Shown: positions 1-64,000, counted from the first letter of the stretch. The stretch is 64,000 nucleotides of DNA from Phaeosaccion multiseriatum (GCA_965112735.1 OZ218957.1:1984001-2048000); one strand, 5' to 3'. Translations and numbers: made by a program. The notes: generated from the sequence alone by a model not told the origin.

Positions 1-1
1 G

Positions 2-1632
2 GACTACGGGAAGAACCACCACGGGAAGGAGAACATCACGACCATGCGAACCACGACCATGCGGAGCGAAGGAGAGAGGAGCAAGGGGACGAGGAAGAGA
101 ATGAGGTATACAGAGCGAGGAGGCGAAGAGCTAGGGTATGGGGGTGGGTGGCGTGGGTGGGACAATCGTGTCATGCGCGCAAGGCTGTGGTGGCTGGGCG
201 GGCTGGCTGCACAACGCAACAGTCTCGAGGGGGGAGAAGGAGGAGACGGAGGCGAGTCCTCGTCAGAAGCAGCAGCAGTGGCGGCGGAAAGGGCGTTACA
301 ATGCTTCCGGTGCTGTGTGGAGGAGTTGCGGGCGTCACAGTTGGCGAGTAAGAGCGAGACCGAGAAGACCCATCATGGCCGGGGTCAGGGTGGGGGTGGG
401 GGTGGGGGAGAGGCTGGAGTGGCTTTGATGCAGCCGCAGCAGCAGCAGCAGCAGCAGCAGGAGAAGGAGGACAAGAAGGGGGAGAAGGAAAAGGATGAGG
501 AACAGTGCTCTCCGTGGCAGCCGCAGTTGACCATCGCGATCCTCTCAGCACGAATTGCCGACCTAGAGGCGACCGTGTCAGGCCTTGCGAGGGTATCGGC
601 CTTTGCAGAGGTGCTGGGGAAGGCCAGAGAGTACAGCGAGCGACAGGCGCAGCTGCGGCAGTTGGTGATTCAGCGGCAGCGGCAACAACGGCAGAGGGCG
701 GTGGCTCAAGGGCAAGGGCCGGGGCAGGGGCAGGGTCAGCAGCGGGAGGGGGGGGGGGAGGACGAGGAGGAGAAGAAGGAGGACGAAGACGAAGAGGAGG
801 AGACGGAGGAAGAGGAAGAGGAGGAGGAGACGGAGGAGCAGGAGGAGGGATTGCCCGCCGACCTCCGTGAGCGGCTTGGAACCATGCTGGCGACGCTGGA
901 GAAGAGGTTCCTAAGGAGGGTCCGGACCACACAGAGAGACAGAGAGAGCGACAGAGGACAGGGACAGGGAGGAGCGTCGTCGTCGTCTTCAGCGGCCGCA
1001 GCTCGAGCAGGGGGAGGAGGTGTAGGGGGCGGCAGTACTGAACAAGGCGCTGGTGGTGGTAGTGGCGGCGGTGGAAGAGAAGGCGGAGGTGAAGAGGGCG
1101 AGACAGAGATAGAAACAGAGACAGAGACAGGCTTCACCACCGTGCTGCAGCTCGTGAAGGGCAAGGAGAAGGACCTGCTATGCGGGTGGCTGGAGGACTC
1201 TGATGCCGGTCTTAGGCGCCTCCAGCAGCTCGCCATCACCGCCACTGCAGCGGCCAATACCGCCGCATCTACTTCCGCGCGTACCTTATCTATCTCCTAC
1301 TCCCCCTCTTCTTCTAGTGGTGGCGGTGGGGGGGGTGGTGGGAGGGGGGTGAAGAGGAGCTTAAACCAGCAGCATCAGCAGCAGCAACAGTTGGTGATAC
1401 ACCAGGACCTGGTCATGGAAGACTCCTCCGCCTTCGCCATGCTCGTGCGCTGTGCGTGGCTGCTGGATCGCCTCGACGTGTGTCTGACCGCCGTGCTGGG
1501 CGTGTTGATTCCTGTGCTGCGGGGCCACTGGGCTGCCATCGACGGGCTGGTGGGAGGCCAGCAGCAGGAGAAGCTGCGCACTCCCCTCATTGAGTTTTTA
1601 TCCTCCACTTTGTTCATGCTCTTGCAGCGGGC

Positions 1633-1664
<32 letters not shown>

Positions 1665-4600
1665 TGGTGATTCGGCAGCGGCAGAGGCGGCGGCAGCAGG
1701 AGCAAGAGAGTACCCGTGGGGCGTCAGAGACCCCCGTGACTGTGGCGGCCCTCCCTCTGCGCCAGACTCTGCGGTGCCTGGAGCAGCTGCTGCACTTTGC
1801 CTCGGAGGGGGAGAGTGCCATCGTACTCGCGCAGGCCCTATACGGTATGAAGGTACTGCTCCTGTCTTTCCCCCGGGGGCTACTCCCGTCTCTCCCCCAG
1901 GCGGCACTGCGGACTGCTTGCTCCGAGGGGGCTTCCGAGTCGAGGAGGAGCGGCGGCGGCGGCGGCGAGGTCTGTCCCGAGCTTGCGGTGAGAGTGGCGC
2001 TTGCTCGGCGAATGTTTCGCGCCCTGTGCGCCAGTCTCATTGAGCGAGGGGCTCTTCTGGACCCGTCGGCCGCTGCTGCCCGCGGTGGTAAAGGAAGCAA
2101 GCACCTCAAGGACCTCCTCCTCCACGCGAACAATAATAACGCCACGAGTGTGCGAGAAGGCGTGAGGAGCATGGAGAGACGGGCCCTCTTTGCAGAGTGC
2201 GCTGCCAGGGAGGCGGTGGGCCTCGTTGAGCTGTTGGAGGCGGGCCGTACCACCAACACCGGCACACCATTGGTGGAGCCGTGGTTGTCTCGTGCAGAGT
2301 TTGAGCTCCTACTCAGTAAGCTTATCATCGTCTTTCGGAGTAAGCACGCCAAGCTACCGGCAACAAAGAGTACCCTGAGCTTTGCAGCAGCAGCAGCAGC
2401 GGTAGCAGCAGCAGTTGGTGATACAGCTCTGGACGCCGGTGTCGAGGCAGCGTTCTCAGCAGCAGCAGTTGGTGATACATCGTTAGGGGCGGGGCCGGGA
2501 CCGCGGAGCACGGGGAGGCTCATGGCAATGTACTTGCTCGTGCGTATCGGCCTCACAGACGGCACCTACGATGATCGTTCGCCAGTTGGTGACACAGCGA
2601 GCGACGACGACCTGTTGTCCGAAGTGTCGGTGGTGGGGAGGCGGATCGGCCTGCTGGAGGTGGCCCACGCTCAGCTGGGTATGCCTCTCGAGGCAGGGTG
2701 TGTGGGTGAGGGAGGGGGAGGTGGAGGAGCAGGGGGGGCAGGTGCACCAGGAGGAGGTGGAGGAGGAGGAGCAGCAGCTGTATCAGGAGGAGGAGGATCA
2801 GAAGCAGCAGGAGGAGGAGCAGTTGGTGATACAGCAGGAGGAGGACCTGCTTCTGGAGGCGTTGGCGCCAGTGTGAATGGAGGTGGGGGCGGGGTGGCTC
2901 CGGGGGCGGGCGGAGGAGGAGTGTGTGGCGATGGAGCGGGGGTCTTTCTCCACACTGCGTTGAAGTACCTCCGCCGACTCGATGTGCGGCGAGCGGTGTC
3001 CCGACCTCCCCTACTGCGGCTCAGTCATCGTGCTGCTGTATCACCAACTCCCGTGGCTGCTGCAGGGGCAGACGAAGACACAGTAAGCAGCACTAGTACG
3101 GTACTGCAGCCTTCGCAAGACGGCTCCGCGACGGCGACTGAGCAAGAGGAGGAGGAGGAGGAGGAGGGGGCAGAGGGAGGCGACTTCACTCAGATGGAGG
3201 AGGAGGAGGAGGAGGAGGAGGAGGAGGGGCTGGAGGAAGGGGGGGAGGAGGGGAAGGAAGAGGAGCAGGAGAAGGGAGGTGTGGCGGGGCTGAGTCAGTT
3301 GGACGACACTGCCTCCCAACAAGGACCAGGTCAAGCCCAACAAGGGCCAGGTGAGGCCTCTTATGATCTGTGTCTTTCGCAAGGGCAGAGTATCAAACCC
3401 TGGAACTGTCTTCTGCCCTCGCCCTGCCTGTCCTGCCTGTCTGCCTGCCTGCCTGTCTGCCTGCCCCCCCCTCCCCGTCAGCCGGCCTGCATGCATGAGT
3501 GAATGAACGAATGCGCTCCTTCAGTACATGCATCCCCTCCTGTGCTTGCTCAGCCTCCTCCTCTCTGACCATTATTCCCTCTGCCTTCCTCCTCCTCCTC
3601 CTCCTCCTCCTCCTCCTCCTCCTCCTCCTCCTCCTCCTCCTCCTCCTCCTCCTCCTCCTCCTCCTCCTCCTCCTCCTCCTCCTCCTCCCCACAATGTCTT
3701 GCTTCCTTGTCCTTCCCTCTCCCCTCCCCTCAATGTGCTTATGATCGTACCCTTCCCTTCCTGCCCCTTGCCATGCGAGCAGCAACAGTAGCAGCAGCAG
3801 CAGGAGGAGCAGCAATAGTTGGTGATACAGCACGCCAGAGAGAGGAGGAGGAGGAGGAGGAGGAGGAGGAGGAGGAGGAGGAGGAGGAGAAGAAGAAGAA
3901 GGAGGAAGAGGAGGAAGAGGAGGAGGAGGAGCAGCGAAGATGGGCTCTGGGGCGGCGGGCAGAGGCGGTCCTCGCACAGTGCCACAAGTGCCTCTATGAC
4001 GTCACTCCGCCGCACCCCGCTGTGGCCGAACACCTCTCCTCCGCTCCGTCCGCCGGGAGGAAGGGGGGGCAGCGTCCAGAGCAGCAGCAGCAGGGCCAGC
4101 AGCAGGGCCAGCAGCTGCTGATGCAGTTGCCGGTGGAGGGCCGGCATCGAAGGCCAAGGTGGGGAAGGACGTGTGTGGGTGTGTGAAATTGCCAATGGCC
4201 AACGCCGCAGCTGTTGTGATGGGAGTGAGAGTGGGAGTGGGGGGGCGGTCATGAGTTATGTGTGCCTGGTTCGCAGCACTCTTTTACGTCCATCCATCGT
4301 CTTTGCCTTGCTCAATCTCGTCCGTCTTAACCTCCTCTCCCCACTTCGCCCCCCGCTTGCCTGCCGTCTATTCAATCCCCCCCCCTCTCCCTCTCTCCTT
4401 GTCTCTCTCCCTCCGTCCCTCCGTTCCTCCCTCCCTTCCTTCCTCCCTCCCTCTCTTCTCTCCCTTTCTTCCTCCCTCCCTCTCTCCACTACTCTACACC
4501 ATATGGTGTTGGTGTGATGGCCGGTCTTACGCAGTGGGGCAGAGGCTGCGGAAGTGTTCCTCAGTTGGCGACGACGACTGGCCCGACCGGATGAGTACTC

Positions 4601-6898
4601 GTTCAAGGCCAAGCGGGGCGATGCCACTCGCCTACTCGGGTTTGTGGCTTCGGCCGCCTCCTTCTCACACCCGCCGGAGAATACCTTCTCGAGAGGTGCA
4701 GGAGGATAGAGAGAGGGGAAGAGGGGGGGGGAAGGGAGGGATGAGACCTCTCCCCACTTCATCTCATTTCATCTCATCTCATCTCACCTCACCTCAGTCT
4801 CGTCCCTCTCTCCCCCTCCCCTCCCCTCCCCTCACCTCACCTCACCTCGCGCTTGTGTCCGTCCCTTTCTGTTGCACCTTTTTTGTCTGCCGCCACACAC
4901 ACACACACACGCACGCACGCACGCACGCACTCACCCACGCACGCACTCACAGCTCTGGAGAGCTTCTTATTCTCGCCCTTCTCGGGCCGCTTAGAGACGC
5001 TCGTAGGGGAGGATGTGCCACAGAGCCTTGCGAGTGCAGTGGCGGTGCCTTCTGCTGCGGTGGGGGGTGCGGTAGGGACGACAGGAACAGAAGGAGGGTC
5101 TCAGCTCCAGCACAGGCGGGGACAGAGGGAGAGAGAGGGAGGGCTGGAGGGAGTGGGAGAGGAGGCCTTTGTGGATCTCTCCCACTTGGGCCTGAGCGAC
5201 GCCGCCAAGACAGACAAGGTATTCCACTCCCTCTACCACCTCCTGCTGGAGTACTCGCCCCCCGCCCGTCTAGGGGGTAGGAGAGGAACGAGCGAGCGTC
5301 TCGATGCGAGGAAGAGGGAAGAGTTCGAGGAGAGCACGCAAAGAAGCATCCTTCTCGCCCTGTGGGACTTGCGTTTCGAGCCAAGCCGCCTCTCCAGTTG
5401 GCAGCGCCTCTCCGCCAGCGTCATGAACGTAAGGGATTTGTGTACGTAGTTAGTTAGTAAGTTAGGGCGCTTGTAGAGTGTAGTGTAGTCAGGTTGGTGG
5501 GTGGATGGTTGGTTGGTGGATGGGTGGGTGGGTGGGTGGATGGTTCGGTTGGTTGGTTTGGGGGTTTAGTTGGATGTTTGGTTGGTTGGTCGGTTGGGTA
5601 AGTTGGTTACTGAGTATGTACGTTTGCAGGATTATGTAGTATGGTTGGGGGTTGGGTGGTAAGATATGTACACCTTATCACTTACGTAAGTCCGTCTTTC
5701 CTCTCATCTCCTTCGATCTTGCCCCCCTCCCCTCCCCTCCCTTTCGTTTGCTTGCTGCAACAGTTGGTGCTGTTCTACATGGACAGCTTCCCCCCCTGTG
5801 GTCACACCAGCGTCGTGTGTATTCCCCCCCTCACCACCAGCAGCAGCAGCAGCGACTCTGGAGCTATGATGGCAGCACGTGACCCTGCCATATCACCAAC
5901 TACTGCGCTTGTTGGTCGGTATCGCCCCACCGCACTGGCCACTCTCGGCCAGGACGTGCCCTCCTATCTATCGGTGTTTGTCAAGGGCCCCACTGCCGTG
6001 CAGCTGCCGTTGAATGAAGGCAATGGGCAGAGGCAAGGGGCCGCTCGAGCCGCTCTCCAGGCCGCGTTGGAGGGCAGTCTAGACGAGCAATCCTTGCCGG
6101 AGACGCTACGGCCTCTCAGGCAGCAGATGATGAGAGAGCAGCAAGGACACCTCATGCGGCAGCAAAGGCAACAGCAGCAGCACCGCCACCACCACCACCA
6201 CCATCACCACCACCAAGGGAAGGACAAAGAAAACGAGGAGGAGCGCGTTGGAGGAGCAAGAGAGGCAGCAGCAGCAGGAGGAGGAGGAGGGGGGGGGGGC
6301 AGTGCGCTCCAAAGAGTGGCCCCTTCGCATTGCTCTTCCTCTCCAGGGGGGCTGGCTTTTGATGCGACTGGCGCCGCGGCTGCAGCTACGGCTGGCGTGG
6401 GTACAGGCCTGGATGCGGGCGTAGGTGCGGGCGTGGGTGCGGGCGTGAGGGTTACAGCTGCACCGAGCAGCCACAAGACGAGTAAGGTCCACGTGTGGCC
6501 TTATGAGGAGTGGGGGGACGCCTGGGGACATGGCGCGGTTGTGGGGGTGGCTCGCATCGCCGAGAGATGCTTTGCACTATGGTCGACTGCAGCAGAGGCG
6601 GCACAAGAGAAAGCCACAACCCCAGAGGCGAGGAGAGAGGCCAAAAGACACCGCATCGAGAGCTACAAGATGGATGCGATGCTGACATACACGGTGGCCA
6701 GAGATGTTGTGCTAACGGAGGAGGATGGCAGCCGAAGGGGGAGGAGGAGGAGGAAGGGATCGAGTGGCGGTGAGGACGACGAGGAGGAGGAGGAGGAGGA
6801 GGAGGAGGAGGAGGAGAGGGAGGGGGGCGGGGGAGACACCGCCGCGGCGTATGGGAGAGGGAGCGGAGGCAATGGATGGGTGGAGGCCCGCCGAGAGC

Positions 6899-6936
<38 letters not shown>

Positions 6937-8952
6937 CAAGGGGGACAGAGAGGGCAAGGAGGAAGGGGAAGTGTGGTCTCTGGTGTGAGTGGTGTGAGGG
7001 ACGATGACAACAATGCTGCGGTGGCGGAGTCTCTGTATCGCAAGGCCCTGGACATTGCGCAGCTCGCGTGTAGCTTGGACAAAGCACCGACGTTCACACT
7101 CGGAGAAGAGAGGGAAGGGGGTGGAGGAGGAGGAGGAGGAGGAGGAGGAGGAGGAGGAGGAGGAGGAGGAGGAGGAGGAGGAGGAGGAGGAGGAAGAGGA
7201 GGAGGAGGAGGAGGAGGAAGAGGAGGAGGAGGAGGAGGAGGAGGAGGAGGAGGAGGAGGAGCATCTCTTTCTTCGTCGTCGCCGCACGGTGGGGCGGGTG
7301 CACACGTGGAGGGGGCACGGGCAGGGGCCTTGCATGGGGCAGGGCCCTTGCATGGGACAGGGGCAGGGCTGGACTGGCGGGACTGGCAGCTGAGCTTTCT
7401 TGTGGCCAAGCTGTCTGCCAAAGCGGGCAAGCCCCTGAAGCAAGTCCTAACCAAGTACGCCAGCGCCTTTGCTCTCGCCTATAGGGGGCACGACGAAAGC
7501 ACCCCGGGGAGGGCGGGGGGGCGGACCCCGGGGGGCGTCAGCAGCTTCGCAGGCACCGAAGGCGATAGCAGCAGCGGTGGTGGCGGCGGCGGCGGCGGCG
7601 GTGGCAGTGGTGTTGGTGGTGGTGGTGGCGGTGGCAGTGGTGGTGGTGGTGGTGGACCTCAATGTGGGGTGGGGGCGGTGGGGGGCGTGGTGGGGGGAGG
7701 CGGTGGAGACACAGAGGATGTGGTGTATACGCTCTATCACCTGCACAGTGCACGGGCAAAGGCGCTCATCCGAGACCTGCAACGAGAGGAGAAGGAGGGG
7801 AGAGATCAAGAGAATGCTGCTGCTGCTGCTGCTTTGTCTCGGAAGACTACTCTGGACCTGCTCGACATTCTCGAGAGATTCCCCTTTGAGGGGGACGGGA
7901 GCGCCGCTGTCAGCGGCGGTGGTCGACAAGGCAGACGCAGAGGCGACAGCGAAGGAGTACGAGTTGGTGCTTCGGACGAAGAAGATGACGACGACGGCAG
8001 CGACGAGCAAGACGCCGATGCTGGTGTATCACCAACTGCTGGTTCAGCGGTTGGTGTTGTTGCTAGCGCTGTCAGTGGTGGTGCTGCTGGTGCTGCCGGC
8101 GGAGCAGTGGGCGAAGGCCGAGTGGAAGAAGAAGACGTCTGCGGCGCTCGCTGTGCGGCAGAGCCGCAGCAGCAGCCGCCGCAGTTGGTGAGTCACCAGC
8201 AGTTGGGGACCCACCAGCCCCCCCAACCTGCTGGGGGGGTAGCTGTAGCTGGCAGTGCGCCGCTGTCGGTGGCGGAGAGGCGCCTTGCCGTGCTCGAGAA
8301 TTGTCTTGAGGCCATGGAGGAATGCTCTCGCCTCAGCAAATGGTTCCACAGGGCCGTCTATCGCCACGCATGGTGCCTTCTGCACGGGGAGGAGATTCAC
8401 AGGAGGGCGGCGACTCAGGTGAAGCAGCAGCAGTTAGTGATACGTCAGCAGCAGCGGCAGCAGCCGAAAGAGCAAGAGCAAGAGGAAAAGGAGGTGGAGG
8501 AGCAGCGGGAGTATGGGCGGAAAGCAGCGCTAGCGGTCGTGTCTCGCTTGTTTGAGCACAAGAGAGAGCAAGTGGTGTCTGTGTGGCTCAACGACAACCC
8601 CAAGGAGGCAAGCATGGAGCAGCTCGAGCACCGCAGGCGCAAGTTCAACCGAACTCGTCGTCGCTATCTGTCGCTGTACGTGGACTTGCTGGTCCTCACC
8701 AATGGTGAATCGGGGCTGAAGGGTCTGAAAAAGGTGCTGGGGTGGGCGAAGAGGTCGAGAGAGGCACGGGAGGTGGTGCAGCTCAAGGGTGGGCGGGTGT
8801 GTACTATTGCCTGGATGCAGCGCGAGGCAGTGGAGGGTATGCTAATCGTGCTTACTGCCAGGGTGAGCAGGGCAGCGGTTGGTGATCCACCATTTGTAGA
8901 GGGTGGTGGGGGGGGGACAGGGGAGAGTGATCAGGAGCAACAGCAACAACAA

Positions 8953-8989
<37 letters not shown>

Positions 8990-9775
8990 GGGAGGACGAG
9001 GACGAGGAGGACGATGAGGAAGAGGAGGAGGAGCAGGAGCAGGAGGAGGACCAGGACCAGGAGCAGGAGGACCAGGAGGAGGAGGAGGAGGAGGAGGAGG
9101 AGGAGCAGTTGGTGGTACAGCAGCAGCAGCACCAGCAGCAGCACTCCAAAGGCAGCAGCAGCAGCCAACGTGAGGAGAAGCTTGCCATCCTTAGCGATGT
9201 TTGGGATTTGTACCTGGTGTTAACCGAGGCGGCGCAGCGAGAAATGTACGACACTACCCTCCTCCTGAGACGCGCTGGAGCCCTCCTTACTACGGCCGCG
9301 GAGCTCTGTCAAGGGAGCGGCGAGGGTAGCGGCGGTGGTATGGGTGAGCAAGCAGGGCAAGCGGCCGCAGCAGTTGGTGATACAGCAGCAGTTGGCGATA
9401 CAGCAGCACCTCGTGATGCGGCAGCAGCAGCAGGAGCAGCAGCAGCAGCAGGCCTGGGTGGAGTGGCGGGGGCGGCGGGGGCGGCGGGGGCGGTGGGTGG
9501 GGTGGGTAAGGCGACGTCATTGGAGAGTGCTGTGGCCTTGTGCAGCGCTCTGTGGCCCAACAAGTGGGGCAGGGGCAAGATTGCTCGCTCCAAGCTCAAG
9601 CTCAAGAGGAAGGAGAGCACGGGAGGCGGGGGAGGGGGAGGGGGAAGCAGGGACAGCGCCACGGGGACTCTGAGACCACCGCAGGCCTTGCCATCTGCTG
9701 CTGCTGCTGTGGCTGTTGGTGGTCCGGTTGCCGCTCCGTCGAAGGTCGCAGGGGAGCTTGACCAGCAGCCACCTC

Positions 9776-9808
<33 letters not shown>

Positions 9809-9870
9809 AGCACGAACTCCAGATGCAGCAGCCAGGAGGAGCAGCAGAGGCGGTACACACTCGCCATTGA
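2..9870 (+). CDS. CABIN1: Calcineurin-binding protein 1 / HIRA-complex subunit (CABIN1/Hir3-like), multi-exon, 5' end outside window
   Basis: Frame open from base 2. Predicted exons ~2-3350, ~3783-4158, ~4535-4695, ~4952-5428, ~5764-9870 with GT-AG introns. Motifs in CABIN1 order: LLEVAHAQLG..CGDGAGVFLHTALKYL; VLAQCHKCLYDV; DWQLSFLVAKLSAK; LYHLHSARAKAL; CLEAMEECSRLSKWFHRAVYRHA; RKFNRTRRRYLSLYVDLL. Inflated by poly-E/G/Q/A runs. Confidence 0.75.
3586..3687. repeat. (CCT)n intronic microsatellite
   Basis: Uninterrupted CCT tract in the first visible CABIN1 intron; representative of dozens of SSRs (GGA, CAG, GGGA, CACT, GTAG, GACA, CA, GA, ATG, TTG) in the window. Confidence 0.95.
7123..7260 (+). 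repeat. (GGA)n coding microsatellite giving a ~45-residue poly-Gly run in CABIN1
   Basis: GGA tract with two AGA interruptions, in frame in ORF 5641..9870. Confidence 0.9.
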
Positions 9871-10164
9871 TACATCGGCAGAGAAGGCCGGCGCACACAT
9901 GATTTGGGGGGGGGTGGGGGGTGATGGAAGGAGGCGGAGAGAGGCAGCTGTGGGACAGCCACAGCAGTTGGGTGATGCTCTTTTTCGTGTGTCTTAACAT
10001 ATTATATTACTCACCTTTTTTAGTACGTAAAGCTGCATCTGCCTACTCGATGTGGGACGAAACAGACCATTATTTGGCATCGGGGTGGTCACTCACTTGC
10101 CCTTACGTTAACTAACTAGTACGTAAGGTGGGGGCCACGTACAAACCGGAACCTCAACGGAAAC

Positions 10165-10383
10165 CAGCCCTTGGTATACCACAGCCCTTGGCATACCACA
10201 GGCGGCAATCGGGTGAGCGCAGCGAAACTCAGGTCGACCTCCAGGCGGGGCAGGCCTGACTCTTTTCATTGTCGTAGTAGGAGGGCAGCTGCCTCGATAT
10301 CAGGCGGAGCAGGCCTGACTCTTTTCATTGTCGTATTAGGAGGGCTTGACTCTATTTATCGTTGTCTTACGAGGCAGCTGCCC
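10165..10383. repeat. Intergenic tandem duplications (17-bp x2 and 59-bp period x2 plus a degenerate third copy)
   Basis: cagcccttggYatacca at 10165 and 10182; caggcggRgcaggcctgactcttttcattgtcgtaKtaggagggc at 10242 and 10301; partial copy at ~10347-10383. Confidence 0.85.
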
Positions 10384-10613
10384 TCCTCCCTTTGCCTCCT
10401 TCCCATGATGGGGTGGGGTGAGGCAGTCTTCTTGCGTGCAGCTTCCACGCTCCTCCTCCTCGTCGTCCTCCTCCTTCGCTTTGTTGCTACGTCAGCGAGG
10501 TGGGTAATACAGCTTCAGTCGCCAGAAGGAACAGGCCGCGGGCGGGCTGATTGCGCTAGGTCAGGAGAGAAGATAATCCCTCGGTGGAGGCCCTCAGAGG
10601 GGGATAAGAGAGA

Positions 10614-10676
<63 letters not shown>

Positions 10677-10921
10677 GGGGACGGGGGGAGAGGGTAGGGA
10701 CAGGAGCAGGAAGAAAAGAGAAGCGGAAGGGCGAAGGTGCACCAACACGGCCACGGGGGCGGCGGGTCTACAGGGCAGCCCGCACCCCCCCTCCTACAGC
10801 GGTTGGTACTCCAATGGACAGGGTAAGCAGCTTCCCCTCCCTGGCCTACAGAGGTGGCGCATAGGGTAGGAGAGAGTGATGCCAAAGCGCCCGTGTGGGC
10901 GCGAGTCTTGTTCGGCGAGCT

Positions 10922-13085
10922 TTACGCTGACACGTGGAAGACTTTGGCCACGCGCAGAGGGGACGGGGATGACAGAGGAAACAGAGGGGGTACAGGAGGA
11001 GGCAAAGCGGAGCTCTGGAGGGTGTCCTGTAGCATCAGGCTATGAACAAACGCATTCAGTGCCACCATGGCCTGCACCAGACCTCCTCCTCCTCCTCCTC
11101 CTCCCCCTTCTCCTCCTCCTCCTCCTCCTCCTCCTCCCCCTTCTCCTCCTTCTCCTCCTCCTCCTCCTCCTCCTCCTCCTCCTCCTCCTCCTCCTCCTCC
11201 TCCTCCTCCTTCTCCTCCTCCTCCTCCTCCTCCTCCTCCTCCTCCTACTGCTGCTGCTGCTGCTCCGGACGAAGGAGAGGAAGGAGACGAAGACAAGGCT
11301 CCTCCGCACAATGAGGGGGTCCGTGGAAAGACAGCCAGCTCGGAGAGGATCGGATCCCCTCCCGGCAGGGGGTCGAGGAAGCCCGTCACATAGGCCGGTG
11401 ACACGTGGTGACAGCACGACGGGTGACAGAGAGAAGTGGAAGAGGCAACACGCCCGCCCCCCTCCCCCCCTCCCCCTGCTCCTCCTCGAAGCTGCAGCAC
11501 CACAACGGTTGACATAAAGGCGAGATACCGGAGTGCAAGGAGGCGCTGTCGAGCAAAGTCCCAAGCAGAGTCGTCTGTGGCGGCTCTGATCGCAAAGGCC
11601 ACTTCCAGCGCGAGCAGACGGGCCAGTGGAGGGGCCTCTGCTGCTGCTACTGCTGCTGCTGTATCACCAACTGCTGCGGATGGAGTGACAGCCGCAAGCA
11701 AGGCTTCAGCTGAGAGCGCGGGTAGGTTGCCGCCCTCGCCCTCGCCCTCGCCTTCTTCTTCGTTGCCGCCGTGGTCGTTGTGGTTATCGTAGTCGTCGTC
11801 GTCCTCACAGAAATGTGCCAAGCTCGCATCGTAGTGACGCTCTGCTGCCCCGATCCACTCATCCCAGTCGCAGCAGGCCTCCGAGTGGCCGATACTCTTC
11901 ATGTGATGAGGCGTTAGCAGCATGAGCATTGCCTGGATGACAAAGCGGCGATAGCTCCACAGACTCTCGTGGGCAGGGTACATGCACAGCAGTTGCTCCA
12001 AGAGGGAGAGCTCGCTGGTGAGGAGAGTCACAGCACCCCCTCTTTCCTTCCTTCCCTCCTCCTCTTCGCTCTCCTCCTCCTGGAGGATGGCCGCAACGAG
12101 GAGGCGACACACGTTCTCCCTGTGGTTCAAAGCAGAGTGGTCTGACACATGCGTCCGCAGCCAGTCTTGCACGAAGGCCATCTCATCGGCTAGGACGCGG
12201 CGCCGCTCCTCGGCACCCGCAGCAGTTGGTGATACAGCAGCACCGCGGCAGAGATACTGCTTAACGATCCAGAAGCGGTGCGTCCAAGCGTAGTAGTTTT
12301 TGGGGTACAGCTCTGCCACCCGCTGACACAGGCCAAGCTCACGGAGGAGAGACTTCGCATCAAACGTGAAACCGGTGGTTTGTATTTGCGCCTGCGCGTG
12401 CTTTTCCTGTTGCCCTACCCCGCCGAGTCTCTGCATCCAGCACCAGCGGCGGTGTGCCCACGCGTTGGTGCTCTTGGAGTGCTTCGTAAAGAGTAGGTCC
12501 AGCAGCCTCAGCTCATCCTCCACGGTCGCGGCTCCTGCGATCACGGCCTCCTTTCGTGCGTTCCAGGCCGCCCCGTTGTCGGCATTGACGAGCAAGAGCG
12601 CACGAGAAGCACTCAAGAGGCGAGCATGCGAACATTCCTCTGCACCTGCTGCCGCTCCTGCTGCCGCTCCTGCTGCTGCTGCTGCTGCCGCAACCTCTCT
12701 GACAGCATGTACTTGTCCTCTCGCTGTGGCAAAGGCAGCCCTCGCCTCCGTAATGAGCTCGTGCAGCCTGTCCGCATAGACGCCCAGCTTGTGCGCTTGG
12801 CACACAAAGGCTGGGCCACCGCCTACCTCGTCGCCGCTGGAGAAAACAACTCCCAGCTCATCACTGCAAGCAAAGTCATGGACGTTTTGGTTGGGAAAAG
12901 AGCATACGCGACTTAACTTTAACCTATGCCCATCCTCTCGTGATCACGTCTGTCGTCAGTGTGCTGAGGACTGAGCTGCAAAGGGAGTGCTGAGAAGGGC
13001 TTGAGCGAGAATGTACGTACATGAAGGGGTCCTTCGAGAAGATGATGTCCAGCTGCTCCAGCAGTGGCAGCGACCCCGCCATCAT
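10922..13085 (-). CDS. PTAR1: Protein prenyltransferase alpha subunit repeat-containing protein (GGTase-III alpha, PTAR1-like)
   Basis: Exon 1 13085-13021 (MMAGSLPLLEQLDIIFSKDPFI), GT-AG intron 13020-12864, then DELGVV..HKLGV. PPTA repeats LLVNADNGAAWNARK, HSKSTNAWAHRRW, YPKNYYAWTHRFW, HVSDHSALNHRE, YPAHESLWSYRRF. The 3' end is low-complexity and uncertain. Confidence 0.85.
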
Positions 13086-13215
13086 CACATCACAGCCGTG
13101 TCATTATGTACATTCTTGGTTGTGGCTTTTTTCTTTTTTTCTTTTTTTTTTCTTTTCCAAATAATCCATACTCTGTGAATCATGGAGCACCAACCCTCCT
13201 CATTTTTTGAGTCGC
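13086..13215. promoter_or_regulatory. Candidate compact bidirectional promoter (PTAR1 / PPR-SAP)
   Basis: 130 bp between divergent ATGs, containing a T-rich tract at ~13127-13156 in otherwise GC-rich DNA. Confidence 0.55.
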
Positions 13216-15495
13216 ATGGGCTTGGCGGCCTTCCTTTCCGCCGGAGCGGGAGGAGGGTCCTCGACAAGCTCACGGGGAGGATGGACCTCAGCTCCCCCCA
13301 CCTCTTCATTTGCCGTGCACCGTGAAGAGAACTCCTTTCTCACAGCCGCCGTGTCTGTTGAGCGAGGATCGTCGACTCAATCGCTCCGCCTCCTTGAAAC
13401 CAGGCTCGATACATCCGGGAATAGAAAGGCGGCGGAGGCCAAAAATAGAGAAAAAGCGTTGTTCAAAGAGATCCAGAGACTTGGAAATACGCGCAACTGG
13501 AGGGGGGTCGGGAGGGCGATTGAGCAGGCCAAAGCAGAGGGGACTCGTATGAACAGTTTTCATTATAACGCTGCGATTTCTGCAGTGGGCAAAGCTCGGC
13601 GATGGAAGGGCGCGGTGGCCCTGCTCAAGGAGATGCGGGCGGAAGGGCTTCAACCCAATGAAGTCCCGTACAGCTCTGCGATTTCTGCTTGCGGCAAGGC
13701 TGGAGAGTACGAAAAGGCGCTGGACTTGCTCAAGGAGATGCGGACGGAAGGGCTTCAACCCAATGAAATCTCGTACAACTTTGCGATTTCTGCCTGCGGC
13801 AAGGCTGGAGAGTACGAGAAGGCGCTGGTCTGGCTGAAGGAGATGCGGAGGGAGGGGCTTCAACCGGATCAAATCTCGTACAGCTCTGCGATTTCTGCTT
13901 GCGGCAAGGCTGGAGAGTACGAGAAGGCGCTGGACTTGCTGAAGGAGATGCGGAGGGAGGGGCTTCAACCGGATCAAATCTCGTACAGCTCTGCGATTTC
14001 TGCTTGCGGCAAGGCTGGAGAGCACGAGAAGGCACTGGACTTGCTGAAGGAGATGCGGAGGGAGGGGCTTCAACCCAATGTCATCTCGTACAGCTCTGCG
14101 ATTTCTGCTTGTGGCAAGGCTGGAAAGTACGAGAAGGCGCTGGACTTGCTGAAGGAGATGCGGAGGGAGGGGCTTCAACCCAATGAATTCTCGTACAGCT
14201 CTGCGATTTCTGCTTGTGGTAAGGCTGGAGAGCACGAGAAGGCGCTGGACTTGCTGAAGGAGATGCGGGCGGAAGGGCTTCAACCCAATGTCATCTCATA
14301 CAGCTCTGCGATTTCTGCTTGCGGCAATGCTGGAGAGCACGAGAAGGCACTGGACTTGCTGAAGGAGATGCGGAGGGAGGGGCTTCAACCGGATCAAATC
14401 TCGTACAGCTCTGCGATTTCTGCTTGCGGCAATGCTGGAGAGCACGAGAAGGCACTGGACTTGCTGAAGGAGATGCGGAGGGAAGGGCTTCAACCCAATG
14501 AAGTCTCGTACAGCTCTGCGATTTCTGCAGTGGGCAAAGCTCGGCGATGGAAGGTCGTGTTGGCCCTGCTGAAGGAGATGCGGGCGGAAGGGCTTCAACC
14601 CAATGAAATCTCGTACAACTTTGCGATTTCTGTTTGCGGCAAGGCTGGCGAGTACGAGAAGGCGCTGGACTTGCTGAAGGAGATGCGGAGGGAGGGGCTT
14701 CAACCCAATGTCATCTCGTACAGCTCTGCGATTTCTGCTTGCGGTAACGCTGGAGAGCACAAGAAGGCGCTGGACTTGCTGAAGGAGATGCGGAGGGAGG
14801 GGCTTCAACCCAATGAATTCTCGTACAGCTCTGCGATTTCTGCTTGCGGTAACGCTGGAGAGCACAAGAAGGCGCTGGACTTGCTGAAGGAGATGCGGAG
14901 GGAGGGGCTTCAACCCAATGAATTCTCGTACAGCTCTGCGATTTCTGCTTGTGGTAAGGCTGGAGAGCACGAGAAGGCGCTGGACTTGCTGAAGGAGATG
15001 CGGGCGGAGGGGCTTCAACCGGATCAAATCTCGTACAGCTCTGCGATTTCTGCTTGCGGCAATGCTGGAGAGCACGAGAAGGCACTGGACTTGCTGAAGG
15101 AGATGCGGGCGGAAGGGCTTCAACCCAATGTCATCTCATACAGCTCTGCGATTTCTGCCTGCGGCAATGCTGGAGAGCACGAGAAGGCGCTGGACTTGCT
15201 GAAGGAGATGCGGGCGGAAGGGCTTCAACCCAATGTCATCTCATACAGCTCTGCGATTTCTGCCTGCGGCAATGCTGGAGAGTACGAGAAGGCGCTGGTC
15301 TTGCTGAAGGAGATGCGGAGGGAGGGGCTTCAACCCGATGAATTTCTTGTAGCGAGACCGTTACAGAAAGACGAGGCGCGTAAGCTGAAGGTGCCTGAGC
15401 TGAAGGCCGCCCTCAAGGCTCAGGGCTTGCCTGTCAGCGGAAGGAAGGCCGAGCTCATAGAGAGACTCACCAGTGCGGCAGCGGCATCAGTTTGA
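13216..15495 (+). CDS. P-class pentatricopeptide repeat protein (17 tandem PPRs) with C-terminal SAP domain, intronless
   Basis: 35-aa repeats xxSYSSAISACGKAGEHEKALDLLKEMRREGLQP[N/D]; C-terminal KLKVPELKAALKAQGLPVSGRKAELIERL (~15382-15468) fits the SAP consensus. First in-frame ATG is 13216 (in-frame stop at 13162). Confidence 0.93.
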   Translation: MGLAAFLSAGAGGGSSTSSRGGWTSAPPTSSFAVHREENSFLTAAVSVERGSSTQSLRLLETRLDTSGNRKAAEAKNREKALFKEIQRLGNTRNWRGVGRAIEQAKAEGTRMNSFHYNAAISAVGKARRWKGAVALLKEMRAEGLQPNEVPYSSAISACGKAGEYEKALDLLKEMRTEGLQPNEISYNFAISACGKAGEYEKALVWLKEMRREGLQPDQISYSSAISACGKAGEYEKALDLLKEMRREGLQPDQISYSSAISACGKAGEHEKALDLLKEMRREGLQPNVISYSSAISACGKAGKYEKALDLLKEMRREGLQPNEFSYSSAISACGKAGEHEKALDLLKEMRAEGLQPNVISYSSAISACGNAGEHEKALDLLKEMRREGLQPDQISYSSAISACGNAGEHEKALDLLKEMRREGLQPNEVSYSSAISAVGKARRWKVVLALLKEMRAEGLQPNEISYNFAISVCGKAGEYEKALDLLKEMRREGLQPNVISYSSAISACGNAGEHKKALDLLKEMRREGLQPNEFSYSSAISACGNAGEHKKALDLLKEMRREGLQPNEFSYSSAISACGKAGEHEKALDLLKEMRAEGLQPDQISYSSAISACGNAGEHEKALDLLKEMRAEGLQPNVISYSSAISACGNAGEHEKALDLLKEMRAEGLQPNVISYSSAISACGNAGEYEKALVLLKEMRREGLQPDEFLVARPLQKDEARKLKVPELKAALKAQGLPVSGRKAELIERLTSAAAASV
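13555..15339 (+). repeat. 17 x 105-bp near-identical coding tandem array (PPR motifs)
   Basis: Exactly 1785 bp; units share long identical DNA stretches such as tacagctctgcgatttctgcttgcggc and ctggacttgctgaaggagatgcgg. Confidence 0.97.
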
Positions 15496-15952
15496 AGAAC
15501 AGCTCTGTCCTTGGCTGGCTTTGGCTGGTTGGTTGGGAGGAGGGCGGTAAGGCTTGGTATCTGAGCTTGGCTTGGTTGGTAGGTAGGTAGGAAGGAAGGT
15601 AGGTAGATAGGTAAGCAGGCACGCAGGTACGTAGGTAGGTAGGCAGGCAGGTAGGGGAGGGGGGTAGGAAGCGGTGTTTGTTGGTGAGGGGGGTGCGGGC
15701 GAAGCGAAGCAAGGCGTAGTGAGAGGCAATATCGTAGGGTGCGCGTACTGGACAGGGGCGGAGGAGAAACAAAAGGAGCAACAGATAAGAGAAGAGAAGA
15801 AAAAAAGGAGTGAACGCAACCAGACCCTCTATCATTATTATTTTATTGGTATTGTTTATGGATAATCTTCACACCGCTTTGCGGACCACCGGAACGGTGC
15901 AAATGCCACACATTTTGGGCGTGAGCGGTGCTACGCGAGCAGGTGCGGAGCG

Positions 15953-16027
15953 CAATCATCACTGTCAGGGGCTCCCCAATCATCACTGTCAGGGGCTCCC
16001 CAATCATCTCTGTCAGGGGCTGCCCAA
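15953..16027. repeat. 24-bp minisatellite x3
   Basis: caatcatcactgtcaggggctccc twice, plus a third copy with two substitutions, between the convergent gene ends. Confidence 0.9.
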
Positions 16028-16249
16028 GGTAACAGTAAAATTGAAAATGAAACTCCGAAACTTCGGTCCGGCTTTTGATCTAGCTGCGATTCTCTGAAGC
16101 AGCAGCAGCAGCAGCAGCAGTAGCAGAAGCAGCAGCAGCGCTCCCCCGCCCGGTGTGATGACACTCACACTCTTACAGACCGGCCAGACAAAGCAATCGC
16201 ACCACCCTCACCATCCTGTCTCACCCTCGCACTCTCTCGCCCATATGGA

Positions 16250-17801
16250 TCACTCGTCGGTGTGGTCAGTCTCACCCATGAACGAGCGCTGCATGGTGTG
16301 AAAGAAGCTCTTCGCTTTGTCTCCCAACGCCACAAACGCCTCGCCCACAGCCCTCAATGCTTGCGTGCTGGATGGGCGGTGATGGATAAGGATAGGAGGG
16401 CAGGGGAGCGAGGGGTAGCGTATGGGAAGAGTAATCAGGGGAGGGAGGACCATGCCCACCCAACGGCAAGAGATACACCACTGACCATCCAAAGAAACAC
16501 AATGCGGCAAGAGATACGCCAATGCCCATTCAAAGAGACACAGCATGGCAAGAGATACACAAAACACGCCCACTAGGGGCCGCGCCTTTGGATGGAAGGA
16601 AAAAAGCGAGGAGAGAGAAGCAAGAAAATTCCAACGAGAGCAACCCAAGCAGGGCACCCAAGGAGAGCGCAACCCACGTTGTGCAAAAGAAACATCGCTC
16701 CACCCGCCTCCCATCAGCTCTCTCTCTTGTCTCTCCCCCTCCCCCCCCCCCCGCCCCTCTCTCTCTCTTGTCCTACTGATCCGTACCTGCTACGGACTCG
16801 AACAGTGATCAAATCCGTGTCCGCCACAAACTGCGGGGGGTTGGAGCTACGACACAGCGTCATGACCTGCGGCTTCAGAGTCACATCCATCCCCTCTTCT
16901 GTCTCCTTGCCGCGCCCCGCGCCCTCCTGGCTGTTGCTCCACGGCAGCTCAGGATCTACTGCCGACACGATCCGCGTGACGATCTCGACGGTCTGCACAC
17001 GCAGCTCAAGGTCCTTCGGGGCCCTATCCAACCACTTTGACGCCACCTCCAGCATCGCTGCCGCCGTTCCCTCGCCCTCGCCTTCGCCTTCGCCTTCGCC
17101 TTCGCCCTTGGCCTTGCTCGCTGCTGCTTTATCACTAACTGCTGCTGTTGTCGCTGCTGGTGCCACAACCACCCCGCCAACCTCTTCCTCCCTCCCCCTC
17201 TCTGCCGCGGCCGAAGCTGTTGCTGCATCACCACCTGCCGCTGATGCCGCTGCCGCCTCATCCGCCAATCTGGCAGCCGAGAGCTGGACAAGCTTGCTTC
17301 GCACCGCTTCCACGCCGTCCCCCCCTGCCGCCGCTTCGTTCGCCACCCCAAGGACCGCACTAGCAATCCTGGACACCGGGTTGGCGCTGAGCTCTACACG
17401 GTCTGCTACTCGTGTGAGAGTGCCCAAGAACTTGACCGAAACGAGGAACATTTTCCTGGCCCCGCGTAGGCCGTGCTCCTTCTCAGACAGGTCCTCCTCC
17501 TCCTCCTCCACTTCCTGCCGTGCTCCTCCTCCTCCTCCTCCTCCTCCTCCTCCTCCTCCTGCTCCCACATCCTTCACCCTCCTCCCTCTCCTGTCGTCCA
17601 TCATCACTTTCAACGATTCTAGTACGTCAGGTGTGAAGTTGCCCACCACCTGACCCATCGTGGTGTGCCATCGAAACGTCGGCAGAGCCGCCTTCACACG
17701 GCCGCTTCCATCCGCCACAGCGGAGAGATGCGTAGTCAATTGGTGAGGATCGCACATGACCCTACTCAGGAAGAAGTGATTGTCCATGCCGGCGTGGACA
17801 C

Positions 17802-17841
<40 letters not shown>

Positions 17842-20800
17842 CCCCAGTTGCTGCCCTCCCGCTCCCATGATGGACGTTCCGGATAGACTGTCCGTGAAGA
17901 AGAAGCTCGACAAGCGCCACTCCGCCCACACCCACCCAGTCTCCTCGTTGACTCGTACATCAAAGCCAGCACTCGCCGTCGCTCCCACCAGCGCCTGCCT
18001 CGCCCCGTCCCGGATGGGCTCTCTTAGCTCCACCCCTACTTCGGTGAAGAGCACGCTGGTGGCGGGCAACTCCCAGAAACGCTTGAGCGCCCCCTCCAGC
18101 GGGTCCTTCTTCTCCTTCTCCTTCTCCTTCTTCTTCTTCTGCTGCTGCTTGCTGTCATCGCTCCCGTTGGTCCCATTGGCACCAAACGCAGACGCCGACC
18201 CACCATTCTCACTTGGGGCCAAGCTACTGGGCACTGCCGCCGAAGAAGATGCAGCAGCAGCGTCGACTTCGGCAGCAAGGGGGCGAGCAGCGACCATTCC
18301 ATCCGCGTCATCCAATTGGTCATCCTCCTCGTCGTCGTCATCGCTGTCCGAGAAGCCCTTGTTATCCGCAAAGAGGCCCAACTTTTGTCCGTCCTTGCTA
18401 AAGAAGTCTGCCCACATTCCCTCCGCCCCTTGACCATCACTTCCCTCCTCCTCCTCGTCGTCGTCGTCGTCGTCAGACACCTCCTCTACTGTATTTGACG
18501 CTGCGGCAGCCGCCGCCTCCTCGTCAGCGCCGCTCATTCCCTTCCTCCTTCTCGACGACACCTTGCCCCCCTCCCCTGCAAGGAGACTCGCGCGAATCTC
18601 ATCGGCCTGGTCGTAAAAGCTTCGAAAGGCCTCGCCGTTGGCAGTCCGGGCGGGATCCCACATCACCACCCCCGCCGACGCCTTTTGGGTCCGCACGACG
18701 CTACTAGCCGCCCCTGATCCTGCTGGTGAAGCCGATCCTTTCCCTCGCGGCGCCCCCCCCCCCACACCCGCCCCCAAACCCCCAGCGTCGACACTTCCCA
18801 TCCCTGTGCGCATGTGCCGATGTGCCGCCACTCGGCCAATCGCCCTAAAGAACAAAATGTCATCCACCGGCAGGCAGCAGTCCAGGCGGGCCAGCTCCCA
18901 CGCCTCCTCGTAGGAAAGAGGCCGCATGACGGGCACACCCAGCCTCCGAGGGTCGAACTTTTTGTGCAAACGTGAGGCCTTGAGCGTCCTCATGTACAGG
19001 ACAATGTAACGATGCCTGATGGCAGACGTGCCGCTGCTAGCAGAGGCCCCAAAGGTGCCCATGCCGTCCTGCAGCTGCTGCATGGGTTGCATCTCGGCCA
19101 TTCCCTCCATGTCATCCACTTCCTCCTCCTCTTCCTTCATCTCCTCGTGGTCCGGCTCCGGGGCCACCTCCGGCTCTCCCTGCGTGGCCCAGTCCGGGCA
19201 CTTGAGCAGCGCCCCCGTCGGTCGCGTGATGAGAGCGCCCTTCCAAGTGGAGAGGGGTCTCTGGCGAGAGGAGGAGGAGGAGGAGGAGGAGGAGGAGGAG
19301 GAGCGTTGCTGGCGAGAGACAGTGTCATACACCACGCCAATGCACCAATGCCAAGCAGCGGCAGCCCACGCGTCACCGGGGTGAGCCTTCTTGATGGCAG
19401 CAATGGCGCTCTCTCCTCCCGTTTGAGTACTGTTTCTCCTACGTGTATCACCAACTGCTCCTGATGCTTCGCCACCACCCCCTTCCATCATCCGCTTCTC
19501 TGCCTCTGCCTGAGCTGCTGCCGCTGCTTCGGGTACCAGCGGCTTCTTCTCGCTTGCTGTGGTGGCGGGAGAGAGTCCAAACACATCCAGTAGGCCTCCG
19601 CCAAAGCCCGAGCTTGTCTTTCGAAGCCCCACAGACCCCCCTGAGCCCCTCCTGCCGTCGCCATTGAGCGAAGTGGGGGGCTCCACCAGCCTGAAGAGGG
19701 AGGGAGGGAGGGAGGGAGGGAGGGAGGGAGGGAGGGAGAGAGGGAGGGAGAGAGGGAGGGAGGGAGGGAGGGAGGGAGGGAGGGAGGGAGGGAGGGAGGG
19801 AGGGAGAGAGGGAGGGAGGGAGGGAGGGAGGGGGGGAGGGAGGGAGGTAGAGGAACAATGGACGCAAGTGTCGGTTAAGTCAAGCAGCGACCGAGGCGCA
19901 AAGGCCCATTGCCCCATCTTCTCGAAGTCATTCCATACTCATCCATCCACCCACTCACTCACTCATAGACGCACTCACTGAGACACACACACAATCACTC
20001 ACTCACGCACTCACTCACTCACGCCCTCGCTCACACACACTCACACACTCACTCACGCACTCACACGCTCACATGCTCGCACACTCAAGCACTCAATCAT
20101 TCACTGACTTGTCCGCTCCCTCACCCCCTCACTCCATCAAGGCCCGCTCGCTCACCCCCCCCCCTCCCTTACGGTCCATCTCACGATCATCACCCACCTG
20201 GGCAAGAGATATTTGGCCTCTCCGGCCTTGAACTCAAATTTGGGAGGCAGTGTGTCCTTCGGCAAGTCTGCCCTTGGCACCATCCACCGATATGTGGTCT
20301 GTCTAACCAACCGATCCAATACCCTCACGGCTTGCTCTATCACACCAGCCTGCCTTGCGTCCATCACCATCTTCAACACGCCCACCTTGACACTGATCCT
20401 CCCCAACCGAAACGTCGGCAGTCCCAGCCCCAGCCCGGCTGCCACTGCCTTCCTCCTCTTCTTCTTCTTCTTCTTGGAGCTGCTACTGCTGCTGCTGTGG
20501 CTGCTGCCCCCGATGTCACCACCACCAGTGGCGCCGCCACCGCCGCCGCCACCGCTGCCGCCGCTGCTGCTGCTGCTACTACTACTGACTGGCGCGGGCG
20601 GCGCGGTTTCCGCGATACGCACGACGCCTTTAATCTCCAGCGGTAGGAACAGAAGCGTATGGCGCTCGTTGAGCCACTTGTGCTTCAGCAGGGCGGCAAT
20701 GTCGCCTGTCGACAAGGACGCCGCGGCGCCGCTTCCCTCGCCAAAGTACCTCGGGACTCCGTAGTCGCAATAGAGTTGGAGGTGCGTCAACGCTACCCTC

Positions 20801-21410
20801 TTGTGGTACGTCTTTGTCTTTCCCCCTCCTTCCCCAGCCCCTGCAGCGGCCGCTGATGCCCCTCCCTCCGGCTTGGCGGTTGGCGCCCCCCCCCCCAGCT
20901 GCTGCTGCTGTTGTCTCCACCGGGGTCTTGCCTGCACAAATGCTCTCTCCGCAAGTGACACTTTGTTATTCACGTCCATCCCTGCCTGCTGCTCGAACTC
21001 TCGACAGTCTCCTCCGCAGGCCAGCGTCAGGGCGGGCAGGGTGAAGCCTAAAGCATTACACGTGCCCTTCTTCACATCAGCAGCGGCAGCCGCAGCCGCA
21101 GCCGCAGCCGCAGCGGCAGCGGCGCTAGCAGCGCTCGAGGGACCTGCGTTGGCCGCCGCCCCTCCCCCCACTGCTGATGCTCTTGCCGCTGCATCTGCTG
21201 CTACTGCTGCTGCTGCTGCTGCGTTGGCTGCTCTTTCTTCGGCTGCTCTTTCGGCTGCTGCTGCGTCGAGTTCCTCGGGTAGCTCGAGTCGAAAGTGCAC
21301 GGACTTGATGTTGATGCTGCAGTTCTCTCCGAGGTTCTCCACCAGGTGTGCGAAGATCTTGTTGGCCATCTTGCCCTTCTTGGGCCCTCCCTCAGAGGAC
21401 CCCTTGTAGC

Positions 21411-21456
<46 letters not shown>

Positions 21457-22282
21457 GGGGGGGGTAGGTGGGTATGTGTGGGTGGGTGTGATTTCCCAGA
21501 AGGAGGCAGTGAGTGAGTGAGTGAGTAATGGAACACAAAAGAGGGGCGCAGGATGCTGCTACCGTCAACAACATACGGACACGCGCACACATACACAAAC
21601 GCACTCCACTTACCCTTAGCATCTCTTCAATAAACACGATGTTGTAAGGATTGCGAAACGTCTCTGCGAGGGCCAGGAGCTTGGCTCTGGCCAGCAGGGC
21701 CGCATCCGGGTCACAGAGGTCGTCTCCTGGAGCGAAGACCATCGCCATTCCGTCCAGCGTTACTGCAATCTCACCGCCCGACAACCAATCTTTGGAGACG
21801 GCCGGGGGGGGGGGGGGGTTATCAGCGTGCGTGCGTGTGTGGGGGGGGAGAGGACGGGGAGGGGAGGGATGCGGGAGAGGGAGGAGGGAGGGGGGGAGGG
21901 GAGAGGAAAGGGCGGCGAGCATGCTTCATCAGTGCGCTCACGAGGGAAAGCGCGTGATCTGCTACGATCTGCATCCAAAAAGAGAACGTCGTAGAAAAGA
22001 AGGATTCCACGCACTTCCAAGGAGGGAAAAGGCTTTCGCAACATAAAGAGCAAACCCACAAGCTGAGGTCAGGGGGATCTTTGTATGCTCCTTCCTTCCT
22101 TCCTATCGCTTGGCTCCCCTCTCCTCTCCCACTACTTACTGGCGGGGTGGTGAATGATGAGCTTCTCCACGAAGCCAGCCTGCAGTTTGAGGGGCAGGGC
22201 TAACTCGTTGAGCACGTTGTGCTTCATACGCAAGTTAGTGAGCTCAATGGCGGGTTCCTCCAGCGCGAGCATATCGCCCACC

Positions 22283-22331
<49 letters not shown>

Positions 22332-22884
22332 GATGATGATGATGACGAGGAGGAGGAGGAGGAGGAGGAGGAGGAGGAGGAGGAGGAGGAGGAGGAGGAG
22401 GAGGAGGAGAGGAAAAAGGAGGAGGAGAAGAGCGAGGAGGAGGAGGGAGGAGGGAGGAGGGGGGGGGGAGAGAAGGAGAGGGTGGGGAGGCATGCAGTTG
22501 TTGGGAAGCGAAGCTTGTCGAGGGACGAAGGCAGGGGTGGGAAGTATCAACGTAAGGCTCAGAGGCGGGCGAGAAGAAGCGAGGCGAGAGGCAGAAGAAG
22601 CGGAAGGGAGAGGAAATCTCTGTACGGCCTCAGTCCTGGCCTATCATTGGTGTGGCCATACACAACAGGGTTGACAGGACGGGGCATCTCCCGGCCAGTA
22701 GGCGAACACTACTTTCCCCTCCCAGAGTAGAGAAATGTGTTCAGCCCCTCTCTCTCGCTCCCTCTTCTCTCCCCCCCCTCTGTCTCATCCTCACCATGCT
22801 GATGCTGATGTGGTCCTTGTCCACATCCTCAAACAGATCGTCAAGAGCCGTCTTGAGGGTCTTGATGATTACATCTTCAAACAT
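16250..22884 (-). CDS. Chorein_N (VPS13/BLTP superfamily) bridge-like lipid transfer protein, short form, multi-exon
   Basis: Spliced N-terminus MFEDVIIKTLKTALDDLFEDVDKDHISISM / VGDMLALEEPAIELTNLRMKHNVLNELALPLKLQAGFVEKLIIHHP / DWLSGGEIAVTLDGMAMVF / ..LVENLGENCSINIKSVHFRLE is typical chorein_N. Large exons ~21415-20198 and ~19690-16787. The last exon(s) are uncertain (3' end 16080-16250). Confidence 0.7.
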
Positions 22885-23476
22885 AGGGACTCAGCGGTAG
22901 CCTCCGCCAGCAGGCGGTGGCAACCAAAGAGACTGAGGTGCGAGGGCGAGACTCCAAAGTGATAGAAATCAGAAATCTAGGAAGCCCTTCGTGGCGAGGT
23001 TTCGCTTTCCCTGTGAAAGGCAAGCAAGTGCACGTGTACGTAAGAAGCACTCCTCTAAACTAAAAATGCACACACCCACTGCTCTGCTCCCTCAACTGAG
23101 AGTAAGAACAGGAGGGGAGGCTGGGGAGGAACAGCGAGGGCGAACACGCTCCCACGTCGCTTCTCAAAGCAACCACAAACACGCCCCCAAGTTTCGGTGA
23201 CGTGGGCGGGGAGAGAGAGGAGCTGAGAGACCCAACTCACCGCTGCTCCTCCAGCTGGCTTCCTCCTCTCTCTCTCTCTCTCCGGCACAATCACACACAC
23301 GTAGGGTTTGGGGGGCGGCTCCGAATATATGAATATGAGTTTCAGCTCGCTCTGGATTCTGCGAGAAGTGATACGAGATGCAAGAGGGGAGAGGAGGAGC
23401 AGGAGGGAGGGGAAGATGAGGAGGAGGAGGAGGTTTGGTTTCTCCATAACCCATCTTTCTCCACAGAGGGTGCAGC

Positions 23477-24544
23477 ATGAGGTTGCCTCTGCTTTTCCTG
23501 CTGTTTGTGCCGATTGTAGCCTTATGCACGTGGTTAAAGAGCGGTAATAGCACGCTGCCATTCTTCTCTCGAGAAAGGGGGGAAGAGCAGCAGCAGGCGC
23601 AGCAGAAGGCTATCTTGCCAGGCGAGGAGGAGCCCACAGCACACAGACGAACGAGATTCATCCGTGTAGTGGGCGAGCCCAAGTCGGGCACCACTTGGCT
23701 GGAACGCATCCTCGTGGCGTCGGGGAAGGTCAAATGCAGTGGAGAACAGGCCTGCTCCTTCGAGGGAGGAGTGCCAGAAGACAGGTCGCTGCGTCTGCAG
23801 CGTGGCGATGGCGCTCTTCAGGTCTTGACGAGTGAGGGGAAGCACCGTATTCATGCACTCAAACGATGCTTGGGAGGGCGGGGGGTGCTGCGTCCGCATC
23901 GAGATGACGTTGATACTGCGTGGCCCTGCTCCAACGTCATGGCCAGCAACTCCACATCGCCCTCCGCTGCCAAGCTGATGAACTGCCTGCCGACCAGATG
24001 CGCTGAGGAAGAACCTTTTGATACGATATTCATTCTCGTCCTCAGAGACCCCAGGGACGTCATCATCAGCGAATTTTTTATGCTACACGGGAATGAGGAG
24101 GAGAACACTCTCGAGGACAGGACGACATTCCCGGGCCTTGTGGACTTTGTACAGGAGCGCTTCGTCGTACGTGCCACTTGGGTGTGGGTCCGCTACATGT
24201 GGCACATAACGGTCTTGCGTCGAAGCTCCTATGTGATCCTGTATCACGAGCTTCGCCTGCACGACGAACCCTACCGGACCATCTGCTGGGCGCTCAACTT
24301 TCAGTGTGATGCCGAGGATATTCACGAGATCAGAGAGGAGAGCTCGCCGGAGCGCATGCGAGAGATGCAGGGAAAGGGTACCTTACCCGGCGGGCTGGGC
24401 AAGGGAGAGAGAGCAAAGGTCCGTAGCGCAGGCAAACAGAACTTCAACGACTATGGCCTCCCATTGGAGACGGTCGGGTGGATGAACGTTACGCTGAAGG
24501 CCATGATGCCGCGGAGGCTGCTCGGCCAGTGGGATTTGCTTTGA
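23477..24544 (+). CDS. PAPS-dependent sulfotransferase (Sulfotransfer_1-like) with N-terminal signal/anchor, intronless
   Basis: 5'-PSB motif GEPKSGTTWL, 3'-PB motif VLRDPRDVIISEF, ILYHEL and KVRSAG; hydrophobic N-terminus MRLPLLFLLFVPIVALCTW. Confidence 0.88.
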   Translation: MRLPLLFLLFVPIVALCTWLKSGNSTLPFFSRERGEEQQQAQQKAILPGEEEPTAHRRTRFIRVVGEPKSGTTWLERILVASGKVKCSGEQACSFEGGVPEDRSLRLQRGDGALQVLTSEGKHRIHALKRCLGGRGVLRPHRDDVDTAWPCSNVMASNSTSPSAAKLMNCLPTRCAEEEPFDTIFILVLRDPRDVIISEFFMLHGNEEENTLEDRTTFPGLVDFVQERFVVRATWVWVRYMWHITVLRRSSYVILYHELRLHDEPYRTICWALNFQCDAEDIHEIREESSPERMREMQGKGTLPGGLGKGERAKVRSAGKQNFNDYGLPLETVGWMNVTLKAMMPRRLLGQWDLL

Positions 24545-25724
24545 TATGAACTAGTCGCTGTATCACTGGGTGTGGCGGTGTGTGGTTGTTGAAAGCACGC
24601 AACCGCTCCATCCATCGAGCGAACGTCTTGGGAGCTTAGACCCTTGAACCCTTGGATGGCAATCGAGCCCCACGCACACCTGCTCAAGACGAGACAAAGC
24701 CGACAGACCCACAGTATGGCATCAGCCCCCCACCATCAACCAACCGGGTGGCGCCAGGGGAAGCAAAGGCACTGAGGCGTTTGGATTACGCCCGCCTCTC
24801 CCAACAGCTCGGGTGTTCCACTTGGGGCATCCAAGTGAGTGAGTGAGTGAGTGAGTGAGTGAGCGCTCGGGTCGCTTGTATGCGGGGGGAGCTACTCTCT
24901 CGGAGGTGGCTCTGGCGTCCGGCATGCCCCCCTTCCCGTCCCCCCTCGGCGGCTGCACCTACACTTTGCTGGGTACGGCCGTCTTGCCTATTTGATCTCA
25001 CGCGCCGGCACCTGGAACAAAAGCATGTATGAACGTGGGGCACGAAGCTCTCAGCGCTCTCAGCACGCAGCCTATAACCAAGCGACCGAGCACAGGGGGC
25101 TCATCGAGACTTGTACGGTTACATCCATGATGATCGATGTTCGCGCTTTGTTAGTGGCCGGTCCTTCATCCTCCAGGAGGGTGCATGCAGAGACGCCAAA
25201 GTCCACACCACCGAGCGGTGGTCTCTTGGCTGCCTCACTGGAAGCTCCCTCGCTTGGGTACCCCTACACACCCACTCAAGGGAGTGGGGAACTCGCTCGT
25301 CATTTCGCATCGAAAGGAGGAGGAGGAGGATGAGGATGAGCAACACCTACCATAGAAGGAGTTAGGCAAGCAGCAGTATAGCGTCGGCCAGAGAGTTAAG
25401 AAGGAATCGACAAGGGAACGGAGCTCTTTGGAGCATGTCCTGTGAAATCTTTCTTTACTAGTAGAACATGAGGGGCAAAAAAGTAGACAGAGAGAGCGAT
25501 TGAAATAGAATGCTCTATTAGGTAGAAATGATTAAAGAGTAACCATTGTATGGCTTGAAATAGCCAAACAAGCTTTGTGCCTTTGGCACGGCGTTTCCGT
25601 GTACCGAGTGCCTCCCCTACTGTCCATGCTTTGCTCCGCACTCACAAGCCAAGGCCTCTCCTTTTGTCCCTTGGCAGGCAAAGGTGGGCTAAGCAGAACT
25701 TAAGAAGTAGTAGTAAGTACGGGT

Positions 25725-27202
25725 TTATATGTTGCTTACGTCCACGAGCCCCTCCCTCCCCTTCCCTGTTTGGACTTGGGCTCTGCTGCTGTACTTGGCG
25801 CCTACACCCCCCCGAGGGGGTCTCCCCGCCGCCGCCGCACCAGACGCCTTCTTGCTCTGCCCCCCCCTCCTCCTCCTGTTCTCAACTTGCTCCTCCTCTT
25901 CCTCAAATTCGCTGTCGCCACTCCTCTCTGAAGAATCACCAGATGCCTCTTCTTCTTCATCATCCTCAGAGGCCCCGGACGAGCTGCTGCTCTCCTCCTC
26001 TTCCTGCTGCTCCGGGACGACTTGTTTCTTCTTCCGCTGCTTGGGTGCTTCTTCTTCCTCCTCCTCCTCCTCCTCCTCCTCCTCGCTGGAATAGCTCTCC
26101 TCCCCCGCCCCCCCCTCCTCGTCCTCCTCGTCCTCCTCCTCCTCGTCCTCCTCCTCCTCAGAGCTCTCTTCGATCACAACCTTGCGTCTGCGGCCACCGG
26201 CAGCCTGCCTCATGACGCCCTCCTCCTCTTCATCTTCTCCGCTAGAGTCGCCCCCGTCAGCTCCGTCCACAACCTCTTCCTCTTCTTCCTCCTCCTCGTC
26301 ACTCTCCTCCTCCGGAATCACGGGTGACTTCGCCCTCCTTCCTCGGCGTGAAGGTTTCGTAACCACCACCTCCTCCTCATCATCACTGTCCTCCTCCTCC
26401 TCCTCCTCCTCAATCAGGGGCGCCTTCGTCCTCCTTCCTCGGCCCGAAGGTCTCTGAACCACCACTTCCTCATCTTCTTCTTCCTCCTCCTCCTCCTCCT
26501 CCTCCTCCTCCTCCTCCTCCTCGTCGTCGTCGCTCTCCTTCTCCTCAATCACGGGTGCCTTCGTCCTCCTTCCTCGGCCTGAAGGTTTCCTAACCACGGC
26601 CTCTTCCTCTTCATCCTCCTCCTCACTCTCCTCCTCCTCCTCGTCACTCTCGGTCCCCTGCCTCACAGCCTTCGTCTTCTGCGCTGGAGTCTCTTCCTCC
26701 TCACTCCCCTCGTCACTGGAGTCACTCTCTTCAACCTCTTTCATATCCTTAGGCGCTGCTGCTCTCCTCGCTCTATTCCTTCTGCCGGTCACAGCAGCTG
26801 CAGCGGCAGCAGGAGGCGGCGGAGGAGGAGACGCAGCCTTCCTCTCCACTCCGCCGCCCTTTCCCTCCTCAGCCTCTCCTGCCTGCTCGTTCTCGTCCTC
26901 CTCGTCACTGCTACCACCACTCTCTCCATCGCCACCCTCACCACCCCTCTCCACCACCTCACCAAACACCTTGGCGCTCAAGTCTTCCCATTGGGCCTCC
27001 CCCAAGCGCCGGTCGGGCGACTCATCCGCAGCCTCCAACAGGATAACCACCTTGCCCAGCGTGGTCTGCTGCGCTCTCTTACCTCGGTAGCCACGCACCA
27101 CCCTCCCGACGAGCTCGCGCAGCATCTTGACCATGTTTTGGTCCGAGTCGGGAATGGGTGTGGACAGGAGCGCCTTGCACAGCTGGAGAGTGATGGTGGT
27201 GG

Positions 27203-27235
<33 letters not shown>

Positions 27236-29559
27236 CCTTAACGTTGTCGTCGTTGTTGTTATTGTCGTCGTCGCCAGCGCAGAGCAGCAGCTCTTGACAG
27301 AGGCACGAGCTCACATGGCCCAGGCCCACCTCCCTATACCGCTCACCGCGCTCCGCTTCCTCTTGCTCCGTGCTGGTGGTGTCGCTCCCTCCAGAGGGTT
27401 TGCCGTCCGCAGACTTTCGCCTGTCCTTCTTCTCGGCGGCCGTATACTCGTCGTCGGAGTCGCCGTCGGAGTCCGAGTCGCTGTCCACTCCCTCCTTCTC
27501 CCCTGCACCGTCCATGCGGCCAGGGGATGATGCTGCTGCTGCTGCTGCTCCCACTGCTGAGTCATCCAGGGGTTTCCGAGTCAGCATGTAGGTCATGAGC
27601 TTGACAATCTCCCCCACAGGGAGGGCGCTGCGGGCAGCTCCCTCGGAGACGCGCCTGTGTTGGTGATACAGACGGAGGAGGAGGAGGAGGAGGAGGAGGA
27701 GGAGGAGGAGGAGAAGGAGGAGGAGGAGGAGGAGGAGGAGGAGGAGGAGCAGGAGGAGGAGCAGGAGCGCGTGGACGAGTAATGGCAAAGCTGTGGTGTC
27801 ACTTGCGAATGTTTCGACGCGAGAGCAGCGATGCACTCTCCCTATGCACATCGCCTAAAAGGCAGCAGCAGAGCATATCCCTCTTCGGGGGCACATATAC
27901 AGACACACAACACACACATACACACAACACGCATACACATCTGCATTGCTCCCTCGTCTACTCTGCTCCTTGCCATCCCTCCCTCCCTCCCTTGCTCCTC
28001 CTGCCTCACCTCAGCACTTTGGGAAGGGCTGCGCGCAGGGTGGCCTGGTGCTTATCGCCGGCCACGGGAAACGTTTCGAAGAAGAGGGTCAACATCTGCA
28101 GCGAACCGATGGAACGGATAGATGCAGATGGGACGCGACGGCCCATCCGTTGGTGGGAGCGGCGCGTCACGGAACGAATGAAGGAACACGATGGGCGAAT
28201 GGCGGAGAAAGGGTGGAGGGAGGGAGGGAGGGAGGGAGGGAGGGAGGGAGGGGAGAGTATTAGAAATGGTAAGAGTCGCGCGCAGCTGTAGGGGGGGGGG
28301 GGGGGGGGCTCAACTCAACACAAAAGGACGTTACAGATCGACACGAAGCTCATCGCACACCGCCCCCCCATCGACTGCCATCCCCCCCCCCTCACCTGCC
28401 GGAGTCGGACCGGGCTGCCCACGACCTTGTTGTACACATCTTGTCGGAGCAGGGCCTCTGTCTCCGCGTCAGCATCACCCCCCGCCCCACGCCCTCCCTC
28501 CTCGTCCTCCTCCTCCTCCTCGTTATCCTCGGAGGAAGAGGAGACACCACCCTCGGACAGCGCAATGAGCTTGGCCAGGGTGGCAGGGTCGGCAGGCGAG
28601 CCCGCCTTGAAATACATCTCCACGAGAAGGGCAAGCAAGTCGCTGTCGAGCAGCCTGCCCGAGAAGAGCAACTTCGCTGAGCCCTCTGCTGCCACTGCCG
28701 CTAGCACAGGGTGGGTACCCTCCTCCTCCTCCTCCTCCTCCTCCTCCTCCTCCTCTGATTCACTGCTGGCGACGACGCCTTTGCCCGTGACATCGCGTGT
28801 GTCCACCAAGAGAGAGCGGAGGAGGGCGCCAATGTCTCCGCTGGGGCCGATGAAACTCTCTCCGAAGACGAGACACAGGTCGACGAGTGCCTGCGTGCGG
28901 TTTGTGCGTGCGTGCGTACAGCGGGCGCCATTTCAGTCAGCAATGGCACAGCATGACAGGGGATCAGCGGGGGGCGAAGGGGTGATGGGTCAATAAGGCC
29001 GACATGACTGACTGACTGTGGCCCATCGTCTGGGGAATTTCACGCCTCCATTACTCTCAGTCCTTTCACTCCTCCCCCCCCCCCCATTGTGTGATAGCAC
29101 CCCCATCCACTGCCATCTTCCTCCCTCCTCCATCCACTGCCATCTTCCCCATCTTACCTGGACAGCAACCTCCCGAATCTCTCTGTACTCCTCCTTGTTC
29201 CTCGCCACTTGCAGGAGGAGCTCTCGGTGGGCTTGGGCCGCTTCGGTACCCAACAAGGTCCACCTGCCCAGGCACTCGACCCCCAATTGGCGCAAGGGGG
29301 CGTCAGTGCTCTGCACAGCAGGAAGAATGAAGCCCTCGAGATTAGCCAGCACGCCGTCTGCTCGACAAAAGGGGAGGAGGAGGAGGAGGAGGAGGAGGAG
29401 GAGGAGGAGGAGGAGGATGGCAGTGGATGGAAGAGGAAAGGAAGGCAGTCAATGGGGGCCGTGCAGTCGGGGAACTCGGTAAGCTCATCACAAGTACACA
29501 CACAATAACTTCAATAACTTACATAGACAGGCAGACAACCACGGACAGAGACAGCCAGG

Positions 29560-29607
<48 letters not shown>

Positions 29608-32600
29608 CCAGGCAGACAGACAAGCCAGACAGACATACATATAGACAGGCAGACATTCATTCATCGACAGAGTGTGTGTGCCATAAACCTCACCTGCCAG
29701 CGTGCGCGAAGTGCTCTCCAGGAAGAGGTTCAGCACAATGAGGCACTGCTGCTGCCGGAGGAGGCGCTCCACCGCTACCTCTTCGTCCTCCTCTTCTTCT
29801 TCCCCTTGTCCTTCTGGGGCTGGCCTGCCCTCACTCTCATCCTCTTGCTCCTCCGCCTCCGTATCTCGCCTGCTCGAGTCTCTGCTTGGGTCCCCCCCCC
29901 CTGCGATTGGGTCCACGATGTCGTTGAGGATTTGGGCCACCACACGAGTGTAGTCAGATTCAGACGGAGACGCCGCTGCCAACGTCTCCAGCGCCACCTG
30001 AAAGACACACACAGAGAGAGAGACGGAGGGGGGACGGGAGAGAAGAAGAGTGAAGGGGGCGGGGTGATGGAGGAAGAGAGCTTTGAAGGGACTCTGTTGT
30101 GGTAGGATAAGGTGGTGGTGTTGGCACGCAAGAGGCAGGCAGGCAGGTAGGTAGGTAGGTAGGTAGGTAGGTAGATAGGTAGGTGGGTAGGTAGGTAAGT
30201 AGGTAGGAAGAAGAAGGAAGGGAGGTAGGTAGGTAGGTAGGTGGGTAGGTAGGTAGGTAGGTAGGTAGGTAGCTCGCTCTCTATGTTGTCCTCATTCTCT
30301 CGTCCTTTTCCCCTCCAAGAATGAAAGGCTTCCAACGAAAGAAAGCTCAACCTCAAAGCTCCAAGGCTCAAGCTCACACACTCCTTACCTCCAGGAGCTC
30401 TGTGGACACGCAAAGCGAGCAGAGGATTCCGTTGAGCAACGCTGACATGCTCCTCCTCCCCGCCTCCTCGCTAAAGTCCACCCGCTGGGCAAGCTTGAGC
30501 ATCTGCTGCGCCGTAAACACGTCCGCGACGATCTGGTCATCGTCTTCTCCGTCCTCGTCGAGCACCACTTCTCCTCCTCCTCCTCCTCCTCCTCCTCCTC
30601 CTCCTCCTTCGTCTTCTTCTTCTCCTTCCTTGCCATTGTCGATGTCGCTGTCGCGGTCCACTCCGCCACCACCACTGACACAGTTGCTGGTGTTCAGCAC
30701 GCTGCTGCTGTTGACCAGGCGCTCAATGAGAAGGCAGAGCGTGGAGGTGTCGGGCAGCAACTCCTCAAGGAGGGCTTCCCTCTGTGAGGCCGTCAACACT
30801 TGCGCCTCGCACTCCCTCACTAGCTCGGACTGAGACCCAGGCGGGGGAGGGGGGATGGGGTAAGCGGTTGGATCGGTGGGTGGATGGGAATCAAGACTCA
30901 CTTCTTCCCCCTCTCCCCCTCTTCCCGCTTCCTCCCTCCTCCCCTCTCCCCTCCCCTTCTGTCCACCCCATACTTTCGCACCTCGCTTGCCCCCCCCCCC
31001 CCCTCCCTCCCTCCCTCTTTACCTGAATGCGGATGAAGAGAGCAGACTCCGGATTCAGTTCCTCGCTATTGCTCCAATCCACCCTGGTGGCCCATACGCC
31101 TCTAAGTCTCCTGGCGTCCTCCTCCCCCGCCCCAGGCAGCCCTGTGGCCTCTGCTGGGTCGGCCCCTCTCAGACGCGTGGCTTGAAGCCCTGCCTTTAGC
31201 ACCACGGCGAGTGCTTTACTTGCACTCTCTTCAAAGTCCACCACCTCCTGTGAGTGCCATGGAGTACCATCGGATCGGACCGGGCGATCGGGCGATGCCA
31301 ACGTGAAGAAAGGAGCATGTGAGTAAGTACGTGAGTGAGTGAGTGTGAGTGGTCGGTAAGTGAGTAAGTAAGTGCATGGTTGAGGGAGAGGAGCGATCGG
31401 CTCTCCCCATCTTTCTTACCAAATGGGCAAGCAGCCGCAGAACTCGGCCACCGTCATTCTCCCCCGTCGCCTCCTTGCCTCCCTTCTCGTCCTCCTCCTC
31501 CCGTTCGTCCTCCTCCCCTTGCCCCGCCGACTTGAGCCACTGGCGACAGATCATCTCCTTACACGCTGTCACCACCCCCTCCGAGCGATCCTGAAGGCCG
31601 TCCAGCGCCGCCACTCTTTGCACGAGACTCAGCTGCCCTATGGTGACATTGTTGGTGAGCACTTGGAAAGCGGCGCGTCGCACGTTCTCGTGCGTATCCT
31701 TGGTGCGCTGCACGACTGCGGCCACGACGGAAGGCTCCGGCGAAGACGCACAGGAGGAGGAGGAGGAGGAGGAGGAGGAGGGGTTGGCAGTGGGGACAAT
31801 CGAGTGCAGCACCGCAGTACGTCGGACCTCCTGGGCAGGGGGGGAGGAGAGAGTAAGAAGGGTGGGGCGGGTGGGGGGAGTGAGGGAGTGAGGGTGAGGG
31901 AGGGAGTGAGGGAGTGAGGGAGTGAGTGATAGAGTGAGTGAGGGAGGGAGGGAGTGAGTGATAGAGTGAGTGAGGGAGTGAGGGAGTGAGTGATAGAGTG
32001 AGTGAGGGAGTGAGGGAGGGAGGGAGGGAGCTGTGGCACAAGAGGAGGGCTTTATGGATATTGACACAAGACTCCGCGACACAAACCCCAGGCCGGGTGT
32101 GGTGGGTGGGGTGGACTGCACACAAGGAATACCGATGCCACCCTGGCGCATCAGTGCTTATCTGTCCTTTGTGTAGCGTGTATGGTTGTGGTGGTGAGGC
32201 CGCAGGACTTGTGGCCCCCGACGATTCCCCATGCCGCCCCCACATTACATCCCCACCCTCCTACTCACCATGCCGTTGTCCCCCTTCATGAGACGCAGGA
32301 ATTCACTAGAGATGGTTGGCGTCAGATGACCAGAGGGAGACTCCCCCTCCTCCTCATTTCCCTCCCCCCGGCCCCGCTGACGGGCTTCGCTGACTCGCAA
32401 CAGCCCCAGCGCCTGGATGGCTCGGATCCGCACAGTGGCGTCCTTGTCCCTGAGTCTGTGGTAGGCAGACAGGTAGGTAGGCAGGTAGGTAGGTAGGTAG
32501 GTAAGTAGGTGAGTGGGGAGGGAAGAAGAAGGAATGAAGGTAGGCAGGTGGGTTTTTTGGGGGGGGGGGGGGGGAGTTGCGTGCAATGGTGGGGCGGTGT

Positions 32601-33178
32601 GTGGGGGGGGGGCTACCGACTTTGTCAACGTCAGCACACGCCGAAGAATCAAATAGTGATTCACTCATACTACAGGAGCGTCTGCATCTGCTACGTCTGC
32701 TGGTGGTGGTGACGTTTTCCGTCGTCCGAATCGAGATAGGGTGGAGGGGTGGAGGAGGAGGGCGCTTTCCCCCCCTCTACCTGGGCCCTTCTGCCCGCTT
32801 GCCTGTCGGTCTGTCTCTCTTCGCTTCTCTCACCTCGGTAGCAAGTGCTCCCCAATGTACTGCACTTGTTGCTGGGTCAGCCGAGGCGCCCCCCTGCTGC
32901 TGCCACTGCAGCGATTGATGATACACTCCACCAGATGGCACACTCGATAGCGGACAGCCTTATTGGCAGCACCGGCTTTTGGTAGCAGAAAACCGAGAAC
33001 TTCCCCTGGTGGTCACGAGAACCGGGAACCGAAGAGACAAGAGAAGAGAGAAGGGGGATGGCACCGATGTTAAGGGGTGGAGAGGGATATCGGCGGCACC
33101 TTGGGAACTGATTACGGGCTTTGCCAGAGAAGAGCAGGCTGCAAAAAGGTGCAAGAAAAGGCAGCAAAGAAAGGAGCG

Positions 33179-33233
<55 letters not shown>

Positions 33234-33658
33234 TGGGGGGAAGAGGGTGACTTACCCAGTAGGTCCTGGCCGCTTGCTCTCTTGGTAATGGCCAGGTGGG
33301 CTACAAAGAGGGCAAGACGCTCCAGCACGGGCTCATCCCTCTTGCTCTTCTTGCCCTCCAGGAGGATGCGACTGATACACACCATCACCTCCTCCTCCAT
33401 AGCCGCCACCGACTCCAGGTCGTTTTCCCTTTCGAGCCTGCTTAACGTGGACACCAGCTTGGACACACAGCGAGGGTGCACATCCTCTGTGGCCTGTGCT
33501 TCGGTGAAGAGGGCACGAACGACGGCAACGGCAGGCAGCACCTGCTCCTGCTGCTCCTGGTGCTCTTCATCCTCCTCCTCTTTGTGCTGCAGGCGCCGCT
33601 GCCGTGTCCCCTTCCCTCCAGGCGTACTCTTTCCCTTTACCGTCTTCGTCCGAGCCAT
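25725..33658 (-). CDS. NCAPG: Condensin I subunit CAP-G (Ycg1/Cnd3), multi-exon HEAT protein with long acidic tail
   Basis: Spliced motifs: LFTEAQATEDVHPRCVSKL; AANKAVRYRVCHL; RLRDKDATVRIRAIQAL; EVRRTAVL..QRTKDTHENVRRAAF; ILPAVQSTDAPLRQLGVECLG; AAEGSAKLLFSGRL..LLVEMYF; LRQMLTLFFETF. ATG at 33658. Confidence 0.9.
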
Positions 33659-34666
33659 CGTAGCTCCACTGTGGCTCTTTGGCTCGCGCTCCCTCTTGCG
33701 TTCCAAATCCAAACCGCCACTTCATGGAGTGCCATCCAAAGAATTGGGCCAAAATGTGCCCCAAGAGCCATCATCATCACCAGATCGAACCCTGAAGTGC
33801 TAACTCTGCCGCTGGTATGAGCCCGCCTGCAGTGCTACCTACGATGTGCTGCCCGGTGTGACGGTGTCTCGCAACGCCATACAGTCGTATGATCGTGTGT
33901 CACTCGATGGGGCCCACTCTCGACCACTCGATGTCGTATGGTCGAGTATGGGCCTGTGCCTGCTGGCGGCCCAGGGCCCGGTAGCATGGTACACGTCAGT
34001 GGTCGATATTTGAGCGAAGTGAAGCCCGGCCCTCACCCCCTCTTGAAGCGGCTGGGCGCAGGGGCGTTCGCGTAGAAGCGGCTCTAGAACTTCAAAGTCG
34101 ATAAAAGACTCATTGACATGGCCGAAGAGGCCGTTGAGCGGAGGTAATCATCAGGCACGGTATCCCGCCCGATCAAAGGAGGGGAGGCAGGAGGCACAAG
34201 CAATCGGCCGACCCAATTAGCCCTCGGTCGCTGGCCTTTTCCCGCACTGCACGCACCCACGCACGGACGCACGCACGCACACACGCTAACACGAAGACAA
34301 ACGCATCGCTTCGCACCCGGGGCGGTGTCAACATGACGGAGTCAGTGAGGAGGGACTTGTGACCTTAGTCAATTCAGCAAAGAAGGCAACAATATGGAAG
34401 AGGACGTCAGGACGTCAGGACCGACGGCGGGTGTTTCAATTCTGTGTGGGTTGGTGCTCCAATCGCCAACAAGTTCACGAATGCGATGCAGTTGGGGGCG
34501 TGATATTTAGAACGTGCTTTGCGACATGAGTTCTCTTCTCTTCGTATGCTGTCACGCTCGTTAAGAGCACAGAGAGGCGAGGCGTGTTGTAAGAGCAACG
34601 GATGGGGATCAGGACAAGGACCAATTTTAGAAACCTCTCACCGGGGTAAGAAAGAAGGGCAACAAC

Positions 34667-37600
34667 ATGCCTCCTACGCCTCTCTACCACCCCCTGGATC
34701 CCGCGGGGAGATCAGGAAAGGGGAGTGGGCATCTCAATTACTTGAGCAAGCGCCAGGAGCAGGCCCTCCAAAGCCTCAAGAACGCGCTGAAGAAGGGGCT
34801 GGGCAGCCCTTGGCTCCTGCAGGGACCCGGCGAGCAAGAGACCGTGTGCTTGCTCCGCTACCTCAGGGCGACGCAGTTCGACGATAAGAAGGCCCTGGCT
34901 CTCGTGTCCTCCAATCTCAAGTGGCGCGTGGCGCTCGGTGTGGAAGAGCTACGGAAGTTCTCTCCGGGTGAGTGCCGATTGGATTGGTTTTTTTGTTTTT
35001 CTCTCTTGTTCTCATGTTGGTCACTCCCTCCCTCCCTCTCTCTATCTATGTATATACCTCTCTCTCTCCTGTGCGTTAGTGTGTGTTTGTCGTCCACTCG
35101 CCATACCAACAACCGTTCTTCACCTCTTAACCTTTATCGTCGTCCGTCTTTCCATCCCACATCGCACCAATGCCTTCCTCATGCTCATCACCATCCTTCC
35201 CCCCCCCCCGTCTCCGCCTTCCCTGCCCGACCCATGCTCATCTCGCTCATCTCATGCGCCTTACTGGCAGAGGACCTACGTGAATCACACCTCCTTCCCT
35301 CCAACTTCGAGCCGCCCAGTTACCAAGTAGCGGGCGTGGATAAGCAGGTGCGGCAGCAGGCATACAGGCAAATGGTCACAGGCAGGAAGGATGGAAGATA
35401 GCTGGACTTGAATAAGGCCTCTTCCTTCCCCTCTCTCTCTTTCTCTCTTATCCCCTCCCACTCTCCAATCCCCCCCCCCCTCCTCCTCCTCCCCTCCTCC
35501 TCCCTATCCCCCTGTACCACCACCACTTCCAACAGGGCCGTCCGGTGGTGATCTTCGCTCTCAAGCAGCTCCGCAACGTCCTCCAATCATGCCCTAGCGA
35601 GCTTCTCGTCCGCTACTTCGCCTGGGCCATGGAGCGCGTGCTCGGCGAGCTAGCCGCTTGCATGCTTAGCTCCGGCTTCATTGTGGAGCAGCTCACTGTC
35701 GTGTTGGATGGCACCGGATGGGATCTACAGGGGGTGGACGATGATGAAGTCGCCCTGCTCAGAGAAGTGGTGGGGGTGGCGCTGTTGTACTATCCCGAGC
35801 GGTTAGGGCAATTGCTCATCCTCAATGCTCCGCCCATCATGCCCAGCATCCTTGAGGCATTCGGCCTGGGGAACATGCTCGGCAGCAGCAGAGGGCAGCA
35901 GCAGCATCAGCAGCAGCAGCAGCAGCAGCAGTTGGTGATACAGCAGCAGAAGGAGCATGGTATGGGCCAACAAGGACGCAAGATTTTCATTCTCGAGAGC
36001 ACACAAGAATTGCTGTCCTATGTGGATGCAGAGGAGCTACCCGAGGGCTATGGCGGTTCGGAGAGTCGACCGCATCTTTTGAGGACCATGTCTGTGCCAA
36101 CAGTGGTGGAGCGCGAATCGTCGCAGGAAGGAGAAGAGGAGGCAGAGGGAGAGGGAGAGGGAGAGGCAGAGGCGCGATCACAACAATCCACATCCTCCCC
36201 CCCAGCCCAAGCTCAGGGGGCTGACGTGGGATTGAGACGACGGATTGGTGCTTCTGCTTCTTCGACGGTTACATGGACAGAGTCATCCGTTCCCCTGCTC
36301 TCCGGCTACGGCAGAGCTGTAGACGAGGTGTCCGAAGGAGCAGCAGGAGAAGGACGCGGAGGGGGCGGGGGGAGCGGGGAGGAGGGCGGGGTGTGGGTGA
36401 CCACGAGCCATGCCTTCTTCCTGTGCGTCTCTCTTCTCGCGTGTGTGGCCTACAACCCCGTGCTCACTCAGACTCTCCTTCTATTGGCCGCCCTTGCTCT
36501 TGGACTACGGTCCTGGCAAGAGCAGGATCAGCGCGCCAAGACCCCTCTGTCGAGGCTGGTGGAAGATGTGCTGGGCCCGGTGGCAGAGAGGGAGGAGAGA
36601 GTGGCAGAGAGGGAAGAGAGAGAAGGACGAGGGGGGGTCCGAAGGGGCCTTGTAGTTGGGGTTGGGATGCGGCGTTTGGAAGGTCTGCACTCACCACGGA
36701 ATGATGATGCTAGTGGAGGAGGAGGAAGAGGGCAGAGGTCCTTGTCGTGGGCGGACGATGCGAACGACGAGGTGGATGAGACTCGCACGCACCCACACAA
36801 CAGAGACTTGCCTCCTTCTGCCTCCTCTTCCGTGGAGAGGGAGCCGCCCCCTTCCTGGCGGCTTGGCCTCGGCCCCGTGAGAGAGGAGCGGCCGTACTCT
36901 CTTCGGGCGGCCAAGGTAATCATCGAGCAGGTGCTACCTCTTGTGGGGGGGGGTGGCAGGGGAGCGTCTAGCTTCGACTCCTTCCTCTTCGTCGTCAGAA
37001 TCAGCAGCAGCACCGAAGCAGCAACAGCAGCAGTAGTTGGTGATACAGCAGGAGCGGGAGACGGAGGAGGAGGAGGAGATGGTAGTGGAAGGATTGTGAA
37101 GCGGCAGGAGTGGCGTCAGTGGCGGCGCCTGGTGGAGTTTGTGGCTCTGGTGAGAGCGCTCGCCGAGGAGGGCATCGTTTTGGATCAGAGTACACCGCCA
37201 CCATCATCGTCATCGACGTCCTCATCGTCCAGGCGACGCTCGAGTGTCGGTGGCAGCGGCAACGGTGGCAGCGACGCGGGAGGAGGGGAAGGAGGAGGAG
37301 CAGGAGGAGCAGGAGGAGGAGGAGGAGGAGGAGGGGGGGGCACCTGGGATCTTCCTCCGACTCTTTGCACAAAGGCGCTTACCACCAAAATGCAAGCCTG
37401 GCTACAGACCCTGCTGTCACTACCTGCCCCGCACGACGGCAGAGGCAACAGAGGTAGCCTTGGCAAGGGGGGGGGAGGGGGGTCGGCTAAACCCACACCA
37501 CGAACAAACGAGTTAAGCTTGGGGTACTGGGATCACCCCCTAGTCCGCGAGTTTCTCGGAGCGTCTCCTGTGGTTGTGTCCCAAGTCGACGTTACAGCCT

Positions 37601-40600
37601 CTGGAACGGCAGCAGCAGCTGTAGCAACAGTAGTAGTAGCAGCTTCAGCAGTTGGTGGTACAGCAGCGCCTTCTCGGCCGCCGCTTTCACAGAGCGTTGA
37701 GAGTCACTCCAGAGGAGTGAGGGGAGGAGGAGGAGGAGGAGGAGGAGGAGGAGGAGGAGGAGGAGGAGGCGTCGCTGGTAGGGGCCGCCCGTCCTCTCCC
37801 GCGGACGGGAGGGCATCAGGGCGAAGCTCTCCGGGGGGGGGTGCATCAGGGTGGGGTGAGGGCACCCCGCCATCGACCCCCCCGCCTTGGAGTGCGAGGA
37901 ACAGAAGTGGCGGCAGTGTCAGCGGCAGCCCCTCTCCGTTGCTGAGGTCGAGCGTCGTTGCCACTGGGTCTGAGGCGGAGGCTGCTGCTCGTGAGGCGGG
38001 CAGCGGTGGTAGTGGTGGTGGTGGCCGAGGAGGAGGAGGAGGAGGAGGAGGAGGAGGAGGAGAGGAGGAGTATTCTGCTCTGACACCAGGTACAAGTAGC
38101 GAGTCGGTGGCAGTGGAGAGCTTCGAGGCTGTGGAGCTCGACTTTGTGCGTCCGGAGCTCTTGTCCATGTTCAAGGACGCCGGAGACGTGCACGACATGA
38201 GACTGCCCCTCAAGGAGGAGAATCGATGGGTGCAAAAGACTGACAAGGCGGCGGATAAGGCCGACAGGGCTGGCACACCAAGGGGCGGCGGTAGTAGTAG
38301 TAGTAAGGGCGGCAAAAGCCCCCGGGGGGGAGGAGGGGGTAGTAGGAGTAGTCTTACAACGGAGGAGTGTGTCCATGAGCTGGGCGTGGGTGTGTTGGGG
38401 GGGGGGGTGGAGGGGGGCGGCGGATATGCTTATACTCCTCAGGGTGGAGGCGGGGGGTCACCGCTGCCACCGGGGGGAGGGATGCAGCCTTCTCCGAGCC
38501 ACAGTCATAGCCACAGTTACGGCAGTTACGGCAGTTACGGCGGCAGCGAGGAGGCATCTGCTTCTGCTGGCGGCGGAGGAGGAGGAGGTGGAGAAGGACA
38601 GAGAGGGAGGAAGCGGGCTCTGGCGCGAAAGCTGGTGCGGAGGGTTCGCAACAAGGTGACGGGGAAAGGGTCCAAAGGAGACAAGACGGAGGGTGCCGGG
38701 GAGGCGCTCTTTCGGTTGCTGCACGTGGACGTGATGCAAGTGCCGGTGAGTAGAAGGCGGGGGAGGAGGAGGAGGAGGAGGAGGAGGAGGAGGAGCAGGA
38801 GGAGCAGGAGGAGGAGGAGGAGGAGCAGGAGGAGGAGGAGCAGGGGGAGGAGGAGGAGGAGCAGGGGGAGGGGAAGGTTGTTTCTTGATTGATTGTTTGT
38901 ATGTTTGAAGTTATTGCCCCATGTGTGTGCGCGGTGCGAGTCCCCAAGCTCAACTCAGAGCCCCAGACTCGCCCTTCTCTCCTCTCTATCTCCTCTCCTC
39001 TCCTCACCCCTTCTCTCCTTGACTCTTCCCTCCTCTCCTCCACTCTTCTCTCCCCATCCTCTCCTCTCCTCTCCCCTCCTCTCCTCCACTCTCCTCTCTT
39101 CTCCCCCACTCTCCTCTCCTCTCCTCTCCTCCCCTCTCTCATGCACACACACACTCATCCACTCTGCGCTGTACAGGAGGACGAGCCCCTTCAGCGCATG
39201 GATCATGTGGCGGCCGTCCCCGGGGGGCGTGTGAGTCGCCGAGTACAGCATCTGTCCGCTCCGAGGACGGGTGGCGGAGAGGAGTACTTCGTCTTTATCG
39301 TCAACCTTCAGATCCCCGCTCCTCCTGCTCCTCGATCTGGCAGCAGCAGCAGTAGCAGCAGCAGCAGCAAGGGTAGCAGCAAAGGTAGCAGCAAGGGAAG
39401 CCAGGCGGCTCCTCGACCGGCAGCGAGCGTGGTGCTGTACTGGGGTATTCCCTTGGGGCTGTGGCAGCCCGATGGCGCAGACTCGGGAGGAGGAGGAGGA
39501 GGAGGAGACGGTGTTACCCTCACGCCTCTCCAGAAGCAGCTCATGCGACAGTTCCTAAGCATGCCGTACGGAAGTGATGGAAGCGAGGAGCACTGTGGCA
39601 TTGTTCCAGACACTGACTTCAAGAACAGCTCCTTCATGGTGTGTTGCAAGCTCCTGTCCACCCCTTCCTCCTCCTCCTCCTCCTCCTCCTCCTCCTCCTC
39701 CTTCTCCTCTACTTCTCCTTCCTCTGCCCCTTCCTCCCCCTCCTCCACCCCTCCCCCGCCTGCCGCCGCGGAGAGGGAGAGCAGCAGCAGCACCCTCGGC
39801 GTACTGAAGAAGCTTGTACAGGATGGTGCGACGCATCGGCTAGGGAAGGTCGTCGTGCAGAGATACTTCCGCGGTCTAAACTACATGGAGACGTGCATCG
39901 ACGTCAGCTCAAGCCCACTCGCCTCCACCGCGGTCAATGCGCTTCTCAGTGCGGGCCCGGCCCTCGCCCTAGACTTTGCCTTCTACCTGCAAGGAGCCAA
40001 GGCGCTGTTTGGGGTGGTGCGGATGACCGGTGTGGACCTAAGAGTCGCGGAGAGCCTTCGAATGGCCCCGGGGGAGGTGCTTAAAGGAACCCTTCAGCAG
40101 GAGAATGTGCGCCGTTCTTCTTGCAAGGTACACCCTTTTCATCAGCGGGTGATGGACTCTCGCTTCACGCATGGCTTCTCGCTGCGGGGGGTGGGAGGTC
40201 GCCTGTTGCAGCAGCCGCAGCAGCCACATCAGCAGAGCTCTGCCTCCTTCTTCCCCGCCTTGGGCAAGCTTGTGCATGTGCGGCTCTACAGAGTCAACAC
40301 CGATGGGCCGCACTTGGGACGAGTGGATCACATTGTGTCGGAGGGGCAGGCCAAGAGAGAGCTGGACGAGCTCAAGGCCAGGTACCTCCCTCAGCAGCAG
40401 CAGCAGCAGTCAGGGATGGACAACGGCGGTGAAGAGCAGCGCATCCTCTGGGTGGTCAATGTGCAGCTGCCCATGGCGAGGAGTGACGGGCCGGTGGTCC
40501 CCCAAGGAGGGGAAGGAGGAGGAGGAGGAGGAGGGGGAGGAGGAGGAGGAGGAGGAGGAGGAGGAGGAGGAGGAGGAGGAGGAGGAGGGGGTATATGCAG

Positions 40601-42110
40601 TACTCCGAAGAGCCTTGTGCTGTACTTCCTCGTGAACATGAGCGAGGATGAGCAGGCGGTGCGTGAGGTGGGGCAGATGGAGATGGAGCAGCGCCGACCC
40701 GCCGTCGCCCTCTTTCGAGAGTTTTGCGATCTGCCCTTCTCCTCTTCCTCCGCCCCACCCTTGCAGTCCGATGGCGGTGACGGTGGCGGTGGCGGTGGCT
40801 CCGGCGGCAGTACTAGTCGCAGAAGTGGCGATGGCCGTAGGGTGCCATCCTCCTTATCATCATCGTCATCATCGTCTTCGGCCCCGGGCTCGGACGATTA
40901 CAAGTACGACGGTTTTTTGCCTTCGCACGACATGCGCAATATGTCACTGAAAGTGCTTCCTCGTGTCCTGGAGGGGCCCTGGGTGGTGAAAAAGGCTCTG
41001 GAGGCATTGCAGGCACGGCCGAGCAGAGGTCCGGGGGTGTTGCTGGGGCAGAAGCTTACTTGCAAGTACTTTCGAGGCCAGGGGTATCTCGAGACCACGG
41101 TGGACATTTCCAGCTGCGTGGCGGCGCATGATACGACAAGGTGAGGGCGGTCGGTGGGGGGCGTGGAGGAGGGAAGGGGAGGAGAAGGGGGCAGGGCAGG
41201 GGAGGGGGGGAGCGAATACGAATACTCACTCATTTTATCAACTCTCTCATTCGCTCACTCCCTCACTCACTCACTCACTCACTCACTCACTCAACCGAAA
41301 CAGACTTGCGCTGACACACGCCAAGGCTCTGAAGCTGGAGCTGGGCTTTTGCCTCCATGCCGACACAGACAGGGACCTTCCCGAGCGGGTACTTGCAAGT
41401 GCAAGGATCAGTGGTCTCGATGTGGGGGCAGGATGCGAGGACCTGTACACAGAGGCATGTCCGGCCAAGAGCAAGGCTGTGGCTCCGTCTGCCAAGGAGA
41501 AGGAGGAGATGGAGATGATGAGCGTGAGGGAGCAATTGGAGCAAGAGGTTGATGGACAGAGGAAGGTTAGGAGGAGAGGGGAGGGGAAGGGAAGGGGAGG
41601 AAAATGTATGGGAGGAGAAAGGGTGTGCGAAGAGAAAGAACTCTGTTGTGTTTTGTGTATCTGTTCTTGTAATGGCCCGTGCTCCTCTGCGATGCACACA
41701 TGCAACTTCACGCCCCCTACCCTACCTTTCACACACACACACACACACCTACACATACTGCACATACACACCTCACAGGAAGCAGCAGCAACAGTAGAGG
41801 GGGCTGGTCTCAACCCGCCTGTGCTTGACGGTATGGTGCACGACCCCGGGGGGGAGAGCCCTTTCGATGTCCGGGGCCCTTCGTACCACAGAGACTCTGT
41901 TAAGATCCCTGCCGCCCCAGGTAGGTCCTGACCCCTCACCCTCACCCTGGCACTCACCATCACCCTCACCCCGAACCTCACCCTCACCCTCACCCTCACT
42001 CTCACCCTCACCCTCACCATCACCATCACCCTCACCTTCACCGTCACCATCACCCTTCACCCTCACCCTTAAAACTCATACTCACCCACACCCTCACCGT
42101 GACTGCATGC

Positions 42111-42150
<40 letters not shown>

Positions 42151-45100
42151 GCTGTTGTTGTCGTTGTTGTTGTTGGTGGTGGTGGTGGTGGTGCTGCTGC
42201 TACTGTTGTTGCTGTTGCTGTTGTTATTTGTTCGTGCTATTGTTGGATTTCATGAATTTATTTCATGAATTAACTTCCAAAAGCCGCCGGCAAGCTCTTG
42301 TATGTAGACTTGGTGTCCGTCGCGGACTCCGAGCTGGGACGTGTGGACCACATTGCTCGCCACGGAAGGTGCCAAGAGACCATGACACGCCTCCGCAAGG
42401 GGATGGCAGCCGATGGCTCCTCCAAGCTGTTTGTCAGCAACCTGCAGATGCCCGGATCGCCCCCGATCAGTCTTGTGTGCTATTGGGAGGTGGCAATGGG
42501 ACTGACAGGGGCACGGGAGGGGGAGGAAGGGCACGACCATGATAAGTTTGTACGCCTCTTTACGGAGTTTTGCACCTTGCCATCTTCATCTTCTGCTTCC
42601 TCCTCTACTTCTTCTTCTTCGTCTTCGTCTTCGGCCGGTAAGAACGACAACAGCACCAGTAACAGTAGTCACGGCAGAAAAAGAAACGGCAATACTGACG
42701 TTCAACACTTACCTTTGACACCACAGATGGCGACTTGGAGGAGGAAGAAATGGAGCAGCAGCTCACCGCCATCAGTGGACGTTACGGTGCTGACGATTTC
42801 CGAAACTGCCGCCTCAAGCTCCTGCCCAAGATCCGCCAGGGCCCTGCGCTGGTGAAGTATGTGGTTGGGAAGAAGCCTGTTCTTATTGCGAAGAAGATTA
42901 CGTGTAGGTACTTCTCGGCAGAACCCTGGTACTTTGAGGTGAGGATGAGGAGGAGGAGGAGGTGGAGGAGGGGGGAGGAGGAGGATGAGGAGGAGGAGGA
43001 GGAGGAGGAGGAGGAGGAGGAGGAGGAGGAGATGGGGGGAGGAGGAAGAGGAGGGTTGGAGGGGGGAGGGGAGGGGAGGGAGGGTGAGGAAGAGGCGAAG
43101 GAGGAGGAGGAGGAGGAGGAGGAGGAGGAGGATAAATGAATCGCAAGGCACTAAATCGCATCGAAATCGCATTTATCGAAACCGCAGGTGGATCTCGACA
43201 TTGGCAGCAGCACAGTGGCGTTTCGTGCAGCCAGCCAAGCGGCGGCAGTGGCGAGTCGTTTGAGCGTGGATCTGGGGTTTGTGGTGCAAGCAGAGGATGG
43301 AGGGGAGCTGCCGGAGATGCTTGTGGGGTGTGTCAACCTTCGCTTCCTCGACCTCAACCAGGCTCAACCTCTCTTCTTGTTAAGGAGGGAAGGGGCAGGG
43401 GCAGGAGGAGCGGTAGGGAAAGGGCTTGCTCTTTCTTCTTCGCTGAGTGGAGACGAAGGGGGAGGGAGCTTGCAATCGTCGTCGTCGTCGTCCATGCCCA
43501 CGGCCCCGGCTTCTCTCGTCTCGTCTCCAGCGTCTTCGTCACGTGAGTACCCACAGCAGCAGCAGGGACAGCAGCAGCAGCAGCAGGAGAACGAGGATGA
43601 GCAGCAACACCAACAGCAGCAGCAGCAACAGCTGCAAAGGACGATCGAAGGACGGAAGCGACAGCGGCAGCGCCTGCCCCTCCCCACCGCCAGCCCCGAG
43701 CTGAGGGCCTTCTTTGAGGACTCAGGCAGCAACAACGAGCACGTCTTCAAGCTCCGAGGCCGGAGGCAAGTTTCTGTTTCTGTTTGAGCTTGGGTTTGGG
43801 TTTCAGTTGAGCCCTGTCTGTATCTGTCTCTCTCGGTCTCTCCCCCCCCCTCTCCCCTCCTTCTGCGTTCCATTTTAACTCTTCGTCTCCCCCCTGCGCA
43901 CTCTTTGTGGCCCTCCCTTCCTCCCTCCCTCCTTTCCTCCCTCCCTCCCTCTACCCCCACCTCCCCACAGTTACATGTATGACCGAGTAAAGGATGATTC
44001 CGTGGCCTCCTTCGGCAAGCTTCTTCGCACCGACCTCTTCATCACCCCTCCTGGCCTCAGCAGGAGTGATCACATTGCCAGTGGTGGCAGGGCGGCACAA
44101 CACGTCGCAAGGATGAATGTGCAAGAGGGACAGTTCTTGTTCATTGTGAATATCCAGGTACGACGGTTACGACGGTTACCGTAACCGTAGGTACCTACCA
44201 ACACGATACCGCCAGTCCCCCCCCCCCCCCCAAATCCATGCATCCCAATGCCTCCATCCACTGCCATCCATCCCTTTCCATTATCGAGTGCTGCTCCTCT
44301 AAGCCCCCTTCAGTGGGAGGAGGGAGGAATTCTCTTATCTTGCACAGACGACCTTTGAAGGGCAACAGCCAACAGAGGGATCATCCCACCGGCCCAAGCC
44401 CAAGCACATCCATGGTGCCCCGAACTCATCCTGATTTCCTCTCTCTGTCTCTCTCCTCCTCTCTCTTTCTGTGTGTGTTATCTGCTCCTCTCTCCCTCTG
44501 GCTCTCTCCCTCTCCCCCTCCCTCCCTCCCTCCCTCCCTCCCTATCTTCCGGTCTCTCTCTCCCTCTCCCTCTCCTCCCCCCCCCCCCTCTCTGTCGCTC
44601 TCCCTCCATTTCAGGTGCCCGGCCGACCGCCCACGTCCATGGTGAACTACTGGCTCGTCGACATGCCTGTCAACCCCCCAGAGGAGGAGGACGAGGAGCC
44701 TCACATTGCCCTCTTTAGACGATTTGTGGACATGGAGGGGGCTGTGGAGGAGGCGGGGGAGGGAGGGGCAGACGGAGGAGGGGGGGGCGGAGGGAGCGAG
44801 TTTAGCGACGGACGCCTTCCTCTTGATGACTTCCGCAACACCCAGCTGAAGCTCATTCCCTGCATGATCGAAGGTGCGAGGGTGGGGGGACTTGGTTGAC
44901 TTTAGGCATCAACCTTGGAATTGCGTATGTGTGTGTGTGTGCGGGGGGGGAAGGGAGAGGGGAGAGAGGAGAGGAGGAGGGAGAGGGGAGAGGGGAGAGG
45001 AGAGAGAAGAGAGGGGGGAAGGGAGAGGGGAGAGGGGAGAGGCCTCCTCCTCCTCCTTCTTCTCCTTCTTCTCCTCCTCCTCCTTCTTCTCCTCCTCCTC

Positions 45101-45599
45101 CTTCTCCTCCTCCTCCTCCTCCTCTCCTCCTCCTCCTCTCCTCCCCCTCCTCCTCCCCCTCCTCCTCCTGCTCTCCTCTCCTCTCTCCCCTCTCCCTTCC
45201 CCTCTCTCTTCTCTCTCCTCTCCCCTCTTCCCCCCCCCCTCCTCCTCCTCCCCCTCCTCCTCCTGACTCCTTGTACCTGCTTTGCCCCCCCCCCCCCCAA
45301 CCACAGGGCCGTGGATGGTGCGCAAGGCAGTGGGTTCCAAACCCACCCTCATTGCGCAGAAACTGACTTGCCGTTACTTTCGAGGCGAGCGTTACATGGA
45401 AGTCGATATCGACATTGGCTCGAGTATGGTAGCCTACAACACGGTGTCGTTGGCCCTGGGGCAAGCCAGGCACGTGGTGGTCGATGTGGGCTTTTGCATC
45501 CAGGGGGAGAATGAAGACGAGTTGCCGGAGAGAATGATAGGAACGAGTCGCATTCTGCGGTTGGACATTACCAAGGCCGAGAGTCTGGAGGAGGAGTAG
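34667..45599 (+). CDS. Large multidomain lipid-binding protein: CRAL-TRIO(Sec14), hydrophobic segment, PX-like domain, four EDR2_C (DUF1336) domains
   Basis: CRAL-TRIO: LLRYLRATQFD..NLKWR, GVDKQ|GRPV, VVLDGTGW, YYPERLGQLLILNAP, ELPEGYGG. Hydrophobic stretch ~36400-36510. PX-like RRLVEFVALVRAL..HPLVREFLG. Four repeats of the pattern F.V/LRG..Y (absent in copy 1, partial in copy 2) / DHI / F.VN.Q.P / RN..LK..P / YFRG..Y.E.D.D..SS / D.GF.. at ~38700-40050, ~40170-41420, ~41840-43360, ~43710-45599. Confidence 0.78.
41931..42069. repeat. (ACCCTC/ACCATC)n hexamer intronic repeat (TGAGGG on - strand)
   Basis: About 20 degenerate hexamer units inside intron 41921-42283, followed by (TTG)n. Confidence 0.85.
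44989..45228. repeat. 46-bp inverted repeat inside an intron
   Basis: 44989-45034 is the reverse complement of 45183-45228 with one mismatch, which would be a G-U wobble in RNA. Confidence 0.85.
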
Positions 45600-46246
45600 T
45601 AGGGGGTGGGGGTGGGGAGGAGGACGAAGAGGAGATGCACTGCGGAAGAGGCTGGTGGAGAAGGGGCAGGAGCAGCAGAGCTCGGACGGTAGTGGTGGCG
45701 GTTTCGTCACGCTTCATTTCTGAAACAGCATTTCTGAAACAACAGCTGATGAGTGACGCGGGCTAGGACAGGACGTGTGTTTCGCTTGTATCGTAGGAGT
45801 TGCTACACGTTGCTGTGTGTGTCGTAGCAGTTGGTGATACACAAGAGACGCCAGGGCGATGCATGGTCAGATAGAGAGAGGATGACCTCCTCTCCTCCCT
45901 TCCCTTTATACAATTTACAAGTTATTTTCTTTTGCTCTCCTCTCCTCTATCCGCAGCTGCGTCTCTCAGTGTAAGGCAAGAGGCCCACATCAAGTGCAGT
46001 GCCGTGCCGTGCATGCCCCTCCTCCAACCGATCCTACCTACATAGCATAACATAACCCTGCGTGTGTGCAGTGACTGTTTCGGGGCAGAATGGCAGTGGA
46101 TGCTCCACCCTATCCGTCAAGGCGGATGGCAGTACACGTTCCACTCACACCGCGAGTCCGGTCCAATGCCCTCCGACTCCCCTGCTCTGCCCCCCTCCCC
46201 CACCCCCCAGGGCGCCTTCCTTCCTCCCTCAAGAGGAGCCTGGCGG

Positions 46247-46889
46247 CTACCGCTGCTGTTGCTGCATCTCCTGCCTGCTCCTCTTACACCCCGGACCGTT
46301 CCCCAGACCGTTCCCAGGACCGTTCGCGGAATACCGAGCATTGGCCGGTGCTGGCGATGATCCTGCAGATGGTATGATTGCTCCTGACCCTCGCCCCCCC
46401 TTCCCGCCACCGCCTCCTCTCCCTGCCACCCCTCCTTCTGCTTCTCCTCCTCCTCCTCCAGTTGCTGCTGCCGCAGCGGCTGCTGCTGACTTGGCTGCTG
46501 CTGCGTCTCTCTCAATATTGCTGAGCTCGTCCATGTCAATGTCCTGCGAGCAAAAAAAGTCGTCGAATTCGTCGAGCGAAGGGTCCGGGTCCGCACCAGT
46601 GTTGCCTGTGCCACTGTTAGCAGCGAGACTGCCTTGCACCGGAGGCTGTGGAGGGGTGACGGATATCTGTCGGGGCTGATGCGGCGACTGCTGCTGCTGC
46701 TGTTGTTGTTGTTGTTGTTGCTGTTGTTGTTGTGGCTGCTGCTGTTGTCGAGGTTGTGGCTGCTGTTGCTGTTGTCGTTGTTGCGGCTGCTGCTGCTGTG
46801 GCTGCTGAAGACTGCCCGACTGCTGTCGTGGCTGCTGCTGCTGCCGCTGCTGAGGGCTGACCTGTCGTGGCTGGTGCTGGTGTTGGACC

Positions 46890-46949
<60 letters not shown>

Positions 46950-46975
46950 AGTTGTTGGACCTGTTGTTGTTGTTT

Positions 46976-47055
<80 letters not shown>

Positions 47056-47057
47056 GC

Positions 47058-47091
<34 letters not shown>

Positions 47092-48943
47092 GCTGCTGCT
47101 GCTGCGGAACCAAAGGAGGTCGATTGGGGAGGAAGCCACCCCCCACCCCCACCCCACCACCACCACCACCACCGCCTCCTCCTCCCGCCTTTCCATCCTT
47201 GCGGGCTTGCTTCACCTGAGTCAGAGAGGAAGGACGTCGCAGGTGTAGGGGGCGGGAGGGACGTATCGATGAAGGAAGGAGGGCAGGAAGGGGGTGTCAG
47301 CAGTGGAAGGGAGGGGGGGAGGGGGTCGACGTATAACTCCGAGATGGTACTCTACGGTACGCGGAACAGGAGTCATCTTGAGAGCGCAAATTCTGCGGGG
47401 AGGGGATGGGTCACCACCACTCCACCTCACGGCCCAAGGCCCACAGCACACGGCGAGAGAGGAAACAGAGAGAGGGGTAAGGGGCAGGTGTGGAAAACAG
47501 AGAGAGAGGTGGAAGAGAGCGAGAAAGAGAGAGAAGAGAGGGAGAGAGAGATGGAGCAGAGAGAGGCGGAAGAGAGAGAGAGGTGGGAAAGAGAGAGAGG
47601 TGGAAGAGAGAGAGAGACGGAAGAGAGGGAGATAGAACAGGTCCATCACAGCAGCAAGCATCAGAGCCAAGCGAATGATGCTGGACCACTGCAGCACCAA
47701 TGCGTGGCCCACGTGCTCTAAGATGAGTGCCTCCCATAATTCTCCGCATTCCCCACTTGCCCCCCCCCCCACACACCTTCTCTTTGTCCCTGAGGGAGTT
47801 GCCCAGGCGATCGCCAAATTGCCGCGCCGTTCGCTTCATCGCATCGGACACTGCGGATTTCTTACACTGGTGCACGCAATCCTTTTGAGGGATAGAAGTA
47901 GGAGGAAGAGGGGGGGGGGGAGAAGGAGAAGGGGGGGGAGGGTGTAGGGTGAGGTACTGCCAGGCTGCTGCAGTCCTAAAGTAAACAGTGTTGGAATAGC
48001 ACGGCCATCCTCACTGACCGAGACACTTGCGTTACGGACTGATTGATTGATTGGCTGACTGACTGGCTGACTTACTTCACTGACTGATTGACTTACCTTA
48101 CTGGGCATGTTGGAGAGTGAGTTGCACCCAATGTCTTCTCGGAAGCTCCCGCCTCGAAGGATTAGTCTCACGAGGCAGGTGCATCCGCAAGAAAATCTGC
48201 CAGTACGATCGTCCTTGTCTAGCTGCAGCAGCAGCCGGGGGTGGGGGTGGGGGGGGCACCACATACAGATGGGACAGAGAGGAGGTGAGGGGGGGAGAGA
48301 GAGGGGTGGTGGTGGTGGTGAGTGGAAGGGATACATAGCATACGCACACAGGGAAAGGGAGAGGGGAGGCTGGAGGCCTTCAGAGGAAGAGATGGTGGAC
48401 GGTGGAACAGCTGTGTTTGGATAAGGCTTGTCTTGTCGTCTGAGCATGTGACCTTCAAATAAAACCTCGCTCGTTTGTTCGAGTGAGAGGGGAAGGTCTC
48501 TTCGGAAACAGTGTTCGCCATCATTTACTCACGTAATCAACGTTGTGCTCCATGATCTGCAAGCTCCAGCCATCGAAGCTGCGGGGCACAAAGGAAAGGC
48601 GACACAGAAACAAGCGGCGAGAAGTCAAGGAGAGGAAAGAGAGTATGTGGCATACACCTTCGCCAAGTGGTTCCATGATACTCGGCCGCCAAGTCCGCAA
48701 AAGAAAACGGTAGATGATGCATTTGTCGTCCTCACCCGAAGAGGGAGTTCATTTCGCAGAGCACGGTATCGGTGGCGACGTACACGGCCTTCCCGCCCCC
48801 GCCGACGCTGCGCGACTTGATATTCGCCGCTTCAACGGGCTTTGACAGTTCCTGGGGAATGAGAGGGGAAAGTAACGCTTGAGACACCCTCGTTAAAGAG
48901 ACAGATGCTGAGGGCGGAGAGGCAGAAATGGGGAGGGAGAGAG

Positions 48944-48981
<38 letters not shown>

Positions 48982-49182
48982 CAGGAGAAACGCACACGGC
49001 TGCACACGCAAAATAGATAGACAGAGACGCGAGGGTGTGCAGTCGCGGCTTCATCCATGCATTGATGTTCCACACACCACACTTTGGGAAGGAAGAGCGG
49101 GAACGGAAAAGCGACAAATACTCACGCCTTGGATTCGCGCCCGTTCGGTTGCGTCAAACGCCACATTCCCGACGTTCTCCAT
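46247..49182 (-). CDS. RAD52: DNA repair/annealing protein RAD52 with poly-Gln C-terminal region, 6 exons
   Basis: Spliced: MENVGNVAFDATERARIQG|ELSKPVEAANIKSRSVGGGGKAVYVATDTVLCEMNSLFG|FDGWSLQIMEHNVDY|LDKDDRTGRFSCGCTCLVRLILRGGSFREDIGCNSLSNMPSK|DCVHQCKKSAVSDAMKRTARQFGDRLGNSLRDKEK|VKQ..polyQ. This follows the Rad52/Rad22 N-terminal domain throughout. Confidence 0.9.
46680..47105 (-). repeat. (CAA/CAG)n poly-Gln tract of RAD52 last exon
   Basis: Long TTG/CTG tracts on + strand, in frame with ORF 46247..47215. Confidence 0.9.
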
Positions 49183-49564
49183 TGTAGACACAGGGATCCC
49201 CTACCGTACGCTGCTCTACGACGCGCTGCCGCTTCTCTCTCTCTCTCTCTCCCGGTTGTTTATAAGGGAGGTGGCTGATATCTAGGGAGGTGGCCGTTTG
49301 TGCCAATGGCGTGTGCGTTTGCCGTCAAAAACTCTTGAAACTCGCTGCACAAGCACTCACAGGAAGAGGTTACACATTTCGAACGGGGGGCGGAGAGGGT
49401 CGGGTGGTTGGGGAGCTGATTTGGGTTGATTGAGGTCGTTGCCCGCGACGCCGAGATAATCATAACAAGGCGGCGGCAAAAAGTTGTAAGTTCCAGCTCG
49501 TCCGCCCTGCCTAAAAGTAAATCCGTTGACAACGTACCGAGCTGAGGGCGCAAAGGAGCCGACA

Positions 49565-51603
49565 ATGGGCAGCCCCGCCGCTCCTACGACCCAGCCTGGG
49601 AAAATGTCTCGATACGCCTTCATTGATGGCTCCTGCTACGAGGGAGAGTGGCTGGAGGGGAGATTCCACGGCGAGGGAACACTCACCTGGGGTAAGTAAG
49701 TGGTCTGCTTTCTCGCTTTCTTTCTGACTCTGCGAGGACCATCACCCTTGCGGACTGCTGTGTTCCGGCCAGATCCGACGAGGAGGTAGCAGATGAGGCC
49801 AAAGAGGTCCTACGCAGGAGGTAGCAGATAAATATGGCAGACTGCGCCTGTGCCGCTCAAGTCACCCTTCCGGCACCGCTCCTCTTGCCCCCCCACGCAC
49901 CCCACGCACCCGCCACGCACAGCCAACGGCTGCAAGTATGAGGGAAGCTTCGAGAATGGCAAGAGGCACGGGCGTCGAGGCGTGTGCACGTTCCCAGGGG
50001 CCGAGGTGTACGAAGGGCAGTGGGCAGACGACGTGATGCACGGCAGCGGCACACTCACCATGAGTAATGGCAAGAAACTCACGGGCACCTGGAGCCATGG
50101 AGCCCCTGACTTTGCGCCGCCCACGGAGGGCTACAAGAGGTTCGACTTTCCCGACGGGATGGGCACCTACGAGGGGCACTGGAAGGGCGGCATGCGCCAT
50201 GGCAAGGGGTCGTTCACGGTGCGTGTGCGTCCTGATCGTATCTGTCTATGCATGCACTACGAACTTTGCACTATGCAGCTACGATGGTCTTGTGTCTTCG
50301 CCGATTATCGATTGTCGATGGCAGTCAACGGGGCACGTTGTGCTCCATCATCTGAGGACCATGGACGTACGGGGAAGAGGGGCAACTAGAAAGGCGAAGG
50401 AGAAGGGAGGAGGGAGGAGCGAGGAGCGGGAAGCTAACCGTAGTAGGCGGGTGGAAAGCTGTTGGACTCATCATTTTGGTGCTTCCTCTCGCGGGTTCGG
50501 GCGTTGAGTATGGAAAAGAGCCGTGACCCACTCATATTCTCACTCGGCAGTCTCCCTCCCTCCCTCTCTTCCTCCCTCCCCTCCCTCCCTCCCTCCCTCC
50601 CTCCTCTCTCCATCCCTCCCTCCCTCCCTCCCTCCCTTCATTCGATGTTGTCTCATGGTGAAATGGTATACACACGTGTAGTTCTCCAACGGAGACACGT
50701 ACGAGGGCGAATGGTCCGAAGGGGGCATCACCGGCAAGGGCGCGTACATGTTTGCACGCACAGGCGACAGTTACATCGGAGACTTTGTGGACGGGAGGAT
50801 GGAAGGCCAAGGTAGTTACACGTGGAGGCAGCGCAAGCAGGCCTATGTGGGACACTGGAAGGAGGGTGTGCGGAGTGGCTTTGGCACGCACTGGTTCGCC
50901 TCCACGGACACCACGGTAAGCCAGCTTTGATTGCTTCGTGCGTAGGGCTACTTACATACTGTATTGCAGGCGGTTTGTTCTGCCGTGAATGAGTCGTGAA
51001 GGAACGAATGAATGCACGCAATAGCAGCAGTCTCACGCACGCGCGCGAACGCACGCACGCACGCAACAACAGGTGAAGCTCGACTGCTACGAGGGGGAGT
51101 GGAGCGACAACAAGATGCACGGGGAAGGGCTGTACGTGGATGTCGACGGGGAAACCCACCGCGGCCGCTGGGACATGGGTAAATGCCCCGAGATTGACTT
51201 TGCACAGACACCAGCCGAGGGCGTGTTTCGATACCGCTTCGTGGGGGGGACTTACGAGGGGCAATGGGCAGATAAGAAGCCCAATGGCCGGGGTCGGATG
51301 GAGTATGCGGATGGGTCGGTGTACGACGGAGAGTGGAAGGATTTCCTGTTTCACGGTCAAGGCACATTGCTGCACGCGGATGGCGTGGTGTACGAGGGCG
51401 TGTGGAAGATGGGGCAAATGAGCGGGCAGGGCACGGCCAAGTATCGAGAGAGCGGAGAGGCGGGCCAGGGGCAGGGGCAGGGGCAGGGGCAGGGGCAGCA
51501 GCAGTTGGTGATACAGGGACAGGAGGGGCGCAATGACGACGGTAGATTAAGAAGCAGTAGTGGCGGTAGTAGTGGTAGTAGCAGTAGCCGTAGCATCGAT
51601 TGA
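49565..51603 (+). CDS. MORN-repeat protein, 4 exons
   Basis: Repeated YEGEWxxGxxHGxG motifs in exons ~49565-49691, ~49923-50218, ~50682-50915, ~51073-51603, joined by GT-AG introns; no catalytic domain visible. Confidence 0.9.
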
Positions 51604-52013
51604 AGACATTAGTTGTGTGTGTGTGCATAGGATACGAATGTTCTATATTATAATATTGACTCAAAATTGCTCTCGTTGTACAGTGTGGTCTGTACATGAT
51701 TTAATAATAAAATTGATTGTGCCCGCCCCTCTTTGTTGCGTGGAATAGTCCCCCCCCTCCGTATCAGTGCGTGTTGGCTTACGCTTCGTACCGAGCAGCA
51801 TGCATGGGCGTCCTTGTGTGTGTGTCCGGCTGAGAAAGGCCTGAGACAGTGGCGTCCTGCCCCCGCCCTTCCCCTCCCCCTCTGCTCCGTACGGAGTACC
51901 CTCCTCTTGCTGACGCTACTACTTCTATCTCCCTGCTGTATCACCAACTACTGCTGCCGCTGCTGCCGCTGCTGCCGATGCTGCCACTTCCGAAGCCTCT
52001 CTGGGCTCTCACA

Positions 52014-52114
52014 TTACGATAAGATTCTCGCGAGGCCCAAGCCCAGGCCGGCAATGGACACCATCCCTGTTCACAGTTCACGACATTTCAAAACGAGAGA
52101 GGCGACGGGAAAGC

Positions 52115-52166
<52 letters not shown>

Positions 52167-53268
52167 CCGCAAAGGGCAGAGTCAGAAGGTGGGAGAGGGG
52201 GATGTACAAAACAAAGGCAGCGAAGAGCTCAGGCCCAAGACCATTCGGACATTGCCATACATTGCCATCCGACGCGGCCGCCCGTCCGCCGACACTGCCC
52301 GGGGGGGGGGCTTTGCTTCGCTCTCCCCTTGCTCTCCCCTTGCCCTCGCTCTGCCCTCGCTCGACCTTGCCGCTCCCCACCCAAGCCTCCCGCCACCCCC
52401 CCACCCCTTTACTCTCCTGTGTATCCGTATCTGAAGACTCTCTTCTCCGCCTCGTCAATCTCATTCTGCAGCGCAGCGAAGCGCTGCTCGTCCTCTTGCC
52501 GCCGTCGGAGCATCTGCCGAGCCGACGGCCCAGGGGGGGGCGGAGCGGGACTCGTAAGGGGATGCGGTGTGACGCAGGTTGTGGGAGATCGTGGGGGAGT
52601 GGGTCAGTCGTCTATGGTCGAGGTTGGAGGGGCGACTTTCGAGCAGCTTCAGCTTCCAGCTTCCAGCAGCGCACACAGACACACAGAGAGACGTACACAC
52701 ACATATACACGCACAAATACACCCAGAGAAAGATAGAGAGACAGGGCATGCACGCACAGCTAGGGTGGGATGGGGTGGACACGTACGCACCCACCCACCC
52801 CTGCTCTTGCCCTCGCCCATACCCTTGCAGTACTCACCACTCACCCCCTCACCCCTCCTCCCTCACCTATACACACACACAAACACGTAGTTCTTAGGTT
52901 GATTCCCATCAATCAAAATATATAATCCCTTCCCCCACCTTCATCTCGAGCTCGTCCAAGTCTGCAGCTTGCACCATTGTGCTTGCCTTGAGTTCCGCCC
53001 TAAGTTCAGACCGTGTTTCGGCAAGATCCTGGGAAGGGGGGGAGAGAGGGGCAAGGGTACATACGTACATACTTGATTCACGGTCAATAACACAACTCAT
53101 GGCTCTGGGGGAAGGGCGTAGCTTGCGCAGTAACCCTCTACCACATTGCTTCCCTCCTTCCCCTCTCCGTTGCACCTCCGTCTTGTAGTGCCATTGTGCT
53201 CACCTTTTCCCACATCGATTTGTTGTACCGTTGATTGGTGTCAAATCGAAGGGTGGCTGATAGGGCAC

Positions 53269-53326
<58 letters not shown>

Positions 53327-54646
53327 TTGAGAGAGAGGCGAGAGGAAAGAGGAAATGAGAGGGAAGGTCTGTACAGACGAGAAGATTTCGAGGGCGGGAG
53401 GAGGGGAGGAGGGGGGGCGGGGCGTGCTTTCCACCAGCAAGACTCTTGCCCCAAAGCTCCTCCCTCATCTTCAAAAGATCAATGGGTCCACCACCTCTCT
53501 CCTCTCCCCTCTCCCCTCCCCTCTCTCCCTCCTCCGCCTTCCCCCTTCAAAACACCCGCCACGGCCGTCGGTGCAAATGCACTATCGTGTGCAACAACAC
53601 AAAGGTTACTAACACTTTGGCTCACCGTTAAACACCTCTTTACTGATCTCCATTTTGGTGTTCTGGAGGTCCTGGAGCTCTGCGAAGGTCTGCATATCGC
53701 GGCTCTGCTTAATTGCCAGCAGCACCTTTCTCATTTCGTTGGAATGACCGATACAATACATTTGTGTAGTGCCACACAAGCAACCGAGGAGGAGACACAG
53801 AGAGCAGAAGTTTCAGCTACAGGAAAGAGGGGGGGGGGGCGAGCGGGCTTTCAGTGATCTCAACCAGCAAAACAAGGCAGGAATAGTAGAGGCGAGGATT
53901 GTCGCGGAAAACAATACGGAAGGCAAAAAATTATCCTCTTGATAGGCAGGCAAGTACGTAGGTAGGGAGGTAGGTAAGGAGGTAGGTACACAGGGAGGTG
54001 CCTATACCTGGTCCATGATGGCCACGGCCTGACCCCGCCGCAGCCCTGAAGCTTCGAGGCTGCGGACGAAGCGAAACGTGTCCAAAATGCCTCCTTCGAG
54101 CCCGGCGGCCTCTCCTCTGTACTGGTCTGACATGTCCAAGCGGGGAGCACTTGGCACCTGCACGTCAGTGTCAATGCTCCGCCCGTCTTCTTCGGCTGCT
54201 CGGTCGAACTCCGCCGCGGACCCCGAAGAGGTGGTGAGAGAGGGAGGCATTGGCGGCAAGGGTGTGGTAGGAGAGGAGGACGGGGAGGGAGGGGTGTTTA
54301 CGGGAGGCACCCGTCTCTCCGCCTCCCGTCCTTCTCGACCTTCTCGTCCGTCTCGGCCTGCTGATGCTGGTGTTCCTATTGCCCCCCCCGCTCCTTTCCC
54401 AGCGCCTTCGGGGCCGCCACCGAAGCCTCCGCCGCCGAAGGGGGAGCCAGGAGGGAAAAGCGTCGACAAGCTCCTCGTTTGTGTCGAGGGCCTTGAGGTC
54501 CTAAACTTTGGCCTCCTCCTCTTGTTCTCCGAAGCAGTCCTGTTGCAGAGGGTCGAACTTGTGCTGTTGTTGCTGCTGCTACTGCGAATGGTGCGTCGAA
54601 TGGTGCTGGAAGTGCATTGCCGTGCGCCATGGATGGCGGCATTCAT
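52014..54646 (-). CDS. CCDC90/MCUR1/Fmp32 family (DUF1640) mitochondrial coiled-coil protein, 6 exons
   Basis: R/S/T-rich presequence-like N-terminus; head motif LDTFRFVRSLEASGLRRGQAVAIMDQ; coiled coil DLAETRSELRAELK..LQNEIDEAEKRVFRY; C-terminal anchor GMVSIAGLGLGLARILS* (exon 52066-52014). Confidence 0.8.
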
Positions 54647-54793
54647 GGTCCAACCTCGGCTTTGCAAGGATAGCAGCACTCGCCAATATGAAGAACCACC
54701 TCTTCTACTCCGATAACCATAGATGGCACTTAAGGGTGTAATATACTATACCCTTCTCTCGCGACTCGACTCTCATTGCCGCCCCGGTGCATA
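54647..54793. promoter_or_regulatory. Candidate compact bidirectional promoter
   Basis: 147 bp between divergent ATGs (54646 on -, 54794 on +), with an AT-rich patch taatatactata at ~54739. Confidence 0.45.
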
Positions 54794-55077
54794 ATGAGTA
54801 CTCTTCCAACCCATCCTCCTCCTCCTGAAAGGGTAGAGATCGGCACTAGCAATAAGATGCTCAAAGATAAGGGTCAGCGCATCGGCGAGGTGCGTTGGAG
54901 TGAGTCGAATTCGAAACCACCACCCTCCTTCCTCTCCCTCCTCTCTCTCCCCTCCTTAGACTCTCCTACTCGCACCGCTTCTCTGTCGCTTCTGTCTCCC
55001 CTCCTTGCCCTCTCCTCTTTCTCCCTCCCCTGCTTACTCTCCCCATCCCTCCCTTGCTCGCCTCCCTCCCGCTCTCA

Positions 55078-55134
<57 letters not shown>

Positions 55135-55907
55135 CATATCGCTCTCAGACATTAAAGCTCGTGGATCAATTCACTGCCGTGGCCACGCAGAATGCCGAAG
55201 CCTTGCGCCTTGAGGACTCTGCCGAGTAAGCCAAATCATATCTCGCTCACTAAGACACAGAGAGGCAGGCAGTATAATGAAGGACGGCACAGGACCACGC
55301 TTGTGTGTCGAGTGGTGGACTCCAATCTCCTGTCCTTTCTCTAAACGAGCGAACGCTCCTTCCCTCTTTCCTCCCCTCTCTGCCTCCCCGTCCTGCCCTC
55401 TTCTCCTCCGCCTTTATCTCTCTCGGAAGGTACCTCGACATGGCCATGGGTACCCTCGTGGCCCTGGAGGAGGAGCTGCAGCACGAGTGCCAGACCTTCA
55501 AGGGGGGCTATTTCAGTTACCACAGTATGCCCGTCGAGGCACAACAGCCCCCTCCCCCCACCGGGAGGAGCCTCTCTTCTTCCCTGTCGCCGCCTCCCCC
55601 CGCCTTTCGCCCTCGCGCGGGAGGAGGAGGAGGAGGAGGAGGAGGAGGGGCCAGCAAGAGCCACAAGAGACCCGTACCCGTAGCAGCCTCTTCTGCACCA
55701 CCAAGTGCTGTTCCTGTTGGCACTGCGGTAACTACCAGGGAGCAACAGCAGCACCAGCAGCACGCCATGAAGCGAGCGAGAGAGGGAGGACCGGCGGCGT
55801 CTTCGTCTCCGTCCTTTTATTCTTGTACCCCAGAGGCGGGAGGAGCGGCACCAGCGAAGACAGGAGGGCCGCCGGCTCAACCTACATCCCTCTTTCCTCG
55901 ACCATAG
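54794..55907 (+). CDS. Small helical protein of unknown function with low-complexity tail, 3 exons
   Basis: Exons ~54794-54889, ~55149-55225, ~55430-55907 splice in frame: ..KDKGQRIGE|TLKLVDQFTAVATQNAEALRLEDSAE|YLDMAMGTLVALEEELQHECQTFKGGYFSYHSMP.. The introns carry typical SSR/pyrimidine tracts. Confidence 0.6.
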
Positions 55908-55942
55908 TGGTGGGGTATCATCATCATCATCATCACCATCAC

Positions 55943-55979
<37 letters not shown>

Positions 55980-57441
55980 GATAGCAGCAGCAGCAGCAGC
56001 AGTTGGTGATACAGCAGCAGTATGGTGGGGTGGTGGGCGCCCTGGTGCTAACACGGCTGTGGAGCGGCGGTAGAGCGGCAGCAAACCTTCCAAATGTGCG
56101 CTGCTCTATTGCCACATAAGACCACGGCACTCCAACCCCTCGTCGTCGGAGGCAGCGCAGTGGGATGATGGTGGGGGGCTGAGCTAAGGAGCTGTGGTGT
56201 CTCCTTGTCCGCTTGGCTTTTCTTGTGCACAAGAAAGAAAGAGTTGCTTCTTTTGATGCGCGCATTGCAGTCTCTCGCTGCTCTCCACACGAAGGGTCTT
56301 TCGTTTTGTCCTTCGCCTTTTTGGGATGAATTTGGCAGAAGACACGAGCGTTTGTGGGTAGGCCCTCTTGTTCTCTTGCAGGGGGCTCACCTCGGAAGCA
56401 GGAGGGAGGTCGAAGGAGGAGGAGGAGGAGGAGGAGGAGGAGGAGGAGGAGGAGACGAACCCCCTTCTAGCCTGTGGCCCCTTTCTGTTGCGGCTGCTCT
56501 CAGTTACTGACGGTGGAAAGTGGCGGCAAGTCAGTTTCAGCTTCAATATGGCAGTTTTTTTGGCGAAAGAAGAGGCAGTGAGTGACCAAGGCAAACGGGC
56601 AGGGAGGGCCGGCCTAGTTTGAGCGAACAAAGCAAGGGCCTCAGCAACGTGCGCTGCGATAGTTTCCACCCCCCCACTCCGCGAACACTCGGGGCCGCGT
56701 CCGAGTGGAAGAGAATGGAGCACAGCTCTTGTGGATATGCTGTGGCAGGGAAGGGAGAGGGTTTCCAGCCCGAGACTTTGATCTTCTCTCGACTTTGCTC
56801 TTCTCGATTGGCCGGTGCGGAGGGTAAGGTAGGGAAGGGGGTTCAAGCGGCTGCCAAGACCACTTTGGGGGGGGGGGTTGAATTGGGCTCCAGAGTTGGG
56901 ATGCAACTTTTTTGAACCCTTATAGATACCCTTGACCCTGTTGCTCTCCCTCCTTGGACGGCTTTTTAGCTTTTTTGGTCAGTCACTCAATCACCCCCAC
57001 CAGGCTCTACTGTTTTACTTGTTGTTGTTGTTGTTCTTGTTGTTGTTGTATATTGTTTTTAGTATCAATCCCCTCAGAGGGAGGGTTATTATAACAAAAG
57101 AGAGAAATGCAGCCAAGCACACACCTCTCAAGAGGAGAGGAAGTCTTTGACGCGAAGGGGGCCATAAATACACAACAAGAAGAAGCAGAAAGAAAACAAT
57201 GAAAAAGAAGGAAGGCAGCGCATATACCTTTCTTTGCATGTGAGACAAAACGCCCCTCTCACATGGGTGTGGGTGCCTGTTCTGCTCTCAACCACCGCCG
57301 TGTGGGCAGTGAAGAGGAACAAGAGGAGGGAACAAGTAGAAGCAGAAGCAGAAGCAGACAAACACACTACCCCAGTCACTTGACTGTATGTCACACCACC
57401 CAGGCAGCCGACCAGACGCTACCACACCACAAATGCACACC

Positions 57442-57478
<37 letters not shown>

Positions 57479-57515
57479 TGATACAAAACGAAAAATCAAA
57501 TCAAATCCAATCCAA

Positions 57516-60127
57516 TCAAACGGCGAAGAGGGCGCCCGACATAAAGATATCAGCGGTGAGCAATGCACCGCCCATCGCCATGGCAAGGGCGCGCTTCTTG
57601 TCGAACTGAACCCCCGACATGGCCCACACATCGTCCACCGACTTGGACCACTGTGCCGCTCCGCCCCACAGACGACGCAGGGAAGAGGTCGATCGCTGTC
57701 GCTCATCCTCCTCTGCCTCGGCGACCGCCACTCGCTGCTTGTGGCGGACCGAGGCCCCTCGCCAGGCGCTCTGGAGTCGAATCGCCGAGGTGTGCTTTGC
57801 TCGGGCGAGGGCCCGCTCTCGTCCGGCTTGTTTTCGGTCCTGAAGCGCCTTCCACTCGCGAGACATGACCGCCTCTACCGAGGCGCCCTTTTTGTGCACG
57901 TGAAGGGCGTGATCCAGCCACGCCCGCTCCACCACCGCCACCGCAGCTTTGCGAATCACCAACTTGCGTGCCACTGCGTGTCGCCATTTCAGCTGAATCG
58001 TACGCGCTGCTCCTTGCCTCCTGGCCTCCTTGACCCGAAGCCATTGCCCGCCAATCACACCCGCTGCCGCCGTGTATGCGACTCTCCTCTCCCGAGCCAA
58101 GGCCCGCCCCCTTCGCCCTCTGAGTCGCGGCTGCAAGTGGGCCGCCACCGCCTGTGCGGCCTCCACACGATGCACGATTGGGAACTTGGCAAAGAGCTGA
58201 GCCAGCACGGCAACGTTCATGTGCTGCTGCCCCTGCAGAATGTGCTTGACGCAGAAGAAGGCACTCACCCCAAGCTTCTTGGCCACCCCCTCCAGCGCAT
58301 CGAGACGGTCCTCTGGCGAGCACTCCTCCGCCATCAGCTCGGGGGGAGGGCATCCGAACCCCACTCGTTGTCGCCCTCCCCTTCTTCTTGCTCCTCCTCC
58401 TCCCTCCTGCACGGCGCAAAGGTGGTGCAGCAGATACATGTAGGCAACACCGTCGGACAAATCTTCCCCCAGATTATCCGCGTAGACCCCTCGACCGGGG
58501 CTCGCCCACGCCAGCTGATTGTTGAGCCACCTGCGCAGGAGCTCCTCCGCAGGGAGTGCTACGCCTGCCCCTGCGCCGCTTTGCAGAGCAGGGTCAGAGC
58601 GCCCCCCCCAACTCGCCCCCAGGCCCCCACCCCCTCTTCCTCCTCCTCCTCCTCCTCCTCCTCCTCCTCCTCCTCCTCCTCCTCCTCCTCCTCCTCCTCC
58701 TCCTCCTTCTCCTCCCCACCCATGGCGCTCCTCCCACTTGTTGTTGTTGTTGTAGTTGTTGTTGGGGCTGCTGTTGCTGCTCTTGTTGTTGTAGTTGTAG
58801 TAGTTGTCCTGGAGCTCCAACAGCACCGGATACTCTGCCACATTGACGTGCCCCATGACCTGTATTTTGATGAGCTGCCACAACAAGCCCAGCAGCAGCG
58901 TGGGTCGTGCCTGCGTAATGTCTTCCGGGCCGATGTTCACCAGCGTAACGCCGATTTCACTGTGAAGAGCAGAAGCAGAGAGGGAGCAGGAAGGGAAGGG
59001 GGGGGGGGTGGGGTCCGGAGAAGCCAAGAAATTAGCCGAGGATTGATTTGTACTTACCCTCGGGAAAGGCGAGCTTCCCTCCTCCTCCTCCTCCTCCTCC
59101 TCCTCCTCGTCCTCCTCCTCGTCCTGCTGTTCCCCTTCATTGTCCACTACCTCCCCCGCTCCTCCTCCTTCTCTACCTCCCCTTCTCCATCTCCACCCCC
59201 TCCATCTTCTCTACATCCCCCACATCACCATCTCCACCCTTACCTGGCTGCCCGCAGAACCCTGCTGGCGTTTTCCGTGGCGCGGTAGATGCTCACGCTC
59301 TGCCCAGTGGACAGTAGGCTCATGTCCACCGCTCCGGGCCGGCAGAGGTTAACGAGTTTGGCGAGTAGCAGCCCGTCTCCGCAGGCCGTAAAGAGGGTTT
59401 CCGCGTCCAATCGCATCTTGTGGGCAACATCCTTGTCGTTCTCGAGACACGCGTTGAGGTGCGTGGCGAAGGCGTCCACCTCCTCCTCATCGTAGGAGTG
59501 CCTGCTCCCCGTGTGCTGCGACGTGATGTTTTCAATCTCCCGCACGGTGCAGTGCAAGGACGTTCTTTTCCTCTGCCTGGACGGACGGAACTCAGTGCAG
59601 CTCAGTCTCTCGCCGTTACTCAGAGACATTCGGGGGCTTCGATTCGGGGAGCGGCGCTGGAGGGGCGATACAGAGGAGGGAACAGACGGGGGAGACGGAG
59701 GATCCCCGACTGCGCCTGGCATGGACATGCGCGACACCTTGGGTGGGGTCGGCATGGTGCTTCGCTTCTTCAGAAGACTCTGCGGCTCGCCCACAAAGCT
59801 TGATCCTCTGTCGTAGCTGATGGACCACTTCGGCGCAAACGAGTTCCTCCCATCCTCCTTGGCCTCTGCCGCCGCCGCCTCCATTGCGGTGGGGCTATTC
59901 ACGCACTGCTCCGACAGATCCGCTGTGGCCGCCGTGCTCCCGCGGCTCCGAGCGCTGCAGTCCATCCCGACGCTGCCCATGCCGCAGTCACCCCTGTCCC
60001 GCTGAGCAGACTTCCGGATGAGTCTCTCGATGCTCGGGATGCCCCCTTCTCCGTCGTCATCGCTGTCCTCGTTACCCCCGGTGAACTTTGCGAGGTCAAG
60101 CACCGCTGCCTCAGAGTCAAGTGCCAT
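57516..60127 (-). CDS. Fimbrin/plastin-type single actin-binding domain (CH1-CH2) protein with IQ motifs and hydrophobic C-terminus, 2 exons
   Basis: HSYDEEEVDAFATHLN..DGLLLAKLVNL..ENASRVLRAAS|EIGVTLVNIGPEDI..LLLGLLWQLIK..EELLRRWLN..DLSDGVAYMYLLHHL..MNVAVLAQLF. Intron 59243-58960. IQ-like IQLKWRHAVARK and LQSAWRGASVRH. Confidence 0.82.
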
Positions 60128-60688
60128 TGCCGCACCACCCTCGGCCTGTCTCTTCTGTCTTCAAGAGCACCTTCCTGAAGCCCTCAGGCTCCCACCTTGG
60201 GGGCTAGTGCGTAGCTCCGCCCGCAGCTGCTCTCCTCTTCTTCCACGTGCGCTGATTCTACATGCAATCGATCGGAAGGCAGTGATGTGTAGCCAAGAAA
60301 TCAAGAGTCGTGGGAGGGGGTTCGGCGCGCTCTGGATGGGAGGACCTACTAAGAGCAAGGCGCAAGCGTCTATCCTATGCTGTTGACGCTTCTTCTCTCT
60401 TGTGCCTCTCAATTTCCGCCACCCCCCGTTGATAATTTAGTTTCCCCACACCAACCTAAATTGCTGATATCCAACCTCGACTTTTGATTTTTGCTGATGG
60501 AGAGATCGATTTTTGCAATTGAGTCCCCCCCTGGGTGGCGTTACATTTTTTTGCCACACACAGCAGCAGGAGGCAAGGAGAGGAGATCAGAAGCAGTACA
60601 GGTGGTAGAAGAAGTATCAGCAGTCAGCAACAGGTAGTGTCGCAAAGGTTCCACCAGGAGGAGAGGAGGAGGGGGTGCCAGAGCGAGG

Positions 60689-62278
60689 ATGGCCTCCGCA
60701 GAGGTGGCCATGCCTGACTATGAGACTCGCAGCGAGCGCTCGGGGGTTAGCGCTGCTCGCTCCGGTCGCAGCGGAAACTCCAATGGGTCGAGGCGGTATC
60801 GAACGGTGTCCCGAGGCAGTAACGTGGACGAGTCCCTGTTCGGCGGGGACGGGGTGGTGCCGAGGGGGCGAAAGTCCAGCTTGGGTAGCACGGGGCGGAA
60901 GATAGTCAAGGGCCAGATTCCAGCCAACGCCACGGTACTGACTATGGATGACATTAGGGCCATCAAGATGAGGAGCACGATTCGCTCGGCCGCGGAGGAG
61001 GATGAGGAGAGGAGGGCCAGAGAGGCCGAGAACGATTTGCGCAACAAGGCGGCAAAGGACAGGAAGGCGAGAATGCTTGAGATGGAGGCCGAGGCCAAGC
61101 TCAAGGCCAAGAAGAGCGACATTGAGGTGGAGAAGATGGCGCGGGATCAGATGATCAAGGAGATCGCCGAGGGCAAGTTGGACGAGAACAACGACCTGGT
61201 GAAGCTCATGCAGTCCCTGGGGGCCCGTGCCGCCGCCTTTACCATCCGCGACAGGCAAATGGACGAGAAGAAGGACCAAGCGAAGCGTGAGAAGGAGTAC
61301 GACGACCGCATGGAGGCTTTGATGGAGCTGGACAGGCTCAAGGACATTAAGCGCCGCGACGAAGAGGAAAGGCGAAAGGTGCTGAAGCGGCGCGAGGACC
61401 GGCAGGTGATCATCGAGCAGATCCAGGCCAGGGAGAAGGCCAAGGTGATGGAGCTTGAGGCCCGGGAGCAGGAGAACAAGATCATGCTGGCGACGATTAA
61501 GCGCTACGAGGAGGAGGATAAGAAGGTGGCGGAGAAGCACGCAGAGGAGGTGGCCAAGTCCCGCCAGGAGGTGATGGACGCGAACGAGCACTTCATCCAA
61601 CTCAAGACGCTGGGCAAGCTGCGGGAGCAGGAGGAGGTGGAGGCAATCCTGGCCTACCAGGTCAAGAAGGACGCCGAGATGAGGAGGAGAGAGGAGGAGG
61701 AGCAGGAGAAGGAGCGCATGTACAAGGAGCGCCAGCTGAAGCTGTTGGCGAACCAACAGAAGGACATGGACAAGCGTGCGGAGGTGGACGAGGTGCGCGC
61801 CAGACGAGCGGCTGAGGAGAAGGAGAGGAGAGAGCGGCGACGGGAGAGGACAGAGAGCGAGAAGAGGCGCCTGGACATTATGCAGCTGCAGGAAGACCGC
61901 AAGAAACAGGCCAGTATGAAGAAGGCGCAGCTGGCGAGAGAAGCCGAGCAGGAGGAGGCCGAGTACGAGGCAGCCCTGCGCTACAACTCACAAATGTCCA
62001 AGAGGGAGAAGGCCGAGGAGGAGCGTAAGCACGCGCTAAACATGCAGCACCGCGAGGAGCTGCAAGCACAGGTGCTACGTGGAGAGAACAGGCGCAAGGA
62101 GGAGCGAATGGCCAAATTCGAAGAGGGGAGGATGCTCAAACAAGCCACGGCGGCAGAGAAGGCCCGCCTTGAGGCCTTGAGAGACAAGATGTGCAGCGAC
62201 ATGGAGGCCAAGGGCTTCAACCCCAAGTACCTCACGGAGGTCAAGTCTATCGACATTCACAAGCTGCAGATGCGGTGA
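60689..62278 (+). CDS. CFAP45: Cilia- and flagella-associated protein 45 (CCDC19, TPH domain), intronless
   Basis: SNVDESLFG, DLVKLMQSLGARAAAFTIRDRQ, DEVRARRAAEEKER and GFNPKYLTEV motifs in a 529-aa E/K/R-rich coiled coil with strong GC3 codon bias. Confidence 0.85.
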   Translation: MASAEVAMPDYETRSERSGVSAARSGRSGNSNGSRRYRTVSRGSNVDESLFGGDGVVPRGRKSSLGSTGRKIVKGQIPANATVLTMDDIRAIKMRSTIRSAAEEDEERRAREAENDLRNKAAKDRKARMLEMEAEAKLKAKKSDIEVEKMARDQMIKEIAEGKLDENNDLVKLMQSLGARAAAFTIRDRQMDEKKDQAKREKEYDDRMEALMELDRLKDIKRRDEEERRKVLKRREDRQVIIEQIQAREKAKVMELEAREQENKIMLATIKRYEEEDKKVAEKHAEEVAKSRQEVMDANEHFIQLKTLGKLREQEEVEAILAYQVKKDAEMRRREEEEQEKERMYKERQLKLLANQQKDMDKRAEVDEVRARRAAEEKERRERRRERTESEKRRLDIMQLQEDRKKQASMKKAQLAREAEQEEAEYEAALRYNSQMSKREKAEEERKHALNMQHREELQAQVLRGENRRKEERMAKFEEGRMLKQATAAEKARLEALRDKMCSDMEAKGFNPKYLTEVKSIDIHKLQMR

Positions 62279-63272
62279 AGGGGGGTGAGGGGAGGGGAGG
62301 AGGGAAAGGAGAGGCGGGCGGGGAGGCAGGGTGAGACCGGTGGGGAGGAGCAGGGCATTGCTACAGCCTGGCGTGGCTATGCTTTGCATGGCATCGTGAT
62401 GCTGTGCGTGCAGCAGGAGGCGGAGCGCACGTACGTGTGCCTACGTATCAGCCTATCAGCTTAGCGGAGACAGCGCGGCAGGTCCCTGGGCAGCAGAAGA
62501 ATGGCTTGGGATGAGCATGTGTGTATCTCCGGTAGGGGTGTGTCCATCCTTTCAGGAAGGCACTTAATGGGGTGTGTACTCACCAAGTAGAAGGTATCAA
62601 GTTTGATACTGTATACTAGTTAGTAAAAAAGTGTTTTTTTTTGTATTCTCTTGCGAGTGCGCGTGGGGAGAGAAGGTGGTAGAGTGTATTTGAGCTACGT
62701 GTGCCTGTAAGCTTGTAAGGTTGGGGGTGGGTGGGTGGGTGGGGGAGGGGGGAGGGACGCGAGGGGGGTGGGGCAGGTGAAAAAGGAGGGAGCGGGTCAG
62801 CAGAACAGCCTTCCCCCCCCCCCCACGGAAAGGAAACACCGGCACCGCCATCACTCGCTGCTATTCTCCCCCCCTCCCTCATTCTTTCCGTCCAGCTTGG
62901 TACTAAAAAAAAGAGAAACAAAACAAAAGCTGCCATACCATATTATTATATACATACACACAGTAAGTCACCACCGGTTGGTTTGTTCACTACATCGGAA
63001 AGGGGGTGGGAAAATTCCCCCCTCAATCGATCTTGTACTGTGACTCTGCACATCGTTATTACACTGTACCATTTCTGTATGGGACCGACACACACACAAG
63101 CTTCCAGACCGTCAATGGCCAAAGGAGGGGCCTCCTGTACTTTGCTCGGGGAGGCACCGAAAGAGCACACAGCCGGACCATTGATGAATCCCTCCTTCCT
63201 GCTTCCTTCACCGCCCATGCACAGCCCACGACAAAGAAGCCCAAACAGCGCTAGCAAGCCGGCCCGCCGCTC

Positions 63273-64000
63273 TTAAACCACATCCTTCATCCGCTGCTGC
63301 TGCTGCTGCTGCTGGTGTATCACAAACTGTTGCTGCTCGTGCTCGGGGTCCGCCAAGCCTCGCTCAAAGTCCCTGAGCTGCGTCTTCATCCGCTTCAGCT
63401 CCGGGCCGTGCAGGGGGTAGGCCCTCCAGATGAGAAACTGCACCCCCCCACACAACATGGGCACAAGGGCCAGCAGGCAGTAGGCCGCTGCTTGCACCTC
63501 ACGCAGGGAAGGCCGACCGCCAGCACCATCGCCACCCGTACCAGTTGGTGATTCGGCCCCCGCCGCCGACAGCTGCGCCACAGAGAGCGCCAGGGCCCTA
63601 TCCGGGAGCAGAAACACACCGAGAATGGGTGCCAGGGACTGCGCGGGTTTGACAATGAGCGCTTGTAAGCCATGCACCGACACCGACAGAGACTCCCTCC
63701 TCCGATTGCGCAGCATGTCTTCGTCAATCACGTCCGAAAAGGCGAGGTTGTAGAAGTTGGAGACCGGCGAAAAGAGCGCATTCACAAGGAACATCGCCCC
63801 CCACAGCTGCCACACGTCTCGTCCGGCTACGAGCATGACCAAACCCGTGCCGATCTTGAGCTTGGCGGCGAAGAAAATGAGACTGTACGTGCCGTAGCGA
63901 TTGGCGATGGGGGTCAATATCGGCACCATCACCTTGGGCAGATACAGGCAGAGCGTCACCAGTAGGGCGCGCGATGCCCGAGGCATGATCGGGGTCAAGA
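63273..64000 (-). CDS. MFSD13A: MFS transporter, MFSD13A/TMEM180-like, C-terminal part (5' end outside window)
   Basis: Several TM helices and the motif LAFSDVIDEDMLRNRRRESLSVSVHGLQALIVKPAQSLAPILG; stop at 63273. Confidence 0.7.
   Translation of the reverse strand, partial: LTPIMPRASRALLVTLCLYLPKVMVPILTPIANRYGTYSLIFFAAKLKIGTGLVMLVAGRDVWQLWGAMFLVNALFSPVSNFYNLAFSDVIDEDMLRNRRRESLSVSVHGLQALIVKPAQSLAPILGVFLLPDRALALSVAQLSAAGAESPTGTGGDGAGGRPSLREVQAAAYCLLALVPMLCGGVQFLIWRAYPLHGPELKRMKTQLRDFERGLADPEHEQQQFVIHQQQQQQQRMKDVV

Follow-up and report, generated by a model that had tools for sequence, protein, structure and literature searches.

A PPR-SAP gene as a domain-swapped offshoot of a large PPR-SMR family

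Introduction

One subunit of the plant plastid-encoded RNA polymerase complex is PAP1/pTAC3. The protein carries twelve PPR motifs together with a SAP domain that is suspected of binding DNA (bioRxiv 10.1101/2024.10.25.620210; PMC4080259) and is the sole described PPR plus SAP architecture found. The gene presented here, termed the PPR-SAP gene, encodes a protein that resembles PAP1/pTAC3 in joining PPR motifs and SAP in one chain but differs in that the fusion is of independent origin, with the SAP coming from a local non-PPR gene, and in having near-identical repeats where those of PAP1 are degenerate. PAP1 is absent at E 1e-20 from the solved-structure matches to the PPR-SAP protein. The PPR-SMR proteins, which include plant PAP2/pTAC2, GUN1 and SOT1 and the uniform-repeat paralogues within the same genome, likewise have a P-class array, with PAP2 (PDB code 8r5o) being among the best solved matches (E 4e-83), whereas the PPR-SAP protein has SAP in the place occupied by SMR.

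The best PDB matches to the PPR-SAP protein are designer and consensus PPRs (cPPR-Telo1, PDB codes 5orq and 5orm; dPPR, 5i9f; dPPR10, 6een), with 5orq giving an E of 9e-123 and PPR10 following next. The array shares with these designs its near-identical 35-aa repeats and the same code pairs at positions 5 and 35, and differs from them in being natural, in having about half of its residues equal to the synthetic consensus (compared by eye) and in varying at many non-code positions. cPPR-Telo1 binds single-stranded DNA, and so single-stranded DNA stays an option for the PPR-SAP array.

Recombining families of P-class repeats are known from the plant RFL PPR genes, which are expanded and clustered with 15-20 repeats each. 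The family of the PPR-SAP gene is also expanded, clustered, recombining and P-class, whereas the PPR-SAP gene itself lies outside the clusters formed by other family members, as a solitary PPR array within the window (the whole 64-kb stretch of DNA analysed), and shows no surplus of change at its code positions. TAL effectors offer a further likeness in their tandem near-identical repeats, each reading one base, and in a repeat number altered by recombination; they differ in fold and in the nucleic acid bound, and variation in the PPR-SAP array reaches beyond the specificity residues. Long runs of very similar repeats also occur in dinoflagellate PPRs (such as P0050 from Symbiodinium sp. Y106 and P0045 from an ENA assembly), where the mean within-protein repeat identity is 0.70-0.74 (Symbiodinium 0.70) compared with a median of 0.33 in 172 other PPR matches. 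These dinoflagellate proteins are about 45% identical to the PPR-SAP protein, and the tail of P0045 is SMR-like by eye.

Searches for the same architecture elsewhere gave PPR or SAP separately. Among 150 matches of a HMMER search with the last 95 aa as query, mostly PPR proteins, no SAP was present in the 6 run through Pfam, a word search with the tail alone returned three SAP proteins, all lacking PPR, and the Atlas clusters contained PPR only and no PPR-SAP, such blanks not being proof of absence.

Results

Gene structure and repeat anatomy

The PPR-SAP gene is located on contig 8 of a eukaryotic assembly of 67 Mb in 22 contigs, of which C17 is mitochondrial and C18-C22 are plastid. The genes adjoining it are poorly conserved. 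The open frame spans 13207-15495 on the + strand with the first ATG at 13216, and the locus is composed of the following features.

13216-15495, + strand: PPR-SAP coding sequence, 759 aa plus stop, in one uninterrupted frame
13216-13449, + strand: N-terminal region, aa 1-78, Ser/Thr/Gly/Ala-rich, with an acidic residue first at aa 37
13450-13554, + strand: degenerate cap repeat ("repeat 0"), aa 79-113 as cut in register, with model helices at 55-91 and 95-107
13555-15339, + strand: 17 PPR repeats, each exactly 105 nt long, predicted code YAUGAAAGAAYAAGAAG
13555-13659, + strand: repeat 1, of the "first-repeat" type, with helix B reading ...AVGKARRWK...
14500-14604, + strand: repeat 10, a hybrid, with nt 1-29 of core type and nt 30-105 of repeat-1 type
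15304-15304, + strand: C absent in sequencing run X5, giving TGA
15340-15345, + strand: Glu-Phe, the opening two codons of an 18th repeat, at which the array breaks off
15351-15370, + strand: 20-nt piece of the donor SAP gene, frame-shifted
15382-15485, + strand: 104-nt block coding for the SAP domain (Pfam aa 723-753, equal to nt 15382-15474), matching the donor's 3′ coding end at 100% identity
15508-15723, + strand: 3′ flank, colinear with the 3′ flank of the donor at 74-84% identity

The array is detected over 13622-15342 as a 105-nt period in 16.4 copies with 90% matches (Tandem Repeats Finder), and cutting the protein in structural register gives 17 units of 35 aa each with zero indels across 1785 nt. 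In Pfam, PPR_2 has 17 matching stretches with an E of 7e-164 and PPR gives an E of 7e-147, the range over all PPR models being E 1e-164 to 1e-128. The profile match, the exact 35-aa period and the canonical code pairs (positions 5 and 35) are those of a P-class PPR array. An AlphaFold single-sequence model of the protein shows regular helical hairpins with moderate overall confidence (pLDDT 65.5), falling at the ends to pLDDT <50 for aa 1-69 and to 31-43 in the SAP tail. The open frame over a periodic array is in itself weak evidence of coding, since a stop-free unit copied 17 times stays open; the antisense strand also holds frames of 325 and 275 aa, and the remaining + strand frames over the locus are closed.

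The SAP domain (PF02037) at aa 723-753 is matched with an E of 1e-12 and 47.7 bits compared with a Pfam cut-off of 23.9, and Smr is unmatched in Pfam, showing that the C-terminal SAP reported in the initial annotation in place of an SMR domain is real. The N-terminal region is common to the subfamily paralogues, with DNA identities of 77% to L015 and 89% to the sister locus L027 described below, and forms a possible targeting peptide. Three-frame translations of the 450 nt upstream of the PPR-SAP gene and six paralogues contain no extra 5′ signal-peptide exon ahead of the conserved "GFI/AAF" motif.

Repeat uniformity and predicted code

The DNA identity among the 15 core repeats has a mean of 91%, an unusual uniformity that bears out the initial description of 17 near-identical PPR repeats of 35 aa as far as these 15 are concerned. 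Repeats 1 and 10 form a separate first-repeat type, being 86% identical to each other and 64-78% identical to the other 15 at the DNA level, and the cap repeat precedes the array. Variation had been described as clustering at the repeat junction (positions 35, 1 and 2) and at position 5. Variation in the array is not concentrated at the code residues: positions 1, 29, 2, 13 and 17 are the most variable, position 35 comes next, and position 5 deviates in just two of the 15 core repeats. Among the core repeats approximately 14 of the 35 positions are variable, and over all 17 repeats 24 are.

Nucleotide diversity was compared in 92 same-type repeats pooled from seven genes, using pairwise counts on repeats that undergo conversion, which makes the values rough. 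The overall piN/piS is 0.39. Among the 35 positions, position 5 ranks 10th and position 35 ranks 8th in nonsynonymous diversity, with positions 9, 1, 29 and 13 ranking higher, and the ratio of piN to mean piS at positions 5 and 35 is 0.55 and 0.63, respectively. Each of the two code sites is balanced between two states, with S 60 : N 29 at position 5 and N 51 : D 37 at position 35, and this rough pairwise test on the 92 repeats gives no surplus of nonsynonymous change at either. The code residues toggle, yet the variation extends beyond them, so that the term "TALE-like" fits the uniformity of the array and not its pattern of variation.

In the PPR code, S or T at position 5 with N at position 35 specifies A, S or T with D specifies G, N with D specifies U and N with N specifies C or U. 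The pairs in the 17 repeats are exclusively SN, SD, ND and NN, and their order is exactly that listed in the initial annotation (NN,SN,ND,SD,SN,SN,SN,SD,SN,SN,NN,SN,SN,SD,SN,SN,SD), giving the 17-mer listed above through the canonical code. If this code applies, the PPR solenoid would bind a purine-rich single strand with one base per repeat. Arrays as uniform as this, with the four canonical pairs only, resemble laboratory designer PPRs and are of use for PPR engineering.

The scan for this predicted target, proposed at the outset, came out negative, with zero exact 17-mers in the whole assembly (nuclear contigs, mitochondrial contig C17 and plastid contigs C18-C22). Near matches in the assembly are as frequent as those of a reversed-pattern control, numbering 6 compared with 4 at ≤1 mismatch and 66 compared with 67 at ≤2 mismatches, and C17 has no site even at ≤2 mismatches. 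Two plastid sites, C18:80236 and C18:87620, match at 15 of 17 positions where a rough composition estimate expects about 0.2, and these may be considered candidate targets as a weak lead.

Descent from the PPR-SMR family

A search of its own genome with the PPR-SAP protein turns up at least 104 matches along with 482 candidates, many of them clustered. The closest relatives are PPR-SMR genes with 47-79% protein identity, having the N-terminal region and the repeat type in common with the PPR-SAP gene. Of 19 paralogues fetched, 15 have an SMR tail, 3 have none and 1 has a remnant, with tail loss recurring in the family (L004, L008, L016 and L015). All paralogues use almost only the pairs SN, SD, ND and NN, in an order that differs in each. 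No SMR remnant is found in the PPR-SAP gene itself, using Pfam on the protein and tblastn with the SMR tails of the paralogues over 15300-19000 and the rest of the window. By sequence relationship the PPR-SAP gene is a descendant of this genome's PPR-SMR family. Within that large PPR family it is one domain-swapped offshoot, not a unique gene, and its role as a re-aimable reader is putative.

Origin of the SAP tail

The 104-nt block at the end of the gene is identical at 104 of 104 positions to L022:1507-1610 (G000:C8:2385689-2385792), which lies 386 kb farther along the same contig in a non-PPR, low-complexity gene whose open frame terminates in the same SAP (50.2 bits). This donor gene looks functional, no homologue of it was found outside the genome, and the NusG profiles PF02357 and TIGR00922 have no match in the genome. 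The 3′ flanks of the two genes are colinear yet markedly less similar than the block. Upstream of the block, the 20-nt piece reads ...SETVTES... in the donor and ...ARPLQK... in the PPR-SAP gene, one frame off, with the donor frame being regained before Lys-Leu-Lys-Val. The block, the colinear flank and the frame-shifted piece together establish that the SAP tail is the captured 3′ end of an unrelated gene. The fusion is no designed architecture: the tail is a donor 3′ end that is read partly out of the frame of the donor. At a divergence like that of the flank (about 20% unlike), approximately five synonymous differences would be expected in the block and zero are seen, which points to recent gene conversion or re-copying as the cause of the identity.

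The PPR-to-SAP junction is real, as unitigs span it from 15306/15308 to 15411/15485, with three runs of one study showing no differences from the assembly, and the 5′ unique part (12900-13600) is likewise covered by unitigs without differences. Read depth over the 104-nt block is about 2x, matching the presence of two copies. In run X5, a second sample from a second study, the junction is also spanned but with two differences at full depth, a C missing at 15304 and C>G at 15316. This putative deletion at 15304 produces a TGA and with it a 696-aa product without the SAP tail (one unitig from one run). The SAP tail is also out of reach in L027, where a TAG stands at the junction, and so the in-frame SAP is known only from the reference. 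The in-frame SAP may be a chance frame, 1 in 3.

Sister locus and recombination of the array

L027 lies on the minus strand of the same contig, at a distance of about 1.17 Mb upstream, and has 8 repeats compared with 17 in the PPR-SAP gene. Between the two, the repeats are 92-97% identical and the N-terminal region has a pS of 0.152 and a pN of 0.094. L027 is clearly a pseudogene, being 5′-truncated, with a poly-Lys insertion in repeat 1, a frameshift in the last repeat and a decayed SAP in addition to the TAG. The array-to-donor junction of L027 is identical to that of the PPR-SAP gene, which implies one fusion event before the duplication, and the difference of 8 and 17 repeats between common flanks implies that repeat number and order were changed by recombination after it. 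The comparison of repeat number and order between constant flanks, which the initial annotation had set as a check, is thus positive, with head and tail junction the same in both loci.

Recombination has also left its mark inside the array, which had been proposed to be reshaped in this way and is so on three counts: L027, the hybrid repeat 10, and the four-gamete test, failed by 82 of 153 informative site pairs. In repeat 10, nt 1-29 match the core type at 28 of 29 positions and nt 30-105 match the repeat-1 type at 72 of 76, and among 20 paralogues the PPR-SAP gene alone has an internal repeat of the first type. Repeat 10 is an unequal-crossover scar that places a second array head inside the array. 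Arrays of this kind show how the specificity of repeat proteins is altered through recombination.

Discussion

The reading that these results somewhat favor is a chimeric PPR-SAP gene, an offshoot of a PPR-SMR gene with a captured donor SAP end and an array lengthened by recombination. The sequence itself shows the anatomy, the chimeric origin, the junction common to both copies, the scars of recombination and the family context. The host is a photosynthetic, probably stramenopile, alga, and the gene is nuclear and part of a large lineage-specific P-class PPR family with homogenised repeats. A rearrangement would have broken off the array after the first two codons of a repeat and attached the final ~170 nt of the donor plus its 3′ flank, the SMR tail being lost in the process. 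The join would have been out of the donor frame, with small indels returning the SAP to frame and recent gene conversion (or re-copying) making 104 nt equal to the donor. The fusion would then have been duplicated, one copy, L027 with 8 repeats, decaying and the PPR-SAP copy staying open, its array growing to 17 repeats via unequal crossing-over.

Whatever its function, the locus illustrates the origin of a PPR architecture, any new function being only putative. It represents a dated tail exchange, in which SMR disappeared and a nearby gene supplied SAP, and shows how PPR architectures arise. The intermediates are all preserved, namely the frame-shifted donor piece, the pseudogene sister with the same junction, the conversion tract and the truncated allele.

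The pN/pS among the core repeats is 0.47 at a pS of 0.146, and is 0.61 in comparison with the pseudogene partner at a pS of ~0.15. The former value and the lack of any indel in 1785 nt while the sister copy decayed indicate moderate purifying constraint on the PPR-SAP gene. A working PPR protein is probably made in the reference strain, whereas it is doubtful that the SAP tail matters. The helix-extended-helix of the SAP, if used at all, might provide unspecific DNA or nucleoid anchoring by analogy with the proposal for plant PAP1/pTAC3.

A rather unlikely alternative to the constrained chimera is a young chimera heading for decay, a tail-less PPR-SMR leftover whose frame is open through periodicity and conversion from paralogues and whose SAP is a functionless read-through accident. 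It would account for the fate of L027, a clear pseudogene with the same junction, for the premature TGA in the second sample, for the repeated loss of tails within the family and for a donor piece that is out of frame. It fits less well with the two pN/pS values and with 2.3 kb free of indels and stops when the other + strand frames are closed, nor does it lead one to expect that the SAP frame would be restored after an out-of-frame join and its block kept identical to a functional-looking gene.

The further step, that the captured SAP works as a domain swap, a nuclease-type SMR tail having been exchanged for a DNA or nucleoid anchor, is unlikely. If true, the protein would be a natural one tying purine-rich RNA (or single-stranded DNA) to DNA, and the layout of PAP1/pTAC3 would have been re-invented independently, with the frame kept by compensating indels and donor gene conversion.

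It is improbable that the PPR-SAP gene is an RFL- or TALE-like adaptive reader, in which diversifying selection would act on the code residues to keep up with changing RNAs of viral, selfish or organellar origin, with the SAP serving as a purposeful effector. In its favor, the family is large, clustered and recombining, the code order is individual to each member and positions 5 and 35 are balanced between two states. Against this, positions 5 and 35 come no higher than 10th and 8th in nonsynonymous diversity (piN/piS 0.55-0.63), behind positions 9, 1, 29 and 13, the overall ratio is 0.39, the predicted target is unmatched and in two of three versions the SAP tail is absent or cannot be reached. 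The conflict with viral or selfish RNAs suggested in the initial annotation by analogy with RFL genes has nothing pointing to it, with no linked viral or selfish element, no surplus at the code positions and a gene that is solitary in the window.

The reads are available as short unitigs of DNA-like runs that are too short to span the array, so that its internal order rests on the assembly, and unitigs break within the array, many reads can be placed twice and 316-738 nt are skipped by a few joints of low depth; an assembly artefact, with the array or the PPR-SAP join being a mis-join of paralogous repeats, is nevertheless highly improbable given that the unique edges at 12900-13600 and 15306-15485 are covered by unitigs, that depth doubles over the 104-nt block, as two copies predict, that the odd joints have a depth of 7-10 compared with ~100 and sides of <31 nt, and that the same junction is found independently in L027.

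SAP donor gene and sister copy

Two loci elsewhere on the contig that holds the window (G000:C8) are related to the PPR-SAP gene, namely L022, the non-PPR donor of the SAP tail, and L027, a sister copy sharing the same junction.

G000:C8:~2384567-2385796 (L022:385-1614), plus strand: donor gene, SAP-terminated open frame
G000:C8:~829840-831060 (L027:1453-2669), minus strand: PPR-SAP pseudogene sister, 8 repeats, broken frame

The donor frame is of low complexity and rich in Glu, Gln and Arg, with the SAP domain (50.2 bits) placed at its end, and a search for a homologue of this gene outside its own genome found none. Searching the genome with NusG profiles gave no hit. L027, the sister of the PPR-SAP gene, is a pseudogene: it has 8 repeats, contains a poly-Lys insertion and a frameshift, reads TAG where array and donor sequence join, and its SAP domain has decayed. 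Very uniform PPR repeats also occur outside this genome, with mean identities of 0.74 in P0045, a protein from an ENA assembly whose tail appears SMR-like by eye, and 0.70 in P0050 from Symbiodinium sp. Y106.

Surroundings of the PPR-SAP gene

Window 10922-12805, minus strand: divergent neighbour gene, PPTA match (E 3e-32)
Window 13306-15123, minus strand: open frames antisense to the PPR array, 325 and 275 amino acids long
Window 15574-15671: 3'-flank tract resembling (GGTAGG/GGCAGG)n
Window 15953-16027: 24-nt unit, 3.1 copies at 96% identity, a short way downstream of the gene

The neighbour encodes a protein prenyltransferase α-subunit repeat protein with long Gly and Ala runs and shares with the PPR-SAP gene an intergenic region of 410 nt containing a pyrimidine tract (~13126-13160). 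The antisense frames are not genes but a side effect of a periodic unit that lacks stops. The 3' flank tract is a dispersed simple satellite: most contigs carry sequences 72-88% identical to it, well over 100 in all, and many of these form tandem blocks.

Organelle contigs

The mitochondrial contig G000:C17 carries four copies of cox1 spaced about 53-59 kb apart, one of them inverted, and looks like an assembled concatemer or isomer set of the mitochondrial genome. Two plastid near-matches to the 17-mer predicted from the array by the PPR code each agree at 15 of 17 positions.

G000:C18:80236-80252: plastid near-match
G000:C18:87620-87636, minus strand: plastid near-match
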